DNA of 64,000 bases, from assembly GCF_048593235.1 (NCBI RefSeq), contig NC_133623.1, forward strand, positions 14,934,211-14,998,210. Direction: 5' to 3'. Below, piece by piece: positions 1 through 64,000 of this stretch (position 1 is its first letter; each line of letters begins with the position of its first letter). Origin of the DNA: Sminthopsis crassicaudata (taxonomy: Eukaryota). The notes beneath the pieces are model-generated. The model was given only the letters and a program-made list of their open reading frames with translations, was not told where the DNA came from and searched no databases. The translations under genes were made by a program, and so were the position numbers.

Positions 1-127
1 CTGGTTGCCTAGTGCTAAGCATTGATTAGAATCCAAACCTACATCTGACTACATGGTCCATGGTGCTTCTATTAGGTAGCTGCTAAGCCATGTCACTCTC
101 TTCCCTCTTCGTGTTCCTAGAAATAGT

Positions 128-282
128 AATGTAAAAAAAATGAACAAATATGATCTTATTTTATCCTGACAATCTTGAAAAGTAGGTGCTATTATTATCT
201 CCATTTTGCTGATGAGGAAATTGAGACAAATGGAAGTTAAATAACTTGCTCGGTATTTCACACAGCTAGCCAGTGTCTGAGA
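128..282 (-). mobile_element. MIR/core-SINE fragment
   Basis: Antisense CORE motif 'gtaggtgctattattatctccattttgctgatgaggaaattgagac...aacttgct...cacacagctag'; family from recalled consensus. Confidence 0.6.
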
Positions 283-3200
283 AACGGCCTCTTGATGTTC
301 CTAGAGCAAACGGTAGAGAAGAGAAGGCCTTATGCCTTGGTGAAATAGGAAGTTGTTTGTTGGCCATGTGAAGGGTGTGCCAAAGACCCCCTATTCGAAA
401 CTCTTTCTCTCATTGAGCTGTCACTGATGTCTGAAAAGTCACCATTTCGTCACTTTTTATTCAACATTATCCTCTGCAGACAGCCCTCTTTTATTCTCTA
501 AGTACTGCAGAGGAGAGGAACACAGCCTCAGATCATTAGCATCCAGTATGACTGGCTCCATTGTAAACATGAGAACCCTGAGTTCCTGCAATGGCGATAG
601 AGAGTGCTCATGGTGTAAGAAAGCCAGCATCAAGTCTTATATTGGGTTATTTTTTTTAGGATAAACACCACTCTTCTGGCATACCATTTCATCTAGAGAA
701 TGGAAGTCTAGCATGGAGAATGTGGTCAATGTGTTGCCAACCTTGAGACAGTGGTGTTACTCAGTTTGTGTTATCTTTTCTTCATTTAACTGCCAGACTT
801 CTCTTGACATTAACTAGGATTTGGACTCAACCCTTAACATATCCCCTTGCTGTGCAATGTCATGAAAAGACCACTGATATTGCTTTTCTTGATCTTTCCA
901 AGCTCTCTTTACTTCTCTTATAGCTTTTCAATAGACAAGGTTAGCCACTCATCTGTATACATTTCCTTTGTGAGGAATTGTCTGTTTTCCACACTGGCAC
1001 ATTGAAAAGCCGGCATGTCAGTCTGAGTTTTCATCCTTAAGTGTGAATTATATAATTCTTTGGCTTAAGTGAGTGAACTATAGCCAGCTTGTAATTTTCT
1101 GCACGACAGCACAAATATTATCTCCTAAAGCCAGGAAGAGAGGCATGGCCTTCGGTGGCTATGGGGCCAATAATGGGCGTTTTGTCTTGATTTTTCTATA
1201 AAGTTTTAATTAGTAGTAAAAAGCTCTTCAGGAGCATGACTGACTGATGAAGAACCCCCTCAGAGGTCCAAGGTGCAGCATAGGACATAGAATTCCTTTC
1301 ATCCAGTTAGCTCAGTTGTACTTAATATTGAGTCCTACCTATATCTCGAGCATTCATGACACATGGTTGGAGGTACTTAATCTATGGAGGAAGAATGAAT
1401 TTCGAAGTGAATTCTGCCTGTTGACATCTCAAAGTAAATCCTTTCCTTCTCTTTCTCTCTCTCCCCATTTTGTAAATCTGCCACATTCTCCTCAAGTCAT
1501 GATATTTTGATATTTCAGAAACATACAAAATAATGAATCTCTGGACAGGAGACTGGAGGTCAAAATGTTGGAACCGTAGAGTGGAAACAAATAGGTTATC
1601 ATTGCAAGAAAAGCAGGAATAGTTTTTAAAACGACAACAAGCACAAACAAGAGGCGAGCTGACTTGGTGATGCCTATAAATCCCTGTCATTTGAAAGCAG
1701 CCCAGGGACCTGTGGAAAATGAGTGGTGGCTTATGTCACTCAGGCCAGCTCTGAGCAGGCAGGTGTCCACATTGCAAATTGTACTGATTGGGCCCCCATG
1801 GTAGCCAAAGACAGAAGGAGCCATGGAAATTGAACCCTTCTCGCATTGCCTAGAAATGGCTTCTCCAAATGAGTGTTGAGATCTATGAAGGAAAGCTGGT
1901 TTCTGCACTCTGGATAAAGAACACAGGCCCACAGGAATTCTCTTGTCACTTTGAATATCCATCTCCACCTCTTCTCTATGCACTTCCTTTCTTTCTCCTT
2001 CTAAACAGTTCCCTATGATAATGAAATATTATGAAAACTCCCTCAAATAGTAAAGGAAAATATTAGTTGCTGAGCACATGGTAGGTGCTTATTAAGTACT
2101 TGGTGAATTAACTTAACCACTCCTAATGCCACATGAGATTATTGTGATGATGCAAAATCATATAAAATAGAATAGGAAGGTTTATAAAATGACTTGAGCA
2201 CTCACTCATTTTACCAAAGTTGTGGGGTTGGTGATAGTTGCTGAGGAATACCTCTCCCTTTCCCTTCATCAAGAGAAGGGTATGAGCAAAGAATCCTGAC
2301 AAGGTCTTTCTTGTAGCACTGCAGCTCTTCTGAAGCTTCACAAAGTTCAGTCCCTCTGACTAGTATGCATGTATTTAGGCAGAATATGGGAAGAGGAAGT
2401 GGTGGCTGCAGTAAAAAAGAAACTAGAAAATGGGGAAAGGTGGAGAAAGAGAGCTAAGAATGCATTTTGTAAAAGAAGAGAAAGAGCTTTGGCAGGAATT
2501 CCTCTTTTCCTTGTGACTTTGAAATCCTTTAGATAGAAGTAGGGGGCCACATGGGATCCTGGTTCTCTGGAAAGAGGCTGTGCTTTGCTGGATTTGGCCA
2601 ATGAAAGAAAACCTGAGGGTCTACAAAGGACTTCCAGAAGCAGTTTAGAAAACCACCACTAAATGGTAAATATGCAAAGAAGACCTAGTGCAAGACATCT
2701 TACCTTCTGTGGAGGGTAGAGGGACAGGTCAGGCTGTTGTTACTTCATGAATTTCTTTCAAATTGTGCCTCTGGTTTCTTAGTGAAAATTAATGTCATGT
2801 ATTCAGCATGTGTATATCATAAAAACTGTTAGAGAGAAAAAAATTATTGTATGTCTGATGGTTGCCGTAAGTTATTGTTAGCTACAGTGTATCTACAAAA
2901 AAAAATGCCATTTCATTTGGCTAATGTGTTTAGGAAGGTTTTTATAGAGTGCAAACCAACAGTAATGACCACATTGTACACATAGATCTTTCCCAGCCTT
3001 CATTTGCATGCATAGAATCTTTTGTTGCATCTCTAATTCAGTAATCAAGCCTTTAGGCTGGTGGATTTAAGTCAACCCAGCAAAACATCCTAGCTGGGCC
3101 TATCACTGAAGAAGATCTGGTTGGTTTGGGTTTCTGTTGAAAAACCGTGTTGGTTCCATGCAGTAAGGATGTGAGTAATCTGCCATTGCAAGGGCTTCCT

Positions 3201-4520
3201 ACAACTTTCTTGACTAATGGGCCTACCCAGTTCTGTGAGTCCTCTTTGAGATGCAAGGTGGCTTGGCCAGGGAAAGGAAGAAACAAAGAGGTAGAGATGG
3301 GCAAAGGTTGTGTAAGCTGGAGCAGAATGGGGTCAGAATGGGGGGAAGAGGAGACCACAGAGGAGGATCACCAAATTTCCAAGATCTTTTCACGGCACTG
3401 GTCCCCATTCTGTGCCTCACATTCTGGGGGCAGAGTGAGGAAGCCCAGCATGGCATACCATTCCTGCCTTCTACAGAGGGGAAAAAACAAAGAAGATCAG
3501 AACATGTTTCTTTCTGTTTATGTCTATTCTATCAGCCACTGCTGTCTTGTCTACTTTATAATAGCACAGACTTTAAAGTTAGGAATATATTTTGCACAGT
3601 GTGAACTTACAGTGAATACTCAAAAAATGCCAAAGAATAATCAGCAAAAGAGGGAATTTCCTGCTCAGACATATGTAAATGATTGGCCAGCATCCTCCCC
3701 TCATCAAAGAACCAATCACTTAATGGTTTCTCTTGATCAAAGTCAAGATTAGAACAAAAATCAAAGAGAAGTCTTTTATTTTTAACCAAGAGTTGAAGTT
3801 GGCTTGGGAAATTGTTTCATGCATAAAAAAAGCCAGAAGAAAAGAATCCAAAAGTTCTTTCCGAAGCACAGTGCATAAAATTTTAAGGTAGCAAACAATC
3901 CATGCCCATGACTCATCCATATTACAGGACATTGTCAAAGAGCAGATGTGTTGTCTCAGATGCTGTGGGCTCCAGCTTGTGCAGAGCTCTGAATCAGAAT
4001 CCACATAGTCCTTGGGGGCAGTTAGCATAATTTTATGTGGGATTAAATACAGGCCTAGAAAAAAAGTTGAGATCAGGTACTTGGCTTAGCTATGGAAATG
4101 TAGTTTAAGAGTAAAACATTCTTTCCAAGTCAAGGCCTGGTAGGAGCAGTGTAGCTATACCTGGTAAAACTGAGCAGAGTTAAATTATATTTGAAACCAC
4201 AAAGGGAATTCAAATTTTTATCACTGCCATGCAGGTTGAAATGCTTGAGGCAGCCTGAGTCCATAGTCTTCAGAGGAATCCAAGACGAACAGAACCGTTT
4301 TGCTTTCTCTATCTCCATTAAGTTGAAACTTATATTTCTAGGGCAGAATGGCACCAGTTAATTTATACTCATAAATCCACCAAGTTGGATTCTCCCAGAG
4401 TGGGAGAGTGGGGAGAGTAACTTTCTCCTTGGATACAGATAAGTTAAATCTTTTCCAAACCCATGGGAACTTCCTCAATCTACAAGAACATCTGTGAGGC
4501 AGAGATGCTGACTTTACTAG

Positions 4521-4735
4521 GCCCAGAGAATCAGAGCTGGAAGAGACTTTAGAGGCCAGCTATTCCATTTCCTGCATTTCACAGATGAGGAAACTGAGGC
4601 CCACATCGGGGAATTGACTTCTCTGAAATCACACATCAGGTCATATCTGGGATTGTAAGGGACTTTGGAAATCATCTAAGCCATTCCCCTTGTTTGGAAG
4701 ATAAAGAAAACTGACACCCAGAATGGGCAAATGTC
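4521..4735 (-). mobile_element. Two adjacent MIR3 (Ther-2)-like SINE fragments
   Basis: 'agaatcagagctggaagagactttagagg...cagatgaggaaactgaggccc' followed by a second 'gggactttggaaatcatcta' unit. Confidence 0.55.
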
Positions 4736-4907
4736 CACCAAAAGAAGTATTTGACTTCCAGCAAATGATTGGACTGATGGGAAAGTATACATTGTTTTGG
4801 ATAAAAGGAGCCCTAAATTCATGGAATATAATTGCTCTTGAAACTGAGAGCTTTCCTTTCCAGATCTGATATTTAGTTGGGGAAGGGGAGAAAGAAAAAA
4901 AATTCTT

Positions 4908-5098
4908 AAAGTACCTACTATGTACCAGGCACTGTGCTAAGTATTTTTTTTATTTTTTTACAAATATCTCCCCACAACATGTTCCTCACAACAATCCTAA
5001 GGAGAGGTACTATTATCATGCCCATTTTATAGTTGGGGAAACCGAGACAAATAGAAACAATTTTCATCTCAAGGGCTGGTCCTGACTGCTGTCTAAGT
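4908..5098 (-). mobile_element. MIR/MAR1-like core SINE
   Basis: 'tacctactatgtaccaggcactgtgctaag...tcctcacaacaatcct...tattatcatgcccattttatagttggggaaaccgagac'. Confidence 0.65.
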
Positions 5099-6589
5099 GA
5101 CAACTCCTTTTCCAAGTTTATGGCTGAACAAATAAGAGAGAGAGCCGGTCAGCAGCGGTGATATAGAGCTTTCAGAGTGCAAACTTAGCTTGGTCTTATG
5201 TGTGATGGTTCTATTGCATTGTCCTCTAAGGGCATGTTGAGAGGATTTAGTCCATTCCCCATTTCTACGCATCTCTAATTTAAGCATAATCCAAAGACAG
5301 ATGTAATGCTAAGAGGCATTGAGGAACATCAGGAGCCCATGACAACCTCCATTTGTGCTTTCTCAATTGAGAGGCACAGTGAGCCCTTTGGCATGAAGGT
5401 TCACCATCTTTAAGTATTTGAAAAGCCCCAGCTGCTGCTTGACTTGGATGATGCAGTTATGGGAGCTGTCATACATCTCTGTCTGAGAAAAAGAAGAAAC
5501 CCTTCCTCTTTTATATTGCCACAACATTTGGGTGCTTCTTTGTCTGCCAGACATGATTGGGCTAAAAGTTTGGTTCCATACACGATCTTGCCCTCGAAAG
5601 TTGCTTGCTGGCTTAGCTGGGACAACTTCAAAGGGCAAGATTGTGTCCTGTGTGCCAGTTGCTTCTCCAGGGTGCACTTTTCTATTCATCCCCCTTCTCC
5701 CTTCTGTGTGCGGATTTTAAGCTTCTGGCAATATCCCTTTTCAGCCTCTCAGTAATTAGGATCAGCTGAAGTGCCCTTGCAACTCCTCCTCTGATTTTAA
5801 TTGGAGGTAAACAGAGGCGGTATGCATTCCTGAGAGAGGCTGGCTTCCATAAGGCTGTTTTCCTCATTTCAAACTGACAGGAAAGTGAAACTCTATTTTT
5901 CAGTCAGTTTGAATCCAGGGGGTAGCATCTTTCCTGATTTCTTTTGAGGGTTGGCTGTTCTGATGAGCTTGATTTTTTATTTTTGCACAAAATACAAAAT
6001 TAGATTTCAAAAATGACCCTTTAATGCCCACATTTGGAAATATGTGGAAATATATGTAATGGGTGTGTAGATTTTGTCTTTCTCATATTGAGAAACAGAA
6101 TACTTTCTGAAATTTTTCTAGGAACTTGTTTTTCTTGGCACAGAATCACAGAGGAGAAAAATAAAGCCTTATTTTCTCCACAGTATGTTGTTGTCCCTAG
6201 AGCTAATAGAGGATGGGACAAAGAGGGGCCTTTTCTGCCCCATGCTTAGCAGAAAGATAATGGTGGGGAACTGGATATCCATTAGTTATAAAAGGGAGAG
6301 ATTTATTATTTGGGGAACAGATCTTTGTAGATTTTTGCCTCTTTCTATGTGATACAGCAACTGGCTGAAAACCGAAACTACAAACTGTTTATTTAGGTCA
6401 CACCATTCTGAGGTTTTATTATTTTATTTTGTTGATCTCTTATGTGTTTATTTTTATTTTATTTTTGTATGTATGTTTATACACATACACATACACATAC
6501 ATGCACATTCTGTTTCTCCTCAGTTATTGTACATTCTCTTGTCTTGGCAGGATTATGCATAAGCTTTTATTTTGTCTTTTCTGATGTTC

Positions 6590-7335
6590 TTTCTTCTTTT
6601 GTCTTCCTGGGATGCTGCTTTTTTCCTGATTCTCTTCTGACCCCTTTCACCTCCTGTCTTCTCTTTTCTTGGCCTGTTTGTTTTTTTTTCTTCTATGGCC
6701 TCCTGAGTGTGGGTATCCCTTAAAAGTATTCCTCAGCCCCCTTTTCTTCTTCCCTACATGGTCTCCAGTTAAGTTTGTTCATTTCCATAGCTTCAATGAT
6801 CTATTTCATTAAGTTAACTGCCAAATTAATGTCTCCAGTTGCACCCTCTTCCCTCTAGCCTAATCCTATATTTTAAATGGCTTCCTCAACTACTCTACCA
6901 GAGTGGGTCTATCGATGCCTAAAACTCATCATGACCAAAATTGAACTCAATCAGTTTTCTTCCAAAGCTTGCCTTTCTGTTTAATTTCTCTATTTGTCTT
7001 TCTGGTGCCAGTATTATCTGTGTAGCCCAAGTTCAAAACTTTGGAGTCACCTTTGACTTTTTCATCCATCTCCCATTCCAATTATTTATAAGTTTTGTTC
7101 GTAGCTCACGAATCTGTCTCTTCTTTTCATTTTTGTCACTATGATCCAATTTCAAGCCCTTCTCACCCTATGCATTCACTAGTTTAATATCTTCTTAAAT
7201 GGACTTTCCCTTGCCCCCAACAAGGCTCAGTCATTCAAAAGCCTTCACAACTGGACCTTAATTGACTTTTCAAGCCTAATTTCACAGTCTTTTGCTTTCC
7301 ATACTCTATATTCTAGCTAATGTGGGTTGTTCATT
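6590..7335 (+). mobile_element. L2 LINE relic
   Basis: Pyrimidine-rich decayed L2 ORF2/3' region, e.g. 'aaaactcatcatgaccaaaattgaactc...caaaactttggagtcacctttgac'. Confidence 0.6.
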
Positions 7336-7989
7336 TTCCCTTAGACTTGTCTTATCTTCTTGCTTTTTCCCACAGGCAAAAAATAGATTTCGCTGATGCC
7401 TTGTGGATTCTCTCTTGGGATCTGCCTGGACAGTGAAAAACAGAAGGAAAGTGAGAAACAGAAATCGGGAGTCACCTAATCACAGAATTTCTCCATTAGG
7501 CAGTCCTTTTCTAGCACACCCAAGTAGTCATCAACTTCTCCTCATAGATTTCTAGTGAGAGGATAACAGTAATCTCATGAGAGAACGCGTTTCATTTGAC
7601 TTGGTGAATCAGGAGAATTGGGTTCAGCTTCATGTTTGAAATCTCTTTTGGAGTAGGCCTCAGAGACACAGGCAAGGACTTTTGTAAGATGCCTTAAAAT
7701 CCAGGCATTTTTGTATGTTGGATTTTTTTGGAATCTTTGTATCCTCTGAACAAATAAAAGAATATCCACTTGACTTAAAGGAAGATGAAAAACAACATGG
7801 TATCAGGGGGGGAAAAACATTTTTTTTAATCTAATGGAACTAAAAAATTGTCATGGATAGAGAAAAGGGAAGAAAATTCAGTTCTTGTCTTCATTCTCCT
7901 TGCCCTTCTATTTTGCTTAGATGTTTCCATGATTTTCTCCTTCCTTGTGCTTTTTGACCTTTTTTTTTTTTTAATAAAATCTAGTCAAA

Positions 7990-8835
7990 CACCCTCTTCT
8001 CTTTGATATTCTTTTTTCTCCTGTTCTCCTCCTATGTGTTTGATTGTTCCTTCTCTGTCTTTTTTGCTGGCTCTTCATCCAGGTCATGCCTACTCCTAAG
8101 CTTCTCTCCTAGACCCTCAACTCTTTCTTGATGTCATCAGCCATGATGAATTCAGTTATCAGCTGTAAGTGAATAACTCCTATGTCTACTAATTCAGCTC
8201 TAATCTCTATTTAAACCTCCAATGTCATATTTACATTTGCCTACCAGACATTTGAAACTGAATCTTCTGTAGACATTTTTAACTTAACCTATCTAAAATT
8301 GAACTTGTCTTTTGCTCACAAATTCTCCCCTCTTCAGACCTTCCCTATTACCACCATCTGGGTTCCCAATGGGAACTCCCATAGAGAGGAAACCTCTAAA
8401 TCAGCCAGGTTCATAAAGTTCAGTATCATTCTGGACTCGAAATTTTTTCTTACCCCTCCATTTCTAATCTTTTATCAATGCTTGTCTACTCTCCTTTTTT
8501 AACATCTCTTGGATCTGCTCCTTTCTCTTGGTGACAGTGTCATCACCCTCACACAGACTCTCAACGTTTCATCCCAGGGCAGTTCCAACAGCTTGTGGAT
8601 GTCCTCCCTGCTTCTAGTTTTTTTGCTACCCTAGTACATCCTCTACTCAGTAGAAGTCAAATTAATCTTCCTAAAGTACAGGTCTGACCATACCACCTAC
8701 TATTAACTAAACTCTTGTGGCTCCCTGTCACTCCAGATCAAATATGAATTCTGCAAATATAAAACTCTGCACAACCTGACCTTTCCTGCTTCCTTCCAAT
8801 GTCCTTACATCTTACTCCTTTCCACACACTCTTGT
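7990..8835 (+). mobile_element. L2 LINE relic
   Basis: 'ttgcctaccagacatttgaaactgaatc...aacttaacctatctaaaattgaactt', 'ttaatcttcctaaagtacaggtctgaccat'; continues after the SINE at 8901-9108. Confidence 0.7.
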
Positions 8836-8900
8836 GCAGCAATATGGTTACTCAAAGGTGTCACTGCATTGACTGATTCTGAGCCTCCCATTCCAGGAAG

Positions 8901-9108
8901 TTTTTTTGTTTTTGTTTTTGTTTTTGTTTTTGTTTGTTTGTTTGTTTGTTTGTTTTTTTTACCCCATAGCCTTTTTTGGCAAGGCATTTGGGTTAAGTAG
9001 CTTGCCCAGAGATATACAGCTTTGAAATTTTAAGTGACTGAGGCTGGATTTGAACTCAGTTCCTCCTGACTTCAGTGCTCTATCTACTACTAAGCCATTT
9101 AGCTGCCC
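8901..9108 (-). mobile_element. WSINE1-like tRNA-derived marsupial SINE with (TTTG)n/(TTTTTG)n tail
   Basis: Antisense head 'ggatttgaactcagttcctcctgacttcag...ccatttagctgccc', core 'gggttaagtagcttgcccag', T-rich repeat tail at 8901-8959. Confidence 0.8.
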
Positions 9109-9109
9109 T

Positions 9110-9310
9110 CTTGATTCCCTTTAAATCCTAGTGCCTTCCTTCTAGTGATTATCTCTAAGTGAGCCTGTTTATTTTGTTTTTACAGAGTTGTTTTCATGTT
9201 GTCTCTCCAGGGAGAGTCTGGACTGTCTTTTTCTTTGTATCCCCAGTGCTTATCAGTGCCTGACAGCTAATAAATGCTTAATAAATGCTTGTTGACTGAC
9301 TGACTGACTT
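9110..9310 (+). mobile_element. L2 3' end
   Basis: 'tttgtatccccagtgctt...aatgcttaataaatgcttgttgactgactgactgac' is the typical L2 terminus. Confidence 0.7.
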
Positions 9311-10194
9311 CCCACTTGGCCAAAATTCCTACTGAGGGAAAAAAAGAAAAACAAATCCCCGGGCTTATATTATACAAACACACAGGAAGAAGCTGGCTGG
9401 GGACTACCTGAGCTGACAAGAGGGAAGAGCAGCCAGCGGTTCAGCAGCAAGTCCCTTCCTTCTGCCCTTGGTGCCTGATGGAGCCATCTCTACAAGGAAT
9501 GACAATTTCATTGCTTTTCCTTGACTGAACAGTAAATGTGCAATGAAGCAAATTATCTTCAACAATTATACAAATAATATACTGAAGTAATTAATCCCAT
9601 TGAAGCTATTTTGATCCAGGTTAGTTTGAAGACAATTTCCTGTACATGCTGAAACCCAGAAGGAATAAGTGAGTGATGAGGAAAGATACTCATTTTTCAT
9701 TCAAGAATCAGTACTTGGGGATCCAGAAACAATTCTGTGCTTTATTTTAAATGCTTGTTGGAGAGAAGGAGTGGAGTATGGGGTAGGGATATACACAGGC
9801 TGAAACAAGCATTCTGCTCAGGCAGCAAAGGACAATGAAAAGAAAAGTTTCATATGAGAGCTGGCTGAGGTCCCACTTTACATGGAAGTTGTGGATTCCA
9901 TGGTTGTAGACATGTGGGGGTGGTTTATAGTCAACATCACTGGAAATTAGAATTTGATTATAACATCATTATGTTTGAACATTAAACCATATTATAATAT
10001 AAAGAATCTATCAGGGTCTTATTTATTTATTTGTTTGTTTATTTATTTATTTTTACTTTGTGGTTCACCTTATTGACTTGTACATCCTGTAAAATTCTTT
10101 CCATTGTTCTCCCCTCCCTCTAACAATAATAAGGTGAAGTGAATAAGGTCTTAGTGTGCCTTGAGAGCATAGGAATAAGCAGACAACCATCTCA

Positions 10195-10760
10195 TGGTCC
10201 CACCATTCTATGACCTGGTCAGAGTATTGTATTTACTTCTGGCCTCCACATTTTGGGAAGGACACTGATGAATTTGCTATAGAGTGGGGTACCACAATGG
10301 TGAAGGGCTTTAAGATCTTGCTGTATGAGAATCAACTCAAAGAATTGGAGAAATGGAGAACACAAGCTTCAGGTGGAGCATGATAGCTCCTTTTAGAATT
10401 TGAAAGACTATTATGTGAAAGAGGGATTAGTTTTGCTCTGTTTGGCTCCAGAGAGCAGAACTAGGAAGCAATGAGGTTGTTGTAAAGAGGCCAATCTGGA
10501 CTTGGTTTCAGAGGGAAAAAAAATAAAATAAAAATAAAGTTACCCTGAGCCTTCCTCACAATTCTGGCTTTCCCTGGGTGGAATGGGCTGCCTCAAGAAG
10601 GGATGGCTTGACCTTCCTTGGAAATCTTTGGACAAAGGCTTCATCATTTTTTAACCTTGGAAAGAGCATGATTTTTTTTTTTTCTGGTGGGAGTTGAACA
10701 TTTCATTGAACCACATCAAGATTCTGCAACTAGCTTTGGACAGAGAGTTACATCATGATT
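10195..10760 (+). mobile_element. CR1/L3 LINE 3' fragment
   Basis: 'ttctggcctccacattttgggaaggacactga', 'ggagcatgatagct...ttgaaagactattatgtgaaagagggattag', 'ggaatgggctgcctcaagaag'. Confidence 0.7.
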
Positions 10761-13261
10761 TGGCCAGGGAGGTCCTTTCTAAATCTGGTGCTCCTTGCTA
10801 TCTTGATATAGAAGGCAACTGTATGTCACAGCAAAGTACTGTGTGATGATATCCTCTCATGTGATACATTTATATATGATGCTCTCGGGTTTTGCTTATC
10901 GTTGGTTCATTTTGCAAATGCTTAACACCTTAACCTTCTCCCTTTTTCAACCTTAGCTCCAGATTATCCAATTTCCACTTTCTCCATCCTCTTTTCAAAT
11001 AATAAATTATGACAAGGGTGTGGTTACCATGAACTAGTGTCCCCCTGAGGATGATGCAATCCATGAGACCTTAATGGTGACCCCAAAGTACAGATGATTT
11101 ATGGCTTTCTGTAAGTCTCCTTAGGCGTACACCTCAATGTGCAACATCTCATAAATTATATTGCATGCTGTAAAAAGCCATCAATTGTCATTCTTCTTGT
11201 GAGTTATTACCATTAAAGACGATTATACCCCACTGCTATTGGGAGTTTCAACAATTTCCTTACCAATTCCCCTCTTAATGATTTCAGCATCTGCAAAAAG
11301 GGGAAACTGTAGATGTAGTGGATGATTAGGCAGTACAATTGCCTTCAAGCTGTAAAGTCAGAGGTTAAACTACTTTCCAGTGAAAATATAATCAACTACC
11401 CACCACCAACCTTATCACTGGGCATTTCTGAGGAACAATTAAACCAGGTTCTCTGTTTCCATTTATCTTGTTTACATTTGCATAATAGAAATCAATGGAA
11501 ATCTATTGAAACACAGAGTATTAACTTGCAATCAGCCAGGCACAGTCTTGGAGGGGAAGCTTGTCAGTTCTCCATAGGCAACCACTGCAGAAATCAGAAC
11601 TTGATTTTTAAACACACCCATGTGCTACTCCATGAATTTAGCCTCTGAACTGTGATTGAAAATTCTCCAGTGGCCTGGAAAGTCTTTCAAATGAGTATAG
11701 CAAAATCAAATGCCCAGTGGCTTAGCTTTGCAGGTGTTCTGGCTCTCTGGTATCAATGATGGCTCCCCAGATTTACTGGGCAACTTGTTCCCCCACAGAA
11801 TTGGAGCCCCTACTTGTATCTCACCTTCAATTTACCCACTTAGGGATTCGCAAAAGATTTTCCAGCTTTTCACGTTGATCTCTGTTCCCCTTTGAAGTAC
11901 AGAATCTTATTCTTGGGTTTCTGACGATTGAGCTGGGGCATTTTGAAACTAACAAGAACCTTAGAAACTATATTCAAAACTACCAAATAATTTCTCATCT
12001 ATCTTTTTTTCTTTCAGCAAGATTATTATTTTCTCTGAAGAGGGGTACAACAATGGTAGATTTCTGAAGGATTTGCCAATTTCCCTGTTCTTGCCACACC
12101 TTTATTTTATCCCTTACTTTAGAGATTATCTTCTCTTCCCTGGTTGAATTTTGCATTTTAGAGCAATTCCTCCAAATATCTTGTTAATCTCTTTATCTTA
12201 AGCATGATAAAAATGATGATTATGATAAAAAATTAATGTTAACATCTTGTTAGCCATTTTTGTCGCATTATAACAAAAAAAAAAAAAAAAGCTTCTTATA
12301 TTGTTTTTTTCCCCAATGACTTTTACATTCATGGCTAATGTTTGCCATCTAGTGGTCAAGATGAACTTCCTGCTGAAATGTAACAATATTTATTCTTTTC
12401 TGCTGGATTGAGGATGGAGGGGGGAGGGAGGGCAGGCTGAGCTGGTTCCACCATTTTGATTGGTTTGCTAAATCAATTTCAGCAACATTTTACCAAATTT
12501 TCAAGTAACTGGGACTATTTGGTCATGCTTACTCATGGCTTAGGCATTAGGGCATGCACGAATCTATTGAAAAGATTACTAAAAATAAATAGGAAAATAT
12601 AACATACTTGGGGTTTACTCAAAGCAATCTGTATCTGTAATTTACATGGAGTTTTTAACCTTTCATGATGTACTGCTTGATCGAAATTTAGAGGTGATTC
12701 TAGACAGGAAATATAATACCTCAGAGAACTGTTGATCTATTTTCATAAAAGGTTCACATACTGAGAACATCCAGTTAGAGGACTAATCAAATTGGATATA
12801 TGATTTCTTGAAGGATATCTTAATATCTGAACCAATTTTTTGTCTTTTGATCTAAGGTTATGAAGGTTTTGGGATGCTGGGTTGTTGTTTTTTTTTTAGT
12901 GTTTTTCTTTTTCTTTTGCTTGTTTGAAATCAAGCCATTATAATTTGTCATACTGAGAGAAGAGTTTTTTATTCAAAATACTTGATTCTGTGTTTTGCCA
13001 GAGCTGTCATTACTGCTCTGTCATGATTGTTTAATAACCAGGATTGGATTATTCAACCTTAGCCATCAGCAAGTGGTCCCTCTGACTTTGGGGAGGATCA
13101 TTTAACTGAGGATAAAAAGCCATTTGTTAGGAGGCAGGAAGTTGGATAAGGAATTGAGGCCAATGGAAGAATGGGACCAGAGACTGCTGGTACTGCTCTG
13201 GAGGTGAAAGGGAAACCCAGCAGGTTTTGATGCTGCAGAGACCAACCTTTCAGAGCTGGAA

Positions 13262-13410
13262 TAGTAGGATGTAGCAGATAAGAATGCTGCACTTGGAGTT
13301 TGAAAGCTCTGCTTTTGAATCCTGCCTCTGGTATTTACCAGTTATATGATCATGGAAAAGTCAGTTGATCTCTTTAAGCCTCTATTTCCTCATGAAAAAT
13401 ATAGGACGAT
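13262..13410 (+). mobile_element. MIR core SINE
   Basis: 'gcacttggagtttgaaagctctgcttttgaatcctgcctctg...tctctttaagcctctatttcctcat'. Confidence 0.6.
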
Positions 13411-13974
13411 GCATTTAGTACTCTACATTTTTTCAACTTGGTCAATGAATTGTTATCATTTATATACATCAGGGGAGAACCAGATCATGGATACATAATT
13501 CATGTTGTTCAACTATATAGAGTATATCTGACCAATGTAAAATATTACCTTTGGGTTAAGAAGATAAAGGATAACTTTGGTGGTGGCATTGAATTGGAAG
13601 ATGAATGCAAATAGTACAGTACTAGGAGAGAGAATTACAGATGAACAAAAATGTACTTAGTAGGACAAAATAACTAAATCATGAATGGAACATTCAAGGA
13701 ACAAGTTGATGGGTATTTTTGTCCTGCCTAAGGCAGTATTTTTTCTCACATTTCCTTGCAGTGTTTTCATGTTAGAAATACCTGGTCTATCCACACACCT
13801 TTATAGTGATGTCAGACTCTAGAAACTTAACAAAATAAGACAGGTCCAGGGTAAAATGGCAGTTAAAAGAATCTGCCTTTAGTTTTGGTGTGAGACTAAT
13901 GAGATGGTACATGTGAAATACTTTGCAGTCTTTAAGATGAGATCAAAATAGTATTTTATTTTTTTCTCCAGTTG

Positions 13975-15163
13975 CTTGTCTAGAAAAATTTTAGCATTCA
14001 TTTTTACAAGCTTTTGCATTTCAAATTTGTCTCCTTCCCTTCTTCTACCCTCTTCTGATGATAGTCAGCAGTTTGATATAGGTGATGTATGCTATCATAT
14101 AAAAATGTATATTTGCTATAAAGATTGTTTCCCACCTTTTTGTGGCTTTGCTTCTGATCTTGCTTGTATTGTTTTTCTTTCTACAAAAGTTTTTGAATTT
14201 AATATTATAAAATGATCTGTTTTGCATTTTGTAATGTTCTCTCTGTCTTGTTTGTTCATGAATTCTTCCCCTTCCCATAGATCTAACAAGTAGATTGTTC
14301 CTTGCCCTTCTAATTTGGTTATGGTGTCATTCTTTTTGTCTAAATCAGGCACCTATTTTGACATTATCTTGGTATATACATTGTGAGATGTTGATCTATA
14401 TCTAGTTTGTATCCTATTGTTTTCTAGTTTTCCCAGAAGATTTTGTCAGTTAGTGAATTCTTATCCTAAAATCTGAGGTCTTTGATTATTAAACACCCAG
14501 TTATTATGGTCATTGACTACTGTGTCTTATAGACCAAATTTATTCCAGTCATCTAGTATTTTGTCTTAGTCAATACCAGAGAATTTTGATTATAGCTGCT
14601 TTATAATATAGTTTGAGATCTGGGATTGCTAAGCTATCTTCCTTTGTATTTTCTTTTCATTAAATTCCCTTGATATTCTTGGCCTTTTGTTCTTCCAGAT
14701 GAATTCTGTTGTTATTTTTTCTAGCTCTATCAGATAATTTTTGGTAGTTTGGTATGGCACTTGATATAGCAAAAATTAATTTAGCAGAATTGTCATTTTT
14801 ATTATATGGCTCAGCCTACCCATGAGCAATTGATATTTTTTCCAATTGTTTAGATCTGACTTTATTGGTATGAAAAGTATTTTGTAACTGTGTTCATATA
14901 GTTCATGGGTTTGTCATAGCAGGTAGACTCCTAAGTATTTTATTGTTTGCAGTTATTTTAAATGTAATTTCTCTTTTTATCTCTTGTTTCTGGGCTTTGT
15001 TAGTCATATAAAGCAATTCTAAAATTTATCTAGGTTTATCTTATATCCTGCAACTTTGCTAAAGTTGTTATTTCAAATAAATTTTTTAGTCGATGTTTTA
15101 AGGTTCTTTAGTTATACCATCCTATCATATACAGAGAGTGATAGCTTTGTTTTCTCATTGCCT
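13975..15163 (-). mobile_element. L1 fragment (3' end joined to ORF2 RT-to-C-terminal region)
   Basis: Minus-strand ORFs 14116-14352 (KLEGQGTIYLLDLWEGEEFMNKQ) and 14045-14278 (IKFKNFCRKKNNTSKIRS) match recalled marsupial L1 ORF2. Confidence 0.85.
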
Positions 15164-15329
15164 AGACAGAGACATAGTTGTGACTGGGAGAGACTGCTTC
15201 TTCTGATAAAAAGAGAGAAATATTGGAATGTTGAATCCCCAGTGATAATTATTGTGGCCACATCCATACATGAAATGCACTAAAGTAATAATAGTAGTTG
15301 CTTTCGTGCTTATATGTGTATCATATTCA

Positions 15330-15465
15330 GCATCTCATTTGATCCTTTTGAAAGCACTGTGAGGTAAGCCGAACAGATAATCTATTCTTACATCATAAAG
15401 ATAAAACTGCAAATCAGACAGGTTAAGTGATTTGTCCAAAGTTGCACAGCTAGTGAGACATGTTC
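15330..15465 (-). mobile_element. MIR fragment
   Basis: 'atctcatttgatcct...cactgtgaggtaag...ggttaagtgatttgtccaaagttgcacagctagtgag'. Confidence 0.5.
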
Positions 15466-15519
15466 TTCTCTTTCCCAAGTCATTTTCTCTCATCCATTTT
15501 GTGTCATGGTATAGTAAGA

Positions 15520-15662
15520 AGTCAAGAAGCGTAGGTTTGAAAAGTAACTTGGTCATTAACTTACCATGTGATCTTGTACAATTTCCTCATCTCAAAACTG
15601 AGAGTCCTCAGTGATCAGAGATTGATGTATCAGGTGCCTTCCAGCTCTGACATCCTATGAAC
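15520..15662 (+). mobile_element. MIR3-like fragment
   Basis: 'ttaccatgtgatcttgtacaatttcctcatctcaaaa...gtgccttccagctctgacatcctatga'. Confidence 0.5.
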
Positions 15663-15963
15663 TTTTGAAGAACAAAACTTGTTCTGCCTCTCTGCACCAT
15701 TGCCCTCTGCCAAATTCACGAGGCTTAGAAAGAGTAGCATATGCAGCAAATGTGGGGTATGGCTTAACAGAATGAGCCATTTGACAGGAAAGGGTTGCTT
15801 CTAGCAGTGATACCTGATGTAATAGTATCCCCATATTTCTGTGAAAGTATTTTTCAAAGATTCCTCCAGAGCTTCCTTTCAGCTTTCCCATAAGAACCAC
15901 CTGTGTAACAGAACATATTTGCTTCTTACAGTTACAAATAGAGTTTTTGGGTCTGCTTCAAAT

Positions 15964-16495
15964 NNNNNNNNNNNNNNNNNNNNNNNNNNNNNNNNNNNNN
16001 NNNNNNNNNNNNNNNNNNNNNNNNNNNNNNNNNNNNNNNNNNNNNNNNNNNNNNNNNNNNNNNNNNNNNNNNNNNNNNNNNNNNNNNNNNNNNNNNNNNN
16101 NNNNNNNNNNNNNNNNNNNNNNNNNNNNNNNNNNNNNNNNNNNNNNNNNNNNNNNNNNNNNNNNNNNNNNNNNNNNNNNNNNNNNNNNNNNNNNNNNNNN
16201 NNNNNNNNNNNNNNNNNNNNNNNNNNNNNNNNNNNNNNNNNNNNNNNNNNNNNNNNNNNNNNNNNNNNNNNNNNNNNNNNNNNNNNNNNNNNNNNNNNNN
16301 NNNNNNNNNNNNNNNNNNNNNNNNNNNNNNNNNNNNNNNNNNNNNNNNNNNNNNNNNNNNNNNNNNNNNNNNNNNNNNNNNNNNNNNNNNNNNNNNNNNN
16401 NNNNNNNNNNNNNNNNNNNNNNNNNNNNNNNNNNNNNNNNNNNNNNNNNNNNNNNNNNNNNNNNNNNNNNNNNNNNNNNNNNNNNNNNNNNNNNN
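15964..16495. other. Assembly gap (N run)
   Basis: Seen directly. Confidence 1.
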
Positions 16496-17392
16496 ATCTC
16501 GTGTGTGCATGAGTTCTTTTGAAGTTCTTGGATGGCTAAAGCTTTACTCCATGAAGCTTAAAGCATGGATTAAAAACAAGGGGCTTTTAATTAGCAAGAC
16601 TCTTAGTTAGCAAAGGGCCACTGGTTTTTGTTTTTTTTTAATCCCATTGGGACACTGCCATCTTGGAAGACATACTTCTTCTTTAAGGGGATTATTATCA
16701 TCTCCATTGCTCTCCTTATAGTCTTTACATGGTCTATGCTACCACATGGTACATCTGCTTCCCCATGGTCACATTTGGGTAGCATCCCTCACCCAGGTCT
16801 GCTTCCTGTTCCTATCCTTTACAAGGCCAAGAGCCAAACAATCTTGTTCCTTCCATCCAATTATTCTCACAATGAGATGGCTTCTCTTATTTCACAGTTT
16901 TTTTAAAAATCTAGTTATAGTTCTAAATGCCTGTCATTGGAAGTTAATTTTCCTAGGAACACATGTGTCTCCTATATGTAGGATATTTCTGTTCAGCCTA
17001 GGAGCACTTGATAATTTAATGAGTGAGCCTCAATATGTCCAGTCTTACTTTTCCTTATGGATGTAAAGGAAACCATATGGAGCTTTGATCTCACAAGGAG
17101 AAACCAGAGTTCTGGTCATGTTTCTTAGCCAGTGGCATTTTGGATGATTTTGGGGAAATTGGCCTCTTCAAGATAGGATTTCTATTATTAGAATGGAGGT
17201 TTCTTGAAGACAGGATTGTCTTTCTTTCTTTCTTTCTTTCTTTTTATTTTAGGATTGTCTTCCTTGTATTTATTTGTATATATGTGTTTACTTGCTTAGC
17301 ACAATGCCTCAAACATAGGACGTTGTAATCATTTAATAAATATTTTTTGTCCATTCATCGATTCATTTATGTACTTGCATGAACATAGTCCC

Positions 17393-17393
<1 letters not shown>

Positions 17394-17424
<31 letters not shown>
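17394..17424. repeat. (AC)n microsatellite
   Basis: Seen directly. Confidence 0.95.
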
Positions 17425-17426
<2 letters not shown>

Positions 17427-18271
17427 CACATTTTCCGAGGGGAAACAGGTGGCACAAGAAGCTTGAGACTTCAAGTCTTTGCAGAAAGTCTCTGATTCCT
17501 TCCAATTACTCCCATAAAGGCTGATTGGTACCTGGCACTTTGAGACCATGAAAAGTTCAGTCAGAGGAGTTGGGTTCAAATCAGGACCTTGGTTAAGTCT
17601 CTTTATCTTCCTATCCTCTTCTGTAAAGTAAGGGCAGTGAACTAGATGTCCTCTAAGGTGCTATGATACTTCTCTGCTTTTCTGAATTGTTTACTGCAAC
17701 TTGGTTACAAAGACAGGAGTCTGTTCAGGAAAATACCTGCTAGTAGAAGCCTTGAAAAGCTAGTTATTCTCATTCACTTGCTGATGATCATGTGGCTCAT
17801 GGAGATGGGCTTCCTTTGCAACATTTGCTATCACTAGAAGCATTTTAACGTGTGAGTTAAGGTTGCAAAATACCCAGGTTTGTTCCCTTAAGGTCATGAG
17901 TCAGATAGAAAATGAATAAGACACTCTTCCTCTTGCCCTAGTGCTGTTGAGAGAGGTAATCAGGCTCTATCTGACTGTACCACTTTCCCCCAAAATCTAA
18001 TTAAACAGGGTGAGCCTTTTCAGTCTTTATCATTGCTCAACCAGATTTTCTGTATTTTCCAGCATCCTCATTTATTCAGTTCATGGATTTAGGCCTCTGT
18101 CTGCTGAAGAAAGCTCTCATACATAATGAAAAGGGGGAGATCTTATTTACATGCAAAAATCCTTCCATCATTGCTGTCATTTCCTCCCCCCCCCCAGCCC
18201 GGCAGGTTCTGAAACATACTCTCCAACTCAGCTGGGATAATAGTGCTGTGCTTTATTATTTTTTCTTGTAG

Positions 18272-18312
18272 CTTTGTTGGATGTGACTGAGGTCACTTTC
18301 AGGGGAACCGAG
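18272..18312 (+). CDS. Possible 41-bp exon (candidate A), unidentified product
   Basis: Acceptor 'ttattttttcttgtag|', donor '|gtatgt'; only one open frame, (x)LLDVTEVTFRGTE. No homology recognised. Confidence 0.22.
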
Positions 18313-18489
18313 GTATGTTCTAACAGAGTGAGCTGTCACTTCAGCTCCAACTTTGTTGTAAAACTATTGAGATTAGAGGAAATGACAATGGGATTCAGTG
18401 CCTATGTCATAGGAAGCCACCTAATTAATATTTTAGTAAAAACTCAAATTCCCAACTGAGTCTATGATCTTATCAATTTAGCTATCCCT

Positions 18490-18990
18490 TCCTATGATGG
18501 AGACTACAACCCCTCTGTGCCTACTCATCCTACTCTCATCCATAGCTTCCCATAAGTTTGGCCCACAGGGGTCCTGTGTTCACAGTTCCCAGGGACTTTT
18601 CTTATTTTCTCTTGACATTAAGAGGGTACCAGTGAAAGACATGGGGAAGATATCCTTCCCTTGTCTCTTGCCACATGACTTATCCATCTGGTTCTTTGTC
18701 TTTAATAGTCCATTTCTTTTTCCATTGTTCTTCTTCCTTGTCTGTAATATATTGTAGCCTACTTACATGCACCATACATTTCTCTGTTGCCCTCTGGTTG
18801 ATACTTATTTTCAATTCTTCAGAGACTGTAGTGTTACATGACTTGAAGCCATACAACAGCACTAGTAGAATAATATCTCTATTAAGAAAGATAGGCTCTT
18901 GTGTCAGAGAAAGGCTTGGGGTCATCCCAAGCTCTCCACAATCCTCTGAAAGCAGTCTAGCCTGCTCTCCTGTTCATGCTCAATCATAGG
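18490..18990 (-). mobile_element. RTE-clade LINE 3' fragment (RTE0/RTE1_Mars-like)
   Basis: ORF 18680-18925 reads ILLVLLYGFKSCNTTVSEELKISINQRATEKCMVHVSRLQYIT, matching the RTE thumb motif ILPVLLYGCESW...QRAMER; 'ctcttgccacatgac' is the antisense of the WAGHVAR region. Confidence 0.85.
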
Positions 18991-19459
18991 TACTGTTCCT
19001 TGTCAGTTTTCTTAATAAAAACATTATACTGTTTAATGCTACTGCCTTCTTCCTCTTGCTTGCTTACTCTCCTTCCTAATAGAGCCTTTTGGAGAATTAG
19101 TGAAGTCTGGCATTAGCCCTAGGAAGTAGAAGAGCATGATTAAATTCATTTTCAAGGTGATACATTATATTCCAGGTAGAGCCCAAAGAATTGTCAAAGA
19201 CAGAGGCTCAGAGTTTTGGTTTCCACTACTCTGTTTCAACCAATAAATGTATTTCTGAATTGTCTTCTGTTCAATCACACTCACGCAGTGCTTTCACTTA
19301 GGTTAAGGAAAGGATTTCCAGTGAACAGCAGGGAAGAAGAGAAGTCAAATGAATTGCTGTTTGTAACCACTTGTACCGGTAGAAAAATAGAAAACTCAAA
19401 TCTCCTACTTTAGGAGCTTATGCCATTTTGGTTCCCTGTTGCCTCTAGGAGTATACTGG

Positions 19460-19735
19460 ACATTTAAAGCCCTGGATCCCACCTTCTTTCCAAATCTTAT
19501 TTCATATTACTCCCCTTTCTTCCTTTTTTCGGCCAATCAGCCTGACCACTTAGCAGTCACCTGCATGTGATGTTGTACCCGCCATCCCATAAAATCTGTT
19601 TTTGCCTTTTATTTCCTCTCTTTACTATCTGTAACACACTTGTTCCTTGCCTTTGTGTCTACCAATCTCTAGCTTTATTTAAATAATAGTTCAGATATTG
19701 GCTCCAACACAACTCTTTCCCTGATCACTCTTGGT
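19460..19735 (+). mobile_element. L2 fragment
   Basis: 'cccaccttctttccaaatcttatttcatattactcccc...tctttccctgatc' resembles the L2 3' region. Confidence 0.45.
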
Positions 19736-19739
19736 ATGA

Positions 19740-20390
19740 CAGAAGTATTTTATTTAATGGTGCACTGAGTATCATTGTGGATAAAGAGTGATAGATGAAG
19801 TGACAAAGTCTCTGTCCTTGAGGATCTTGTATTCTAATGGAGAAGAAAATCTAAATAAGTAAATATACCTACAAAATATATAAGTTGAATTCCAAGTTGT
19901 TTTGGGATCTTAGGAAAGCCTTTACTTGAGTCTAGAAGAAAATCAGGAGTTCTAAGAGGCAGACTTTCATGTCTACTGAAGACCTAGGAATAAAATTCTG
20001 CAAAAGTACATAGATGAGAGTTGGGATAGTCTGCATATAAAACTGTGAGGAGATCAGTGTGTGCAACAAGGAGATTATACATAAGACTGGTATAAGAATT
20101 CTGGTAGAGTCAGAAATTTAGAAGTAGAGTGTATTATACTTGATTCTCAAGGCACTCAGAAGCTATGGGAATTCACAAATTCAGGTAGAATGCAATGGTC
20201 AGATCCAGAACTTAGAAAGGCCTTCAGATACCTTGGCAGAAGATTGGCTAGAATGACTTAAGGCAGGGAGATCAAAGAGTAGATAGCTAGAAGATCCAGT
20301 AGCCTCTGAGTCACCCACGATGGACCTCCCAATGATTGAAGAAAAGAAATAATGTCCAGGAATTCATAATTTTAAACCAAGGGACATGAA
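19740..20390 (-). mobile_element. L2 relic
   Basis: 'aaagtctctgtccttgaggatcttgtattctaatggaga' L2 3' end antisense, followed by purine-rich decayed L2. Confidence 0.55.
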
Positions 20391-20845
20391 TGTGTTGACT
20401 CCTACAGGGTTCTAAAGCTCCCTTTTCTTATGAGCAAAGTTGCTTTCCCTGGTGAACTACGTTATGTAGAGAGAAAGAACTGACATAGGAAAGACATCAC
20501 CCATTTACAATTCTGCTAAGGATATTATTTCTGGGGAGGTGTCAGTGTTTTTTATTTAAATATTCGTAGCAAAGCTTGAATCTTTCTAATGCTAGAAGAC
20601 ATATTTTGTAATGTCCTCAAATTGGTCTGAATCACTTCTCAAAGTAAAGTCAATTTTTTTTTGATTTATAGAACTATATGGCAGAGGGAAGGGGAAATAA
20701 TTAAAATCTAATAGACTTTGTTCTGTGTATTTATTAAAGATAAAAAAGAGGAGGCTACTGTAAATAAATTCAGGCAAGAGATATTGAAGACCTCTTGACT
20801 AGGGTGCTATCTGTCTTAAGTGACAGGGAGAGAACATATGCAAGA

Positions 20846-20990
20846 GATGTGGTTTTATCCAAAAAATGAGCATATAACTTTTCCTTAAAGACTTCCACTG
20901 TGGGGGAACCCATTACCTCCCAAAGCAGGCCAATACCCTTTAAGCCTACTGTGGTTACTAAGAAGTGTTTCCTGACATTAAGGACAAGCA
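20846..20990 (-). mobile_element. CR1/L3 3' fragment
   Basis: 'aagacttccactgtgggggaacccattacctcccaaagcaggcca...ttactaagaagtgtttcctgacattaag'. Confidence 0.6.
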
Positions 20991-21084
20991 TGTCTTTTAC
21001 CCACTTATCTTGGTTTTAATCCTCTGTGTCTATCACACTGTTGGTCCTCAACAAGTGTTTGGTTTATTTGATTCTAGGGATAGT

Positions 21085-21240
21085 TCAAAAGCAATATTTT
21101 TTATTGGATTTTTCTGGGGGTAGAGGAAGAGGACAGTCTGGTGATTTTTTATCACTGTAGGAATTCCCAGCATAGAAACTCTCTCCACTGAAGCAAGTCT
21201 TAGTGGGTTACCTGAGGCACTGATGTGTCCTGCCCATAGC
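21085..21240 (-). mobile_element. MdoRep1-like marsupial SINE fragment
   Basis: 'atcactgtaggaattcccagcatagaaactctctccactgaagca...ttacctgaggcactga'; recalled consensus. Confidence 0.45.
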
Positions 21241-21489
21241 CATATTGTTGGTATATATCAGAAGCAGGACTGTTGCCAAGGGTGCCCTTCCGTACCTTTA
21301 TATCTACATCTTTATTCTTTCAAAATCTGATTTCAAGATGCTAAGACACTTCAGATTGCTATCCTGTGCTCTTGAATGTACTGTTTTCAAATGTGGAATT
21401 ACTTGTATCTTTTTCTTTAGTACAAATGGAAAATACAATTATGGTTTGATCTGATTGAATACACCCAGTTCTTGAATAATTTGGGGCAG

Positions 21490-21990
21490 CTATGAACTCA
21501 GGATTGTGGACCTTCCCATCAATGAATGAAGACTTATTTCATCTGATGACAAGAGCTCCTCCATTCTTGTCTATTTCATGTGGCCCTCAGACACAATGAG
21601 TACATGAAATATATGGCTTTTCTTCAGTTATCCCTTTCTCTTGCCACATGACTAAACCATTTTCTTTATTGATCTTCGGTCACATCTCTGGTACCACTTC
21701 CACAGTGTAATTCCTTATTTATAACCTATTTCAATCTGTTTATGCTCACCATATACCTGTTTCTCTTCAGGTGATTCTCAGATTTAGTTTCTTGGAAACA
21801 ATAGTATGACTGGACTAGAAACAACGTGACTGGACTAGAAACAACGTGACTGGAAATATCATTGAAAAGATGACCCTTGGTTTCAGAGAGAAGCTAGGAA
21901 CATTTGTCATTTCCCAAGGGCAATCCAGCTAGTTTTCTTCCTCCTATTCAAATACGAGACCTGATCATTACCCATTTGCTATGTCTGTCC
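21490..21990 (-). mobile_element. RTE-clade LINE 3' fragment
   Basis: Same RTE segment as 18490-18990: 'ctcttgccacatgact', 'aaaagatgacccttggtttcagagagaagctagg', 'tcccaagggcaatccagc'. Confidence 0.7.
21807..21854. repeat. 20-bp tandem duplication (tggactagaaacaacgtgac x2 plus partial)
   Basis: Perfect copies at 21811-21830 and 21831-21850, seen directly. Confidence 0.95.
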
Positions 21991-22165
21991 AAGATTTTAC
22001 ACATACATATACTCTCACTCACACATGCTCTATAGTTTTTCTACCAAACCATTATAAGAATGTTATTATGATAATATTATAATGTGAACGATTTTTCATC
22101 TGCTTGGTTTTTCATTTTGGGGTTGTTAGACCAAATACTTTGGAGTGCTTCTGGATTTTATTTAG

Positions 22166-22220
22166 GAAACTCTGAGGTCTGATGTCATCTTCAAACAGGA
22201 GCTTGTGAGCCTCCTCCATG
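22166..22220 (+). CDS. Possible 55-bp exon (candidate B), unidentified product
   Basis: Acceptor 'ggattttatttag|', donor '|gtaggg'; open frame ETLRSDVIFKQELVSLLH(G); phase-compatible with candidates A and C. Confidence 0.18.
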
Positions 22221-23597
22221 GTAGGGAACGTAATTTGGACTTTATGCTATGTTTCTGTGATGGTGAATATCTTTGGCAAGCATATATTTTCTATGTTATA
22301 TTTTTCTTGATATGAATAGTGAAAAGGTTTTCCAACAATGCTGCACTTCTCATATCTTTGAAGGAATCTTATATAGTTTTAACATATACATGGGAGGTAC
22401 CATGTTGGTGAACAGTTTTTGAGGTAATGGCTTCCGCTGCCAAATCATGTACATTTCCACTTCCTGAAGAAGTATACTCATCTGTGGTGTTAGAGTTGAA
22501 ATGTGGCAACTTTTCCGTCCTTGAGGGTTAAAAGAGTTAATTATAAAAATACCACGTTTTAGTTATTTGTTTCTCACTTTATAGTTTCATCTTTAAGTGT
22601 CTTTGGACGATTTTGCTTAGCTGTTTCTTTCTCTAAATTTTCTTTCTTTTTTTCCTTCTGGTATTTCTTGCTATTTCATGACATAAGGAATGCATTCTCT
22701 ACGATTTATATGACGAATTTAATCTATTTTTGTCATTGTGTATAATTTCAGAGCTCACTGATGAAGAATTTATGATTTCATCAGTTTCAGGAATTCCCTT
22801 GTGGGGTTACTTCCTCTACCAATACAGAGGTCATTCATTGAATGATAAGTGCTAGGTAGTTGACTGATCCATATGTGAGTTGCTCAGGGCTACAAAGATA
22901 GTAAGTATCAGAACTGGGGTTTGATTTCCCACCTTTCTTATTCCTAGAGTAGTACTCTGATCATTATGCCAAGCCTCTGCATAATTACATACTCCAGTGT
23001 TATGATTTTGTCTTTGTAGTTAATTATTCCCTCCAAGGTTGCCTGCCCATCATGTGTGACTCTAATCTATGTCTTTCCACCGGGGAGCGACCCATGGGTA
23101 CGATAGTCCATAACTATATAACTATTTGAAAACTATTGATTTCATAAGATATATCTGTGATAATAAAGAACCCTAGCATTAACATTAAAGAACAGTCTGA
23201 CTCTGTCAGGTAGGAGTATATGTATCTTCATCTCTTCCAACAAGAAAGCCAAATATTTAGTCCAACTACAGAGCTGTGTACCACCTTAAAAACAGATCCA
23301 TTTCATCTAACATGTATTTACTGACCTGTGGTTCTTGAATGTTTAAACAGAAGCCTTGGCCATACCATTGCTTCAGGTGTTCAGCAAAACTCTCTGTGTA
23401 TATCAGCCATAGGCATCTTCCACATCCAAGTAGGGATCAGCTCTTGACTTGTACACACAATTTGCAAATGATCCAGCAGAGTATAAAGGGATGCTCAGGT
23501 TTCAGTCTTAATTAAGATTTAAGTAAATACACATTAGTCAAGTAGCCATTAGTGACTCCTTAGATAAACATTCCTATCTGCTCATTGACCCCACAAG

Positions 23598-23697
23598 GGA
23601 TCTCCTCCGAGACTCTCCACGCTTTGGCAGCTTCTCTAGCAGTTTTGTTTCTGCAGCATGAAGAAGTGGCGAATGTTCCAATTCAAGACATCCAGAG
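23598..23697 (+). CDS. Possible 100-bp exon (candidate C), unidentified product
   Basis: Open frame (G)ISSETLHALAASLAVLFLQHEEVANVPIQDIQ(R) with three CpGs; weak AAG acceptor and weak GTTGAG donor; a stronger internal acceptor lies at 23656|23657. Confidence 0.15.
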
Positions 23698-23769
23698 GTT
23701 GAGTCAATTCTTAAAAATGAAAATGCACTAAGTATGTGTACTCTTCTCTGAACAAACACAGCTCTTACC

Positions 23770-23950
23770 CTGAACTTGGAAACTGAAAGCCTAGATTCAT
23801 TTGGCGTTGGTGTGACCCTAGGCTTTTCATTTAACCCCTCTGAACATCTATTTCCTCAACTCTAAAAGGGAATGATGTTAGCATCTCCCTCCTTGGATTA
23901 TTGTGAGTCTCAAATGAAGTAATGGTTACAAAGGACTGTGCATATCTTAC
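23770..23950 (+). mobile_element. MIR core SINE
   Basis: 'gtgtgaccctaggcttttcatttaacccctctgaacatctatttcctcaactctaaaa...ggattattgtgagtctcaaatga'. Confidence 0.55.
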
Positions 23951-25477
23951 ACCAAAATGCACTGTTCTCATGGGCCTAATCATTCTCTTCTTATGTTCAA
24001 TGCTGTTCTCATTGCAATGGTTTAGGGCTAAGGTATTAGTCTAATCTTGTGCTTTTTTGCTTAATGTTTAATAGATTCCATAGTCCACCATGTTATCTGT
24101 TGTGCATGTGGGTAGTAGTAGTTGTTGTTTTTTTGGGGGGGGGTAAAGGGGGAAGGGGAATGGGTAAATGAATAAAGGATTAGTATGTAAGTTGTTCTTG
24201 AAGTTTACTGAGAACATCTTCAGAGGAACTCCAGTACCAGACAGAATGCTAAGAATGATTAGTTTATCTGTTTTTCAAATGGTTTTGATTTCTCTATATT
24301 TTGGAAGTTTGTAGTTTGGAGATTTTTATTTGGCACCCTCTCTTAAAAACATTAATCTTAAAATGTAAATGTCATTGTTTTATATAATTGTGGGCAGCAT
24401 TTTGGTTTGTACTGATATTCTAGTTCCATTAAAGTTTTTTTTTAATTTTTAAGGATATTTGGGAGTTTAAGTGTTTTATGGTAACATCCTCAGTGAATGC
24501 TAAATATCTGTAACTTGCAATGATATATAACATACTTTCTGATATTTTCTTGCAAAGGCTTAATTTATTATTAGCTTCTTTGTTGATACAGTACTGGCTA
24601 AGTTGTTGGGGATATTTTTCATAGAAGGCCTTTTGGGTTTGCTCTTGGATCTTAGATCTTGGATTTGAATTCCATAGGATTAATTTGGAAGTATCTTCAT
24701 ATTTATAACATTTGATAAGTTCAGTGTTGTATACCTGTTGTCAACCTTAACTGTATCTCTGTAAAGTGATATCTGTTCCAAAAAGAGGTCTGCATGTTTT
24801 TTGAAAAAGCTATTAATCAGGTGTTCTGAGAAATATACTAATTCTCATCTGCATTTTTGACATGGAAATATTAAGTTTTTTAAAAAAAATTTTTAAGGTT
24901 TTTACTACTATAGTAAAATGGGCCCTGTTTTTCTCAAATAGCATACAGGTTTTGTTTAGATAACTTTTAAATATTTTGTTGTTTATTTTTATTGTTCCAT
25001 AAGTGTACCTGAATTGGCATTACATGCATTTTAATTGCTATAAATGTTTTCTTCCCACTGAGCTTTGAATTCAGGATGGCAGTAAGTTTCCTGAGATTTA
25101 CAACTATAGCTTTCTTCTTGCTGACTTTATTCTCAAGGTATCTTGTCTGAAGAAGACCAAGGTATTTATAAATGATGTTCTTATCCATGGTTGTATTCGA
25201 CCTTCATATTTCAAGTTTAAACTTTTCTTTAATTTCTTTTTTTTCCCTTGGGATACAGTATGAATATTATACTTAAGGAGTCCAAATAACATTTTGATAT
25301 TACTGAGGAATGCATCAATGAGTTGAAGAAGTACTTTGATTATCATCTAAATATATCCAGTGATTGGTCATATCTTTTGTTATAAATTCTTTTTTTGACT
25401 TGGAAGCAATACTCTGTTTTGTTTTGTTTTTTTTCCAAGAGAAAAGGTAATGAATTTAGGACTCAGAAGAATCATAA

Positions 25478-25956
25478 TGTTATGGCTCAGGTTCCCTGGT
25501 GGCAGCCCTCTCTTCCTGGCCATTAGGACTGAAATAATTAGGGCTACATGACTCTGGCCTGCTCTGACATTCCAAAGAGTCATAAAACTCCAGATAGCTT
25601 ATCTCAAATGCTTGGGTATCTTCTGGCCCAGACTTCCTGATTCCTGCTGGACTACTTTCTTATCCTTCCTTCCTCCTTACCCCCAACCTGTGAGAACTGA
25701 ATTATGATATTTTCTGGAATTTCCACTTACCCAGTACTCTGCCTCCCCTTGCCTTTGTTGCCCTGATAGCTGGAGCCCTATAAAAGTCTCTGGAATTACT
25801 TGCTAGGGTCTAGATGCTTTGAGACAAGAGTCCCATCCAAGCTGGCTGGTATGTCTAGCCCAAATTCTCCACTATTAAAATATTTAAAACTTGTCTCACT
25901 TTCTCTGGCATTTTTAGTCAAGCTGCATTTTCCTTTCATTGAACTTCTTGTGACCA
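25478..25956 (+). mobile_element. Solo LTR (479 bp) inserted in the R4 relic
   Basis: TG...CA ends, perfect 5-bp TSD CATAA (25473-25477 and 25957-25961), TATAAAA at 25779-25785, ATTAAA at 25874-25879. Confidence 0.85.
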
Positions 25957-26368
25957 CATAAAAAAACCAGAAATTTTCTATATCATATTGTTTTGGAGTT
26001 CTTTCTCTTTTCTATTTATGAATTTTTAAAAAATATTTTATCTCAAATATTTTGGGAGAATGTAATATCAGGTTTGTTTGTTTGTTTGTTTGTTTTTAAT
26101 ACTCTCTTGTGGTGTAATAGATCCACATTTAGATGAGTGCTGTCAATCTCAAAAAAAAAAAGGCTTTTTGAAATCCCAGTCTAAGTATGCCAATTTCCTT
26201 TTCAAAATCATTTTTTGTTTTTGTTTTGTTTGTCAGCCATTGCATTATTAAGTATAATTTCTGGAGTCTATGTTGTATAAATGAAGATGTGCATTGACTT
26301 AAAATTCCTTAATTTGTCCCTCTTCAAATTTAAGTAGCTGATTGATTTCGTCTCTACTTTTCCCTTAA

Positions 26369-26548
26369 ATTGTATTTATTTTTTATTTTTAAAATCATTT
26401 ATTTATTTATTTATTTTTGAGGCTGGGGTTAAGTGACTTGCCCAGGGTCACACAGCTAGGAAGTGTTAAGTGTCTGAGATCAGATTTGAGCTCAGGTCCT
26501 ACTGAATTCAAGGCTGGTGCTCTATCCACTGCACCACCTAGATGCCCC
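26369..26548 (-). mobile_element. Young WSINE1-like SINE inserted in the R4 relic
   Basis: Intact head/body 'ggggcatctaggtggtgcagtggatagagcaccagcc...gtgtgaccctgggcaagtcacttaacc' on minus, A-rich tail, TSD TTTTCCCTTAA at 26358-26368 and 26549-26559. Confidence 0.92.
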
Positions 26549-27514
26549 TTTTCCCTTAATTTTTAGACTTTGGTATAAAGTTGGTTCTTATGATTGCCCA
26601 GTACTTTTCATCATTACATTGTTATGTGATTTAGTGATAATGGTACTGTGGATAAACAGTGGTAGGAAGCCCTTGCTTTTGACTGGCAAAAATTGTTGTG
26701 CTATAGTACTGGGCATCATGAATACTCCACGTACTGATGTTGTTGTTCTTTTGTATGTTAATGGTTTCCCCAATTGAATAGAGAGCATTTCCTCCAGGTG
26801 GAGTATTGGTATTCCTGATTTGTTCTGGACTATCTTGCCTTTTTGTGGGACTAGAAAAAAAAGCTGGGGAGGGCAACAACAAAATTCGTTGTTGTATGTG
26901 TCAAGGTAATCTTAATGGTTTTGAGTAAGGCCATTCTGTAATTCTATGAAATGTTTTTCTGACTTTGAGAACAGTTATATCACCCTATCAGTGGTATTTC
27001 CAGGGCTCAAACTGCCAGCATTTCTGGATTCCTGACGAGTCTTCCCATTTATTAGAATATTCTTTGGGCACACAAAGGTCACTCTGTATATCTCCTGGTT
27101 GGCATCATCATATTTTGTTGTGCCCTCCCCAGCTCTCAATTGACTGGACCTTAATGAGCCTATCATTCTTATTAATATTATGTTAATCATCATTTATTTA
27201 ATCCTGCTTAAGTGAAGTATCTTCTTAGGGGGTCTTGTCCTAATTGGACTATAGCTCAGCCTCGTGGACAAGTGATAGGAAATGCTTGTTTCAAAGGCAT
27301 AGTTTTGTCAGGGCCTGAAACTCTAAGCTTTAAAATAGGTGGTTACAACAGTAACATTCTTCTAGGGAGTACATCCTATGAACTTATAGGGCTGTGATTG
27401 AATCCTCTGGAGAATTTGTATGAAATATGTTAGTGAGGATAAGTGCTGAAAATAAGATATTATATTTTTGCTTTCAAAAAGCTTGACGGCTGTGTTCACC
27501 CTGATCTGTCATAC

Positions 27515-27581
27515 TGAGCCAATGTGGGCGTTTTCTCGGCTCATAGTTATTTGCATAGAGTTTTGCTGAGTTTATTTGCAT
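27515..27581. promoter_or_regulatory. CCAAT box plus paired octamer (ATTTGCAT) motifs
   Basis: CCAAT 27519-27523, GC-like TGGGCG 27525-27530, ATTTGCAT at 27549-27556 and 27574-27581; function inferred only. Confidence 0.3.
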
Positions 27582-27940
27582 GAAGATTCATAAGTTTGGA
27601 GCAGCTTTGAACTCCCTGAAATCATAGGACTTTTGAAGGAAGGGAAAGCTTTTACTATTCTCCTGGAGTAATAATAAGATGGCTGGGGAATCAAATTATT
27701 GTATGAATCCTTTTAGTGCTAGGGATGATAAACCTAAAAGTGAATGGAAAGAGAAATGACTTTGTTTTATGGTTACTATATTTCCGGATAGAGCTACAGT
27801 ACAATCTTGTCTCATTATGAACTGCTATAATCTAACCGAGAGGTAGAGTGCTTCAATGTGATGTGCTCATCATCAATCCTGCTCGGCTGTTTCTGAGCCT
27901 CCTCTTTAACCCATGCATCATTTGAGTTTTTTACTTCCAG

Positions 27941-27977
27941 GAACGAAAGGGCATATTTGACACATGGCCCAAGCTGA
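27941..27977 (+). CDS. Possible terminal coding exon (candidate D)
   Basis: Strong acceptor 'ctttaac...tttgagttttttacttccag|' with a branch-like TTAAC; the frame continuing candidate C reads (R)NERAYLTHGPS*. Confidence 0.15.
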
Positions 27978-28394
27978 ACTCTCATTGATTTTACTCAGAG
28001 CTTCTTTTGTTTCTAAATGTAGTGAGGGCAGATTATACAAATGCTGTCCAAAGCACTGTAAGACTTCACTTTCTTTTTTAATCAAGAACATTTTCTCTTA
28101 ATTATTCATATTACACTATTCATGTCTAATTCATATTCAATCATGAAAAAGAAGTGAAAAATGAGAGACTGCTTTGTTAGGTGCTCAAAGTGTCTCTCTC
28201 ATATCCTCGTCGCCAATATTAAATAGACAATGGCCTCTGTGATTGTTAAGTGCACTGAACCTACCTTGGCTGATAATGGACATGTGGAACCTAAGAGTTA
28301 GCCTGAATGTTTCTGTTTCTCCAATAGTTAAGTAGGAAAAAGGATATGAAACAGCACTTTTAAAGCTAAGAAATGGTAACTATAAAGCAGCCTA

Positions 28395-29050
28395 TCAAAA
28401 AAGTTCCAAACTATTAATAATAAGAGAAATACAAATTAAACCAACTCTGAGTCTCTTTGTCATGCTCATTAAATTGGCAGTAATGGTCCAAGATGACAAG
28501 AGTTGGAGTTGGAAGAGTTAAGGGAAGACAGCATATTAACTCTTTGTGGTGTCGTGAGTTGCCCCATTTGCAGTAAGACTAAACTCCTTTATACCAAAAT
28601 ATTTATAGCACATTTTATGGTAGCTAACCATTTGAAACAAAGAAGACATCCATAGTTTAGGAAATGGCTAAACAGATGGCATTATGCAAATAAAGTATAA
28701 TAGTTATGCTCTAGGAAAAGATGAATATGAGGAATTTAGAGCAATTGCAGAATACTTGAATGAACTGATACAGAGTGACATAAGCAGAACTGAAAGAAAA
28801 ATATACTCAATAACTGCAAGGATGCAAGTGAAAACACTAAAAACATGAAATAAGATTAAATTGCAAAAATTCAAGTTTGGCTTCTGAATGAAATACACCT
28901 CTCTTCCCAGTGATGGATCAAATATGATAGTTGCTGAATGTTGTAGAAAAGAAAAAGTGTAATCCCTGTGACCACAGGTTTTGCTTCCTCTTTTTTTTTT
29001 TAAAGAGTTATCTAAGTAAGAGAGACTATATTTGGAAAATGATTGTAATG
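28395..29050 (+). mobile_element. Old L1 ORF2 C-terminus/3' UTR fragment
   Basis: 'taataagagaaatacaaattaaaccaactctgag', 'aaaatatttatagcac', 'gaaatggctaaacag...ggcattatgcaaat', 'gaactgatacagagtga...agcagaac'. Confidence 0.7.
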
Positions 29051-31511
29051 TAAAAATCAAGAAATTCTATTTAGAATGATTCTTTTTTGTGGACTAGAAA
29101 GTTCTCCTCTGAGACTTTGTTTTTGGTAGAGAAGTTGGTGAGGTGTAAGTGGAAAAAAAAAGTATTTCCAGTCTTATCTGTTTGTCTTTCAAAGGAAAAG
29201 TTAACCAATGCCATCTTTCCAAATTTTAACATCATATAGAAATGGTACCATTTGAAGGATCATGGATTTGCCTCTTCTTATTTAGGGCTTATATCTAATA
29301 AAAGTAGTTTTATCTGAATTTAGCAGTAGCCTTTGCCAAACCATTTTAAAGGATGTCACTGTATGTGTTATAAGTAGTCATGAATGTGTTTTGAAGTCCA
29401 CTTGGGGATTGTTAGCGAAGTGTGTTATAGGTGTGAAATTATGATATTGACTATGCGTAGTGTTTTATAGATTCACATTAGGCAAATATTCCCATCAGTT
29501 CAAGGAGTGTAGCAGAACTGAGGTTAGATGAAGAAAAGAATTTGCATAGTCTAATGTACCTGGAGGCAGGATTGAGTTCTTTGTTTTAATTAAAACAACA
29601 ATTAATGCACAATAGATTTTTTATGCTACATGATTTGACTGCTTGGCTTAATTAGGTAGGAAATTCTGTTTCACTCCACACACACTTTGCTTAAACAATG
29701 GAATAGTTGATGTTTTGTGAAAAGATCTCTTTCCTGCTCTTGACTATTCCTAGACAGATGTATCTTGAGGCAACTTCCCCAATCTATTTTTTTTTTAATT
29801 TGGTGCCTCAAAATAATAGATAGAATGGACTTACCTATAGGTAGAGTAAATGGACATCCACATGGTGTGAATTTAGAGATGGCAGGATATCTCTTTACCT
29901 CTGTTGCTTAAAATCTAACCATTTGTTTCTTTGTGTTTTCTTTGGCATTCTTCCCTTCTTTCTGTATGCTCCTGGGAAAGGTAGCACATTAAGTCTCTCA
30001 CATAGGAATGGCAACATTTGTAGAATAAGAGATATGTCCTTATGGTAACTGAAAAAAATACTGCAGTCTAGGAGCCCTGTGGCCTGGCAGAAGGAGGAAA
30101 TGCTGAAAGGGGGCAGAAGGGCACAGAGCAGGGAGGTGTAGGGGTCATTGAAGAGAAACTTCCCAGACTTCCTAATTTAGCCAAGGGCTAGCCCTGGGAA
30201 TAGATGAATTTAACAAGATGTTTTGCATATTCTTAATATTCAAAAAGTTCACTTTGTTCACCTGGGAGTCTGGCAGTCTGGGTTCTTTATTCAGCTTTGT
30301 AACTGACTTCTAAATGACCATGGCCAAGAAAGCTAATTCCTTTGACATATGGATGGTAATGTTTATGAATACCCTCAATTTTTTTTGAGAAATAGAGTAG
30401 TATTTTGAAGATGTGTTTTGAGCTCCTAAGTTGAAAGAGCCATTAAAATATAAAATGATCTTTTCATAAATATCAAAAATGAGTTGTATGAAATTCATCA
30501 TAAACAAGCTACAAATTGCATGCCTTGTGGCTACAAGGCCACAAGTCATACGCAAAACCTTAGCTTTTTATTAAGCAATGGTTACTAGATTGTTTATAAT
30601 AATGAAATACAAGCAAAAATAACCAAAAAAGATGGATAAATGGATTTTTCCGTGGGAATATATTTTTTAAAATTAGCGAAGGATAGTCTGGAAAGATAAA
30701 AGTAGAAGAGTATATGACTAAAGGCAATAATATTATATAAAATTTGGTGGATTTAACATTGTTGGATTACCCCTTGAAGTTTGAAAGAGGTGGTCTTAGG
30801 CCAAAAATAAAGTAGCACCACATTAAAAAATGTTGTTGAGAATTATGGTTTCCAAAATGGTTCATATATATTCATGAATGATCAGTCTGTTAGGGGGTAT
30901 TGATGGCATTGAGCCTAACTGTGGGATATGTTTGGATTTTTTGGACTTGACCTCTAGATTCCATGAGAGAGAGCTCTGCATAAGAAGAAGCCAGAAGAGG
31001 GATCTGAGCTGAAGGAGGAGGAGAAAGCATTTTTAAAGTGATTTAGAGGACTTTGGAATTGTGAATAAAGTCAGAAATTTAATTGGTTCTGAGTAAGTGA
31101 AACTGGAGGAAGATGTGAGAAGTTGTAAAAGGAAAAGGAAAGGTCTTGAACTTATAGGGGATAAGGACTTGAGAAGATGGAGAAGGAGGAGAAGGAGGAT
31201 CAAGAGGTGAATGACCTGAAGATAAGAAAAAGAAGTAGCTGAAATAGAAGGAGGAAGACTTTAAAAAGAGAAGAAAAATATGAAATCAAGAAGGTAGTTG
31301 ATAAGATAAAAATAAGAAAACTCAGGTATATAAGATAATAGACTAATGTGAGAACATAAAAGTGGGAATGATTGCTAATGTTTTTAGCTCCCAAAGAAAA
31401 TGATCACTCTGGAATACACTCTGGAACCTTGTAAATAATTCATTCCAGAAGTTCTGTAGGGGAGCTGCTAGCAAGAATGATATGGACAAATGGTCTATTT
31501 CTAGCAAGTTC

Positions 31512-32365
31512 GAAGAACTGAGAACTTTGCACTGACTAGAATTGAGCATTTGTGTTTGTTTTGGTGTCATAGTGAAGTGACAACCATCTGTGTTCCCAGT
31601 GCAGACCAATCTTACTTCTAGAAAAGAACATACAGGAAAGCAAGGAACAATTCTCTACACTCTGCAGATTAAGAAGGGCAAATGTTTCCTTTTTAAAAAA
31701 TGGAAGAAGAGCTTCAATATGATAACAGAGAAGAAGGAGGATCTAAGCAGGCTAAGAGGGATGCTGATCTGTGTGAAGAAGATTGAAAGTGAAAGAATGT
31801 CCCACAGAAAAAGAGGGAGATTATTGAATAGTTGGAGCCCAGAGAAGAATAGGAGGCTTGTTCCAAAAGGTAGACCCTCTGAATAGAAAGCAGATTCTTG
31901 TCCTCTCAACAGTGATGCTGTGGATCCAAAAGTGCTATTAGGTGAGAGATCATCCAGTAAGGATCAAAGGAAGAAAAAGAATAAATGGTGGTTAACAATG
32001 TCCCCCAGGTACCAGAGAAGCTATTTAGCAACCTTTTCATGGTAGTAAAAAGGACTGCAGTCTTCCTAAGGCATGTAAGATATTACAGACAACCTCCTAA
32101 GGTTGTCAAATTGGACTGCTACTTACTTTTGGTGATTGTTGAGGGATACACACGATACTGCCAGAATGAATCTAGAAAGTACTGCTAAAAATTAAGAGAC
32201 ACTTGGACAAGAGATTGAAAACCTTAGAGGATATAAGTGGTAGTTTAATTACTGCTGTCTTTTCTGGAAAAGACTGCAGAAAACAAAGACACATTTAGGA
32301 AATGAACATGTTTTAAGATGGTGTCTGCATACTGGATTTGGATTTCTAAATCTTACTCAGTGATA
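31512..32365 (+). mobile_element. CR1/L3 ORF1 relic (zinc finger/leucine zipper plus SGNH esterase domain)
   Basis: Frameshift-tolerant translation: EELRTLH*LE..SEVTT/LCSQCRPILLLEKNIQESKEQFSTLCRL..MEEEL; then GTREAI*QP..DCSLPKA, RYYRQPPKVVKLDCYLLLVI, HDTARMNLESTAKN*ETLGQEIENL, VLRWCLHTGFGFLN. Collinear with recalled amniote CR1 ORF1 (GTEAAICRPD..VCCLPGA..LLLIHVGTNDTARRNLE..WLRRWC..GFGFLD). Confidence 0.8.
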
Positions 32366-32407
32366 ACTTTCTTTTTCAAAAAAAAATAAAAAAAAACAAA
32401 GATGTAC

Positions 32408-32572
32408 TCAATCAATCAAATCACAAGCATTTCTGATGGAATAAATGAATGAAAAGGTATTTATTAAGTGTTTACTATGAGGAAAGCACTATACTAAAGT
32501 CCTAAGGATATAAACAGAAAATACTCCAGTCACTGCCCTTAAATAGCTAACCATTTAATTGGGGGAGACAAT
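32408..32572 (-). mobile_element. L2 3' end
   Basis: 'aatcaatcaaatcacaagcat...tatttattaagtgtttactatg...cactgcccttaaatagcta...gggggagacaa'. Confidence 0.55.
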
Positions 32573-32790
32573 ACATCTATGAAAGTTCAATTTTAGGGCA
32601 AGTGTAAAAAAGCGAGGGAAAAAAGGCTAGGGGTTCTTAGTGTGCATTGGCAGGGCAGATGGCAATGCTATGTGATATGGATGGAACAGCCACAAATGGA
32701 TGACAAGGTGTACAGAATCTTAGGATTCAATGACAGAGTAGACAGAGAAGACCTGGTGGTCTTCCATAAGGATTGTACTTGGTGACTCAC

Positions 32791-33417
32791 TATAATATTC
32801 TCTCTAAAATGTAATGTTCTCTTGAAAGGTTTTCTTAGGGTCTCTGGAGGCAGCCTTCGTTTCAGTTCAGTAATCACCACAAGAGTACAGCCAGGAATTA
32901 AAGTCCAAATCCTTTATTATCTCTTTCAAAGTCTTATCTCCTTCATTTGGGGCTCAGCTAGTTTTCCGGGGGCCCTGCAGAGTCTTGGTTTCAGTGGGGA
33001 AGCGAAGGAAGTAAGAGAGCCTGCCACCAAGGTGGTATGAGATGTGATGAATCTGTCTGAGTACAAGGGCTTGTGCTGCAGCCTTCAGCCTCCAGCCTTC
33101 TCTGCTTGTCTCTGAATCTCTGAATCTCCCTGGCTGTGGCTTCCAGCTTGTATGCTCCACACTGAATACAAACTAATCATTATATCATTAGAAAACTATT
33201 ATTTGTTGCAGGATTAAATCAGTGCTAAACTAGATAACCATTATATCCTCATTTCCACTTAGTACCTTGTTTCAAGTTCTGGCCCATAACATCTTGTAGG
33301 ATTAAATCAGTCATACTGAACCACACTACACTAGATAACTATTGTCTTTATCAATTCTACTGACTTAGTACCTTGTAAGAATCCTTTGTTTCAAATTCAG
33401 AATTCTGGCTCATGACA
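32791..33417 (-). mobile_element. Solo LTR with tandem duplication of its terminal segment
   Basis: Starts T(A)TAATATTCTCTCTAAAA; AATAAA on minus at 32913-32918; '...ttctggcccataaca' at 33291 and again '...ttctggctcatgaca' at 33417; flanks ACTCAC (32785-32790) and ACTCAG (33418-33423) form an imperfect 6-bp TSD. Confidence 0.75.
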
Positions 33418-33618
33418 ACTCAGAATTCAGGGTAGGGGTATTCAAAGCAGTGTGAGTAGCTGTGCCTGGTCTATAGGGTAGGGGGCTTAGATTGCCACCA
33501 CTAGGGTTAAAGGAAGTGGGCCTGAGGGTCCTGGTTTCCAGGTGGCAGACACTGTACAGTAGATAGACTAAAAGAAAATAGTCCCTTCACTCAAGGAACT
33601 CTAAAAAGAGAGACCACA

Positions 33619-33792
33619 NNNNNNNNNNNNNNNNNNNNNNNNNNNNNNNNNNNNNNNNNNNNNNNNNNNNNNNNNNNNNNNNNNNNNNNNNNNNNNNNNN
33701 NNNNNNNNNNNNNNNNNNNNNNNNNNNNNNNNNNNNNNNNNNNNNNNNNNNNNNNNNNNNNNNNNNNNNNNNNNNNNNNNNNNNNNNNNNNN
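33619..33792. other. Assembly gap (N run)
   Basis: Seen directly. Confidence 1.
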
Positions 33793-34650
33793 GTATATAA
33801 AGGTTAAATATAAATTAATACAAAGTTGCAATTGTTGGATCAAGCAAAGCTTCATGTAGAAGGTAGTCCTTGAGCTGAAACTTAAAAAGGGCAGGGATTC
33901 TATGAGATATAATAAGCAAGGAAGGAATGCATCCCAAGCATGAAGGACAGTTGTGGGAAAAGAAATAGCATTTGTAAGGTACACAGAAAAGGCCAGTTTA
34001 ACTGGATCTCACAGTACAGGAGAGGAATAATGTTTGACGAGGCTTGAAAGACAGCTTGGGACCAAGTTTTAAAAGGTTTTAAAAGGTATACAGAAGAGTT
34101 GATATTTTATCTGTAAAGCAATAGTTGACTGTTGAAGTTTGTTGAGTAGGAGAGTAGCTTGATCAGATCCACACTTAAGAAAGATACTTTGAGGGCAAGA
34201 TAGACTAGATAAGGGAGAGACTTGAATCAAAGAAATCATTAAGGATATCATTTTGATAAACTAGTTGAGAGTTGATAACGGACTCAACTAAGGTAACAAT
34301 GAGAACAGAGAGAATGGATTAAACATGAGAGATGCTGTGGAGGTACAAATAGCAATTTTGGAAATGATTTGGTTATAAGGTTAAGAAGTTATGAATCTTG
34401 GGGACTGGAAAAAATGGAAATACCTTCAACAGAAAAAGGGAAGTTTGGAATTAGTTGCAGGAAGGAAAATTAATTCGCTTTTGTACATGTTGCATTTCTG
34501 ATGTCTCTGGGAAATCTACCTTGATATATCTAATCAGCAGTTGTTGATATGGAACTGAAGCCAAGGGACAGACAAGAGCAGATATTTGGATATGTGTTCT
34601 ATACAGGAAATGATCATTAAACCTATGAAAGCCAATGAGGTCACCAAGAG
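33793..34650 (-). mobile_element. L2 relic
   Basis: 'agcttcatgtagaaggtagtccttgagctga', 'gagatgctgtggaggtacaaat', 'aatcagcagttgttgatatggaactgaag', 'gccaatgaggtcaccaagagag'. Confidence 0.75.
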
Positions 34651-34799
34651 AGACTTACTGACCTCATCAAAAGTCCTGTTATTGATGCAGAAATTATGCT
34701 TGAGTCAGCTGTCTGTATATAGTTCGAATGTCAACTCGTCAGAGTTAAGCTCAGTTTGTTAAAAAAAAAAAAGAATAATAATGAGAAAAAATGCATGCC

Positions 34800-36150
34800 A
34801 TACAACTGAAATGACTTTATCCTGAATTATTTAAACAGGTAATTAAAAGAATTGGAAAATGGAAAACAGAAATGGCATCAATACCATCTATAATGTTTTC
34901 ATGCAGGATTTGAACTAATATAAATTAATTGTCACAATAAGGAGACCAAAAAAATAGCACAGATAGTTTCTACTCAGCAAATATCTGACTTACTTGCCAA
35001 ATGGAGAAAGCTGGATGCCAAAGGCAATGCTGGATTAGAATATAAATTCCCTTATAAAATTTTGCAGGAAACAATGACGAAAAATTATGTGCAGTAACTT
35101 TTCATAAAGCAGAGAAAATCATTTTCAGATAAAACCAGTGTAAAGAAAACTTAACAAGATGTCAATTTAAGCAGAGACATTCATAAAAATGAAAAGGACT
35201 CCAAACAGAAGAAAAATGCAAAAAAGCTCATATATAGCAAAATAAAACAAAACAAAAAACTACAGACATTTTTAACAAACGATTTTGTGTATAAAGAAGA
35301 GTACAACCACCATTTGTTGTTGCTGACTCTTTTTTAAGTCATGTCTGCTTCTTTGTGAACCCTTTGAGAGTTTTTATGGCAAAGGAACTGGAATAACTTG
35401 CCATTTCCTTCTCTAGATCATTTTACAAATAAGGAAACTGAGGCAAACACAATTAATTGACTTGTCCAGAGTCACATAGCTAGTAAGTATGTAAGACCAG
35501 ATGTGAACTCACAGAGATGAATTGTCTTGACTCCAGGCCTGGCATTCTATCCCCTGAATCACCTAGATGCCCTGAACCTCCAAAAAGTAAGTTGGCTGAC
35601 CTTTATGGCTACTCTACAATCTCTACAAAAACTTTATGAGAATCTTTATAACAAAAATGGAGGATGTCTTCAATGAGTATGTTAATAGGTAATGAGCAAA
35701 CTTTCACAAGTGATAATTAACAGTGGACCATTTCTTTAACATTACACCATAAACTAATATTATAGAGTCTGTAAGATTTCATTGTGCTTATCATTTATTG
35801 ATTATGAAAAAAACTTTTGATGCAGTACAAGAAAACATCACCATTCAGTTGTTTTGCAATCAGATGTCTCTCATCCATATTTCAATATCATTCAGAATTT
35901 CTTGGAAGATACAACCCTGTTCAATGAAGATCTGATTTAAGATGTAAAACAGAAATATATGCTTGCCAGAAGTATGCTCTTTGGAATTCAAAAGAGGAGG
36001 AGATTCAGCACAGAATGTAGGTTGAACAGGCATTCCTAATGGGTTGTGAGATCTTCCAGATGCTTCTGTCTATATGTCTATATAGCGTATTATACTGATT
36101 ATATAAAATTCCATCATTACACATAGTCTCTTTGAAAAATTCTGTGATCA
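34800..36150 (+). mobile_element. RTE-clade LINE internal fragment (linker plus RT N-terminal part), interrupted by MAR1
   Basis: Translates AKWRKLDAKGNAGLEYKFPYKIL (~34998-35065) and FIDYEK/FDAVQEN (~35795-35835), matching recalled RTE motifs. Confidence 0.8.
35313..35574 (-). mobile_element. MAR1-like SINE
   Basis: Antisense head 'ctccaggcctggcattctatcc...cacctagatgccc', core 'aaggaaactgaggcaaac', RTE-derived tail 'ttgccatttccttctctag'; 8-bp TSD AACCACCA / AACCTCCA. Confidence 0.8.
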
Positions 36151-36239
36151 CTTAAATGATAACATTTAACTATAACCCTAACTAACTCTGTTCTTTCACA
36201 GGAAACATTCAAGTGAATGAAGAATATATGTTACCCAAG

Positions 36240-36620
36240 TTTCTTTTTTTTAAAAAAATTTTAATTTTTATTTTATGAAATAAAGCATCTCCATAACATA
36301 GTAAATAAAAAGATGCTGGTACATGAAAGTACAAATCTGTTATGTACAATTTGCCATTCCTTTTAAATATATAATAAAGTTATTATTTAAAATTTCCCTC
36401 CTCCACTCTAGAGATGCTTACCATCAGACAAAACTTTGCACATATATTTAAAATCATTTTATACATGCTTCTATGTATTTCTTATAGTCAAAATTACTTA
36501 TTCACCCAAATATGTAATTAAAACAATATTGTTGTTACTATGTGAAGCTTTTCTTGGTTCTCCTTCCCATTATCCTGTACAAGTCTATTCATGTTTTTCT
36601 GAGATCATCCAGCACATCAT
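36240..36620 (-). mobile_element. Old L1 3'-end fragments
   Basis: T-rich tail then 'aagcatctccataacatagt...tgtacaatttgccattccttttaaatat'. Confidence 0.45.
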
Positions 36621-36669
36621 TTCTACTTTTCATATTTTTCATTCTTTTGGTTTGTGTCTCATAGATGTC

Positions 36670-37620
36670 TCATAGAGTCATCAGCTTCCACTTGACCCAT
36701 TCTGATTTTTAAGGAGGTATTTTCTTCAGTTAACTTTTGTACCTACTTTTCCATTTGCCAATAAATAATAAATAAATAAAGGAGGTGTTTATTTCATGGA
36801 TTCTCTCCCCCAATTTGGTCAGTTCTATTTTTTGTTTTCTTGAATCAATTTTTGTGCTTCCTTTTCCAAGGTGTTGACTATTTTTTTATACTTCTCCTGC
36901 ATAATTCTCATTTCTTTTCCAATTTTTTCTTCTATGTTTCTTACTTGATTTTTAAAATCCTGTTTGAGCTCTTCCAAAAAAGAGTTTTTGGGCTTAAAAT
37001 CAATTTATATGCTTTCTTATTGCTTTTCATGTGGGCATTTTGACATCGTTGTCCTCTTCTGAGTTTGTGTTTTCATCTTCCCTGTTGTTGTAGTAGCTTT
37101 CATGCTCTTTTTGCTTTTTTACTAATAATTTTTAAGTTGAGCTCTGCTTCTGGGGCACAAGAAGCATTGTCCTAATCTTCTCGTGCTGGTGTTCAGGGGA
37201 CCTTGTCACTGGCTTTCCATTCTTGTGGCCTACCCACTATGCTGTGGTAGCCTGGCTCTGCCATGACTCTTGTGCTGGGTTTCTGGGATTGGCAATTTGT
37301 CTTCTGTGCTGAGACAGTAGGCCTGAGAAGTGGCCTCCTGTGCCACTAGTCTGCTGGTCCAGGAATGCAGGGCCTTGATTGCTATTCTATGCTGTGGCTA
37401 AAAGCCTCCCATTTTCCTAGACACTGTCTGCACCCTTTTATTCAAGTGAGATAGAGCTATCCTGAAGAACTTATAAGTTATCTTAAGATGGAAAATTGTT
37501 TCATTCCATCTGTTGTGGGGTCTGTTGCCCAGAATCCATGTAGATATTTGATTTTATATTGTTTCAAAAGGAAACTGGGAGGAGGTCAGGTAACTTCCTG
37601 GCTTCTCTCTACCATCTTGC
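36670..37620 (-). mobile_element. Older L1 5' UTR plus ORF1 N-terminal fragment
   Basis: Antisense coiled-coil-type T-rich sequence ('ctcatttcttttccaattttttcttctatgtttcttacttgatttttaaaatc') grading into a 5' UTR ending 'ccatcttgctttcacccc'. Confidence 0.65.
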
Positions 37621-37691
37621 TTTCACCCCCTTGAGCTCTACATTTCTTATTCCCTCACAATCATATAGAAAGACTTATTCAGCCATTTCTT

Positions 37692-38310
37692 TTTTATATA
37701 TAGCTTTTTATTTACAAGATATATGCATGGGTAATTTTTCAGCATTTGCAAAACCTTTTGTTCCAACTTTTCCCCTCTTTCCCCCCACCCCTTCCCCAGA
37801 TGGCAGGTTGACCAATACATGTTAAATATGTTAAAGTATTAAGTTAAATTAAGTCAAAAATTAAGTTAAAAATGTATACATGTCCATACAGTTATTTTGC
37901 TGCACAAAAAGAATCGGACTTTGAAATAGTGTACAATTAGCCTGTGAAAGAAATAAAAAATGCAGGTGGACAAAAGTAGAGGGATTGGGAATTCTGTGTA
38001 GTGGTTCATAGTCATCTCCCAGAATTCTTTTGCTGGGTGTAACTGGTTGAGTTCATTACTGCTCTATTGGAACTGATTTGGTTCATCTCATTGTTGAAGA
38101 AGGCCACGCCCATCAGAATTGATCATCATATAGTATTGTTGTTGAAGTGTATAATAATCTTCTGGTCCTGCTCATTTCACTCAGCATCAGTTCACGTAAG
38201 TCTCTCCAGGCCTCTCTGAAATCATCCTGCTGGTCATTTCTTACAGAACAATAATATTCTATAATATTCATATACCACAATTTATTCAGCCATTCTCCAA
38301 TTGATGGGTA
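37692..38310 (-). mobile_element. Young 5'-truncated L1 3' end with 13-bp TSD
   Basis: 'gctttttatttacaagatatatgcatgggtaatttttcagc...cccagatggcagg'; TSD TCAGCCATTTCTT at 37679-37691 and 38311-38323. Confidence 0.92.
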
Positions 38311-39230
38311 TCAGCCATTTCTTGATTGATGGACATTTCTATACTTTCTAGTTCTTTACCACCACAAAGAGGGCTGCTATAAATATTATAGACCATATTG
38401 GTTCTTTTCCTTTCCTCAAATCTTTGGAAATAGACCCAGTAATGATATTGCTGGCCAGGGTATAGGCAATTTAATAACTCTTTGGGCATAATTCCAGATT
38501 GCTCTCCAAAACTACACAATTCCACCAACAATGAGTTTCTATCCTGATTTTCCCACATCCTATTCAATATTTGTCACTTTCCTCTTCAATCATTTTAGCC
38601 ATTCTGATAGGTGTAAAATGACACCTCAAGGTTGTTTTGATGTGCATTTTTTTAATCAGTAATGATTCATATGATTATAAGTTGTTTTGATATCTTTATC
38701 AGAAAACTACCTGTTCATATCCTTTGGTTGTTTACCAATTAGGGAATGACCTGTAGTCTNNNNNNNNNNNNNNNNNNNNNNNNNNNNNNNNNNNNNNNNN
38801 NNNNNNNNNNNNNNNNNNNNNNNNNNNNNNNNNNNNNNNNNNNNNNNNNNNNNNNNNNNNNNNNNNNNNNNNNNNNNNNNNNNNNNNNNNNNNNNNNNNN
38901 NNNNNNNNNNNNNNNNNNNNNNNNNNNNTGAAAAACTATTTGTAAATTTCCCCTCCCATTTTCTGCTTTCTTTCATATCTTGGCTATATTTGTTTTATTT
39001 GCACAAACCCTTTTAAATTTAATGTAATAAAAATTATCCATTTTACAACGCACTCTGTTCTCTACCTCTTGGTTATTCATAAATTGTTCCTCTAGCTACA
39101 AGTCTGATGTGTAATGTTACATGTTCTTCAAATGTTTGTGTAACCTCTCTTTATGTTTAAGTCATGGTTCCATTTTGACCTTATTTTGATAAATAAAGGG
39201 GAATATTAGTCTATGCCCAAGTTTCAGCAT
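38311..39230 (-). mobile_element. Older L1 ORF2 C-terminal fragment (host of the 37692-38310 insertion; spans an N gap)
   Basis: ORF 38286-38567 and flanks match the L1 ORF2 C-terminus; the host continues left of the TSD at ~37650-37691. Confidence 0.85.
38760..38928. other. Assembly gap (N run)
   Basis: Seen directly. Confidence 1.
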
Positions 39231-39650
39231 GTATTTGGATGCACACTCTAAAGAATTCATCTAATAATATGTACTTGTAGGGAAAATGATACAGTGAGTT
39301 GGGCCCGCACTTGAAAAGGAAGAAGAAGGAGATTTGGAATTTGTTTAAAAATATTACACAGTTCTTTTACTTACCCTAAGCTCCTATGAAATCATAGATC
39401 TATCTTTTTAGTACTAATATTTTACCATATGGCACTGAGACATCGAATAATTATTGCCTCCAAAGAACTAAAAAGGGCAGTGGAAAAACATATGGTTGCT
39501 ACAAGCAGCCTATGCAATATAAAATATTTCAAAGATGAACAGAAGGATATAATCAAGGAATTATATGGTTTAAGAGAAGAGGTGAATTGCAAGAGTCAAT
39601 GATACCTGATAGGCAGCAAGTATGCTCTGCTAGGACCCTTCACAATTTTA

Positions 39651-42600
39651 TTTTATTTTTTATTATTAAAGCTTTTTATTTACAAGATATATACATGAGT
39701 GATTTTTCAGCATTGACCATGCAAAACCTTCTGTTCCAACTTTTCCCATCCTTCCCCCCACTCCCTCCCCCAGATGGCAGGTAGACCAATGCATGCTAAA
39801 TATGTTAAAGTATAAGTTAAATACAATATATGTATGCATATCCATACAGTTATTTTGCTGCACAGGAAAATTTGGACTTAAAAATAAGGTAAAATTACCC
39901 TGACAAGGAAATCAAAAATGCAAGTGAACAAAAACAGAGGGATTGGGAATGCTATGTTGTGGTTCACATTCATTTCCCAGAGTTCTTTTGCTGGGTATAG
40001 CTGGTTCTCTTCATTATTAAACAAATGGAACTGATTTTCTTCATCTCATTGTTTGAAGAGAGCCATGTCCATCAGAATTGATCATCATATAGTTTTATTG
40101 TTGAAGTATATAATGATCTCCTGGTCCTGCTCATTTCACTCAGCATCAGTTCATGAAAGTCTCTCCAGGCCTTTCTGAAATCATCCTGCTGGTCATTTCT
40201 TACAGAACAATAATATTCCATAACATTCATATACCACAATTTATTCAGCCATTCTCCAATTGATGGACATCCATTCAATTTCCAGTTTCTAGCCACTACA
40301 AAAACATGTGAAATTATTAGTTATGTCTATAATTTGCTGTTTCACCCATTCATTCTTTAGGATGAGATAATTTAGTTTCCAATTACTTTTTGGTCTATTT
40401 ACCCCTTGCTTTTTGTTGATTGCATTGTGATCTGAAAAGAATGCATTTCCTATTTCTGCATTTGAATTTGAAGTCTTTATGTCCTAATATATGGTCAGTT
40501 TTTGTATAGGTTCCATGAACTGCTGAGAAGAAAGTGTACTCCCTCTGTCTCCATTCAATTTTCCAAAAAAAATCTATCATACCTAACTTTTCTAATATTC
40601 TATTTACCTCTTTAATTTCTTTCTTATTTGTTTTATTGTTTGATTTATCTAATTCTGAGAATGCAAGGTTGAGATCTCTCACTACTATAGTTTTGCTGTC
40701 TATTTCTTCTTGCAACTCTCTTAACTTCTCCTTTAGGAAGTTAGATGCTATACCACTTAGTGCATATATATTTAGTATTGATATTGCTTCATTGTCTATG
40801 CTACCCTTTAGCAAGATATGGTTTTCTTCCTTATCTCTTTTAATTAGATCAATTTTTGCTTTTGCTTGATCTGAGATAAAGATGGTTACCTCTGCTTTTT
40901 TGACTTCACCTGAAGTATAATAGATTCTGCTCCATCCTTTTACCTTTACTCTATATGTATCATCCTGCTTTAAATATTTTCTGTAAACAACATATTGTAG
41001 AATTCTGGCTTTTGATTCAGTCTTCTATCTGCCTCCGCTTTATGGGAGAGTTCATCCCATTCACATTTATGATTAAAACTACTAATTCTGTATTTCCAAC
41101 CATCTTATTATCCCCAGATTATGCTTTTCTTTTTCTTTCTCTCCTTACCCCTCTCCCTAGTATTAAACTTTTGTGTACCACTTGTCTCACACAGCTCTCC
41201 CTCTTTTGAATCCCTCCCACCTGCTTTGAGTCCCTTTCCTTTTCCCTTTCTTGTACCTTTCCCTTATTACTCTTTTCCTTTTCCCTTTTCCTCTCCCACT
41301 TTTTAATGAGGTGAGAGAAGTTTCCCTCTAAACTAAATATGTCTAATATTTTCTCTTTGAACCAAATCTGATGAGAATAAGATTCACATAATGTTCCTCC
41401 TCTTCTCTAAATTCTCTCAGATATGATGGGTTTCCTTTGCCTCTTCGTGGGATGTAATTTCTCTCTTTTTTTGCCCTTTTCCCTTTTCCTTATACTATTC
41501 CCTTTCCATTTTACTTCCCTTTTTTTGTATTATAGCAGTAAAATCAAATTATACACATGCTCTTTATGTATGTCCATAACAGAAATACAGTTCTCAAGAG
41601 TTCTTTTTATCTTTTATGCTTCTCTTGAGTCCTATATTTTGAGGTCAATTTTTTTGTTTAGCTCCGGTTTTTTCATTAGGAATAAATGGAATTCACCTGT
41701 TTCATTGAATGTCCATCTTCTTCCCTGGAAGAAAATGCTCAGCGTAGCTGGGTAGTTCATTCTTGGCTGCATTCCCAGTTCTTTTGTCTTCTGGAATATC
41801 AGATTCCAGGCCCTTTGATCCTTTAATGTGGAAGCAGCTAGATCCTGAGTAATCCTTATTGTGGCTCCTCAGTATTTAAATTGTTTTTTCTGGCTGCTTG
41901 TAATATTTTTTACTTAGTCTGATAGTTCTGAAATTTAGCCATAACATTCCTTGGAGCTTTTATTTTGGGGTCTCTTTCAGAAGGTGTTTGATAAATTCTT
42001 TCAATGCCTATTTTACCTTCTGATTCTCTTACATCTGGGAAGTTCTCTTTGATGATTAAATAAATAAAATAAAATAGTGTCTAGGCTCTTTTTTTCATCA
42101 TAATTTTCAGGAAGTCCAATAATCTTCAGATTATCTCTCCTATATCTATTTTCCATGTCTGTTATTTTTCCAAGTAGATATTTAAAAATTTTTTCTATTT
42201 TTTCAGTTTTTGGTTTTGCTTGACTGATTCTTGATGTCTCAACGAATCATTCATTTCTATTTGTTAAGTTCTGATTTTTAATGAGTTATTTTCTCCATTA
42301 ACTTTTTTTTTTACTTCTTTTTGTATATGTCCAATTGAGTTTTTAAATGAGTTGTTTTGCTCTATGGAACTTTTTTTCCATTTCACTTTTTTTTTTATTG
42401 AGTTATTTTCTTTTTCAAATTCACAAATCCTACTTTCCTGGGAGTTCGTTATCTCTTCCAATTTACAAATTCTGTTTCCCTGGGAGTCCTTTAGCTTTTC
42501 CAATTCACATTTCAGAAAGTTGTTTTCTTTTTCCACTTTATAATATTTTTCTTTTAATGAGTTATGTGCCTTTTTCATACTCTCTTGCAGAGCTTCTCCC

Positions 42601-43477
42601 TCCTTTCCCCATTTTTCTTCTAGCTCTCTTTTAAGATCTTTTATAATTTCTTCTAGGAGAGCCTTGTGTGAACCAGGTTATACCTTTGGAGTTTTGTCTG
42701 AAGACTGTCTGTTATTAGTCTTCTCATAGTTGGAAATCTGCTCTCTTTCTGTATAGAAGCTATCTATAGTAAGAGTTCACTTGGCTTTTTTGCTCATTTT
42801 TTTTAAAAGCCCTTAGGGTCTGCATTCAGGGCAAGGAGGTTACCAGCTTCCTCTACAGACCAGAGATAAGTGGACAGTAGCTCTCCTGCAAACAGGCTGC
42901 AAAGAGTGGCTGAGCTGTGGAAGTGCCTCTGCCCTGGGCAGAGCCACCCCCCCTTCCCCTGTTCAGAAGTGTGACTGCCACAGCAGAGCCCTGCGCTGCA
43001 GACTGTGGCTGCACAGCTGCACTCTGGTCCATGCTGAGTCATTCCTGGTGCTGGGTGAGTGTGGCCAGGTCCTGTTAAATTCTGGCATTTTTTGGGTACA
43101 TGCTACCTTTGGTGTTTGTGTAACTTCTCTGCTGATCTACTGCTTTGCAATCAAAGCAGAGCAGCCAACCTGTGGTAGAGTTCTTTCTGCAAATTCTCCA
43201 CTCGGAGAAACTGCCTCCACTCTGGTCCGCTCAGTGTGCTAGCCACCGTGTTCTGCCTCCCTGTCTCTGCTGGCCTCCTCCTGCCCAATCAGGACAAACC
43301 TTTTCTGGTGATCTTCTAGATTATCTTTGGCTGATATTTGTTGTACTCCCAATATTTGTGGATACTACCAGTCAAGCACTATTTCAGTGGCTGAATTTGG
43401 TAATCCACAGTGAGGGTAGAAGAGGAGCTTCAAATGAAGCATGTGTCCTCTCCACCATCCTGGCTCCACCCCCTCTA
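39651..43477 (-). mobile_element. L1 with intact 5' and 3' ends but internal deletion of the RT domain
   Basis: 5' UTR ~42800-43477; ORF1 ~41620-42790 (coiled coil in ORF 42264-42578); ORF2 EN (IINVNGMNSPIKRRQ..; MLKGSIDNEAISILNIYA..) down to KNEWVKQQIIDITNNF at ~40305, joined to the C-terminal VARNWKLNGCPSIGEWLNKLWYMN; 3' UTR and tail; 14-bp TSD CCTTCACAATTTTA at 39637-39650 and 43478-43491. Confidence 0.92.
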
Positions 43478-43639
43478 CCTTCACAATTTTAGAAGAAAGT
43501 GAGGGAGGCCTTTGGAATCTTTCACTGATCCTTCTATGATGAATGAGCATGTATAAGAAGAGATGAATGGGGTATATTCTGCATTGTTGGATGGAAATCC
43601 TAAATATTTGAGATCATAGATCTACTTGAGCCTCCTTAG

Positions 43640-44292
43640 ATCACTTGTCTGCAAGTGAATTTATAGATTTGTATAAATTTCCTCAAGTTTTTAAATATCA
43701 AACTTTTATCAGAGATATTTAATTTAAAAAACTGCATCATATTCCTTTTTTTCACCAAATTTTACTACATTTATTTCTATTGTTCAAAAGGCTTTAAATT
43801 GCATATAATCAAAATGGTTATCTCTTATAATCTCTCCTATTCCATGTCTGATTACAAATTTTTCCCCTATCCATAGTTGAAAAATAGGTAATCTTGCAAT
43901 CTCTGCTAATTTTCTCATATATTTTATTCTACATGTATTTTTGTATATTTATATTAAGATTATTTATCCATTTGAAATTTTCATAGTATATGGCATAAGA
44001 ACTGGCCAAAAACTCATTTTGTTGAATTGCTTTCTGGTTTTGCCCCCAGTTCTTATTAATTAAGGAATCCCTGTCACAGTAGATTATGTTCTTGAGTCTG
44101 CTGAATATTAAATAGTTGCATGCATCTACTTCTAAGTCTTACCTAGTTAATCTGTTTTAATAATATGCTTTGCTATTTTTTCATTATTTTTGTGGACACT
44201 CTTGACTTTTTATTCTTCTGTATTAGTTTTGTTATAATGTTATCTAATCCTTTCAAGTGTCATCTTGTTAATTTGATTTTTGGAGTATTAAG
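43640..44292 (-). mobile_element. Old L1 ORF2 fragment (L1 part of a U6-L1 chimera)
   Basis: Antisense L1 ORF2, e.g. 'cactcttgactttttattcttctgtattagttttgttataatgttatcta', 'tccccctatccatag'-like and 'aggctttaaattgcatataatcaaaat' segments. Confidence 0.7.
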
Positions 44293-44397
44293 AAAATATG
44301 GAGTGTTTCATGAATTTGCCTGTCATTCCTCTACAGGGTGCCGCTAATCATCTTTCTTTTATTCCAATTTTAGTATATATGGTATTAGAGTAAGCAG
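44293..44397 (-). pseudogene. RNU6: U6 snRNA processed pseudogene (full length, fused to L1)
   Basis: Aligns end to end with the reverse complement of U6 (aaaatatgga..ttca.gaatttgc.tgtcat..gctaatc..ttccaattttagtatat..agca), roughly 70% identity by manual count; ACAGAGA box degenerate. Confidence 0.88.
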
Positions 44398-44589
44398 AGA
44401 TAATGATTCTGCAATAACAAATTCACTAAGTGATGCCTATAAGCTTTATTAGTGACTGATATTCAAATATTCTAGTATAGCATTTTAAGGCATCTGGAAG
44501 ATGAATGACAGTTATAATATGATGCCGAAGCAAAGTTATGGTGTGTACCCAACATATATTGTTGATTGAGAAAATTCAAGGTGCTAAGG

Positions 44590-44915
44590 TGCCTAACCTG
44601 GAGAAGACAATTCTCAGAAGGGACATATGATCTGACTTCAATCACTGAAGGGCTATCATGGGAAAGAAGAATTATATTTCTTCTACTTAGATCTCTAAGG
44701 CTTACTTAGGAGCTACAGGTGTAAGTTGCACTGGGCTTCATCTAAAAATGGAATGAGTTACATGCTCGGGTAGTGAGTGGTTGCTTACTGGGAGTCTCTA
44801 AGTAAAGGCTAAATGGGCGGTTGTTAGAGATGTTGTAGAGCCAAATCCATTTCAGGTATGGGCTGTAATAGTTGGTCTCTAAACTCCTCTTCAACTTTGT
44901 GTTTTTCTGAATTTT
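44590..44915 (+). mobile_element. CR1/L3 3' fragment
   Basis: 'aacctggagaagacaattctcagaagggacat...actgaagggctatcatgggaaagaagaatta', 'ggttgttagagatgttgtagag'. Confidence 0.6.
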
Positions 44916-45099
44916 TCCCAAATAAGAAAGAAATAAATTTTCAACTAGGTCTTTTAGAGAAAATAATTATTTTATGTAGAATTTCTGAAATAATCTCCAA
45001 ATGTCTCCTATACCTACAAAGTACATTCAATATCATGGAAACAGTTCACTAAAATTATAAGGATTTCCAACCATTCTTTTTCAAGGGGATACTTTGAAG

Positions 45100-45627
45100 A
45101 CAATAGATTTTTATATCTCTATTTCTATTCAGCTCTGGCCTTCTCATCAGAAATAAATGAAATTCTTCTGTTTCACTGAATAGCCATCTTTTCCCTGAAA
45201 GATAATGCTCAATTTTGCTGGATAGTTGATTCTAGGCTGCAATCCAAGTTTCTTTGCCTTTTGGAATATCAGATTCCATGCCTTTTGATCCTTTAAAGTA
45301 GAAGCTGCTAAGTCCTGGGTAATTCTGATTGTAGCTCCTTGATATTTTAATTATTTCCTTCTGGCTGCTTACAGTGTTTTTTCCTTGGTTTGATAATTCT
45401 GAAATTTAGCTGTGATGTTGCTTGGAGTTTTCATTTTGGGGTATCTCTGAGGAGGTGATCAGTGAATTCTCTCAATGGCTATTTTACACTCTGGTTCTAA
45501 GACATCTGGGCAGTTTTCCTTGATGACTTCCTGAATGATGATTTCTAGACTCTTTTGTTCATCATGGTTTTCAGGGAGTTCAATAATTCTTAGATTGTTT
45601 CTCCCAGATTTAATTTTCCAAGTCAGT
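45100..45627 (-). mobile_element. L1 ORF1 C-terminal (RRM/CTD) fragment
   Basis: Closely resembles 41660-42180 of the larger L1 ('gaatatcagattcca', 'tctgaaatttagc', 'ataattcttagatt'). Confidence 0.8.
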
Positions 45628-45896
45628 TAATGCATTCTAGAATCTTGTTTTTTTGCATAATTTTCAATTCACATTATGCCTTCTGTTTGGAATAATTTTG
45701 CTCCTCTTCTTTGCCTACAAGAACTTTGCACAGTCCTTGCAGTGGATTGAGATGATCAAGACAGATAGAAAAGAAAAGTTCCATGAAAGTCATAAAGTGC
45801 TGTTAAAATTATAAAATCCAATTTGGAACCCATCTGGGTTCCTTTGTACTTTCATGCAAGTCATCCTTCTCTATAGCTGTAGGAGAGGATATTGGT

Positions 45897-46432
45897 GTTT
45901 TTATTATTATTATAGCTTTTTATTTACAAGATATATGCATGGGTAATTTTTCAGCACTGAAAATTGTAAAACCCCTTGTTCCAAATTTTCCCCTCCTTCC
46001 CCCCCCATCCCCTCCCCAGATGACAGGTAGACCAATACATGTCAAATATGTCAAAGTATATGTTAAGTGCAATATATGTATACATATCCATACAGTTATT
46101 TTGTTGCATAAGAAGAATTGGACTTTGAAATAATGTACAATTAACCTGTGAAGGAAATCAAAAATGTAAGTGGACAAAAACAGAGGGATTAGAAATACTA
46201 TGTAGTGGTTCACACTCATTTCTCAGAGTTCTTTCACTGGGTATAGCTGGTTCTCTTCATTATTGAAGAAATGGAGCTGATTTGGTTCATCTCATTGTTG
46301 AAGAGAGCTATGTCCATCAGAATTGATCATCATATAGTATTGTTGTTGAAGTGTATAATGATCTCCTGGTCCTGCTCATTTCACTAATTATCAGTTCATG
46401 TAAGTCTCTCCAGGCCTTTCTGAAACCAGAGC
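45897..46432 (-). mobile_element. Young 5'-truncated L1 3' end
   Basis: Same 3' end as 37692-38310 and 39651-40305; TSD ATATTGGT(+T run) at 45889-45896 and 46433-46440. Confidence 0.9.
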
Positions 46433-46839
46433 ATATTGGTTTTTAAGAAAGTCTCAAAAGTATGACCTCTGGGTTTGTTGTTTATTTTTGATAGACTGAT
46501 GAGGAAAGGGAAACCATCAGAAAACTAAGGTGTCATGGAGGAACGGAAGCTATCAGTAGCATTACTAGAAATGTTTTTAAAACTCCATGGCAAAACAAAG
46601 CAAATTCACTTGATTGGTGATAAGAGGCAGGGGAGGAGGGTCAGAAGTAGCAGTGAACAAGACAATTCTAGAGACAGAGAATGACCTGTTGTCCACAAAG
46701 TTGTCCCTTTGTCAGGATTGGAGTTGGGAAGAGAACAGGAATAATCAAGAGAAGCATGTGATGAGGAAAGGACAGGATGGCTAAGGATGATTTATGCCAT
46801 GGGGTAACACAGGCCAGTGGAAGTTTGTAAAGCAAAACA

Positions 46840-47089
46840 CAATGGTGTGCTGGAGCCAGCTTTCACCAGTTTTATGCTAGTCAATTGTTAAATTTTAAGT
46901 GTGAACATTTATACCTCAGAAATTAGCAAATGCTACAAATTAGGGTTTGATTTATTGCTTTGGTCCTTGCCTATACTTAAGAAAGTTATGGAAATATTGT
47001 TAATATTGTAATATATTAAACTTAAGTTGTGTCATGTATACATTTTTCACTAGAGAACCAGTTGTTAAACATGTACTAGCATACTTCTG
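46840..47089. mobile_element. Non-autonomous hAT (Tip100/Zaphod-like) MITE
   Basis: Imperfect TIRs CAATGGTGTGCTGG / CTAGCATACTTCTG; internal 'gaaattagcaaatgctacaaattagggtttgatttattg' and 'gagaaccagttgttaaaca' match a recalled therian hAT consensus; family name tentative. Confidence 0.6.
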
Positions 47090-47239
47090 GGCAAAGTACA
47101 AGGAAAGTGGCAGCTATAAAGAAGTATTTAATGCTGAATGTCAACACCCTGGGGGAAATTTCATCTGCAGTAATGATAATGTTAATGATAAAATAATAAT
47201 GATAATGACAATGAGAATAATAATAATAATAATTTATAG

Positions 47240-47400
47240 TTGGCATTTATCCAGCACTTATTCTGTACCAGTCACTATGTTCAGGGCTTTGCAATTATTA
47301 TCTCATTTGATCCTCAAAATCTCCTATGAGGTAGGTGCTATTATTATTCCCATTTCACAGCTGAGGAAATATAGGTAAAGGGAGGTTAGTTAGATGAGTT
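47240..47400 (-). mobile_element. MIR/MAR1-like core SINE with an (ATA)n run to its left
   Basis: 'tatctcatttgatcctcaaaatctcctatgaggtaggtgctattattattcccatttcacagctgaggaaa'. Confidence 0.6.
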
Positions 47401-47499
47401 GGAGAAAATCACTCTTCTGTCCACAAAAATTTCATAGATCTGCAGAGAGGTGTCCTGGACTATGGAGCTCTTTCATTTCCTTCTTTTATTCCTACCTCA

Positions 47500-48600
47500 T
47501 TTTCAAGTCTTTATGGTATAGAAAACACCATATTAATATCTGGGGGTAATGCAAATTTTGGATAAGATAATCTTTGCTCTACAATCCAGTGGGAGCAGAG
47601 GAGATAAAACACAAATATATATAGTTAGATGTTAAATTATAATGAATTATTTAATGAAGTACATGTAAATTCTAAGGGAGAAGGAAATAATGTCTACTCT
47701 TGTATAAAAGATAGTAATGTGAGATAAGTTTGGAACAATAAGCAAGCACTTAAATATGGAGAACCTTGAATGCCAGGCAGAATAGCTTTTGTGTAGTGAA
47801 CAGTTTTCTGGCAGTAGTACAAAGGACAGTTAATATATGGGTAAAACTGGAAAGATTTGTTATGGGGCTATTGCAATCATGAATTGGAAAGCTTAGATTC
47901 AAGTCCTGACTGTGACTCATCCTGGCTAGGTGACCCTGGACAAGTCACTTGTTTCAGGGCTCTAGGCAAGTCTCTAAGATGATTTGTTGCAAAGATGATA
48001 TGAATGTGCATGGGGAGGAGGAGTTTCCATATCCAGGGGTGTTCCCTATCCTAGTGAAAGCATCTCCCTTATGGTGATGAAAGCTTATAGAAGGTCAGTT
48101 ACAGTGGGAGTACAGAAGAAGAAAAGAGTATTAGAGATGTTCCCAAGAGGAAAATCAATAATAATGGATTGGATTTGAGAGGTCAGAAAGAGAGAAGAGT
48201 CAAAGTTAGAATTGTAAGGTTTGAACGCAAAAGGCAAGTGAACGAGGGTGCCCTAGAAAGAAACAATAAAAGCCAAAAAAGGAACAATTTTTGAGGGAAA
48301 ATTACAAGCTCAGTTTGGAACATATTGAGTTTGAGCTCCCAATGGGACATCTAATCTACATAGAGATGTCCTGGAGGCAATTGAAGAAGTCAGTCTGGAA
48401 CTCAGAAGTGAAGTCAGAGGGGAGATATAGATTTTTAAGACAGCTGCATAAAGTTGATAGTTGAAGCAATTGCTGTGAATGCAATCAATAAATCAACAAA
48501 TTTCATTCAGCTCCTTCTTGGTGCCATGCCCTGTGCTAGCTGTTAGTCATGTACAAAGTATAAAGAATGAAACAATCTTTAGTTGCAAAGATCTGAACAA
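47500..48600 (-). mobile_element. L2 relics (interrupted)
   Basis: 'gaaccttgaatgccaggcag', 'tcagtttggaacatattgagtttgag...gagatgtcctggaggcaattg', and an L2 3' end near 48490-48600. Confidence 0.55.
47880..48065 (+). mobile_element. MdoRep1-like SINE
   Basis: 'gtgaccctggacaagtcactt...ctctaggcaagtctctaagat...ggaggagtttccatatccagggg...ctagtgaaa'. Confidence 0.5.
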
Positions 48601-48744
48601 TAATTATGTATAAAATGTATATATGTAACATATATAAACCATTAAGTTCAAAATAGGCAATGTTAAATACATAGTTTGAAAGGGTGGTTGCTTGTTTTTG
48701 ATGAGGGAAAACTTCATACCATGTGCTTGAACTGTATCTTTTAA

Positions 48745-49258
48745 AAAATAATAATACATTCTTCTTTTCCAAAATACATGCAAAGATAGTTTTCAATATT
48801 CATCCTTACAAAACCTTGTGTTCCAAATTTTCTCCCTCCCTCCCAGCTTCTCTCTCCCCTAGACACCAAGTATTTCAGTATAGGTTAAACATGTGCTGTT
48901 CTTGTAAATATATTTCCACTTTTATCATGCTGCCCAAGAAAAATCATATCAAAAGGGAAAAAAGAATAAGAAAAAAAAAAACAAGCAAGCAAACAACAAT
49001 AGCAACAAAATCAACAAGTTTTAAATATTATGTCGTGATCCACACTCAATCCCCAGAGTCCTCTCTCTGGATACAGATAGCTCTCTCCATCCCAAGTCTA
49101 CTGGAACTGCCCTGAATCAGCTCATTGTTGAAAAGAGTCAAGTCCATCACAGTTGACCATCACATAATCTTGCTGTTGCCATGTACAATGATCTCCTGGT
49201 TCTGCACACTTCACTGAGCATCAGTTCATGTAAGTCTCTCCAGGCCTCTCTGAAGTAA
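48745..49258 (-). mobile_element. 5'-truncated L1 3' end (different subfamily)
   Basis: 'aaaccttgtgttccaaattttctccctccct', 'gatccacactcaatccccagagtcctctctctgg', 'catcagttcatgtaagtctctccaggcctctctgaa'. Confidence 0.85.
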
Positions 49259-49261
49259 CCT

Positions 49262-50800
49262 GCATCTTAAATGAAGAAAGGAACTCTCTGAGGCAGAGGT
49301 AAAGAAAAAGTGCATTCCAGGCTTGTTCAAGATGGGAAATGGAATGTCAGGTATGAGGAATAGAGAAAAAATTTGTCTGGCTGGCTAGATTTCAGAGTGT
49401 GGAAGAGCCAGTGCTATCCAGGAAGGCTAGAAAGATCGACTTGGACCAAATTATATAGGGTTTCGCGAACTAAATCAAGGAATTTATATTTTAAACTAGA
49501 TGAAATAGGAAATTACCAGCAAGAATATGTTGAAGAAATAAAAAGACAGGCTCAAAACAGACCTTTTGAGAACTACCTGCTTTAGGATCAGATAAAAAAA
49601 TGAATAGTTCTGAACTAAATAAATAGCATGGTTAAAGAGGAAGAATGAGAATCAGCAAAGCATGATGTACCTAAAGCCTGGGAAGAAGAGCATTTAGAAA
49701 GAGGGAATTTTCAGCCATACCAAAAGCTCTATAAACATTAAAGAGTGTGAGGATTCAGAAAACCCATTGTATTTGATGATTAGGTGGTCCTTGGTGACCT
49801 TTGAGAGAGCAGTTTCAGGAGAATAGTGGGAGTGGCAAGTCACATTGCAAAGGGCTGAGAAGGGAATACAGAGAAGAATTGAAGATATTTTGTACAGGCA
49901 GCTTTTTTAAAAAGGTCAGCAGTGAAGGGAAGAAGAGTGCTTGGTCAGGAACTATATGATTATTAAAAAGTTACAGAAAGTCTTTTTCTTTAAGTATTGG
50001 GTAGACCTGAGCTTATTTATAGGCAGAGGCAAAAAAGCAAATATAAATGGAGAGAGAAAAGATGTGAAGAGATGACTCTTGTAGAGAGGTTCTAAAGGAA
50101 GCAGAAACAAACTAGCTGAAAGGTATAGCTGGATGAATCTTGGTGAATAGTGGGAACATCCCTTCCTGGTTATGTTCTGTGTGGATCTCAGCTAGTGGAG
50201 TGCTTGAGTTGTGAAGGGAAAATGAGAAGTAAAGATTTAAAAGACATGCTAATTGGTATACTAAAGGCATATTGAGTATCTGCAAAGGTCCAGCTGAAAT
50301 TACATTATATGTAGTTGTAATATCTGCTTAATTTCGTGATTTCTTTCCCTTGACTCTTAGCATTTCTAGAGTGGGAGCCATGAAAGCATATGCTGGGTCT
50401 TGCCCAAGGATGAGAACTTACAAGTCAGGATATGGTTGGAGGTCAAGGGATCAATGAAACATTAATTAGCTGAACATGGGGTGCAGGATGCTTGTGAAGG
50501 CAAGTGACCTTCCTCTAGAGGAGACAGATTGGAAGGATAAGAATTAGTCAAGGAATTAAAAGTACCTTCAACATAATTGAAAATTGTAGGTATATGAAAA
50601 GACAGAATTTTGTAGTCAGAGCAATGGACTTTATTAGTTCTAGATTTTAGAGATGTAATAGTCCAAGAAATAGTAAGAGAGGGTAAGATATGATACAGTC
50701 AGATTGTAGCTGGAAGTTGGGTACAGAAGGAAGTTGAGAAATTGAGAAATCAGACTGTTAGGGGGATGGTAAAAATTACTATTGACATGTATAAGGAAGA
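49262..50800 (-). mobile_element. L2 relic
   Basis: 'gaggattcagaaaacccattgtatttgatgattaggtggtccttggtgacctttgagagagcagtttcag...gggagtggcaagtcacattgcaaagggctgagaa'. Confidence 0.65.
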
Positions 50801-51964
50801 TGAGTGGGAATGGGGTAGACAGGAAGACCCTGTGCCTACTTCAAAAGTTAAGTGAGAAAGCCGAGACAATGATAGCAAGAAGGATGAAGATAAGATCTTT
50901 TAGATGGTTTACATTTCTTAAATGAGAAGGGAAAATATTGAGTATTTGTGAAATGTTTTGAAAAGGGTATTGGGGAACAAGAAGTTCCTTTTCATGGCCC
51001 TCCCCCTGGAATGAACCCCAGTGGATGTCATTAGGGGTGGAGGTAGAAGGGATACAGTTGTCCAGAGTGTGTGAATACCAAAAAATGTAGTAGAGTTGGG
51101 CCAGAAGATGTGCAGATCTACTAAGGCTGGGTGAAGGACTGAAACTGGGGAGTCAAAACAGAGGTGTGCGTAATTGTAATCATGCACGATCCGTATCTTA
51201 TCCAAGTTTGTCTGCTGCAAAATTCACATCAGATTTAGGAGAAATGGCCCTGTGTAGCAGTTCTATGACATCTCTGGCCAAACGGACTTTTTGGTCTTGA
51301 AAACTCAATGGGGCTTCGAGACGTGTTCATATGGAAGATATTTTGAGCAGAACCTATCTCAGGCTCAACCTTGGTAGTTTATTTTTGATATTGGAATGAA
51401 ATGAGGTACGTGTAGGTTATTCAACAGTTAACAAAAGTTTTTACTTAACCTTAGCAGAAGAAGAATATTCAACAGGAATAGGTGGTGAGGATCCCCTGAA
51501 TTGACTCATATGAGTGAAGCTATCCTACCTGACTTGTTCATTGTGGTCCACCTACCAATCTCAGAAAGTACTTGCGCTTCCTCTTGGCCATATTTTTAAT
51601 CCCCTAACCTAATAAAGTCTCAAGGGTGGTTTCAATACCTGGTAAAGAAAAAGGAAAAAAAAAACCTAGCCTAAGCTGCATGTGGATGGGTGTTAACATA
51701 TTGTTACTAGCCCAAAGAGAAGGGCTGATTGAAAGGAAAGGCTTAACTGAAGTCTGGCCATTACAGGCATTTTGATGGACCTGTGATATTTACAGCCATT
51801 GCTTTCTAGGAAGGGAGGGATGGCTCAATGGAAAGCTTGATCAGTGATCTAATCTGGAACTGGGAAGAACCAGAGGAGCATGTTGATCATATTGCCACAT
51901 TGGTAGCCACAGGTCAAGGCCACTTATAATGGGCCAGCATCCTGAGTCTGTCTAAGTGGGTAGG

Positions 51965-52210
51965 TGGACAAGCAAGTGGTACACATAGCAGGTTGAAAGC
52001 TGGACCTGGAATTAGGAAGACCTCAGTTTAAATTTAGCCTCAGATACTAACTGTGTGACTCTTGGCAAGTCATTTTATCCTTTTAACCTCAGTTTCCTCA
52101 TCTGTAAAATGAGCTAAAGAAGGAAATGGCAAAGAGCTGCAGTATCTTTGCCAAGAAAACCCCAAATGAGGGTCCCAAAGAGTTAGTTAGAACTGAAATG
52201 GGTGAATAAT
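51965..52210 (+). mobile_element. MAR1-like SINE
   Basis: Head 'ggaattaggaagacctcagtttaaatttagcctcagatac', core 'cctcagtttcctcatctgtaaaatgag', RTE-type tail 'gaaggaaatggcaaa...cagtatctttgccaagaaaacccc'. Confidence 0.8.
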
Positions 52211-53918
52211 AAAAATCTGGCAGGTGTCAGAGGTATCACAGCATCTAGCAGACAACAACTTAAATTCAAAAACTTAGCTGAGATGGGAAAATGTGCAGTT
52301 GGAGCCAAGAGTACTGGGCAAGCCGATGTCAAGTTCAAGTGGATCCTAAGACAGAAGCTAAATTCTCTTTGCCTGAATTTATTCGCTGTGGTATATAGTT
52401 CCAATAAGGGCTTGCAGGTGTGTTCTTGTAGTCAGAGCCATACAGGTACACCTTTCTATGCAACAAGACGGGGCCAGAGTTACTAGACTTATCGGGATGT
52501 TCTGAACATTTTGCCACAGTGCTCAGTCATGCTATCTTGCTCCTAGAAATCATGTTGCTGCAGTTTGAAAAAACATCTCAGAGAGTAGGCTCCTCCAAAG
52601 CCGCACTAGGCATTCTCATACCCTCAGCAGATTCACTTGTGTGAAGGGTGGGTTGCGTAGGTGAAAATATAAAAATGGACAGTCGGTCTAGGAATGGGCT
52701 TCCACAGCTCCGAGAAATCTAAGCCTCACCTCTGAAAGGGTTGAAGATGAGAAGTCGGCCTCAGGAGAAATGGTCCCTGTAGGCAGATCCCTGAGAAGGG
52801 TGGACCAGTGGCGTCCCTGGGACGGCTCACTGAAGGTGGGGGATGCTTTCAGGGGTGGTGCAGGCTGGCATGGACTGGGCTTTGGAGAGGGAAGTCACTG
52901 TGGAGAAGAGGTGCTACTCCCCACAACTTTGCTCACCCCATTCTAGCTGGAGCACTGAGCTGCTTCCAGCCGACTCCCTGCCTAGTCAGCTGAGAAGCTC
53001 CTGGACCTACTGGGATATTCTGTGGGAGCTTTCAGCCGGAAAACTGGGCAACCTCACAAAAGCCTGGATGGTTGCTTCTCTTTTCAGCCTTTGGAATGGC
53101 TTACCATGTATTTTCTGAAGCTTGAGGGGCACAAAGAAGCTCACCCCTTTCTGTGCTGGTTTATGTGTCCAGTTCCATTTTCAAGAATCTGGCAGGCAGA
53201 CATTGCCTTTTATACTTGGCATTACACGTATAGCTCTTGACTCAATATTCTTACCTATTTTTCTGAATAATGTAGTCAGCTGACAATTCCTTTCCACCAT
53301 CCCTTTATTTGTAGTGCTTAGTTGTACTGCAAAGTAGTTGCAAGGATTTTTCATATTAGTTATCCTTCACATGCTTCCTATATCAAGACCATTGGTACGG
53401 GGTGGGGGGGGGGAGCAGTAACTTTATTATTTAAGGCTTTTTTGTTACACTGGATGTTTAATCTTGCAATTCACAGTGAAGGTGGAAAGGCCAATGCTAT
53501 TACCACAAACTGAGAGGCAGGGACTGTGCGGGGCTGTTTTTACAAATTCATTTATGAAAAGCAAGCTTTGGAATCATGCAGCATAATAATAAGGTCCCAA
53601 ACAAAGCCTTCCCCAGCATTCTTATCTGTTCCATGGATGCATTACAAGCCACATGCAGATTTTGCAAAAAATAGGAAACATAATTTTGTGCATATTATGT
53701 TAACACAATGTGTAAAAATAATTATAAAAAAGGGGGTCTCACTGAGATCATCATCAAGTACAGTTTCTTTTGGTATTCACATTTTGCCACCCTGCTGACT
53801 TGTAGCTGCTTTAGTTTTCAGTACCCCTGTCAAGAAGTACCTCATTATGCAGGTTTCAAACACAGGAACGAAATGAGATGTATTATTTAGTAGGTATTGT
53901 TGGGTGCCTCTGTGCCAC

Positions 53919-53921
<3 letters not shown>

Positions 53922-53962
<41 letters not shown>
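53922..53962. repeat. (TG)n microsatellite
   Basis: Seen directly. Confidence 0.95.
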
Positions 53963-53965
<3 letters not shown>

Positions 53966-54769
53966 AGGCAGAGCTGGAAATGAGGAGCTCTCTAGGATTC
54001 CTAGGCAGTTTACATGCTGCCAAGTGAAAGACAACATGTAATGGAAAATCTTTCTGATTGCCAGTGATTTAAAGTTCATTTCTTTGATTTTTGACATACT
54101 TGAGGGGACATGGGAAAGGATCAATCCTCTATGAATCCATAAGGACATGTTTTTCAGCTTAGGTGGTAAGGAATTCCAATAAGGCTGCAGGAGGCCTTGC
54201 TGAGGCAGTAGGCAATGTAGAGCCAACGTCCAGGTCAAAATGGGGCAGGTAAGAATTGAGGGCATGGAGATGGAGCAGTGTTAATTTCTGTGATCTAGCA
54301 GGAAGCAGCAGGAACTGAGAAGGCACTTATTCTTCCTTCTCTGTGCTCTGAACTAAACACAGCAGGGTTGGTTTAGGATACAGAGGAGAAACACGAATTA
54401 AAAATTGGCAGCTGTATTCCCTGCCCTACCTCACCAGTTTATGTGGAACAGGGTGGCTTAACTTAAAGTGGGGTGATCCGCAATAGCTCCTTTTCCCTGC
54501 TAGTATTCTGATTTATTTCTTTTTTCCAATCCCCCTTAACAACCCTGGTTTGGTTTTTTTCTCTCCTTTTACTAAGGATACAGTATCACATATTTTCTAT
54601 TGCTATAGGATTCTCAGAATTCATGGTTGGGAAAGCAAAGAGAGCAAAGGACAGAGGGAGAAAAGTCTCCTGGCCAGGATTTAGTGAGACAGAGAGCGTT
54701 TCTGTGGTAGTTTAATACTTGCTAAGAGCTTTCTCTGCATTATTCAGTCAGTGGGGGGGGACAGTGAAA

Positions 54770-54925
54770 CAGGAACTGACTCTGGAGCCAAAGGACAGGA
54801 ATTCGAGCTTGCCTCGGATGCCGCCTCTGTGATCTTAGGCAAGTCATTCACCTCCCTGGGCCAGCTTCCTCATCTCTCATGATAACTGTTTGGGTCCCTT
54901 CCATCTCTTAGCTCTATGAGCCTAT
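54770..54925 (+). mobile_element. MIR3-like SINE
   Basis: 'gtgatcttaggcaagtcattcacctccctgggccagcttcctcatct...ggtcccttccatctcttagctctatga'. Confidence 0.55.
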
Positions 54926-54949
54926 GATCTCATTTACTCCTCTATACAT

Positions 54950-55105
54950 CCCTGGAGTCATTAACAACCTCATTTTACAGATGAGGAATCTGGGCTCCCA
55001 GAGATTAGATGGCATGTCCATGATAATATTTCAGTAAGGAAATATCTGAAGTGGGATTTGATGATTCCAAGTGTAGCACTCTACCCACTAGACCACATTG
55101 CCTCA
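54950..55105 (-). mobile_element. MIR3-like SINE
   Basis: 'aacctcattttacagatgaggaatctggg...gtgggatttga...gcactctacccactagaccacattgcctc'. Confidence 0.55.
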
Positions 55106-56010
55106 AGGTAGCTTTTCTGAAGCTAAAGCTTTGCTTTGGACTACATTCTCCTCCCTTCAACTTTCACCCATTGGTCTAAAGTCATCTGCCTCCTCTCCTG
55201 CGAACAAGCCAAAGGAAATGAAATCTGTTCAAATATTTAAAGACTAAGCCCATCTGACCCATTCAAAGTCTTCTCTTCTTCCGCCTAAACATCCCCACTT
55301 CTTTCTAGTCTTTTGTCCAGAGTACAGAGATATGCTTCCCTACCACAGAAGGTTCCCCAGCCATTACTTGCCTTATGAATCAGTGCTTTCTGTAAGAGAT
55401 GCTGCTGAGAAGCCCTCCTCTCATAAATATAGCCGTTAATTCCACTTTAGTAAATATGAATCGATTCACAAAGTCTTGGAACATAGGAAAACAAATCATA
55501 AAATTATAGTCCAATATGTTTATTAACTATTGGTTAGCATTAAAATTGTTTACTTCTCCCTTTCCATCCATCCATGCACAAAATCACGTTATTTATTAAT
55601 TGGATCTCAACTGACCAGACACTCTTGTGTCCACCAGTGACAAGATTATGTTAGCAGAACTAGGGTCTTATAGCACTTTTAAGGAATAATTGTTTTTTTT
55701 TTTTAAACATAGTTAGATAACTGGCATAGAAAATCCTCTTCATACAGTTAAAATTCCATTTGTTCTCCACATTAGTCATTCCATCTCCTCCCTCCGTGCC
55801 TTTGTGAAGGCTGCCCTCCATACTCGGAATGCATTGGCTCATGCTATTTTTGTGGCCTTTAATGGTTAGATCGTGGTGTCTAGATTCCTAAGGTTCACCT
55901 GAAAGATCTTGAATTCCAGTTTCCTTAGCTTAGAAGCTCCCTCAGATTCAAGCTATTCAGTGGCTCTGCATCCACTCAAAATGCCAGCTCCTGGCTCTAA
56001 AGTTAATGTC

Positions 56011-56146
56011 NNNNNNNNNNNNNNNNNNNNNNNNNNNNNNNNNNNNNNNNNNNNNNNNNNNNNNNNNNNNNNNNNNNNNNNNNNNNNNNNNNNNNNNNNN
56101 NNNNNNNNNNNNNNNNNNNNNNNNNNNNNNNNNNNNNNNNNNNNNN
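56011..56146. other. Assembly gap (N run)
   Basis: Seen directly. Confidence 1.
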
Positions 56147-56499
56147 ATAGAGCTAGGAAGAAGCATGGTTGCTTCTCCCCAAGGCTCAATTGCCCTAGCC
56201 TCATAGTTTTCCTGATGCCATAGTATTTTCTGACTCTCCTCATCCCTCACTAAGTTGAAAACAATCTCCCCTTCCTCCCATTTCTTGTATACTATCCCTA
56301 CAACTTCCCATTCTTTCTTTGTAAATATTTAATTATTTGTTAGCTCCAATTTCCCATCTTCCATTTCATTTGGAAGGTAGCCTTCTATCTCCAACACCTA
56401 GCACAGTGGTGAGTTGAAATGAAGTGATAATGGATAGATTGATGTAGAAACTATTTTCTATAAACCCATCAGGAACATATGGAATCAAAAAGTGGAGTA

Positions 56500-56645
56500 G
56501 ACCAAGTTAAATCCATTAGAAACCAGTAAGTACTTAGTAATCATGCACTTGAAGAAACTATATTAGGAACTAGTGATACAAAAGCAAAATGAAAAATAAT
56601 GTCTGTCCTCAAGGAGCTTTTATTTTCCTGGAGACATACCATGAA

Positions 56646-56686
<41 letters not shown>

Positions 56687-57560
56687 ACACTCACATACAT
56701 CTATTTGATAGATATTCATTGTCCTTTCAGGAGGAGGGTGAGGAAATTAAGAACTAAAGAAATGAAGACAGGTATAAAGTGAGCCGTGGAAGAAGCTCTG
56801 GATTTGAAAAGACAGAGATGAGGAGGGAATGCATTCTGCATATGAGTGGTTGCTTGTGCAAAGGCATGCAGATTGCAGATGGAGTGCTAAGTTTAAAAAA
56901 AGCAACAAAGCGAGTAGGCCTGTTAAGTTCAAACATCTCACACACCAAGGGGAGTAATATGCAGTAAATCTGGACAGATAGGCTCTACGCAGATTGTGAA
57001 AGGCTTTAAATGCTAAAGGAGAAGCTTGTATTTTATCTTAGAGGCAACAGTAAGGCACTAAAGGTGAATGAGCTGGAGGGATGCGGGACATGGTCTGAGT
57101 GCTTAAGAAAGACTGTTGCCATCTGAAGAGGATAGATTGGGAATGAGAAAATGGAAAGTTTAAGTCCCTTTACAAGGCTGTTGCACTAGTCTAGGTAAGA
57201 AATAATGAGGGGCTGAAGGAAGGTAGTAGTCATATACATGGAAAAAAAAGAAGAATGGAAGAGGAATTGTGGACATAGGATCATTAAAATTGGCTCAGAG
57301 GGGGATTTAAGGGAAAGGAAACATTAAATTTATCTCCATGTTTGTGAACTGAAATAGCTGGAACAATGATGACACCCTTAATGGGAACAGGAAAATGGGA
57401 AAAAGAGGTATACTCAGTGGGGCAAGAGAATGAGTCCATTTTAGTCATGTTGAACTTGTGAAGGCAACAGGGTAACTAGTTGGAGGGGACCTCCAGGAAG
57501 GTAGTGATGTGATTCTAAAGCTAAGAAGAGAAACCAGAGCTGGATATATAAGTCTGGAAG
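56500..57560 (-). mobile_element. L2 relic containing an (AC)n microsatellite (56648-56684)
   Basis: 'tgtctgtcctcaaggagctttt', 'attgtgaaaggctttaaatgctaaagg...gcttgtattttatcttagaggcaac', 'gagtccattttagtcatgttgaacttg'. Confidence 0.7.
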
Positions 57561-57574
57561 ATAATACAAATATA

Positions 57575-57780
57575 CATTTAGGACTGGGAAAGGATCTTAG
57601 AAATCATCTAGTCTTAGAGCGTTAATGTAATGCCTTCATCTGTTCAGATGAGGAAACTGCATTCCTGAGAGCTTATACGACTTGCCCAAAGTCACAAAGT
57701 AAGTACCAATGCTAGGTTTTTTACCCATGTCCCTTAACTCCACATCTAGTACTGCTTCTACTGTACCATGCTGCCTCTAC
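57575..57780 (-). mobile_element. MIR3-like SINE
   Basis: 'ggactgggaaaggatcttagaaatcatctagtc...cagatgaggaaactg...gacttgcccaaagtcaca'. Confidence 0.6.
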
Positions 57781-58149
57781 CCCAGGTAGAGCAGCCATTA
57801 GGATCATCAAATGAGAGGATATAAAGACAGGAATAGAGAGCCTTGGGCCTAGACACAGATGATGAGCCATCCAAAAAAGAAGAAGGAGAAGGAGAAGACG
57901 ACAATGACGATATGACAGAGAAAGCATGCTCTGATAGTTAGGAAATAAATCTAGGAGAGAATAAAATGAAAACCTAGAAATGAGAACATCTTGAAGGAAC
58001 CCAGTGGTATACAGGAGTAAAATAGACTGTTTTGATACAGTCTCTGTATTGTTCTATTCCCCAATTATTCTCAGTATTGTGAAGCTTTTCCCTGTAAAAA
58101 TTATGGAAGAATCTGGATTTTGTTATTTACAAGATTAAAAGACATTAAT

Positions 58150-58825
58150 ATGTACATCTTCTAAACTGTCTAGATCAGATCTGAATACATAGCTCACTTT
58201 GGGATGCCACATTTTGGAAAAGGACATTGACTTTTTGCTTTGTATATATTCTTTATTTACTTATATGTAAATGTACTGTTTTGTTGTTGTTTTTTTTTTC
58301 TGTTGACTATAAGCCCCTTGAGGACTTTCCTACTTTTGTCTTTGTATCCTCAGTGCTTCACTTGGTACCTGGATCTTTTATAATGTTTACTGATTGACAA
58401 ACTCAGGAACTTCCAGAGGCAGACAGCCAAGATGATGAAGACTTTCAGGGTCATCCCATGTGAGGATCAGTTGAAGTAGATGGGAATGTTTATCCTGTAG
58501 AAGAAAAGACTCAGGTAACTGTCATTTGAAAGAAATTATTAGACTATTTATCACTACTTCTGCTCTCTGGATCTAAAGGTTAAAAGTTATAAAGTGGCAA
58601 ATATTAAGCTTGACATGTGGAAAAAACTTCTCTATAATTAGAGCTGTTACAAAGCAGAATGAGCTACTTGGGGAAGTAATGGGTTCCCCTTTACTAGAAA
58701 TTTTCAAGCAAAGGCTGACTATTTGTTGTAGGTAAGGTAAAAGATTCTTTTTTTCCAGCATAGGTTACTTTGGATAGCTACAGAGTTACCTTCTAGTTCG
58801 CAATATCTTTGATTCTGTGAATTAT
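58150..58825 (+). mobile_element. CR1/L3 3' fragment interrupted by an L2 3' end (~58280-58400)
   Basis: 'gggatgccacattttggaaaaggacattgac', 'catgtgaggatcagttgaag', 'gggaagtaatgggttcccctttactagaaattttcaagcaaaggctg'. Confidence 0.7.
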
Positions 58826-59329
58826 TAATAATCATTACCGATTTTTGGTGACATTTCTGCAAAACCACAAAAAATGAGCTTTTAAAAAAACCAAACAAGA
58901 TTAGCTGACATAGTCAACATCAATCTAACTATGACTTCGCCAGTCCTATTTGCTGCATTACATACAGAGACTCTCTTCAGACTTTTCCTTTGATATATAT
59001 AGCCTTCTTGGTACATACAGATACATCTATTATATATCACTAAGATTCTTGCCTAAGGGAATTACTTTCTTGCAACAACTCAATGAAGCAGAATTAAGCT
59101 TCTTGCTACCACCTAATCATGCAATGTAGAAATGACTTGTCTGAAACTGGCAGCAAATAAGCCATAGCTATGCGGTTAGAACTTTGCATTTGTGTATGTA
59201 TTTAGTGATATTCATTTTTTTCCACAAATGGCAGTTATATTATGAGAGGGTATTAAGACCTCTTCTCTGTTTAAAAAGCTGTCACCAATTTCTCTGATAA
59301 ATTCCTTACTCTTTGTATGATCATTTTAA

Positions 59330-61560
59330 AAGCATAGATATTAACTGCTTTTTAAATGTTTTATAAAATTCACTTATAAATCCATCTTTGTCAGGAATTT
59401 TTGCTTTGGAAATTGATTTATAACCTGCTGTGTTTCTTTTTTTCTTCTTCTGAAATTGGGTTGTTTAATATCTCTATTTTTTGTTTTGTTGTTTTGAGTA
59501 GTTCATATTTTGTCATATACTCTTCTTTTTTACTTTAAGTCCAGAGATTTGTTGGCATGTGATTGTGTATCATAGTTTCTAACATTTCTTTTCCTTCATT
59601 AATTTTTTTTTCATTTTTCATTTTGGTATTTTTTCCACTTTAAAAAAAATTAGGTCAGCTTTACCGGTGTTGATAGTCTTTAAAAAAAAAAGTTCTTACT
59701 TTGTTTATCAGCTGTATAGTCCTTTAATTTCAAATTTATCTGTTTCTCCTTTGATTTTTCAACATTTCCCATTCTGTAAGGTTTTTTAGCATGTTAATAA
59801 TGGTCTAGCATTTTAAATTGCATGATAAATTCATTAATTCCCTTTTTAATAGTTCTACATATAAGATTTCAGAAATACCAGTTATTTTCTGAGGATTGCT
59901 TTCAGGCGATTTCAATATAATTCTTTTTCCATGATTTATTTGACCTACTTACTCAAGATAATATTACATAGTCTCCTTATAAATATATATTTTGGACTCC
60001 TATGTATTTAATAATTACTTATCAAGTTCTGATCGTCTCTCAGTTGTAATCCTTCTCTGGGAGGACGTTTCTTTTCTCTGTGAATCTTTTTCTCTGTCCT
60101 CTTCACTTGCAAATCCAAGGGACATCTTCTCCTTGATCCAATCCAGAACTGACTTTCCAGACTCTAACTTCTTCTTTTATCCTCCCAGAGAATGGGCATG
60201 GAATAACTCAGGGTCTTGTGGGAGAAATATTTCAACCAATGAACTTGCTCCTCTTAAACATGTAAGCTCCTCCCCAGAAGTTCAAAAGGGTAAAACTCCC
60301 CTTAAAGGCCAGAACTAGAGAATTGTTAAGTACTGACTTAGCACTTAGTAAGAACCTAACAATTACTATTTTTATTTTGTTATATTTTATAACGTGTGTT
60401 TCTTTTTATTTTTTTTATTTGTTTATGGTTTCTTTATGCTCCAGCACATGATCTATGTTTATAAAGATACTACAAGATGCTGAATAATGTAATTTTCTTC
60501 CTTGTAGTACAATCTATGAATTCAAAGAATATGGACATTTTGGTCACTTTCCTAGTATAATTGTAATTTATCTTACAGGATGGTCATACCAAAATCTACT
60601 TCGACTAATAGTTGATTAGTATGCTTCCCTTTCTAAAACGCCATTAATACTGGCCTTCTCATCTTTTACTATATTTGTTAATTCATCTATAAGTTATTTT
60701 GATGTACAGTTCTCTTTTTAGTGATTTGGAACAGTCTTTCATGTCATGTGGTTTTTAATAGTTTATAATTCATCTTTTGAGAAGGGTGTGATTATAACCC
60801 CAGACTACTTATCTAGGGGGAGTAGATCTTGTTTTTATATATTTGTCTTAATTCCTTTTGTATTTTGGATATCTTACCCTAATAAGAGATATCTGATATA
60901 CTTATATTACCCAAATTGCTTTTTTTTCCTTCTAACAACAATCACAGTGATTTTGTTCATGCATATTTTAAATAATTTTTGATTCTTGTAATTAAGTTGT
61001 TTTTATCACAATTTCCTGCAACCTATATTTTAAGAATTATCTCCTTAAATATAATAATTCTTTTCTTAGTTAACTTTTCCCCAGCTTTCTATCCTTACTC
61101 TTTTACTCATGTAAGAGTAAAAAAATGAAAATATCCTATCTTTCTAATGTTACTAGGCCTAAACAGTGTTCTTCAGAACCCCAACCTCCTCTTTCTTCTG
61201 TGCTTCAGTAACTTCAACTACAAAATGAAGAAATTGGATGCAAGATTCTCCAAGATCTATATAGGCTCATAATTCTATAATTTAATAGGTTTTTACCTGA
61301 ATATTCAGCTATTTGATTTCTTCTTTTATTATTTTGTTGGTATTGACATTTAGAGATAGAAAATTTCCCACAAGGGTTGCTCTGGTTACATTCCATGTTT
61401 GGTAGGTCGTCTTCTTATTATCTTTCATGCCATCATCTATTATTTTCTCTGATTTATTCTATGATCCTCTCATTGTTTAGTTTAACATATTCAATCTTCA
61501 TTTAAATATGAATATTTTCTTCAAATTTCTCCCGTTGGTTATAAATTTTATTAAATTGCT
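59330..61560 (-). mobile_element. Very old L1-like fragments
   Basis: T-rich antisense with 'aaaattcacttataaatccatct', 'tttctctatttt...tttgagtagtt'; heavily decayed, boundaries uncertain. Confidence 0.4.
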
Positions 61561-61569
61561 CTCCCTAAT

Positions 61570-61697
61570 CAGTTGGTCAAAAAAAATTCATTAGGCACCT
61601 ATTTTGTCCTAGGCACTGTGCTAAACTCTAGGGATCCAAGAAGAAGTAAGACAGTCCTTGTCCTCAAGGAACTTACCATATAATGTGGAGAAAAATG

Positions 61698-61766
<69 letters not shown>

Positions 61767-61800
61767 AGCTATATACAAGATAAATAGGGTATGACAATTT
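61570..61800 (-). mobile_element. L2 3' end
   Basis: 'cattaggcacctattttgtcctaggcactgtgctaaactctaggga...cagtccttgtcctcaaggaacttac'. Confidence 0.65.
61701..61764. repeat. (AT)32 microsatellite
   Basis: Seen directly. Confidence 0.95.
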
Positions 61801-62731
61801 TTGCTGTTTGCTGAGGTAGATTATAAAGGAGATTTAACATTTCTTCTTTTTGTTATGAATTTTTATGCTCTCACACATGGTCATTTTTTGTAAATGTGCT
61901 ATGCAAATGTGGGAAATAACTATATTTGTAATAATTTCTATTCATTAACTACCAAAGATCTATCATATTTAATCTAATATTCTGTAAAGATGTTTTACTA
62001 ATTTCATTATTGTTAGATTTCTATTTGCCTGAAAGAAGTATCTTGAATTTCCCAGTAATCATTTTTTTAATGTCAACATCTCTCTTTATATAGTTCAGTT
62101 AGATTTTCTTTTAAGCAATTATAATCTGTACTTTTCAGAGCATATGAGTAATTTAATATTAATCAATGAAAAATATATAAGCAAAAAGGATGATGTGATC
62201 ATATATGAAGAGTAAAAGCTCATCAGTGAATAGCCTTTTCACTTGATTGGGATTCTCAGAATGTTGGAAAAAAAAAAGGAAGTTTTATAATATGTTGGAT
62301 GGATCCCTGTGGCCTATATATGGAAGAACATGAATAAAAGTCCTATAGAAGTACAGGCAAGGGTGGATTATGATCTGTATCACTAGAGAGAATATATACA
62401 TTGGTGAAATCTCACAGCTATTTGCATAAAATATTTGTGCATTTATAAAATTAATCCAGGTAGAATTAGAATAGATACAGATTAGAATAAATGTTTCTAT
62501 TATCTCTAATAAACATCTGACATATAACATCTCTGGGGAATTAATACAAATCCAAAAGATCTTCTAACAGATACATGTCCAAAATAATACAGTTTTCAAA
62601 AAAAGAAATACTATTTGAAACATTTTTTAAAATAACTAATAAGCAAAGGAACATAAGTTTTGCTATTTCTGGTTTGTTTGTGTTTTTTTTTTTGGTTGAA
62701 ATATTTATTAATGGTAACAGGGATGTTCATT

Positions 62732-62781
62732 AAGAATGAAATTACTAAAAAAAAAAAAAAAAAAAAAAGAATGAAATTACT
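62732..62781 (+). mobile_element. Poly(A)-only retrotransposon insertion with 15-bp TSD
   Basis: AAGAATGAAATTACT (62732-62746) + A20 + AAGAATGAAATTACT (62767-62781); target TT|AAGA. Confidence 0.8.
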
Positions 62782-63384
62782 CTGGATGTACAAGCCATTT
62801 GATTTAGACAAAACTAGCATATTAAATGCATATACACATATACTTTCTAATAATAAGGTAAACAGGTTCAGTTGGCCTATTTGGGCCATTATATGGCACA
62901 TGCATGTATCGTTGCCATTTTTGGTTCCAGTCAACCATGCAGTTACTTTGGCATCTGTTCCTAGGGATTCACACTTGGAGATAACTAGCTTACTGCCTGG
63001 CCCAAAGGAGGTATTTAATAAATGTTTATTGATTAGCTGATGGACTCTGCTGGATAACTCAGTATATATACAAAAGTCAATGATTATCCTTTCCATCTCT
63101 TTCTTCCTTTCTGGATGCAAATGATATCCTGTTTGTATTTAAGCAACTTCCTGAGCAGCATGTGAGGGAAGGACAGCTTGCTTTATCCCTTCCCACTTTT
63201 ATTCCATCTTCCTTTCCTTTTCCTCTTCTATCTTCAGACCCCTGTAAGGCATCTAAAGCACATGTTCTGCCTAGGTGAGATTGAACATGGGTTTGGGATG
63301 CCCTTTTTATGATTGTTCTTTCCTGATTTTAGAGTAATAAGTACCCATTCTGGATGGATATGTGTTAAGTATGGAAGGACCTAA

Positions 63385-63620
63385 TGAATACAATAAAAAA
63401 ATTTTAAAAATTTTTTGCCCTTGAGGAGCTCACATTCCACTGTAGGGACAGAGGTGGGATTCAACATATGAATCAATAAAGAATTACAATATAATTTGAG
63501 AAAGAAGGAAAGAACACGAACTACTCTGGTAGGATTGAGAATAGCTTCCCTTAGGAAATGGTATCTGAACTGACCTGAGCAGGCTAACATGTTGGGCTGA
63601 ATCAAATAAAGATAAAATTG
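63385..63620 (-). mobile_element. L2 3' fragment
   Basis: 'tttgcccttgaggagctcacattccactgtaggga', 'gcttcccttaggaaatggtatctgaactga'. Confidence 0.5.
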
Positions 63621-64000
63621 CCTGGGGAAAACTGTGAAGACTTAAACTTGAGTTCAGAAAAAAATCAACTTTATAAGTACAAGCTAGCTCCTTCAGGGAA
63701 GGGACTGTTTTTCTTCTTTTCTTTCTAACATTTATCATAATGCCTTGGTATAAGCAATTAAAAAATGCTTGTTGGATTGAATTGAAATGTTGCTCGTCTG
63801 AAAAAATTCTAGGCATTTTGGTAGACATCATACTCAGTAGGAGTCAACAGTGAGGATAAACATCTAAATAAACCAATAGATTCTTTGGTTGTATTTAAAA
63901 AGCCACAGTGTCTGTTTAATTCACTATTAAAACTCTCTAGCAACAAAAAGTACTTCCATATCATAGGGTTCTCATAAAAATGGTATTCTTCCATGTTTTT

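Follow-up and report, generated by a model that had tools for sequence, protein, structure and literature searches.

What kind of retroelement left a string of reverse transcriptase (RT)-like peptides on one strand of this Sminthopsis crassicaudata contig, and how much of it can still be read as protein? The original prediction, a chain of motifs picked out by eye in the window (the whole 64,000-nucleotide stretch that we analysed), named a LINE of the R4/Dong clade with a restriction-like endonuclease (RLE). We find that a single non-LTR retrotransposon copy, dead and much decayed, lies on the minus strand at about 24194-26361, and that from its sequence it is very probably a fossil of the RLE-bearing Dong/R4 type. 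All of the peptides quoted in the prediction are present on the minus strand, spread across three frames.

The name held. In a phmmer search of 1.84 billion proteins, the only credible matches were Dong/R4-like insect elements: the stop-free piece at 24970-25203 (minus strand) matched protein P0002 at E=7.1e-5, exactly on RT motif 7 and the thumb, and a Parnassius fragment at 6.7e-4. P0002 is XP_030765588 of Sitophilus oryzae, a Dong/R4-like insect protein of 1139 aa. BLASTP of the best piece against it gave 43% over 60 aa, the tblastn HSPs were collinear (sum E=3.5e-12), and hmmsearch on pieces of the RT core returned 2e-9 and 9e-4. Pfam detected RT in none of the ten single stop-free pieces scanned, the best piece found no match in a word-index search of proteins, phmmer of three pieces against PDB yielded chance matches or none, and Rfam had no match in 20000-31000; ESM Atlas was uninformative. 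A 7153-aa repeat protein (P0001) reached E=2e-30 by way of 11 weak repeated stretches and was rejected as a repeat-summing artefact. Weak RT-like matches also occur elsewhere in the window.

When 23900-27200 was aligned to a P0002-family profile with frameshifts allowed, the score was 125.7-149 bits, compared with 22±3 for dinucleotide shuffles (the null for the whole alignment), 29 for the reversed sequence, 17 for the plus strand and 38 for the best other chunk of the window. In the core, 369 codons were aligned, 34% of them identical to the family consensus, and 23 of the 33 highly conserved columns are kept, YLDD among them. The sub-tests reported below are numerous, so p-values near 0.01 are to be discounted. 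Verified coding-derived sequence amounts to ~1.2 kb (24194-25423); the pre-RT region contributes a further ~0.46 kb, and RT motifs 3b-4, with weak support, ~0.2 kb; the 2 kb of readable protein spanning RT1-7 that had been proposed was an overestimate.

The strongest signal comes from the RT core (24990-25423, minus strand), which runs from the end of motif 4 through motifs 5-7 into the thumb, is broken by three frameshifts and reads NHWIYLDD (motif 5), IKMLFGLLK (motif 6), YKYLGLLQ (motif 7) and ILNSKLSGKKTFIAI (thumb). Its DP score was 94.8 bits against 13.7±2.0 (z=41 for RT5 to thumb). The linker between thumb and knuckle follows at 24552-24990 on the same strand (profile 831-962), carries VDNRYTTLNLSN and KEANNK, and scored 36.6 bits against 13.4±2.0 (0/200 shuffles, z=11.6), with a tblastn HSP on residues 905-936 of P0002 at E=0.004. 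It lacks the GGRGL segment (26 positions deleted) and has taken up a 91-nt DNA insertion at 24779-24869. The profile thus confirms, as collinear and far above chance, the predicted HWIYLDD, IKMLFGLLK, YKYLGLLQ, LTAILNSKLSGKKTFIAI, VDNRYTTLNLSN and KEANNKL.

Downstream, the CCHC zinc knuckle had been considered deleted. We located it, decayed, at 24489-24557 (minus strand), where LCKKISESMLYIIASYRYLAFTE aligns with kCkekeEtieHiisgCkvlaqte; the second Cys is retained, and the His and the last Cys have each become Tyr. What is missing is the 41 profile positions immediately before it (959-999). Alone, the knuckle scored 18.2 bits against 10.9±1.7 (0/300 shuffles). The RLE remnant lies at 24194-24476 on the minus strand (profile 1055-1161) and is legible as KL*WN*NISTNQNAAHN, RVPN-KNLQ, KLPKY and IILSI-LSGTGVP; its catalytic PD is gone, the next D has become N, and all four in-frame stops of the core sit within it. 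By itself it scored 20.1 bits against 13.7±1.8 (1/300 shuffles), and jointly with the knuckle 32.5 bits against 16.3±2.7 (0/300 at a stop penalty of -1; z=6). The predicted C-terminal chain of KL*WN..AHN, VPNKNLQ and EIKTI*K..ILSGTGVP is collinear and profile-confirmed, and for the RLE part we regard the sequence support as moderate (p about 0.003 or less).

Upstream of the core, the picture departs from the prediction. At 25424-25622 (minus strand) lies a probable, weakly supported remnant of RT motifs 3b-4 (profile 610-677), with the peptides KIPKHLR*AIWSFMTLWNV and then ..HQG..DS.LSPKF. Its score hinges on the stop-codon penalty, with z=4.0-5.9 (0-2/300 shuffles) at -1 and z=1.0-1.7 at -3. 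LLSPKF, proposed as RT4, falls within this alignment and is likewise weakly supported. Next comes a GC-richer block that cannot be aligned (25623-25899), which occupies the expected place of RT motifs 0-3 (181 profile positions); an RT0-3 profile found no signal there (11.1 bits against 13.2±1.9 over 25600-25930). Judged from the sequence, RT motifs 0-3 appear to have been lost. The proposal to excise 25478-25961 was accordingly misplaced, as the alignment extends, with weak support, to ~25622. Beyond the block, 25900-26361 (minus strand) aligns with the N-terminal pre-RT region of the family (profile 299-428) through TKQKQKMILKRKLAY and then TPKQYDIENFW/FFMWSQEVQ*KENAA*LK, the latter corresponding to LPTEEEIENYWSSIWSQPVNHNTDSTWI in P0002. 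This region scored 30.2 bits against 16.2±2.5 (0/300 shuffles) and, with the first profile, 27.4 against 16.8±2.6 (0/300), and searching the whole profile gave 0/150; a (GTTT)6 microsatellite sits inside it at 26072-26095. The second proposed excision, 26369-26559, was essentially right: a nested SINE with an A/T-rich tail occupies 26375-26565 on the minus strand, flanked by a target-site duplication, CTTTTCCCTTAA.TT (26357-26374 and 26548-26565, 16/18 identical). Further copies of this SINE lie at 8990-9121 and 35453-35572 in the window.

We then consider the clade. In the nearest relatives Pfam reports RVT_1 only, with Exo_endo_phos in 0 of 41 scanned and none among the precomputed Pfam assignments that the word search lists; their family has invariant C978, C981, H990 and C995 (C..C..H..C) followed by a PD..D..K C-terminus. 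Among solved structures, P0002 is closest to R2 proteins (sequence E=1.7e-30), and its model fold aligns with R2 at TM 0.53-0.74 over ~870-1130 alignment columns, higher than with L1 ORF2p. At 38 loci checked, about half of the metagenomic relatives whose 3' flank is long enough have (TAA/AAT/ATA)n 160-260 nt past the protein match, and one locus (L047) adjoins the 3' end of 18S rRNA. (TAA)n is the target of Dong, and Sitophilus and lepidopteran R4/Dong-like elements have been listed (PMC7998251). On the fossil's own 3' side, where its end is not defined, no (TAA)n survives and a short (AAC)3(TAC)3 run at ~24105-24130 is all that is seen. Taken together, RVT_1 without an AP endonuclease, the R2-like P0002 model and the (TAA)n-type ends fit Dong/R4, a placement that draws on features of the nearest family rather than on a labelled-reference tree. 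As the N-terminus of the fossil is gone, the absence of an AP endonuclease (APE) is read from these relatives.

That the fossil descends from another RLE-bearing clade (Hero, NeSL, CRE or R2) seems very unlikely. The order RT, CCHC, RLE is common to all RLE clades, and Hero relics are reported in human (PMC9004415) and exist in tetrapod genomes. Against this stand top matches that are insect elements whose family has the (TAA)n end typical of Dong (PMC7998251), R2 proteins in PDB that the fossil pieces tried left unmatched even at E<=10, and an identity of 17-19% between P0002 and the R2 structures. Descent from an APE-type LINE (RTE, CR1, L2 or L1) with a chance resemblance to R4-family RT is extremely unlikely. 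Such LINEs dominate marsupial genomes, and the RT-like matches elsewhere in the window would be in keeping with them, but the whole-library search returned no credible APE-type LINE protein at E<=0.001, and the homology runs past the RT into linker, knuckle and RLE, all foreign to that type; the predicted exclusion of RTE, CR1 and L2 is borne out.

Within the Dong/R4 reading, we consider it unlikely that the full layout first proposed (RT1-3 at 26640-26800 and 26155-26190, RT4 at 25449-25466) is correct and merely too decayed for an insect-biased profile. Its spacing is roughly right if ~480 nt are excised, both alignment paths put the RT4 motif at 25425-25513, and the block with LAYLDWDFKKPF, read as RT3, scored slightly over shuffles (14.7 against 11.5±1.8). 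Yet 19 of 300 shuffles did as well, and a pre-RT motif is the better reading of this DNA; the significant alignment of 25900-26361 to the pre-RT region is incompatible with RT3 at 26155-26190. GETINIQK..LPTTVY fares no better as RT1-2: 26566-26950 scored 13.2 against 14.0±2.1 (z=-0.4), and a test of the whole upstream RT0-4 gave z=-0.3 to 1.4. Equally good by-eye matches are found in overlapping frames, which shows that chance produces such motifs here. The stretch with GETINIQK..LPTTVY (26585-26830, minus strand) remains uncertain and weakly resembles linker (profile 921-988), through the pattern W.K..L.G ... W ... Q.Q...T..Y..Y, more than RT1-2: it scored 20.1 against 13.9±2.0 (1/300 shuffles) and 18.7 against 14.0±1.7 (3/300), and was not significant against the whole profile (15/100 shuffles). 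Because the main fossil already has a linker covering part of this profile range, a real match here would mean a second fragment; DNA alignment of 26566-26950 with 24150-24760, a second-copy test, gave no signal, nor did the family's N-terminal third against 26566-27900 and 26600-29500.

The Dong/R4 fossil can be compared with known elements. Homology, domain order and decay are visible in the DNA; the mechanism is inferred from the family. In a living element, a single protein would combine an N-terminal DNA-binding region, the RT, a linker with the CCHC knuckle and a C-terminal PD-(D/E)XK endonuclease; the endonuclease would nick a target site, which is usually in a microsatellite or in rDNA, and the RT would copy the element's RNA into the nick by target-primed reverse transcription. 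In this copy the endonuclease survives for the most part, along with the pre-RT region, RT motifs (3b)4-7, thumb, linker and knuckle. Stops, frameshifts and deletions are many, RT motifs 0-3 are absent, a SINE has been inserted and the catalytic residues of the endonuclease are lost; the fossil has no gene function. Insect Dong/R4-like elements (P0002 and lepidopteran ones) share its collinear order of pre-RT, RT4-7, thumb, linker, CCHC and RLE, but keep intact ORFs of 1100-1400 aa, and (TAA)n ends are seen in many of the metagenomic relatives, whereas the fossil is dead and lacks RT0-3, the N-terminal third and a recognisable (TAA)n. R2 proteins (PDB 9nl2, 9nl3, 9dou, 8gh6 and 8ibw), the best structural match of P0002, are alike in RT, linker, RLE and target-primed reverse transcription; they differ in their 17-19% identity to P0002, N-terminal zinc fingers and rDNA specificity, and the fossil pieces tried do not match them directly.

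Novelty, as first suggested, does not stand. Mam_R4 is named as the human RLE-bearing LINE relic apart from the Hero relics newly found in the same study (PMC9004415), and Dong-R4 is routinely annotated in marsupials, with 12,719 copies (4.9 Mb) in RepeatMasker tables of Antechinus (PMC9631953); a literature search for Dong-R4 in named marsupials brought up no paper on it. Entries of the Mam_R4 and LINE/Dong-R4 libraries are likewise ancient relics of RLE-type LINEs in mammals. The repeat class is already known and this copy is an ordinary relic. The large Antechinus count hints at a marsupial-specific Dong/R4 subfamily active past the eutherian split; we hold this to be rather improbable, as is the idea that site-directed insertion struck one target repeatedly and left 26585-26830 and 24194-26361 as two fragments. 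If either is true, the mammalian R4 consensus would be extended into the pre-RT region.

For method, the locus carries a lesson: motif chains read by eye in AT-rich decayed DNA were correct for the strong signal and wrong for RT1-3 and the knuckle, and shuffle-controlled, frameshift-aware profile alignment tells the sound motifs from the spurious. The significance of the finding is mainly one of annotation: relics of RLE-type LINEs are still readable as protein in a marsupial genome, and one fairly long copy now has a corrected map from pre-RT region through RT4-7, thumb, linker and knuckle to RLE.

All the peptides from which the R4/Dong-type LINE had been proposed were found on the minus strand between 24170 and 26900, spread over three frames with many stops between them. 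No stop-free piece of the fossil gave a Pfam reverse transcriptase (RT) match, and querying a word index of proteins with the best piece, and the PDB with three, returned blanks or chance matches only; these piecewise searches being uninformative, homology needed another kind of proof. We therefore searched 1.84 billion representative proteins by phmmer with 24970-25203 (minus strand), which contains YKYLGLLQ and the thumb. Three proteins matched: P0002 (XP_030765588; 1139 aa, E=7.1e-5), an entry named 'uncharacterized protein' from the weevil Sitophilus oryzae; P0003 (196 aa, E=6.7e-4) from the butterfly Parnassius apollo; and a 7153-aa repeat protein, discarded as a repeat-summing artefact. 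P0002 has a single Pfam domain, RVT_1 (residues 487-749), and the query aligned to its residues 737-796, covering the RT end and thumb, at 43% identity. By tblastn against the window, P0002 gave collinear minus-strand HSPs (sum E 3.5e-12) and, in addition, one in the linker (E=0.004).

We built a profile HMM from 76 relatives that were 1100-1270 aa long, out of 120 gathered. When hmmsearch applied it to every piece of the window's six-frame translation (64 kb), both significant matches fell in the fossil region, as did the next best (E=0.18). A custom-written local DNA-to-profile alignment tolerating frameshifts scored 125.7 bits on the minus strand of 23900-27200, and 149 bits with long profile deletions permitted, against 22±3 bits (maximum 33) for 100 dinucleotide shuffles. 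The reversed sequence reached 29 bits and the plus strand 17 bits, and no other 3.3-kb chunk of the window exceeded 38 bits. Tested separately against shuffles, RT5-thumb scored 94.8 bits (13.7±2.0; z=41), the linker 36.6 bits (13.4±2.0; z=11.6), the CCHC knuckle 18.2 bits (10.9±1.7; 0/300), the restriction-like endonuclease (RLE) alone 20.1 bits (13.7±1.8; 1/300), and knuckle plus RLE, at a stop penalty of -1, 32.5 bits (16.3±2.7; 0/300).

The core, 24194-25423, comprises 369 aligned codons with 34% identity to the family consensus and retains 23 of 33 highly conserved columns, YLDD among them. Its lesions amount to 4 in-frame stops, 4 frameshifts, 5 DNA insertions and 120 deleted profile positions. 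The knuckle, which the original prediction had as apparently deleted, is present at 24489-24557 (LCKKISESMLYIIASYRYLAFTE versus kCkekeEtieHiisgCkvlaqte; 0/300 shuffles); the losses are instead 41 profile positions ahead of it and, within the linker, the GGRGL segment. In the RLE remnant PD is lost and the following aspartate is now N.

Upstream of 25423, an RT0-4 profile gave no above-chance signal (z about -0.3 to 1.4) except up to 25622, to which the core alignment probably continues (motifs 3b-4), convincingly only with a light stop penalty. With a second, broader profile that adds metagenomic relatives, 25900-26361 aligned to the family's pre-RT region at 30.2 bits (16.2±2.5 in shuffles, 0/300; 0/150 when the search space was the whole profile), matching best at TPKQYDIENFW/FFMWSQEV versus LPTEEEIENYWSSIWSQPV of P0002. 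The assignment of LAYLDWDFKKPF to RT3 gives way to a pre-RT reading, on which this peptide overlaps the motif 'akrlrrY'. RT motifs 0-3 (181 profile positions) are missing from the fossil, and their place is occupied by a GC-richer, non-aligning block at 25623-25899. The reading of GETINIQK..LPTTVY as RT1-2 proved unsupported (z=-0.4); this stretch fits the linker profile weakly (1/300 and 3/300, amid many tests), and as that range overlaps the linker present in the main fossil, it would be a second fragment. Because equally attractive by-eye motif matches turned up in overlapping frames (for example, EDTQAF versus DYkKAF at 25606-25623), only shuffle-controlled scores were trusted.

The proposed excision of a SINE holds: a tRNA-headed, CORE/MIR-like element of a type typical of marsupials lies at 26375-26565, with a target-site duplication (26357-26374 / 26548-26565; 16/18), a (TATT)n-like tail and other copies in the window at 8990-9121, 35453-35572 and 47920-47950. 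Just downstream of the fossil's fade-out, ~23830-23900 (minus strand; '..gttgaggaaatagatgttcagaggggttaaatgaaaagcctagggtcacacc') resembles a MIR 3' part by eye. A low-complexity stretch rich in C and T, then A7 and (AAC)3(TAC)3, occupies 24105-24165 (minus strand), roughly the expected place of the ORF's last 30 codons; this may be what is left of a tail or target microsatellite, or may have no connection with the element. Elsewhere, five weak plus-strand R4-profile matches (E 0.8-11; 40035-40175, 46247-46384, 49116-49214, 56593-56754 and 61859-61945) share one common RT segment (profile 602-643) and probably mark RT fossils from other LINE families.

As to clade, all relatives carry Pfam RVT_1 alone and none an AP-endonuclease domain, and C-x2-C..H..C followed by PD..D..K is invariant across the family. 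Among proteins of known structure, those of R2 are closest to P0002 in sequence (E=1.7e-30), and their structures match the AlphaFold model of P0002 (pLDDT 83.6) over about 870-1130 alignment columns at TM 0.53-0.74, better than L1 ORF2p does. In about half of 38 metagenomic loci with a protein match extending to the C-terminus, (TAA/AAT/ATA)n begins 160-260 nt past the match; others have different microsatellites, and one adjoins the 3' end of 18S rRNA. R4/Dong elements combine an RT with a REL-endonuclease and target rDNA or microsatellites, (TAA)n for Dong, and Sitophilus oryzae, Bombyx and Spodoptera fall within the R4/Dong-like element set (PMC7998251). Together these features lead us to file the family, and hence the fossil, under R4/Dong, a placement by family features with Hero and NeSL as less likely alternatives. 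Pfam detected no Myb/SANT-like domain in P0002; its residues 92-147, confidently modelled as three short helices around a conserved KWT..N...MR.YY, fit the divergent Myb/SANT-like N-terminal domain reported for R4/Dong (PMC7998251).

In place of (TAA)n, the 3' flanks of some relatives (L012, L015, L028, L056, L067, L010 and L017) carry (AG)n, (TA)n, (GAT)n, (ACA)n or poly(A), and these differing repeats suggest target switching inside the family. One metagenomic relative (L047:4169-4491, 29% identity to P0002) lies on a contig terminating in ..GGTTTCCGTAGGTGAACCTGCGGAAGGATCATTA, the conserved 3' end of 18S rRNA, which suggests an rDNA-associated family member.

In human, the LINE relic named as RLE-bearing, aside from newly found Hero relics, is Mam_R4 (PMC9004415); the Antechinus genome holds 12,719 Dong-R4 copies (4.9 Mb; PMC9631953), and Rex6/Dong has been surveyed across vertebrates (PMC4350176). 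The fossil was correctly identified and belongs to a repeat class that is already known and annotated as a matter of routine. The 31-mers of its core are complete in sequencing runs of organism A and 11-15% are found in four other species, corresponding to roughly 6-7% divergence. Since paralogues of so old a repeat would have almost no 31-mers in common, this sharing points to orthologous copies and to an insertion that would be older than those splits.
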